Assembly (NCBI GenBank): GCA_044356215.1
Contig: JBIKWQ010000070.1
Location: 1-17,896, forward strand
Direction: 5' to 3'
DNA from: Bdellovibrionota bacterium
GTDB taxonomy: Bacteria > Bdellovibrionota_C > UBA2361 > OMII01
Length of the DNA stretch: 17,896 nt
Shown: one piece after another, positions 1-17,896 of the stretch
How the letters are laid out: every line of letters starts with the position of its first letter
Position numbering within the stretch: position 1 is the first letter of the stretch
Translations under genes and position numbers: made by a program
Notes under the pieces: model-generated
The model's input: only the letters and a program-made list of their open reading frames with translations
Database searches by the model: none
What the model was told of the DNA's origin: nothing

Positions 1-49
1 TCGATGTAGAATTTATTCTAAGATAGTTCTACAGGCTCAAGGGAAGAGG

Positions 50-207
50 AAACCACAGAGGAACACAGAGGGGGGAATATAATTTAATCGTGGCCTGGCT
101 GACTCTTTGGGTTATAACCTCTGTGATACTCTGTGTACCTCTGTGGTTTTCTCCCTATCCGTAACAGCTAGAATGGAAACACAGAGGAACACAGAGGATC
201 ACAGAGG
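50..207. repeat. Cluster of ~10-nt CACAGAG(G) tandem units in alternating orientation
   Basis: AAACCACAGAGGAACACAGAG (50-70) is the reverse complement of 129-149 at 20/21. A third block AACACAGAGGAACACAGAGGATCACAGAGG lies at 178-207. The same motif recurs at 17865-17892. Confidence 0.85.
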
Positions 208-230
208 CTAGGATTAAAGGAGCATCTTTC

Positions 231-255
231 GGAGCGCGGCGCTCCCGCGCCGCTT
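231..255. repeat. GC-rich REP-like palindrome
   Basis: GGAGC-GCGGCGC-TCCC-GCGCCGC-TT: perfect 7-bp stem (236-242/247-253) with a 4-nt loop. Single copy in the window. Confidence 0.5.
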
Positions 256-362
256 AGTGTGGGCTTGCCCGAGGCATGGTTATCGCTATTCCCCTGTAAC
301 AGCTATTCATCGCTCCGTGGCCCCCTTACCTAAAAATAGCTTATTTGATGTAAACTTTATTT

Positions 363-617
363 AGGGAAGGCCGGCAAAACCTACCCGTAGCGAGAAAGTG
401 GAGGTTGAGTTGATATTCGATTTTCGAGATGGGAAAAAACCGCACCGGACTGCGCCAAGGCTACGTCCGGTCCTACATTATCTCGCCGGCCGTAGCTTTA
501 GCGAAGGTCGGAAGTGTATCCGCTGTGATACATTGAGGATTTTTTTCCATCTCGAAAACTCGAAGAGCGGCTCAAGATCCGCTTTCGCAGTAGGGAGGGG
601 TTTTGCCGGCCTTCCCT
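363..617. mobile_element. Fold-back MITE copy 1, carrying a nested 68-nt insertion
   Basis: Perfect 19-bp terminal inverted repeat AGGGAAGGCCGGCAAAACC (363-381/599-617) and an internal inverted repeat TTTTCGAGATGG(G)AAAAAA (421-439 vs 541-558). A near-identical inverted copy lies at 14145-14329. Confidence 0.9.
445..512. repeat. REP doublet inserted inside MITE copy 1
   Basis: 68 nt absent from copy 2, which reads AACCGCAAGTGTATCC across the site (boundary ambiguous by 1 nt). Contains the hairpins ACCGGAC..GTCCGGT (444-471) and CCGGCCGTAGCTTTAGCGAAGGTCGG (486-511), related to 10505-10534 and 10565-10600. Confidence 0.85.
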
Positions 618-796
618 GGGAGAAAGAAGCTCTGAAGCCCCGCGAATAACACACCCCCTGCGGCTGCTAAAAGAGGGGGGACATGCCGCACGCCCTGTAC
701 TTTGAATATCGTCCCAACACTTGAGAGAACGCTTGAGATAATAGCGAATGCGATAAAGCTGGAGCGGTTTGATGTTGATGGGGTGGGGTGGGGCAT
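618..796 (-). pseudogene. Probable N-terminal fragment of an EamA/DMT-like membrane transporter truncated by the MITE
   Basis: MPHP..SFIAFAIISSVLSSVGTIFKVQGVRHVPPLLAAAGGVLFAGL resembles DMT TM1-loop(PP)-TM2. The frame runs into the MITE TIR and stops at 572-574. Confidence 0.5.
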
Positions 797-827
797 TGGT
801 TGAAGAAGCTAGCTCCAGACAATTAGT

Positions 828-856
828 TTGACAAGACCCTCGCACCTCTCTACATT
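828..856 (+). promoter_or_regulatory. Sigma70-type promoter upstream of proS
   Basis: TTGACA (828-833), 17-bp spacer, TACATT (851-856). Confidence 0.7.
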
Positions 857-981
857 GTTACTATGAATACAGCGATGACTACATCTCCATTATCGCGCCG
901 CACCCCCCAACGGGGTAACTAAACTCCTTTTTCTTCGCCCGAATCGGGTACATTTTCAAGTTATTATAATTTCGGTGCATC

Positions 982-2247
982 ATGCGTCAGTCGCAACTAT
1001 TTGGAAAATCAACAAGAGCAGTCTCCAGTGAAGTTAAGTCCAAGGGTCTTGAATACCTTATCCGCGGAGGCTTTATCCGCGAGTCGTCCTCGGGTCGTTT
1101 CTACCTACTCCCGCTTGGGCTACGGGTTCAAGAGCGTATCTGCGCGATTGTAGAGGACGAAATGAACCGCGTCGGAGCGCAGAGGATGTTAGCTCCGGTG
1201 CTTCATCCGATCGAGCTCTGGGAGGAGACGAATCGCACATCAAGTGTCTCGTTTGAGTTAATGAGGGTCAGAGATCGTAGTGAGCGGAGTTTTGTTCTGG
1301 GAGGTACAGCAGAGGAGATGCTTGTTGCTTTGGTAAGGCAGTTCGCCATATCAGCGAAGGATCTTCCGTTTTGCCTCTACCAGTTCTCAACTAAGTTTCG
1401 TGATGAGTTGCGCGCGAGGGGAGGGATGCTGCGCGCGCGCGAGTTTCTGATGAAGGATGGATATTCGTTTCACGCTTCAAAGGAGGACTTCGAGCGCTTT
1501 TACCGAGAGGTTTCTGAGAGTTATCTTCGGATATTTAAGCGGCTTGATTTATCAGTGCGGATCGTTGAGTCAGATAACGGCTATATGGGAGGCGATTATT
1601 GCCACGAGTTTGTCGTTGATCATCACTTAGGAGAGAGTCGGTATTTCGTAAGTCACGATGCAACCAGAGCCATTCACGAAGACCTCGTGAGCAAAATGGG
1701 AGAGGCTGAGAGATCCGGACTCACCGAACGTGCTGGTATCGAGGTGGGGAATATCTTTCAGTTGGGTACTTGGTACTCCGACCGGATGAAGGGAGCTGAG
1801 TTTATCGGCTCTGATGGAAAGAGCCACCGGTACTATATGGGGTGTTACGGGATCGGTATAGGTCGGACCCTATCAACGATCGCTGAGCTCTATAGTGATG
1901 ATCGTGGGTTAAGGTGGCCGAAGGGAAGTTCTCCTTTTTCGCTTCATCTGATCGCTCTCGGAAGCGATGATGAAGTGAAAGATGCGGCGGATAGGCTTTA
2001 CCGTGAACTCTCTCAAAGTGGCGTGAGCGTTTTATATGATGACAGAGAGCTATCAGCTGGAGTTAAATTCGGGGATGCAGATCTGATCGGAATCTACGAG
2101 AGGGTAATAGTGTCGAGACGCTTAATAGATCAAGGCGTTGTAGAGCTGCTTAATCGCTTTACTGGAGTGAGTCGTAAGGTGAGTGATCGCGAGGTGATTG
2201 GTGCTCACATCAAAGTTCGGGATATTAATGAAAAAACAGATATCTGA
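982..2247 (+). CDS. proS: Proline--tRNA ligase, short form lacking the INS editing domain
   Basis: Motif 2 FRDELRARGGMLRAREFLMKDGYSF, GIEVGNIFQLG, motif 3 MGCYGIGIGR, and anticodon-binding domain YDDRELSAGVKFGDADLIG. Length is only 421 aa. Confidence 0.93.
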   Translation: MRQSQLFGKSTRAVSSEVKSKGLEYLIRGGFIRESSSGRFYLLPLGLRVQERICAIVEDEMNRVGAQRMLAPVLHPIELWEETNRTSSVSFELMRVRDRSERSFVLGGTAEEMLVALVRQFAISAKDLPFCLYQFSTKFRDELRARGGMLRAREFLMKDGYSFHASKEDFERFYREVSESYLRIFKRLDLSVRIVESDNGYMGGDYCHEFVVDHHLGESRYFVSHDATRAIHEDLVSKMGEAERSGLTERAGIEVGNIFQLGTWYSDRMKGAEFIGSDGKSHRYYMGCYGIGIGRTLSTIAELYSDDRGLRWPKGSSPFSLHLIALGSDDEVKDAADRLYRELSQSGVSVLYDDRELSAGVKFGDADLIGIYERVIVSRRLIDQGVVELLNRFTGVSRKVSDREVIGAHIKVRDINEKTDI

Positions 2248-3814
2248 CATCATTCTTGCCTCCATATTGGTCGTAGTTACAGCCTACTTTTCCGTCTCGG
2301 TGGTGAATTTCCATATTCCTCCGTTTGAAGACGCGGCGATGCTTATGCGGTACGCTGATCACCTCGCGCACGGGAAAGGTATCGTCTGGAATATTGGAGA
2401 GGCGCCTCTGGATGGCGCTACCGACTTCCTCTTCATGATAATCCTAGCACTAGTTCAGCAGCTCGGATTCTCGGTAGAAGCTGCTGTTCGTATAGTTACA
2501 ATATCCTCTCATTTCGCGACGGTGCTACTCATTTATTTTGGTATGCGACGTATCCAGTTGGCGGGGTTGCTCCCCGCTTTCATGAGCGCGCTTTACTTTG
2601 CGGTAGGGCCAGGCTTGTTTCTCTCTGCGGCGTACTTTGGAACTCCTTTTTTCGCCCTTTGTGTCGTGTTTGCTTGGCTACTTGCGCAAAAGCTTTTTCT
2701 TGCGGGCAACCGGAGCGGTTATTGGTATCTCTGTTTCTCTTTGGCGTGTTTGACGGCCGGTCTAGTAAGGCCCGAGGGCAATTTAATTTCCGGCTTTATG
2801 CTTGCGGCGCTTGCTATCCTGATACCTCGCCAGCAGTTCTTTCGGCTAGCTTATGTCTTTTCTGGCGTATTCTTGTTGTTAGGAGGCGCATACTTCTTAT
2901 GGCGCTGGTACCACTTTGGACATCCTCTGCCCAATCCATTCTACAAGAAGGGGGGCGGCGGAATCTACGCGCTCTCTCTTAAGACGTCCGTTTTAAACAG
3001 CCTCTCCCTGGGTCTACCATTTATCCCGATGGCGCTACTCGCTGCTCGTAGCAAGAAGACCCTGATTATGGGAGTAGCGTTTCTGATTCCAATCTTAGGG
3101 ACCACCTGTATGTGGGTATTCCTGTCAGATGAGATGAATTTCGGCGGGCGTTTTCAGTATCCGCTTCTTGGTCTTTACATTTTATCTTGGTACCCTTTGG
3201 TCCGCGATCTCTTAAATGAAGTTGATTTGCCGAGGTTTGTGTATTCGAGTCCTATTGGTAAGTATCTTGCGGTTGCGGTGGTTTCATTAGCACTAGGTTT
3301 CATCTTATTAATGCAGGCGCGAAATTCCAGTCGAATAACTTACGCCCGTGATGGGCGGTACGATCTGGGTATTATGCTCAGTCGATTCGCGGATCGCGGC
3401 TATACTATAGCGACCACAGAGGCAGGATTGCTTCCTCTTTATTCTCGCTGGCGTTCTATCGACACGTGGGGCTTAAATGATAAGTGGATCGCTCACAATG
3501 GTGGCGTGACCGATGAATATTTGCGCCAACAGAAGCCGGACCTTATTGTTTGGCATGAGTATTTCTCGTCGAATCATCCACCAAAAGATGATAAGAGTGA
3601 GGATCCTTGGTTTAAGCAGGTGATGACCTTAAAGCGCTACGCTGAGGATTATGGTTTTACGTTGGCGGCAGTCTACGGGAGAAATCCAGGGGATACACAC
3701 TACTACTATGTTCGTTCTGATATGCCAGATCATAATGAAATAGTGCAGGCGATTAGATCTACGCCGTATTATTGGTTTGCAGATGGTGGGTTGTGTACTA
3801 ATTATGCGAGCTAG
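2228..3814 (+). CDS. Polytopic membrane protein, putative GT-C-fold glycosyltransferase (AftB-like)
   Basis: EDAAMLMRYADHLAHGKGIVWNIGEAPLDGATDFL after TM1, LVRPEG, YHFGHPLPNPFYKK, GRF, EAGLLP and IDTWGLND motifs, with many TM helices. ATG 2228 preferred over TTG 2198; overlaps the end of proS by 20 nt. Confidence 0.65.
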   Translation: MKKQISDIILASILVVVTAYFSVSVVNFHIPPFEDAAMLMRYADHLAHGKGIVWNIGEAPLDGATDFLFMIILALVQQLGFSVEAAVRIVTISSHFATVLLIYFGMRRIQLAGLLPAFMSALYFAVGPGLFLSAAYFGTPFFALCVVFAWLLAQKLFLAGNRSGYWYLCFSLACLTAGLVRPEGNLISGFMLAALAILIPRQQFFRLAYVFSGVFLLLGGAYFLWRWYHFGHPLPNPFYKKGGGGIYALSLKTSVLNSLSLGLPFIPMALLAARSKKTLIMGVAFLIPILGTTCMWVFLSDEMNFGGRFQYPLLGLYILSWYPLVRDLLNEVDLPRFVYSSPIGKYLAVAVVSLALGFILLMQARNSSRITYARDGRYDLGIMLSRFADRGYTIATTEAGLLPLYSRWRSIDTWGLNDKWIAHNGGVTDEYLRQQKPDLIVWHEYFSSNHPPKDDKSEDPWFKQVMTLKRYAEDYGFTLAAVYGRNPGDTHYYYVRSDMPDHNEIVQAIRSTPYYWFADGGLCTNYAS

Positions 3815-3878
3815 CTAGTGCTGCATCTTTGCTATTAGGAAACGCATAAAGCAGGGATTAGCTGATTTTCAACACGGC

Positions 3879-4877
3879 CTATAGATACCTTATCACCGTC
3901 TTACCGATCGTGTTACCGCTCTCCTGAAGTTTGTGGGCCTCATAAATAGCTGCCGGTGTTAGGCCATCCAGAACTGTATTGACAGTCGACCGCAGAGCTT
4001 TGGAATCAATTAGTTTGGCGATTTCGGCTAACATCTGACCCTGAGACTCTATATTAGAGCCATACAACCCCTTACTAAAAATTAGTTCAGGATGAACGCC
4101 GATTGATTTGCTCTTAAATGGCATAACATCAAAAGCGAGCGGATCATCGATAAATCCCAGCCGCCCACCTACAGAGATAAGCTCAGGAAAAATATCATGG
4201 TATGTGTCTGTATGAGTTGTAGAGAATACATAATCAAATTGAGGGAGCTTCTGTCTTGCCCGCTCGTCAAGCAAGTCGACACGTTCTACAACATGGTGAG
4301 CGCCCATTGATATCGTCCAACTCTTAGACTCCTGCCTTCCAGCGGTAGCATAAACTTCAGCATCTGACAGGGCTCGAAGTAACTGTATCGCTACCGATCC
4401 AACACCCCCAGCTCCGCCGATGATTAGTATTTGGCCGGCATCCCTACGGGGAACTCTCAACCTCTCAAATAGAGCTTCATAAGCAGTTATAGCAGTTAGT
4501 GGCATAGCCGCCGCGGCAGGATAATCGAGGAGCTTTGGCATATGGCTGACTAAGCGGTAGTCAACACATTGGAGAGACGCATTGCTTCCTGGTCGACGGA
4601 AATCGCCGGACCAAAACACCTTATCTCCTTGTTTGAATCCAGTTACGTGTGAGCCGACTCCAACTACATCGCCAGCTCCGTCCCATCCAAGAATTACCGG
4701 AACCCCTTTGTCAGAGAGCCTCTTTCTTCGTTCCTTGTAATCGACCGGATTAACAGACGCTGACTTGACGTGAATCAGGAGGTCGTTACCCAACGGCACC
4801 GGGTCTGGAAGGGAAAACTCTTCAAATGAAGTAGGTGATAGAGTAGTGGATGGAGTTAAGAAACCGATTGCTTTCAT
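3879..4877 (-). CDS. Zinc-binding alcohol dehydrogenase family / quinone oxidoreductase-like MDR protein
   Basis: SVNPVDYK, ILGWDGAG, AAAMPLTAITAYEALFERL, GGAGGVGS Rossmann motif, C-terminal TIGK. Start at MKAIG (4877) has GAGG upstream. Confidence 0.88.
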   Translation of the reverse strand: MKAIGFLTPSTTLSPTSFEEFSLPDPVPLGNDLLIHVKSASVNPVDYKERRKRLSDKGVPVILGWDGAGDVVGVGSHVTGFKQGDKVFWSGDFRRPGSNASLQCVDYRLVSHMPKLLDYPAAAAMPLTAITAYEALFERLRVPRRDAGQILIIGGAGGVGSVAIQLLRALSDAEVYATAGRQESKSWTISMGAHHVVERVDLLDERARQKLPQFDYVFSTTHTDTYHDIFPELISVGGRLGFIDDPLAFDVMPFKSKSIGVHPELIFSKGLYGSNIESQGQMLAEIAKLIDSKALRSTVNTVLDGLTPAAIYEAHKLQESGNTIGKTVIRYL

Positions 4878-5065
4878 GGTGAGTGCCTCATTTATCTGTT
4901 CATTAAACATGCACGAGCGATAGTAAGCTTATTCCTACTCACGACGTAACCCCTATCAGTGCGTTAAACCACTGTTCATAGGATCAATAAAGCAAAACAT
5001 TGACAAACACTCGGTCGATAGTTAAAAATACTGTCATAAACCGACATTAAAAAGGAGATGTCATT

Positions 5066-5809
5066 ATGAAGACCGCTAAATTCACCGCTAAGATTAATGA
5101 TGGCAAATACGCGCGAGCTATAAGCTCGTCGGCCCGTGCGCTAGTCGCTTCAGTTTTATTGGGAGGCGTTGCTCTGGGATTCACAGCATGCGGAGGAGGG
5201 GGTGGTGATGAGGCACAGGTACGTGTGTTCCACGCGTCTCCAGACGCTCCAAATGTTGATGTTCTGATAGATGGCGATAGGGTCTTGGAAAACGTTCCTT
5301 ATTCAGCGGCTTCTGATTTCATTGGTATCGACGCCGGTGATAGGAGAGTTCAGGTTAATGTAGCCGGTACTGATACCTCAGCTATAGAGACTCACGCGGT
5401 ATTCGCCAAAGATACTGATTACGTTCTTGTTGCTGTTGATAAGGTGGCTAAGATATCCCCTCTAGTATTTACGGCAGACCGAACAACTCCAGAAAGCGGC
5501 TCAGCCCGGGTTCGTGTGCTACATTCAGCGGCAAGTGCTCCGGCAGTAGACGTCTATGTAACAGCGGTAGATGCAGGAATCAGTAATGCTAGGCCGACAC
5601 TCTCGAATGTGCCGTTTAAAGCTATCTCTGATTACCTGACTATTCCAGCTGGAACTTATGATGTTTTCGTGACGGTCGCTGGAACCAAGAACATCGCCAT
5701 TCAAGCTAAGGGTCTTGAGATCGCCGACCAGCTAGTTGCTACCGTCGCGGCGCTCGATGCAAAGGGTGGGGGAGCTCCGTTTTCGTTGCAGGTTCTTGAC
5801 GAGAGATAA
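5066..5809 (+). CDS. DUF4397-like lipoprotein
   Basis: Lipobox FTAC followed by a Gly linker, two repeats VRVFHASPDAPNVDV and VRVLHSAASAPAVDV. SD AAGGAG at 5052-5057 and TTGACA at 5000-5005. Confidence 0.82.
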   Translation: MKTAKFTAKINDGKYARAISSSARALVASVLLGGVALGFTACGGGGGDEAQVRVFHASPDAPNVDVLIDGDRVLENVPYSAASDFIGIDAGDRRVQVNVAGTDTSAIETHAVFAKDTDYVLVAVDKVAKISPLVFTADRTTPESGSARVRVLHSAASAPAVDVYVTAVDAGISNARPTLSNVPFKAISDYLTIPAGTYDVFVTVAGTKNIAIQAKGLEIADQLVATVAALDAKGGGAPFSLQVLDER

Positions 5810-5829
5810 AGCTAATTTAACTACTCACC

Positions 5830-5860
5830 AAAAAAAGGCACCCTCCGTCTGGGGGGTGCC
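5830..5860 (-). terminator. Rho-independent terminator of earP-efp
   Basis: Stem GGCACCCTCC-GTCT-GGGGGGTGCC (5837-5860) preceded by A7 on +, which is a U-tract on the minus strand. Lies between convergent genes. Confidence 0.8.
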
Positions 5861-5931
5861 AAGTAAAGAGACGCCTTCTACGTTACTGAGCAAAAGCTCG
5901 CGTGAACGAAGTTTTGGCGCATTCTCCTAGC

Positions 5932-6489
5932 CTACTTAGCTCGAGATACGTACTCATCAGTTCGAGTATCGATCTCAATCTTCTCACCGATTTCTATAAA
6001 GGCTGGGATAGAGATCTCATGCCCTGTAGCGAGCTTTCCAAGCTTCATCACTTTACCTGATGTGTCACCCTTTACCGCTGGCTCTGTGTAAACGATCTCG
6101 CGAATGATCTTAGTTGGCAGCTCAATTGAAAGTGGATTGCCCTCGTAGAAAACGATCTCGCATTCCATGTCATCTTCGAGGTATTTCAGCGTGTCCTCGA
6201 GGAACTCAGCCGAGATCTCGTACTGATTGAAATCGCCATCCATAAATACGTAATTATCTCCATCTTTGTAGGAGTATTTCACCTTGGCACGATCAAGGAT
6301 TATCTCCTCAAACTTATCGTCGGTCTTATAGATACCCTCTGAGGCGCCGCCAGTGATGAGATTCTTAAACTTGTACTTCATCACGGAAGCGTTTCTGCCT
6401 GACTTGCTGAACTCTGCTTTAGTGATAAGAGTCGGATTGCCTTTGAGCATTATTACTGCTCCGGCTCGTAGGTCTTGTGCATTTTTCAT
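5932..6489 (-). CDS. efp: Elongation factor P, arginine (rhamnosylated) type
   Basis: Loop KSGRNAS with Arg at the modified position, YTEPAVKGDT, IDTRTDEYVSRA; 185 aa. Confidence 0.97.
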   Translation of the reverse strand: MKNAQDLRAGAVIMLKGNPTLITKAEFSKSGRNASVMKYKFKNLITGGASEGIYKTDDKFEEIILDRAKVKYSYKDGDNYVFMDGDFNQYEISAEFLEDTLKYLEDDMECEIVFYEGNPLSIELPTKIIREIVYTEPAVKGDTSGKVMKLGKLATGHEISIPAFIEIGEKIEIDTRTDEYVSRAK

Positions 6490-6589
6490 CGGTACACCTT
6501 AATCTTGCTAAACGTAAATCTACTGTTATTGCTTACGCATGCCATAAGCAACTCGGACTAAACACTCTGGAAGCGCTATGCTGCCGCGA

Positions 6590-7717
6590 CTACTCACGAC
6601 GTAAAAACGCCACCAATTTGGAGACGAGGTCGCCGTGAGCTGCTAGTTGATCCGCGAAAGACCGAGCCTCAGGCGCTAAATTTGTGACTAGCGCGCACAG
6701 GTCAATCTTTTCAGTACCACCTTCATTCCACAAAACGAGTAATTTCTCAAGTGAGGCAAAGCCAGGCAAAGCGATGTTGTCCTTGTAGATAGCTAGAAAT
6801 GCTCGTAATTTTCGCAAGTGAGCTTCTTTCTCCTGAGGATAAATATTCCAAATAAAAGGGCGTCCCGCCCAAATAGCGCGGACAAAAGAGTCTTCACCTC
6901 GAACAAAATTCAACGAGCAGGTCCAAAGCAGTCGGTCAAAGTCCGGTTGCGACAAGAAGGTAAGTTTGTAGATCGGCACCTCGGGGGCTATCGCTGAAAT
7001 GATCCTTTCCGTCTCCGGCGGGACTCCCTCCGTCAGAAAGACTCGAATTGGCTGATTACACTGTGCGAGACTCTCTGCCAACAGAGAGATGGGGGCTGTT
7101 GGATAGCAGAAAAGGGAGACGTCGATAAAATCAGCGGCGATTGCCGGGAGCGAGTGCACTTGTCGCCACAAGTTCTGCTGCGTAAGGTTGAACTGAAAGG
7201 CGTCTCGTTGTTTTAGAAGGTCGGCTTCTCGTAACAGTCCGCCTGTATCTGGTGTAAAGCCTGGGAAGAAAAGTGTGCGATCGAGCCCTGTCTGAGGTTC
7301 AGGAGATGGAATCGCGTGAAACCGTGGAACCCATGCTTCAGCGCTCAGATACTCAAGGTCGACCCAACGTGTATTCGCATCTTTCATCAGCTCCATGACA
7401 AACGTGGGTAGCGAGCAGCCAAAAGTTTCTACAACTACGTCGGCTGGCTTACCGTAAGTAGTCGGCAATAACTCCCCGCTCCAGGAGAGGAACGTAATAT
7501 CACCTCGGATCTGACTCGGCAGCGCGGGGTCTAATGTTGGAACAAATTTTTTTACTATGTCTAGCCTGTCAACAATAAGTCGAACAGCGAAACCTCTTTC
7601 ATGCGCGAGTTGACAAGCGAACCGATAGGCGACCCCTATGTCACCAAAATTATCGACTACTTTGCAAAAGATATCAAAAATCGGTTTATCAGGGAGAGAT
7701 GTGTATTGTTCGACCAT
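6590..7717 (-). CDS. earP: EF-P arginine rhamnosyltransferase
   Basis: DIFCKVVDNFGDIGV, LEYLSAEAWV, FFPGFTPDTGGLLRE, NFVRGEDSFVRA and WNIYPQ motifs; immediately upstream of Arg-type efp. Confidence 0.96.
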   Translation of the reverse strand: MVEQYTSLPDKPIFDIFCKVVDNFGDIGVAYRFACQLAHERGFAVRLIVDRLDIVKKFVPTLDPALPSQIRGDITFLSWSGELLPTTYGKPADVVVETFGCSLPTFVMELMKDANTRWVDLEYLSAEAWVPRFHAIPSPEPQTGLDRTLFFPGFTPDTGGLLREADLLKQRDAFQFNLTQQNLWRQVHSLPAIAADFIDVSLFCYPTAPISLLAESLAQCNQPIRVFLTEGVPPETERIISAIAPEVPIYKLTFLSQPDFDRLLWTCSLNFVRGEDSFVRAIWAGRPFIWNIYPQEKEAHLRKLRAFLAIYKDNIALPGFASLEKLLVLWNEGGTEKIDLCALVTNLAPEARSFADQLAAHGDLVSKLVAFLRRE

Positions 7718-7750
7718 ATTTGCTTTTATTGGTTCGCGGCAGGTTGTCTC

Positions 7751-8434
7751 TCATTCAGCATCCCTCTCTCCAAACAGCTCCCTAGTGAGCTCCTTGTCGA
7801 CTGAGTATTCCGAGAGCCAGATTCCGAAATACGCTTTAGCGAATGAAGGGCTTTGTATTGTCATCAAAGCTGGCTCTTTTTCATTTAACAACAGAGCCAT
7901 AGTTCCCGAAGAAGGGTCGTATGATATCGAATAGCGATCTCCCTCCTTTACCCCGACGTAGGCATTATTGATCGCCGAGAGGTGAGGCTCTAAAGTCGCG
8001 AGATCAAGCCCAGGTGTCTTTTCGAGCACTTCTTGCGAATTCTCCTTAAACTGGTCTGGGCTTAGAGAGCGATGATAGCAGAGCACGAGTTTTTTCCTGC
8101 TCTCTCCACGTACCGCATCGCGCGTCTTCGCGGCAGGAGGAGCGTAGAGAGCCCCGGTGTAAACCCGAAACCCCCAATATCGGAATGTGCTTAACCCCCG
8201 AAGCTCAAGCTTCTCTCTGCCGAGGCTGATACTAGGAGAGAAACAGCATCCATTCTCGCACTGTGGGGTGTCTGCGGCGGGGGATGCAGTCCTAGGGCCG
8301 TCTTCGCATTTGGCTAATAGCGGGAAGATGATACCAAAAATGGCTACAGCTACGCCTCGTTGGATGAGGGTGCAGAGAGAGGGGCGGGGGGTGTTAAGTA
8401 GAGTAAGATAAGAAGGGAAAGGATTTTTGAGCAT
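7751..8434 (-). CDS. Chalcone isomerase-like fold exported protein
   Basis: Hydrophobic N-terminal segment, then FRYWGFRVYTGALY, GVKEGDRY, FAKAYFGIWL..SVDKELTRELFG. Start position uncertain. Confidence 0.78.
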   Translation of the reverse strand: MLKNPFPSYLTLLNTPRPSLCTLIQRGVAVAIFGIIFPLLAKCEDGPRTASPAADTPQCENGCCFSPSISLGREKLELRGLSTFRYWGFRVYTGALYAPPAAKTRDAVRGESRKKLVLCYHRSLSPDQFKENSQEVLEKTPGLDLATLEPHLSAINNAYVGVKEGDRYSISYDPSSGTMALLLNEKEPALMTIQSPSFAKAYFGIWLSEYSVDKELTRELFGERDAE

Positions 8435-8558
8435 AGGTTACAAAATTCTAGATCAGATCCATGTTTATAAGAAGATCTGTGGGTAACTCGGTTCTTAACT
8501 CACCTATCAATAATTTGGGATCCGGTTCACTGATTCCAGAACGTGTCGTAGTAAAGAT

Positions 8559-8567
8559 TGATATAAT
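8559..8567 (+). promoter_or_regulatory. Extended -10 element upstream of the alkaline phosphatase gene
   Basis: TGATATAAT matches TGnTATAAT exactly. Confidence 0.5.
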
Positions 8568-8694
8568 ATGGCGATATGCAATAGTCCGTGCGAGCAAAAC
8601 TGGCAGGGCTTTTGGCGTAGATCACTAGAGCGTTCTCCAAAAGCCGGGATTTCGATACGGACTTTTGGAAAACGCTATATCAGCCGCAAGCAAT

Positions 8695-10152
8695 ATGAAC
8701 ACCCTATTCATTAAGCCCAATATTAACAGAGCTAAGCTTGCACTAACTACAACGGCAGCAATTGCGCTTCTAACGGGGTGCTTTAGCTCTAATTCTGATA
8801 CAGTGAATCTAAACTCTGCTAAGAATTCTGCCCCTCGTAATATCATTGTTGTCATCGGGGACGGAATGGGCCCACAACAAATTGCACTAGCTGAGCTTTA
8901 TCATGCCCGTGTGGGTGGCCGCGCAGCTGACGCTCTAAACCGATTTATCACCAGTGCTGCGCAAGGCACACACCTTCCACTCCCGGAAACCGCGCTTGTA
9001 AACGACTCGGCCTGCGCCGCTAGTCAACTGGCTGGTGGATGCCGCTGCGATCCACAGGGTATCGGTCTAGATCGTTGGGGCAGGCCCTGCAATACGATAT
9101 CAAAACGCTCGCAGCGGCTCGGCATGCGCGTGGGACTAGTCTCCGACACACGCCTAAGCCATGCCACTCCTGCAGGATTCGCTGCGCAAGTTAAACACCG
9201 CGACCAAGAATACGAGATTGCGGCTCAGATGGTGGGTAGTGAATTTGACCTACTCCTCTCTGGTGGAAGCGAGTACTTCCCGCCGCCGTTACTAAAACAA
9301 GCTGCCGACAAAGGCTACCGCATTGTGTCAGATCGCAAGCAACTTAACGACACAGAGAGTCTACCTGTTTTAGGTCTCTTTGCTAAAGGGTACATGTCCG
9401 ACGCCTTTAGCGAAGGTACCAACGGAGAGCCAACTCTGGTGGATATGACTGATAAAGCGCTAAAGCTACTGGATAATCCTCGTGGTTTCTTTCTAATGAT
9501 CGAAGCCGGTCAGATTGACACAGCTGCTCATCATAATGATGCCGGTTGGGTGTTACGTGAGATGTTTAGACTCAGCAAAGTCTTAGAGCGCGTGCTTGAG
9601 TTCTCCGCTAAGCGTGATGACACATTAGTGATCCTAACAGGCGATCACGAAACCGGCGGCCTAGGCCTCAGCTATCGAACGATCGCGGACCAAAACATCT
9701 CAAACACCCACGATTTTCTCACCAAGCAGACCCTGCTCGGTTTGGCTAGACAGAGCGCTCCGCTCCGAACCCACCTTGAAACATACGCTGACGATAACTA
9801 CGGCTCCCTAAAGAAAGAGATCTCCCGCCTAGGTATTGAACCACTTAGCGCTGATGAACTACGAGAAATCACAACATCAAGCAGGTTAACCACACACCCT
9901 AGCGCCGGTGATGATGGCCACCCAGGTGAATTATCCTTTGAGACTAATCGATTTTATCCACACCAAAAGTATCGCACCCCTGCACTACTCGGGCGAGAGA
10001 TAGGCGCACGCATGGGGGTGGTGTGGGCTACCGGCGGGCATACATCAACACCGGTGCCAATCCTGTGTCAGGGGGCAGGACAGGAGATCTGTAGGGGTTG
10101 GTTTACAACGCAGAGCTTCGGTGAGCGGCTGATTGAATTGTCGGAAGAGTAG
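8695..10152 (+). CDS. phoA: Alkaline phosphatase (PhoA family), probable lipoprotein
   Basis: IGDGMG, DSA nucleophile motif, HATPA, EAGQIDTAAHHND, TGDHETGG, GGHT; lipobox LLTGC. ATG 8695 preferred over TTG 8665. Confidence 0.9.
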   Translation: MNTLFIKPNINRAKLALTTTAAIALLTGCFSSNSDTVNLNSAKNSAPRNIIVVIGDGMGPQQIALAELYHARVGGRAADALNRFITSAAQGTHLPLPETALVNDSACAASQLAGGCRCDPQGIGLDRWGRPCNTISKRSQRLGMRVGLVSDTRLSHATPAGFAAQVKHRDQEYEIAAQMVGSEFDLLLSGGSEYFPPPLLKQAADKGYRIVSDRKQLNDTESLPVLGLFAKGYMSDAFSEGTNGEPTLVDMTDKALKLLDNPRGFFLMIEAGQIDTAAHHNDAGWVLREMFRLSKVLERVLEFSAKRDDTLVILTGDHETGGLGLSYRTIADQNISNTHDFLTKQTLLGLARQSAPLRTHLETYADDNYGSLKKEISRLGIEPLSADELREITTSSRLTTHPSAGDDGHPGELSFETNRFYPHQKYRTPALLGREIGARMGVVWATGGHTSTPVPILCQGAGQEICRGWFTTQSFGERLIELSEE

Positions 10153-10470
10153 ATATGCTTCCGAACACGAGTCATTCCTCAGGACTCCAGTGGCTAAGCA
10201 GAGCGGCGAGGGACGAGCTAGGTTGCGAGAAGTATCATTTTACCTACACTTCACGGGCTCCGTCTCTGTGGAAGCGGAATCTAGAAGTCATCAGGTGCGG
10301 GCTCAAAGGAGTCGTAAGAGGGGAGTTCGTCGATAGCTTAGGACGCATCGATGAACTTGGGGATCGGTGGAGGTTCTCTAAAGTCAGCGATTCCGTGAGA
10401 TTTCATGATGTCTTTTATGGAGTGCTCGTCTTGAATAAAGGCGATGATACGCATCTGAGCATGGCATTTG

Positions 10471-10497
10471 CCCTCGACCTGAGCTCGGGCCGAAGGT
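10471..10497. repeat. 27-nt palindromic REP-like insertion
   Basis: CCCTCGACCTGAGCTCGGGCCGAAGGT is an imperfect palindrome centred on GAGCTC. It splits the CPKC codons (boundary ambiguous by 1 nt). Confidence 0.8.
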
Positions 10498-10504
10498 GGG
10501 CACT

Positions 10505-10534
10505 TCCACCTTTGCTAAAGCTACGGCGGACAAG
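10505..10534. repeat. 30-nt REP-like insertion
   Basis: TCCACCTTTGCTAAAGCTACGGCGGACAAG: hairpin plus CAAG tail. Splits the GAG (Glu) codon of PLEC. Confidence 0.85.
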
Positions 10535-10564
10535 CAAGCGGGGCAATCTCGTAGATTCGCCTTA

Positions 10565-10600
10565 CTTGTCCGCCGTAGTTCCCACAGGGACGAAGGCGGA
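10565..10600. repeat. 36-nt REP-like insertion, inverted relative to 10505-10534
   Basis: CTTGTCCGCCGTAGTTCCCACAGGGACGAAGGCGGA. Splits the ATA (Ile) codon of WAACIRR. Confidence 0.85.
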
Positions 10601-10811
10601 TGCACGCGGCCCAACTGCTCTTTGAGAACTCGCGTCTGTAGTCGCTCTCTTGCATTTCAGGTGGAGAAGGGGAGAGTTTAGCTCGCTCGCCTCGACGTCT
10701 ACAGGAGTACCTTCCATCTGCCTTGTGCATGAGCTCCTACTCCGTCGAAGGTCCCCGATACAGTTCGTTGAAAATCTCGCGGATGGTAAAGAGCGGAGCA
10801 GTTTATGAGAT

Positions 10812-11666
10812 TCAGCGAACTCGGGCAGCTAGAAGCTCTTTAACTTCGGAGTACTTCCGTCTGCTTACTGGTAAACTCTTGCCGTTTGAGAGAAGGCACT
10901 CTGTCGCTCCATTTCGCTTTGAAAGTTTTGTCACATGCTCCATCGATACCCAGTGAGATCTGTGAATTTGAATCCCTAAACTGGCTGGAAGCTCGTCAAT
11001 CGCGTCCTTTAGATTGTATAGAAACATTACCTCAGAGTCTGTGGTGGTTACCCTAAGATAATGAAGCTCAGAGCTAATTGAGATTATGTCCCCTGAAGCC
11101 CGCATTGTTAACTCCTGAATAAATCGGCCGGTTTGATCAGTAGTTATAGCGGGACATTGGTCACTATGATCTTGGGGCAGGGGGTGAGTCGTACGGCGCT
11201 CCTTAGAGAAATCCAATTGAAGAATCCAGGGAGCGTTGAGAGCTAACCAGGTGATTGTAACGGGCACCACCACTCCTGAGGCTTCATCCAATAACCCAGC
11301 TATAATTCCGCCTCCTGCAGTGTCGTCGGGAATCCCGAACAGAAGGTCAAGCGAAAACGCGAGCGGCACAAAGAGCGAGGCCGCCACCACTCCACCTATC
11401 GCTGTTTGTATCCAAGGGGAGTTGACGCTCCTAAAGTTAGAGTAACGTGATATAAAATGCTGCGTCGCGATCAGTAGAGGGATCAGGATCGAGATCTGAA
11501 TAGTCCAGAAAACCAGTCCTCTTCCGAATCCTAGCCCAGCAGCTCCTGCTGGCTCCATCCACGCGAAAACTATAATCAGCGCGATAGAGCTGAATATAAA
11601 GTATTTCTCAACAGATACGGTTGTTGAGTCAAGCCAATTTGCTGTCTGATTTCGAGCCCCGCTCAT
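10812..11666 (-). CDS. Membrane-anchored LytTR-family transcriptional regulator
   Basis: About four N-terminal TM helices, then SSELHYLRVTT, GIQIHRSHWV and LSNGKSLPVSRR of the LytTR domain. ATG 11666 preferred over GTG 11702. Confidence 0.88.
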   Translation of the reverse strand: MSGARNQTANWLDSTTVSVEKYFIFSSIALIIVFAWMEPAGAAGLGFGRGLVFWTIQISILIPLLIATQHFISRYSNFRSVNSPWIQTAIGGVVAASLFVPLAFSLDLLFGIPDDTAGGGIIAGLLDEASGVVVPVTITWLALNAPWILQLDFSKERRTTHPLPQDHSDQCPAITTDQTGRFIQELTMRASGDIISISSELHYLRVTTTDSEVMFLYNLKDAIDELPASLGIQIHRSHWVSMEHVTKLSKRNGATECLLSNGKSLPVSRRKYSEVKELLAARVR

Positions 11667-11748
11667 TTCCACAGAATACCACCGATGGAAATAGTTTGCC
11701 ACTCGTGCATTTCAATGACCGCTGATGCATCAACTGATTGTTCATAAT
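11659..11748 (+). promoter_or_regulatory. Four direct repeats at 20-bp period (putative LytTR operator) followed by a -10-like CATAAT
   Basis: CCGCTCATTTCC (11659), CCACCGATGGAA (11679), CCACTCGTGCAT (11699), CCGCTGATGCAT (11719); CATAAT at 11743-11748. Confidence 0.7.
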
Positions 11749-11816
11749 GAAGCTAATAGCTAGATTCGCCTCGTAAAAAGCCTACGGGCTTGCTTTTAAA
11801 TGGAGAATTACAACAG

Positions 11817-12503
11817 ATGAAAAAGAAGGATATTTTTAGGGAGGTTATGTGCCTGAGCTTTCTAGCTGGGGCGGTGGCGATGGCGCCCGGCTTTTTAGAT
11901 AACGCATCAGCCGAGAATGTGGATTATCAGGGGCCCTTCGTTAAACTTCAGGGAGGGTTTAATTTCGCGCTCGACTCGGACTTCGACGGCAGTAGCTCAG
12001 CGTCATTTCCCTCTGGTGAGGCTAATTTAGATACAGGTGCCATCGTCGGGTTGGCGGGGGGATATAGGTTTAATAGAAATTTCGACGCTGACCTTGAGTA
12101 TGTTTATCGGAGTAATGATATCGATCAAATTGAGGGGAGCGAGGGGCGGCTAGTCGCTGATGGGGGCGATCTTGCGTCGGTTGCGATTATGGCGAATGGT
12201 CACTACTATTTCGATTTCTCCGATAGTTGGTCGCCATACATCGGTTTAGGAGTGGGATTCCTCCAAGAGATTGATTCTGACGTTGAGTTGGTCGGAATAG
12301 CGGACCAAAAAGACCTCGAAGATCAGATCTTCGCGTGGCAAGCGATGATAGGCGCTGAAGTTCCGCTGAATGAGAGCTGGCGCTTCTATGGTGAGGGGCG
12401 ATTTATGTCCGCGCCAGGACCAGATCTTAGCAACAGTAACGGATCTTACTCGGTTGACTACAACAATCTCTCGCTAGTTTTAGGGATCGGATATCAGTTT
12501 TAG
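11817..12503 (+). CDS. Outer-membrane beta-barrel protein (OmpA/OmpW-like, probably 8-stranded)
   Basis: Signal peptide ending ASA, amphipathic strands (GLAGGYRF, MANGHYYF, SPYIGLGVG), C-terminal LGIGYQF. SD GGAG at 11802-11805 precedes ATG 11817. Confidence 0.88.
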   Translation: MKKKDIFREVMCLSFLAGAVAMAPGFLDNASAENVDYQGPFVKLQGGFNFALDSDFDGSSSASFPSGEANLDTGAIVGLAGGYRFNRNFDADLEYVYRSNDIDQIEGSEGRLVADGGDLASVAIMANGHYYFDFSDSWSPYIGLGVGFLQEIDSDVELVGIADQKDLEDQIFAWQAMIGAEVPLNESWRFYGEGRFMSAPGPDLSNSNGSYSVDYNNLSLVLGIGYQF

Positions 12504-12516
12504 AGTGATCTGACGT

Positions 12517-12591
12517 GACCGTCCGGCTATCTAATTGATGGCTGGCGGTCGCTGGTGAGAAGCACTTTGGTAACTACTCACCGGATTTTTT
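12517..12591 (+). terminator. Tandem hairpins after the beta-barrel gene, the second followed by a T-tract
   Basis: GACCG(T)CCGGCTATC/GATGGCTGGCGGTC stem, then CTGGTGAG...CTCACCGG followed by ATTTTTT. Confidence 0.5.
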
Positions 12592-12696
12592 GCATCGTTG
12601 CAGTCATGGCATCGCTGAATCGGCTATTTTAGCACTTTTCTTTGGTGTAGCAGGCGCGGCTACTACGACTGGCTTCGAGGATTTCTATGCATCTTC

Positions 12697-13149
12697 TTAC
12701 GCAGCTATTTTGCGGCCATCTACCTCTACTTCGCGCGCTCTTTCTCTGTCGATGACGTGTTCCAGATACCTGTAAAGATCGACAAGTTCAGATGGCTTTG
12801 ATGTCAGTTTATTAAGAACAAACAACCTGATGTCCTTCTCGGTTGACCAGCTCGCTCCTGTGGGTTTATTTTTCATCCTCTCCCACTTCATAACCGCCGG
12901 ATGTGTCACGCCAAAGCGCTTCGCAAATTGCTGAAGAGTCATCTCAAAATGCTGTCTAATGAAGCGAACTTCCTCCCCTGTTAAATTGCTGTCCTTTTCG
13001 CAAAGCTCCTTTAGTACAACCTCAGCTAGCAAATTATAGTTAATAGCTGGAGTCCATTCTCCTCGCACCTTCACCATAGGAACATTTACAAGTTTGACGG
13101 GAAAACCAAACCCTCGATCAATGTGAACTCTCTTGGTTTTGTGATTCAT
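12697..13149 (-). CDS. XRE-type HTH protein, MqsA-like antitoxin
   Basis: LTGEEVRFIRQHFEMTLQQFAKRFGVTHPAVMKWE HTH. ATG 13149 lies 1 nt after the stop of the upstream DUF4258-like frame. Confidence 0.8.
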   Translation of the reverse strand: MNHKTKRVHIDRGFGFPVKLVNVPMVKVRGEWTPAINYNLLAEVVLKELCEKDSNLTGEEVRFIRQHFEMTLQQFAKRFGVTHPAVMKWERMKNKPTGASWSTEKDIRLFVLNKLTSKPSELVDLYRYLEHVIDRERAREVEVDGRKIAA

Positions 13150-13150
13150 A

Positions 13151-13453
13151 TTATTTACCCACTTCAATCGCCGTAATAATCAGCATGTTGTTATCATCAA
13201 ACGATACAATCACACGAATATCTCTCCTATCAATCGTTCTTCATCTGATAGCGTAGTTCCATGATCTATATCGCTCTTGATACGTATCTTTGCTTTGCTA
13301 GTGTCTGCCGTTTGTCAATACATGTAGAATCTCGGGCCTGGTGATCGCTCTTTGTGTTTGTCGATCTGTGGCATGTCTAGTGTCGTAATACCGCGCATGC
13401 TGCACGCAGTACCGGACGCGGTCCAAAATACGTGCGATCTTATCTGCTTTCAT
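13151..13453 (-). pseudogene. DUF4258-like (RelE-fold) toxin pseudogene with two nonsense codons
   Basis: MKADKIARILDRVRYCVQHARYYDTRHATDRQTQRAITRPEILHVLTNGRH*QSKDTYQERYRSWNYAIR*RTIDRRDIRVIVSFDDNNMLIITAIEVGK. TAG at 13298-13300 and TGA at 13241-13243. Not in the ORF track. Confidence 0.85.
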
Positions 13454-13623
13454 TCTTCTAAGGATTGTAACTCAGTTTCAATCCTGACGCAAGTGGAAAA
13501 GTTACACCTTAGCTTTGGCAATTAGAGACTGTATCGCTACAGTTCTCGTTAGTAAGCGTCATTTCCTTATGTTAGTATGCTTCTCACTTTCACGGTATAT
13601 CCCAATCCTTACGGTCTACAAAG

Positions 13624-14144
13624 GTGGATTCCAAACTTAAGCTAAATGTCTTTTGGAAAGCTATAGAGGCGGTTGTCACGATGGCTGCCTCGTTCCTTCA
13701 GCTCGCATTCATCGCGCGGTTGTATCCGTCCACTTTTGTCGGACAGTATCAATTAGCTCTAGCGTGGCTCTTTCTCGTCACTGCTTTCGCGTGCTTCGGA
13801 GGGATTGTTATGGTCGCGACGAGAGAGCTCTCTGGTAGTAACGACCCCAACGATGCTAAATCAATTTTCTCTAATGCCCTGACGCTTCAAATAATGATAG
13901 GCGTGCCAGTGTGCGTTATTTGCGTCTTTGTTTTCCGCTACTCGCCATGTTTTACCGATCTCGCCATGCCACTGAGCATCGGTACTGTGGCGTTGGTAGG
14001 ATCTATGATTCTGCAGATGTCTCAAGCTCTTCTGATTAGTCAGGAGAAGATCTCTAGCGTTGTAGTAGCGTCAATTGTCGGCCATCTATTCGCCACCGTA
14101 GCGACGATCGTCGCCGCTTTTCAAAATCTCTCAATCGTTACCTT
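13624..14144 (+). pseudogene. 5' fragment of a Wzx-like polysaccharide flippase (MOP superfamily), truncated by MITE copy 2
   Basis: KLNVFW..FIARLYPSTFVGQYQLALAW..FGGIVMVATRELS is the typical flippase N-terminus. Only ~174 codons precede MITE-derived sequence. Confidence 0.8.
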
Positions 14145-14329
14145 GGGAAGGCCGGCAAAGCCCCTCCCTACTGCGAAAGCGGATCTTGAGCCGCTCTTCG
14201 AGTTTTCGAGATGGAAAAAAATCCTCAATGTATCGCAGTGGATACACTTGCGGTTTTTTCCCATCTCGAAAATCGAATATCAACTCAACCTCCACTTTCT
14301 CGCTACGGGTAGGTTTTGCCGGCCTTCCT
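14145..14329. mobile_element. Fold-back MITE copy 2 (uninterrupted, inverted relative to copy 1)
   Basis: GGGAAGGCCGGCAAAG...TTTTGCCGGCCTTCC. Reverse complement of 364-616 without the 68-nt insert, differing by only a few substitutions. Confidence 0.9.
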
Positions 14330-14616
14330 TAGGAAGGAGCTGTGATTTTAATGTGGAATCTGATCAAGTTTTTCGTGGTACAAAGTCACGTGAGGCAGCG
14401 AGCCCGCTCGCAGCCCGCCTGTCGACTTGAGCCGCCTACTCCCACCCGCACATCTGCTCCCATACGCCTCAATAATCATGCGAGATCTCTAGCTGACACA
14501 CGCCTTGAATCTCTGAGTCTAGCCGCGCGACTTGGCCTGGGTGATTGGCACTCATTAACTCTCTGTTGTTAGCATCAAGCTCTCAATGCTCTGCCTATTC
14601 TCAGTTAAGATTTGCC

Positions 14617-14661
14617 TTCACAGATAAATATATTTCATGTAAACTAGTTTTCATGAAAACT
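14617..14661 (+). promoter_or_regulatory. TA operon promoter and palindromic operator
   Basis: TTCACA (14617-14622), 17 bp, TAAACT (14640-14645). Perfect palindrome AGTTTTCATGAAAACT (14646-14661) and a related TTTCATGTAAACT (14633-14645). Confidence 0.72.
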
Positions 14662-14877
14662 TTAAAACTATCCTTTGATCTATCAGACGAACCTGAATTA
14701 GTAGAGCTTTTGCGTATGGAATCTGCTCACCGCAAGCTGTCTCAGAAAGGAATTCTTGTTACTGCTTTAAAGGCGTATTTTGCAGACCGGATGGAGAGCC
14801 ATATGCTTTTAAAGGTCGCGGAGAAAACATTTGCTGAATGGAACAGCGATGCGGATAAGGCATATGACGATCTTTGA
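14653..14877 (+). CDS. Putative antitoxin (RHH-like N-terminus, acidic C-terminus)
   Basis: 74 aa MKTLKLSFDL...EWNSDADKAYDDL. Overlaps the toxin start by 14 nt; the operator covers the ATG. Confidence 0.75.
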   Translation: MKTLKLSFDLSDEPELVELLRMESAHRKLSQKGILVTALKAYFADRMESHMLLKVAEKTFAEWNSDADKAYDDL

Positions 14878-15205
14878 TATTATTTACGTCCCGTTTCCTT
14901 TTACCGACTTATCCTCCGCGAAGAGGCGCCCGTGCATTATTATTGGGAGTTACAAACCAAAATCGTTCAATCAGCACCTTATCGTCGCTATGATTACAAG
15001 TAAGGTATCGACTATAAAGTTTCCACACGATATTGAAATTGAAGATCTAAAAGGGGCGGGATTATCAACGAGCTCTGTTATCAGACTTTCAAAGATCGTT
15101 ACGATTGATTCGGGTATCGTAATAAAGAAATTGGGGCGGCTGGCCAAATCTGAACAGACCAGATTGAAGAGAGAGTTTGCTAAGCTTTTTGAGGAGGTTG
15201 TTTAG
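14864..15205 (+). CDS. PemK/MazF-family endoribonuclease toxin
   Basis: DIIYVPFPFTDLSSAKRRPCIII, AMITS, GLSTSSVIRLSKIVTID...LGRL. Start at ATG 14864. Confidence 0.9.
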   Translation: MTIFDIIYVPFPFTDLSSAKRRPCIIIGSYKPKSFNQHLIVAMITSKVSTIKFPHDIEIEDLKGAGLSTSSVIRLSKIVTIDSGIVIKKLGRLAKSEQTRLKREFAKLFEEVV

Positions 15206-15450
15206 GGGAGAGCGGGAAAACTACCCCCAGAAACTATCCGATTTATTGGGCCTGTGCGGTGGTATTTTTTATTAGGATTCATCTCTCCGTGGCTCTCCGC
15301 GACCTCGATGTATTTCTCCTATTTATTTTAGGAAGGAGCTCTAATTTTTTGGCAACAGCATGAAGCGCTTTGTTTTTTAACGTCGCTACTAGTCATGCCC
15401 CAATTTCTTTGCTAGGACTATGAAAATGATATTAGACGCTATTTCGCTCC

Positions 15451-15843
15451 CTACTCCACCAAATTAACAACCCCCTCAACCCGCCCCGGATAGCCAATTT
15501 TTACTAGCTCCACTGAGGCTACCTCAAATGACCATTCGCATTTCAAAGAGTTAGCTAGCACCTCAGAGATTCGCGGCTGAAATCCAATGGTAATATGTGG
15601 CGTAAACAAAGATCGCACTAAGGGATGTCCAAAGAGTCTGACATTCTCAAGCTCCGCGTCTCTTAATGAGAGTCCCTCTTCTGAGAGGGCTTTCGCTTCT
15701 GATGTTCGATCAAGATAGTTGGCTACACTCAACGCTTTAAGGTGAGCCCCTGTAAGCATCTCGAATCCAGCGCATAGCTGACTACTAGGCCTAGGGCTCC
15801 GGATAGAGTTTTCGGGGACGTGCCAGCGGAAGCATTCTCGAAT
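15451..15843 (-). pseudogene. C-terminal fragment of a 2H-phosphoesterase (2'-5' RNA ligase-like) protein
   Basis: ENVRLFGHPLVRSLFTPHITIG contains one HxT motif. The frame is open upstream of ATG 15759 only to ~15843, with no first HxT motif. Confidence 0.5.
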
Positions 15844-15850
15844 TTAATGC

Positions 15851-17767
15851 TCATTTGATAATATCACTATCTCCCTCACCCCCAGCCAATCCGCGGGCCG
15901 ATCTAAATCGCTTTAAATAGATCGATAACAACGACACCGTACTAGGCGTCATCCCTGGGATCCGGGTTACCTGCCCCAAAGAAGCCGGGCGGTGTTTACG
16001 GAGCTTCTCGCGCGCTTCGGTTCTTAATTGCTTTATCTCCTCGTATGGAAAATCAGCGGGGATCGGTTCGTCCTCAATCTTCTTAAGCCTCCGCACCTCA
16101 TCTTCTTGGCGATCTAAGTAACCACTGAATTTGGTCTCGATCTCAAGAGCAGCGCGTAACTCCTCTGATAGCTCCTGCTCCTCATACGGGCAGTGCTCTA
16201 AGATATCGCTTAAATTTAACTGTGGGCGCTTTAGTAACTGAGATAGCGAGACGCTATCTTTAAGAGCCGCTGTACCTTTACTCTCAAGCCACTGATTAGT
16301 TAACGCGTTAGGCTTTACCCTGGTTTTCGCAAGCCACGTTAACGCGCCATCATAGGCCGCTTGGCGCTGCTCAAATCTCTCTATCTGCGCATCACTTAGT
16401 AGCCCTAGCTCTTTCGCTAGAGGACAGAGGCGATTTGTCGCGTTATCCTCGCGCAATATAAGTCTGTACTCAGCCCTTGAGGTGAACATCCGATAAGGCT
16501 CATCAACTCCTGTCGATGTTAGATCATCTGTCATCACTCCGATATATCCCTGACCTCGGGTGATTACTAAAGGCTCGCGATCTAAAACCCTGTGCGCGGC
16601 GTTTACTCCCGCGATCAAGCCCTGCGCCGCGGCCTCCTCGTAGCCACTTGTTCCATTTATCTGCCCAGCGAGAAAGAGTCCGTCGATGTCCTTTGTCTCG
16701 TAGGTAGGCGCTAGATGCCTAGGATCAACGAAATCGTACTCAACCGCGTATCCAGGGGCTAAAAACTCGACTCGCTCTAGGCCAGCGATTGATCTGACAA
16801 AGAGCTCCTGCGCGTCGATCGGCAGAGATGTCGAGATCCCATTTGGATAAACGATATCTGACTCAAAACCCTCGGGCTCAAGAAACACAGTGTGTGAAGC
16901 CTTGTCCGCGAATCGAAAAACTTTATCCTCAATTGATGGACAGTAGCGCGGGCCGCCGGATTTTATCTGCCCGTTAAACATAGGGCTTCTTTCGCGATTC
17001 GTGCGAATGATGTCGTGCGCTCGCTCATTTGTAGCTGTCATCCAGCACGATATCTGCGGCCGATCAATCTTCTCGGTCATAAAGGAAAAGGGTTGCACCG
17101 GATTATCACCGGGCTGCTCTACTAGCTTAGAGAAATCGATCGTCGATCTTCTAAGCCTAGGGGGAGTTCCTGTTTTTAACCTACCAAGTGGAAACCCAAG
17201 TGATCGCAGAGAATCGCTTAGTGAATTAGAGGCCCGGTCGCCTAGACGCCCACCCTCTGTTTGGCGCTCTCCTGAATGCATCAACCCTTTTAGAAATGTT
17301 CCAGTTGTCATAACAACTGAGGTAGCTGGTATAAAACTTCCATCAGCTAGAACAACACCGATGACCTCTCTTCCACGGGTCTCGATCGACGCAACCTCTC
17401 CCTCTACTACTTTTAGATTCTTAACCTGCGCTAAATAACTCTGGACCCAGTTCTTATACAGATCGCGATCAGCTTGAGCGCGAGAGGCTCGCGCCGCAGC
17501 ACCACGGCTTGTGTTTAAGATCCTAAATTGAATTCCTGTGGCATCGATCGCTTGGCCCATTAAACCACCTAGCGCGTCTAGCTCCTTAACTAGGTGCCCC
17601 TTCCCCACTCCACCTATTGCTGGATTGCAGGACATCTGTCCGATTCCATCCCGACGCAACGAGACTAGAACCGTTGAAACCCCCAAACGGGCTGACGCAT
17701 AGGCAGCCTCGATACCGGCATGACCACCACCCACAACCACCGTTTGTTTTATTTGAGCAGGGCTCAT
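15851..17767 (-). CDS. mnmG: tRNA uridine-5-carboxymethylaminomethyl(34) synthesis enzyme MnmG (GidA)
   Basis: VVGGGHAGIEAA, MSCNPAIGG, RLKTGTPPR, GPRYCPSIEDK, AGQINGTSGYEEAAAQG, EPYRMFTSRAEYRL. Confidence 0.98.
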   Translation of the reverse strand: MSPAQIKQTVVVGGGHAGIEAAYASARLGVSTVLVSLRRDGIGQMSCNPAIGGVGKGHLVKELDALGGLMGQAIDATGIQFRILNTSRGAAARASRAQADRDLYKNWVQSYLAQVKNLKVVEGEVASIETRGREVIGVVLADGSFIPATSVVMTTGTFLKGLMHSGERQTEGGRLGDRASNSLSDSLRSLGFPLGRLKTGTPPRLRRSTIDFSKLVEQPGDNPVQPFSFMTEKIDRPQISCWMTATNERAHDIIRTNRERSPMFNGQIKSGGPRYCPSIEDKVFRFADKASHTVFLEPEGFESDIVYPNGISTSLPIDAQELFVRSIAGLERVEFLAPGYAVEYDFVDPRHLAPTYETKDIDGLFLAGQINGTSGYEEAAAQGLIAGVNAAHRVLDREPLVITRGQGYIGVMTDDLTSTGVDEPYRMFTSRAEYRLILREDNATNRLCPLAKELGLLSDAQIERFEQRQAAYDGALTWLAKTRVKPNALTNQWLESKGTAALKDSVSLSQLLKRPQLNLSDILEHCPYEEQELSEELRAALEIETKFSGYLDRQEDEVRRLKKIEDEPIPADFPYEEIKQLRTEAREKLRKHRPASLGQVTRIPGMTPSTVSLLSIYLKRFRSARGLAGGEGDSDIIK

Positions 17768-17864
17768 AGCTCTCTTCTTCCTAAGTGTAAAAGGTAGATG
17801 ATACCGGTACTGAAGCTGCTTCTCAAGGGATGCATAGATATCTTAGGGCATCGCAGTTCTTTAT

Positions 17865-17892
17865 CACCACAGAGGACGCAGAGGACACAGAG
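17865..17892. repeat. CACAGAG-family tandem repeat
   Basis: CACCACAGAGGACGCAGAGGACACAGAG, same family as 50-207; runs to the window edge. Confidence 0.75.
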
Positions 17893-17896
17893 AACG

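Follow-up and report, generated by a model that had tools for sequence, protein, structure and literature searches.

The window analysed here, the whole stretch of 17,896 nucleotides from a Bdellovibrionota bacterium, contains the dead internal fragment of an IS91-family transposase gene. In the reading we favour (probability roughly 0.6), this fragment was invaded on at least three separate occasions, precisely and long ago, by tiny non-autonomous hairpins of two families through an HUH-type mechanism. The source organism is a freshwater bacterium, and the allele at this locus has been recovered from lake metagenomes.

Of the host gene, which encoded an IS91-family (Y2 HUH) transposase, only the C-terminal part is left (10281..10722, minus strand), delimited by homology, its stop codon and alignment to a paralogue. 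Homology with full copies begins only at about 10717-10722, so that the relic is truncated at its 5' side, and it ends at the original stop TAG (10283-10281, minus strand). Part of the IS91 non-coding region follows downstream of this stop (10190..10280, minus strand) and lacks the conserved sequence (..GCGATCGAT..CCTATCCTT) that closes the element on the right; the relic is therefore truncated on the downstream side too, and an intact element with oriIS and terIS is not present. A premature in-frame TAA at 10338..10340 (minus strand), aligned with glutamate in the homologues, is a further sign of a dead gene. When 10565-10600, 10505-10534 and 10471-10497 are excised by script, a single minus-strand frame (...SSWAACIRRIYEIAPLECPKCHAQMRIIAFIQDEHSIKDIMKSHGIADFREPPPIPKFIDAS*) is restored, as the earlier note had observed. 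An uninterrupted paralogue in the same genome (C24:7019-7189 plus C24:2-115 / C3:29392-29279) matches the rebuilt peptide with 82% and 92% amino-acid identity (tblastn) and carries the Pfam domains Zn_Tnp_IS91 (PF14319, 8.7e-19) and Y2_Tnp (PF04986, 1.9e-9). A Pfam scan of the relic pieces themselves gave no match, because these pieces fall beyond the ends of the models. Judged by the Y2 and IS91 zinc-binding domains of its paralogue, the host relic is assigned to the IS91 family, in agreement with the initial reading.

The first insert, E36, is a family-1 hairpin of 36 nt at 10565..10600 on the minus strand, supported by frame restoration, the paralogue and related copies. In minus-strand reading it runs TCCGCC / TTCG-TCCCTGTGGGA-ACTAC / GGCGGA / CAAG and lies between ..GTGCA and TAAGG.. 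without duplication, its boundary being movable by 1 nt because one T is shared. Host coding DNA of 30 nt (10535..10564, minus strand; RRIYEIAPLE; 72% identical to the paralogue) separates it from E30, a family-1 hairpin of 30 nt in the opposite orientation (10505..10534, plus strand), which is supported by frame restoration and a match to a miniature inverted-repeat element (MITE). E30 reads TCCACC / TTTGCTAAAGCTAC / GGCGGA / CAAG on the plus strand, with one A.C mismatch in its arm and a loop that matches MITE hairpins, and it adds two stop codons to the reading frame. The two related elements thus have the shared ends, TCC(G/A)CC...GGCGGACAAG, the inverted arrangement and the 30 nt of intervening host DNA that had been described for them at the outset. 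Seven further nucleotides of host coding DNA, AGTGCCC (10498..10504, minus strand, part of E-C-P), lie between E30 and E27, an imperfect palindrome of family 2 with no strand assigned (27 nt, 10471..10497; ACCTTCGGCCCGAGCTCAGGTCGAGGG on the minus strand), which splits the CPKC motif. A 51-nt palindrome occupies the same site in G018:C28 and G024:C53, and E27 corresponds to it with 24 nt deleted; the expectation that GACCTGAGCTC-type palindromes would be multicopy as such was not upheld.

All three insert boundaries match the uninterrupted paralogue to the nucleotide, E36 allowing its shift of 1 nt, and comparison with the paralogue shows that none of the three inserts is flanked by a target duplication. 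The claims of three separate insertions without duplication, with boundaries known to about a nucleotide and from at least two families (E36 and E30 in family 1, E27 in family 2), are accordingly sustained. The possibility that intact transposases already contain these segments is contradicted by alignment, all 14 of the 14 aligned homologues being without them. Among the 120 homologues listed, the motif is strictly contiguous in 107 and contiguous with substitutions in two more (109/120), while eight are truncated or frameshifted at the motif and three (P0052, P0011 and P0025) have inserts at the same sites. P0052 is annotated with an in-frame translation of E27, and P0011 and P0025 carry a 22-aa insert at the E30 site. 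When each hairpin is folded by itself as a DNA strand, the structure is weak (z -1.95, +0.57 and -0.64), E30 and E27 folding no better than shuffles, and the E36-30 nt-E30 doublet folds strongly (z -6.6). Upstream of E36 the relic is 98% (115/117) identical to the C24 paralogue, and downstream of it 72% and 87%; the best explanation is that the relic is a mosaic, partly overwritten by gene conversion from the paralogue up to the edge of E36.

Family 1 is defined by a core, GTAG-[variable inner hairpin]-GAA, held inside an outer stem of 6 bp and followed by a CTTG/CCTG tail (CAAG/CAGG on the other strand), whereas family 2 is a palindrome centred on GAGCTC. With their 6-bp arms and inner hairpins, E36 and E30 are imperfect palindromes in the 20-40-nt size range of REP sequences. 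The exact E36, E30 and E27 pieces are single-copy in this genome by blastn-short, and only a 20-nt core of E30 recurs, in about 40 MITE copies; the palindromes are thus multicopy at the level of the family and not as exact pieces. This genome has 44 strict family-1 hairpins, 33 of them inside MITE copies and 11 outside, whereas 10 shuffles gave 0-2 each. One such MITE copy lies within the window (418..562, minus strand; about 145 nt, with terminal inverted repeats) and holds two inverted family-1-type hairpins, of which H1 (482-511) reads CCGACC TTCGCTAAAGCTAC GGCCGG CGAG and the second has the loop GTAGCCTTGGCG followed by a T-run. A search of 91 genomes in the order found the motif CTACGGNGGACARG in 42; counts ranged from 0 to 69 per genome, against 0-1 for the reversed control. 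Family 1 is also seen in unrelated repeats and beside tRNA genes, and further families of the order have it too; in several of its members the loop of the inner hairpin is TTCG when read on the TTCG..CTAC strand. Position 4 of the outer-stem arm is paired in 24 of 32 distinct elements, with G-C, C-G, A-T and T-A all used, in a set that was selected for at least five paired positions, partly by an arm-fixing pattern, and that includes several elements akin by descent. All 32 contain GTAG, which the filter itself required, and GTAG sits between the outer and inner stems, terminal relative to the inner hairpin though not a free end of the element. Immediately 5' of the TCCNCC arm, 12 of the 32 have CA and 10 have CT, where about four would be expected by chance; beyond this CA/CT flank, common to 22 of the 32, no longer motif was found, and both orientations occur within the transposase gene.

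Related IS91 copies hold the three pieces in separate combinations. E36 stands alone in G018:C81, an E30-type element alone in G021:C158 and G015:C37, and E27, identical in all 27 nt, alone in G021:C88; E36 and E30 occur together without E27 in G021:C117 and in four copies of G002, and some related copies have none of the three. The copy G023:C244 is an example of an uninterrupted one. Since E36-only, E30-only, paired and empty states all exist, and since the spacer is coding, the doublet was built from two singlet insertions around host DNA, as had been proposed from the single sequence. The four sister copies in G002 have a common E36', a 13-nt deletion and E30', from which it follows that hairpin-laden copies multiplied. 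These sisters nevertheless differ elsewhere: position 1135 holds a 34-nt element in C250 and a different, 31-nt element in C15 and is empty in C14 and C51, and position 1124 is occupied in C15 only. On alignment, we read these differences as recent insertions of single units, twice at one nucleotide. Genus-wide, the transposase gene has at least 11 distinct family-1 sites and 5 family-2 sites, the occupants of sites 1072 and 1135 having inner hairpins that cannot be aligned; lengths at homologous sites include 31, 34, 35 and 37 nt within an overall range of 27-51 nt. IS91 genes accounted for 7 of 15 sampled family loci, 4 of 22 matches in three genomes and 10 of 13 matches to a variant pattern that does not cover the copies in this window, a share inflated by the hitch-hiking of hairpins on transposing IS91 copies. 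The IS91-gene matches include three other genera, and the suspected bias towards mobile DNA is borne out by these counts.

At the locus itself, the exact triple allele is fixed in the contigs of four lake metagenome studies. Neither excision variants nor a contig lacking a single insert was found among these metagenome contigs, which are the only form of the data and drop rare variants. Metagenome joints that skip 10470-10600 were considered as excision and rejected, as they derive from uninterrupted paralogues. The E36 lineage is common to other species at 93-96% identity. The insertions are consequently old, E36 being shared by descent and the allele fixed, and the proposal that the units are mobile in this genome, where the three pieces are unique, is not supported.

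In the reading that we favour, each piece entered as a single unit, precisely and without target duplication, usually landing just 3' of CA or CT on the strand reading TCCNCC...CARG. Single-strand cut-and-join of the HUH type, supplied in trans, would be the most likely route, with an enzyme that may either “peel and paste” as in IS200/IS605/RAYT systems or be the IS91 enzyme itself. Precise insertion without duplication is what IS200/IS605-type movement produces, and those elements, as PMC3333891 describes them, likewise lack terminal inverted repeats, duplicate no target, recognise hairpins and insert 3' of a short specific sequence. They differ in having separate left and right hairpins and a guide-read tetra- or pentanucleotide target, where we see one hairpin of 27-37 nt and only a CA/CT preference. 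As regards REP/RAYT systems, the mapped boundaries of family 1 lie outside the outer stem, while the E. coli TnpAREP is described in PMC3333891 as cutting at C|T. Candidate genes for Y1 HUH cleavage and strand transfer on single-stranded DNA are present, as predicted from sequence, among them those for a 335-aa Y1-like protein (contigs C37/C9) and a RAYT-like protein (C53). The link to RAYT or Y1 enzymes that had been suggested was not borne out: of 30 Y1_Tnp loci scanned in six genomes (PF01797 was searched in five hairpin-rich genomes), only one lies within about 1.5 kb of a family-1 hairpin, and neither these loci nor the search around the RAYT-like gene of this genome (C53) yielded a RAYT gene flanked by same-family hairpins. 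A 96-nt tandem repeat of another kind flanks the C53 gene, whose protein has no counterpart in G041, G047 and G032, which contain 69, 15 and 7 motif matches, respectively.

A less probable account holds that the hairpins are miniatures or by-products of IS91 rolling-circle transposition and that the Y2 transposase of IS91 does the cutting and joining, with a palindrome beside a CTTG/CTCG-type tetranucleotide mimicking an IS91 end; landing in IS91 DNA would then follow from action of the enzyme in cis, on the single-stranded intermediate of its own element. Like IS91, IS801 and IS1294, to whose family the host gene belongs, the hairpins leave no duplications. Their tails (CTTG, CCTG or CTCG) resemble the IS91 target and cleavage tetranucleotides: IS91-family elements are reported (PMC13181058) to insert without target duplication at 5'-CTTG/GTTC and to have a 5'-CTCG or GTTC terIS cleavage site next to a subterminal palindrome. 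The abundance of matches in IS91 genes, other genera included, would also be expected, the four host nucleotides preceding the element at the E30 site are CTTG/CTCG/CTGG, and relics are truncated, and contigs break, at hairpin sites. However, no Y2_Tnp match (PF04986, five genomes searched) was found in G047 (97% complete) or G032 (95% complete), which nonetheless have 15 and 7 motif matches, and G041, with 69, has one Y2_Tnp fragment; the hairpins thus occur in genomes in which no IS91 transposase could be detected. Nor are they IS91 ends: the ends of this IS91 family (the conserved right end given above; ..CCGAAC.. near the start codon on the left) show no resemblance to them, and no CTTG/GTTC consensus adjoins its right end. 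The second base of CCTG is not T, the base retained there by every IS91 target (PMC13181058), and host flanks at other sites are not CTTG-like.

It is rather unlikely that the hairpins were never mobile, that is, that a few ancient insertions were inherited, amplified and shuffled by IS91 transposition and recombination, with the occupancy states arising as recombinants and by decay. The E36 lineage shared between species, the multiplication of hairpin-laden copies in G002, the mosaic relic with its junction at E36 and the allele fixed in four studies all fit such a history, and all four combinations of E36 and E27 exist, which requires recombination or homoplasy. Against it, at least 11 different sites in a 1.3-kb gene require at least 11 insertion events, and among the G002 sisters some sites are filled in one copy and empty in another, one nucleotide holding two different elements. 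The unalignable inner hairpins at sites 1072 and 1135, and the occurrence of family 1 in unrelated repeats and by tRNA genes, as well as in further families of the order, are equally at odds with inheritance alone.

We consider it improbable that the hairpins are selected RNA or DNA structures, such as mRNA stabilisers, terminators, transposase silencers or elements removed from transcripts. The outer stem is kept by compensatory changes, the TTCG loops and the T-run after the second MITE hairpin could be functional, REPs are reported to act as RNA elements (PMC3733652), and removal of seven inserts from G002:C15 by script leaves the first in-frame stop at codon 389. Yet both orientations occur inside one gene, lengths of 27-51 nt are often not multiples of three, E30 introduces its two in-frame stops, the G002 copies carry the frameshifting 13-nt deletion, and no Rfam family matches the hairpins of the window. 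An Rfam search of the whole window at E<=1 returned 12 weak microRNA-type matches (42-211, 14173-14300 and 17302-17357), far below gathering scores. Rickettsia palindromic elements, which PMC3733652 cites as small palindromic repeats inside open reading frames, invite a similar comparison, as the three pieces happen to be multiples of three and E27 is in frame in P0052. No in-frame rule applies here, and the host gene is dead; an RPE-like identity was rejected on the inserts of 31, 34, 35 and 37 nt at homologous sites and the two stops from E30, and in-frame selection falls because the relatives' inserts are not multiples of three. Local replication errors, by template switching or snap-back synthesis at palindromes, might yield palindromic pieces without duplication clustered within 130 bp, as well as the internal deletion, typical of palindromes, that separates E27 from its 51-nt form, but this highly improbable reading is already contradicted by recurrence of the same core, arms and tail at unrelated loci and in 42/91 genomes, and the inserted sequence is not derived from flanking host DNA. 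DDE-type MITE identity was rejected because none of the three sites shows a target-site duplication. For want of a matching feature, we set aside attC sites, group II intron targets, inteins and CRISPR repeats as candidates.

Returning to precise invasion by mobile hairpins, the nearest known relatives are the GTAG REPs (Di Nocera et al., 2013, PMC3733652), described as a stem-loop that has GTAG on one side and a conserved 3-nt motif on the other, loops with GC/GC and GGC/GCC ends coexisting. GTAG-1 and GTAG-3 REPs share this plan with family 1 as palindromes of 20-40 nt, and in the same account their stems vary by complementary changes around alternative GC/GC or GGC/GCC inner loops. They occur as singletons, inverted dimers and arrays, and sometimes within genes, even at approximately the same site in homologous genes, as the present hairpins do. 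Unlike described REPs, family 1 encloses its GTAG..GAA core in an extra 6-bp outer stem with a 4-nt CTTG/CCTG tail, such that GTAG lies within the outer stem and not at a free end. Its copy number is low here (11 outside MITEs), most copies sit inside other mobile or repeated sequences, and, unlike REP/RAYT systems, no RAYT gene flanked by family-1 hairpins was found. REPINs (Bertels and Rainey) are described as the mobile unit, single REPs being remnants. The E36-E30 pair is REPIN-like in that inverted units and spacer fold as one long hairpin; in contrast to a REPIN, in which doublet and spacer move as one unit, its spacer is host coding DNA and each half is found alone in related copies. 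We infer that the finding is a variant of REP-type elements not seen before, probably moved by HUH-type cut-and-join.

What is new is that, in the genus-wide comparison, IS91 genes bear hairpins at no fewer than 11 sites, and that one and the same nucleotide is sometimes occupied by different family members. How REP-type hairpins spread was still stated to be unexplained in 2021 (PMC8266576), and the current view takes inverted doublets as the mobile unit. A conserved, multicopy host gene supplies natural empty sites, single-nucleotide resolution and many events, in both orientations, with different members per position and in singlet as well as doublet states; boundaries, the lack of duplication, the CA/CT preference and the birth of a doublet can therefore be read from genomes. 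The E36 and E30 sites, in turn, supply defined oligonucleotide substrates for candidate HUH enzymes. We tentatively put forward a bolder possibility, which we hold to be doubtful: hairpins of 27-37 nt may be complete transposable units, served by a distant HUH enzyme, homing to a few exact nucleotides in IS91 transposase genes and to the loops of larger palindromes, DNA that is prone to be single-stranded, and inactivating IS91. Insertion may, in that event, favour single-stranded DNA. If true, the hairpins would be among the smallest transposable units known, REPIN-like doublets would arise from singlets and not, as is accepted, the other way round, and IS91 copies would be progressively inactivated by a parasite of a parasite or by a host-side brake. 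The data themselves also show that small hairpins can be a main decay route of IS91 elements in one bacterial order.

The window is one entire contig (C54) of a genome of 3.24 Mb in 131 contigs, and lake-water metagenome runs contain the window stretch as well; two IS91 homologues likewise bear the source name of an uncultured freshwater Bdellovibrionota bacterium. On its minus strand at 10722..10281, homology to a paralogue and to homologues identifies what is left of an IS91-family transposase gene, its C-terminal part, flanked by an alkaline-phosphatase-like gene (8665-10152, plus strand) and a LytTR regulator gene (10812-11702, minus strand). Within this relic lie three hairpin segments, E36 (10565-10600), E30 (10505-10534) and E27 (10471-10497), whose deletion the earlier note had claimed to restore one reading frame. 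It does: scripted removal of all three yields a single minus-strand frame, ...SSWAACIRRIYEIAPLECPKCHAQMRIIAFIQDEHSIKDIMKSHGIADFREPPPIPKFIDAS and a stop, with boundaries that match the uninterrupted paralogue. The paralogue, homologues and other genomes together mark E36, E30 and E27 as insertions. An uninterrupted copy, proposed earlier as a check, is present in the same genome (contigs C24 and C3); it matches Zn_Tnp_IS91 and Y2_Tnp, is itself frameshifted, and reads ...SSWVACIKRIYEIDPLEC (C24:7019-7189) and then PKCKAQMRIIAFIQDEHS... (C24:2-115, C3:29392-29279), with no extra bases and none of the three segments. DNA alignment with this paralogue sets the boundaries of all three inserts to the single nucleotide (the placement of E36 being shiftable by 1 nt owing to a shared T) and reveals no target duplication flanking any of them.

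All 14 homologues aligned, out of 120 listed, are free of the segments too. Among the 120, the interrupted motif is strictly contiguous in 107 and contiguous with substitutions in 2 more, 8 are truncated or frameshifted at it, and 3 carry inserts at the same sites; E27 is present as an in-frame translation in homologue P0052, and P0011 and P0025 have 22 additional residues at the E30 site. Another 24 genomes of the genus were compared, and 23 contain this IS91 family; in uninterrupted copies a stretch of 36-37 nt corresponds to 129 nt of the window. The relic is dead also for reasons beyond the hairpins, being truncated on both sides and carrying a premature in-frame stop at 10338-10340. Moreover, it is a mosaic: over 10601-10717, on the upstream side of E36, identity to the paralogue on C24 is 98% (115/117), and across 10359-10564 the 30-nt E36-E30 spacer is 72% and the part downstream of E27 87% identical. 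Recombination between IS91 copies can thus be seen within the window, and the pattern suggests gene conversion halted at the E36 insert.

Elsewhere in the window, an EF-P gene stands beside its rhamnosyltransferase gene EarP (5932-7717, minus strand; Pfam 1.8e-114), an ordinary conserved pair. At 14545-15205 (plus strand) a MazF/PemK-like toxin gene (14831-15205) overlaps an upstream 110-aa ORF that has no Pfam match and is likely its antitoxin. Two long stretches able to form hairpins, at 114-211 and 14173-14300, gave only low-scoring microRNA-like Rfam matches, on either strand and well under threshold; they are probably further palindromic repeats.

Related IS91 copies hold the three pieces in differing combinations. 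E36 stands alone in G018:C81 (93% identical, with the same unusual inner hairpin), an E30-type element alone in G021:C158 and G015:C37, and E27 alone in G021:C88, whose 27 nt are identical to it; E36 and E30 occur without E27 in G021:C117 and in four copies of genome G002, and most related copies have no insert. These combinations indicate that the E36-E30 doublet was assembled from two singlets around 30 nt of host DNA, as the earlier note had proposed, and with the lack of flanking duplications they bear out its view of separate, duplication-free insertions. As one strand the doublet folds into a long hairpin (z -6.6), and the single hairpins fold weakly (z -1.95, +0.57 and -0.64). All four E36/E27 combinations were found among IS91 copies, a distribution that calls for recombination among the copies, exact loss of a piece, or its gain more than once. 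Breakpoints concentrate at hairpin sites (both ends of C24, the end of C3, C67:131 and G018:C81). Contigs C24 and C3 terminate exactly at the E27 site (between GAGTGCC and CCCCAAATGC), the C67 relic begins there, and locus L025 in G018:C81 has only ~75 nt of IS91 DNA, between E36 and the E27 site.

Sampled IS91 copies were aligned to the uninterrupted ORF of G023:C244, whose nucleotides number the positions that follow. The four G002 sister copies have in common the counterparts of E36 and E30 and a 13-nt deletion, but not the state of the downstream part: at position 1135 one carries a 34-nt and another a distinct 31-nt element, with two empty, and position 1124 is occupied in just one of the four. 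The differences are later, separate single-unit insertions, twice at the same nucleotide. At position 1072 the occupant in G002 shares its tail with E36; its arm is compensated (TCCTCC/GGAGGA) and its inner part cannot be aligned. Across the 1.3-kb gene, family-1 (E36/E30-type) hairpins occupy at least 11 sites (~197, 258, 329, 741, 796, 880, 1072, 1102, 1124, 1135, 1199, 1236) and family-2 (E27-type) palindromes lie at ~214, 562, 1040, 1109 and 1185; inserts stand in both orientations and are 27 to 51 nt long, and seven hairpins sit in a single full-length copy from G002. Small inserts of a third kind, 22-24 nt long (e.g., TGGTTCGACAAGCTCACCACAG, TTTTGAACCACTTGTGGTGAGCAA), recur at nt ~19, 701, 1246, 1271 and 1278 (loci L068, L026, L050, L079, L024).

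The two families posited by the earlier note are both recognizable, E36 and E30 belonging to the first and E27 to the second. E36 and E30 are inverted relatives, both reading TCC(G/A)CC - TT(C/T)G..CTAC - GGCGGA - CAAG; on the other strand the unit runs CTTG/CCTG - arm - GTAG - inner hairpin - (C)GAA - arm. Inner hairpins are diverse (GC-TTTA-GC, GCC-TT-GGC, GCGC.., CTCC-GAAG-GGAG, TTCCC-ACA-GGGAC) and arms vary through paired substitutions: arm position 4 is paired in 24 of 32 distinct elements (G-C 10, C-G 10, A-T 3, T-A 1), and CA (12/32) or CT (10/32) precedes the TCCNCC arm, figures that are indicative only, the set being pre-selected for at least 5 paired positions and including related copies. 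The multicopy status that the earlier note expected of the palindromes applies to the families and not to these pieces: the exact sequences of E36, E30 and E27 are each single-copy in the genome, and only E30's loop is found again, in a MITE of ~145 nt that has ~40 copies, many of them at contig ends. The copy at 418-562 (minus strand) has terminal inverted repeats (CGAGTTTTCGAGATGGGAAAAAA) and two family-1-type hairpins in inverted order, the second followed by a T-run. A strict structural scan (at least 5/6 paired arm positions, T[TA][CT]G..CTAC, tail C[AG][AG]G) returned 44 family-1 members versus 0-2 in each of ten shuffles; 33 are MITE hairpins, and among the remaining 11 are E36 and E30, an array of tandem units on C20 and, on C41, a hairpin beside a tRNA gene. 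Family-1 hairpins are nested or duplicated at L040/L049/L051 (G035:C3) and L055 (G047:C5), for example a unit within another's loop, ..TTCGC[TTCCTCC TTCGCTAAAGCTTC AGCGGGA CAAG]AAAGCTAC...

As for family 2, the E27 site in G018:C28 and G024:C53 is occupied by a palindrome of 51 nt, from which E27 differs in lacking 24 inner bases. Its 15-bp stem, GACTTCGGCGAGCTC, also lies within some MITE copies and another repeat of the window's genome, as part of a 48-nt hairpin that interrupts the small palindrome GTATCACAGTGGATAC in certain MITE copies and is absent from others (hairpin loci C48:~6108, C109:~4557, C89:~12467, C52:15781, C53:23551 and C96:17250, with C18 and C58 partial).

The hairpins extend beyond the genus. 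In G035, from another genus, a copy only 39% identical in protein bears one at the corresponding point, M-R-I^, and of 91 genomes from the order 42 contain the motif CTACGGNGGACARG (69 in G041, 15 in G047, 11 each in G002 and G074; reversed control 0-1 per genome). The share of matches in IS91 genes, inflated by hitch-hiking of hairpins on IS91 copies, varies with the sample: at one locus per genome, where some matches lack a hairpin and are apparently chance, 7/15 in the window's family (6 by tblastn, 1 by flank reading) and 0/14 in other families; 4/22 among all listed matches of three genomes of the genus; and 10/13 among variant-pattern matches, three other genera included. Outside IS91 genes, most copies lie within the loop of a larger palindrome or inside some other multicopy repeat. 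The relatives' IS91 copies (L008-L018, L047, L073) are mostly 5'-truncated, retaining the C-terminal part and right end, with starts between residues 286 and 378 (331/332 in six cases); this may reflect rolling-circle transfer that set out from the right end and stopped early.

A search for RAYT or TnpA genes flanked by the palindromes, as the earlier note suggested, gave no link: in six genomes with 30 Y1 loci between them, a family-1 hairpin lies close to just 1 locus. The window's genome has five Y1_Tnp-like loci. Three (C37:~34500-35800, C9:44549-45800, C60:16182-16895) belong to one type that encodes ~335 aa and matches Y1_Tnp weakly, the gene being preceded by tandem arrays of GTAGCCGGGCTAC hairpins (perfect hairpin GTAGCC(G/C)GGCTAC, 27-nt units) that are also found on C80 (~46590-46800) and C35 (456-4843). 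Similar 325-357-aa genes occur in 5/5 other genomes checked, and the gene with its arrays looks like an undescribed IS200/IS605-superfamily element. A RAYT-like HUH gene (C53:13046-13720, minus strand, and 13744-14150) is preceded by five 96-nt tandem repeats of a kind other than family 1, each containing GC-rich hairpins ending ..GGTCCGGGTAGG; units akin to these occur singly on C10, C15 and C100, and no counterpart of the protein was found in G041, G047 or G032. The fifth locus is a single 315-aa type. E. coli TnpAREP requires single strands and cuts between C and T (PMC3333891); the hairpin boundaries here are at other points. Alternatively, the IS91 enzyme itself might move the hairpins. 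IS91 elements leave no duplications, use 5'-CTTG/GTTC targets and are cut at terIS at CTCG or GTTC beside a palindrome (PMC13181058), and the hairpin tails CTTG/CTCG echo these tetranucleotides; however, neither G047 nor G032 has a Y2_Tnp match, and the ends of the window's IS91 family are unlike the hairpins.

Separate, duplication-free singlet insertions of two families, with a doublet born from singlets, are supported. The same triple allele is present in contigs from four studies of lake metagenomes, where 203-705 nt could be compared and 0, 0, 0 and 1 differences were seen. No contig misses a single insert at this locus, although rare variants do not show in contigs; one contig of a metagenome set (X6) has an E27-type copy without E30. 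The E36, E30 and E27 insertions are old. Of the earlier claim that REP units are mobile in this genome, the separate singlet insertions stand; against present mobility, the pieces are old, single-copy and of the same allele in four studies.

GTAG-type REPs, according to PMC3733652, comprise GTAG, a stem-loop and a conserved 3-nt far-side motif, and loop types with GC/GC or GGC/GCC ends coexist; a term search of that paper found no 'Bdellovibrio'. Family 1 shares this published architecture but has an extra outer stem and a tail. The hairpins are REP-type elements of a new form, and their setting is unusual, since they sit inside IS91 genes, MITEs and larger palindromes. Their insertions in IS91 genes provide a useful set of natural empty sites, and the MITE copies with and without the 48-nt hairpin provide a second.
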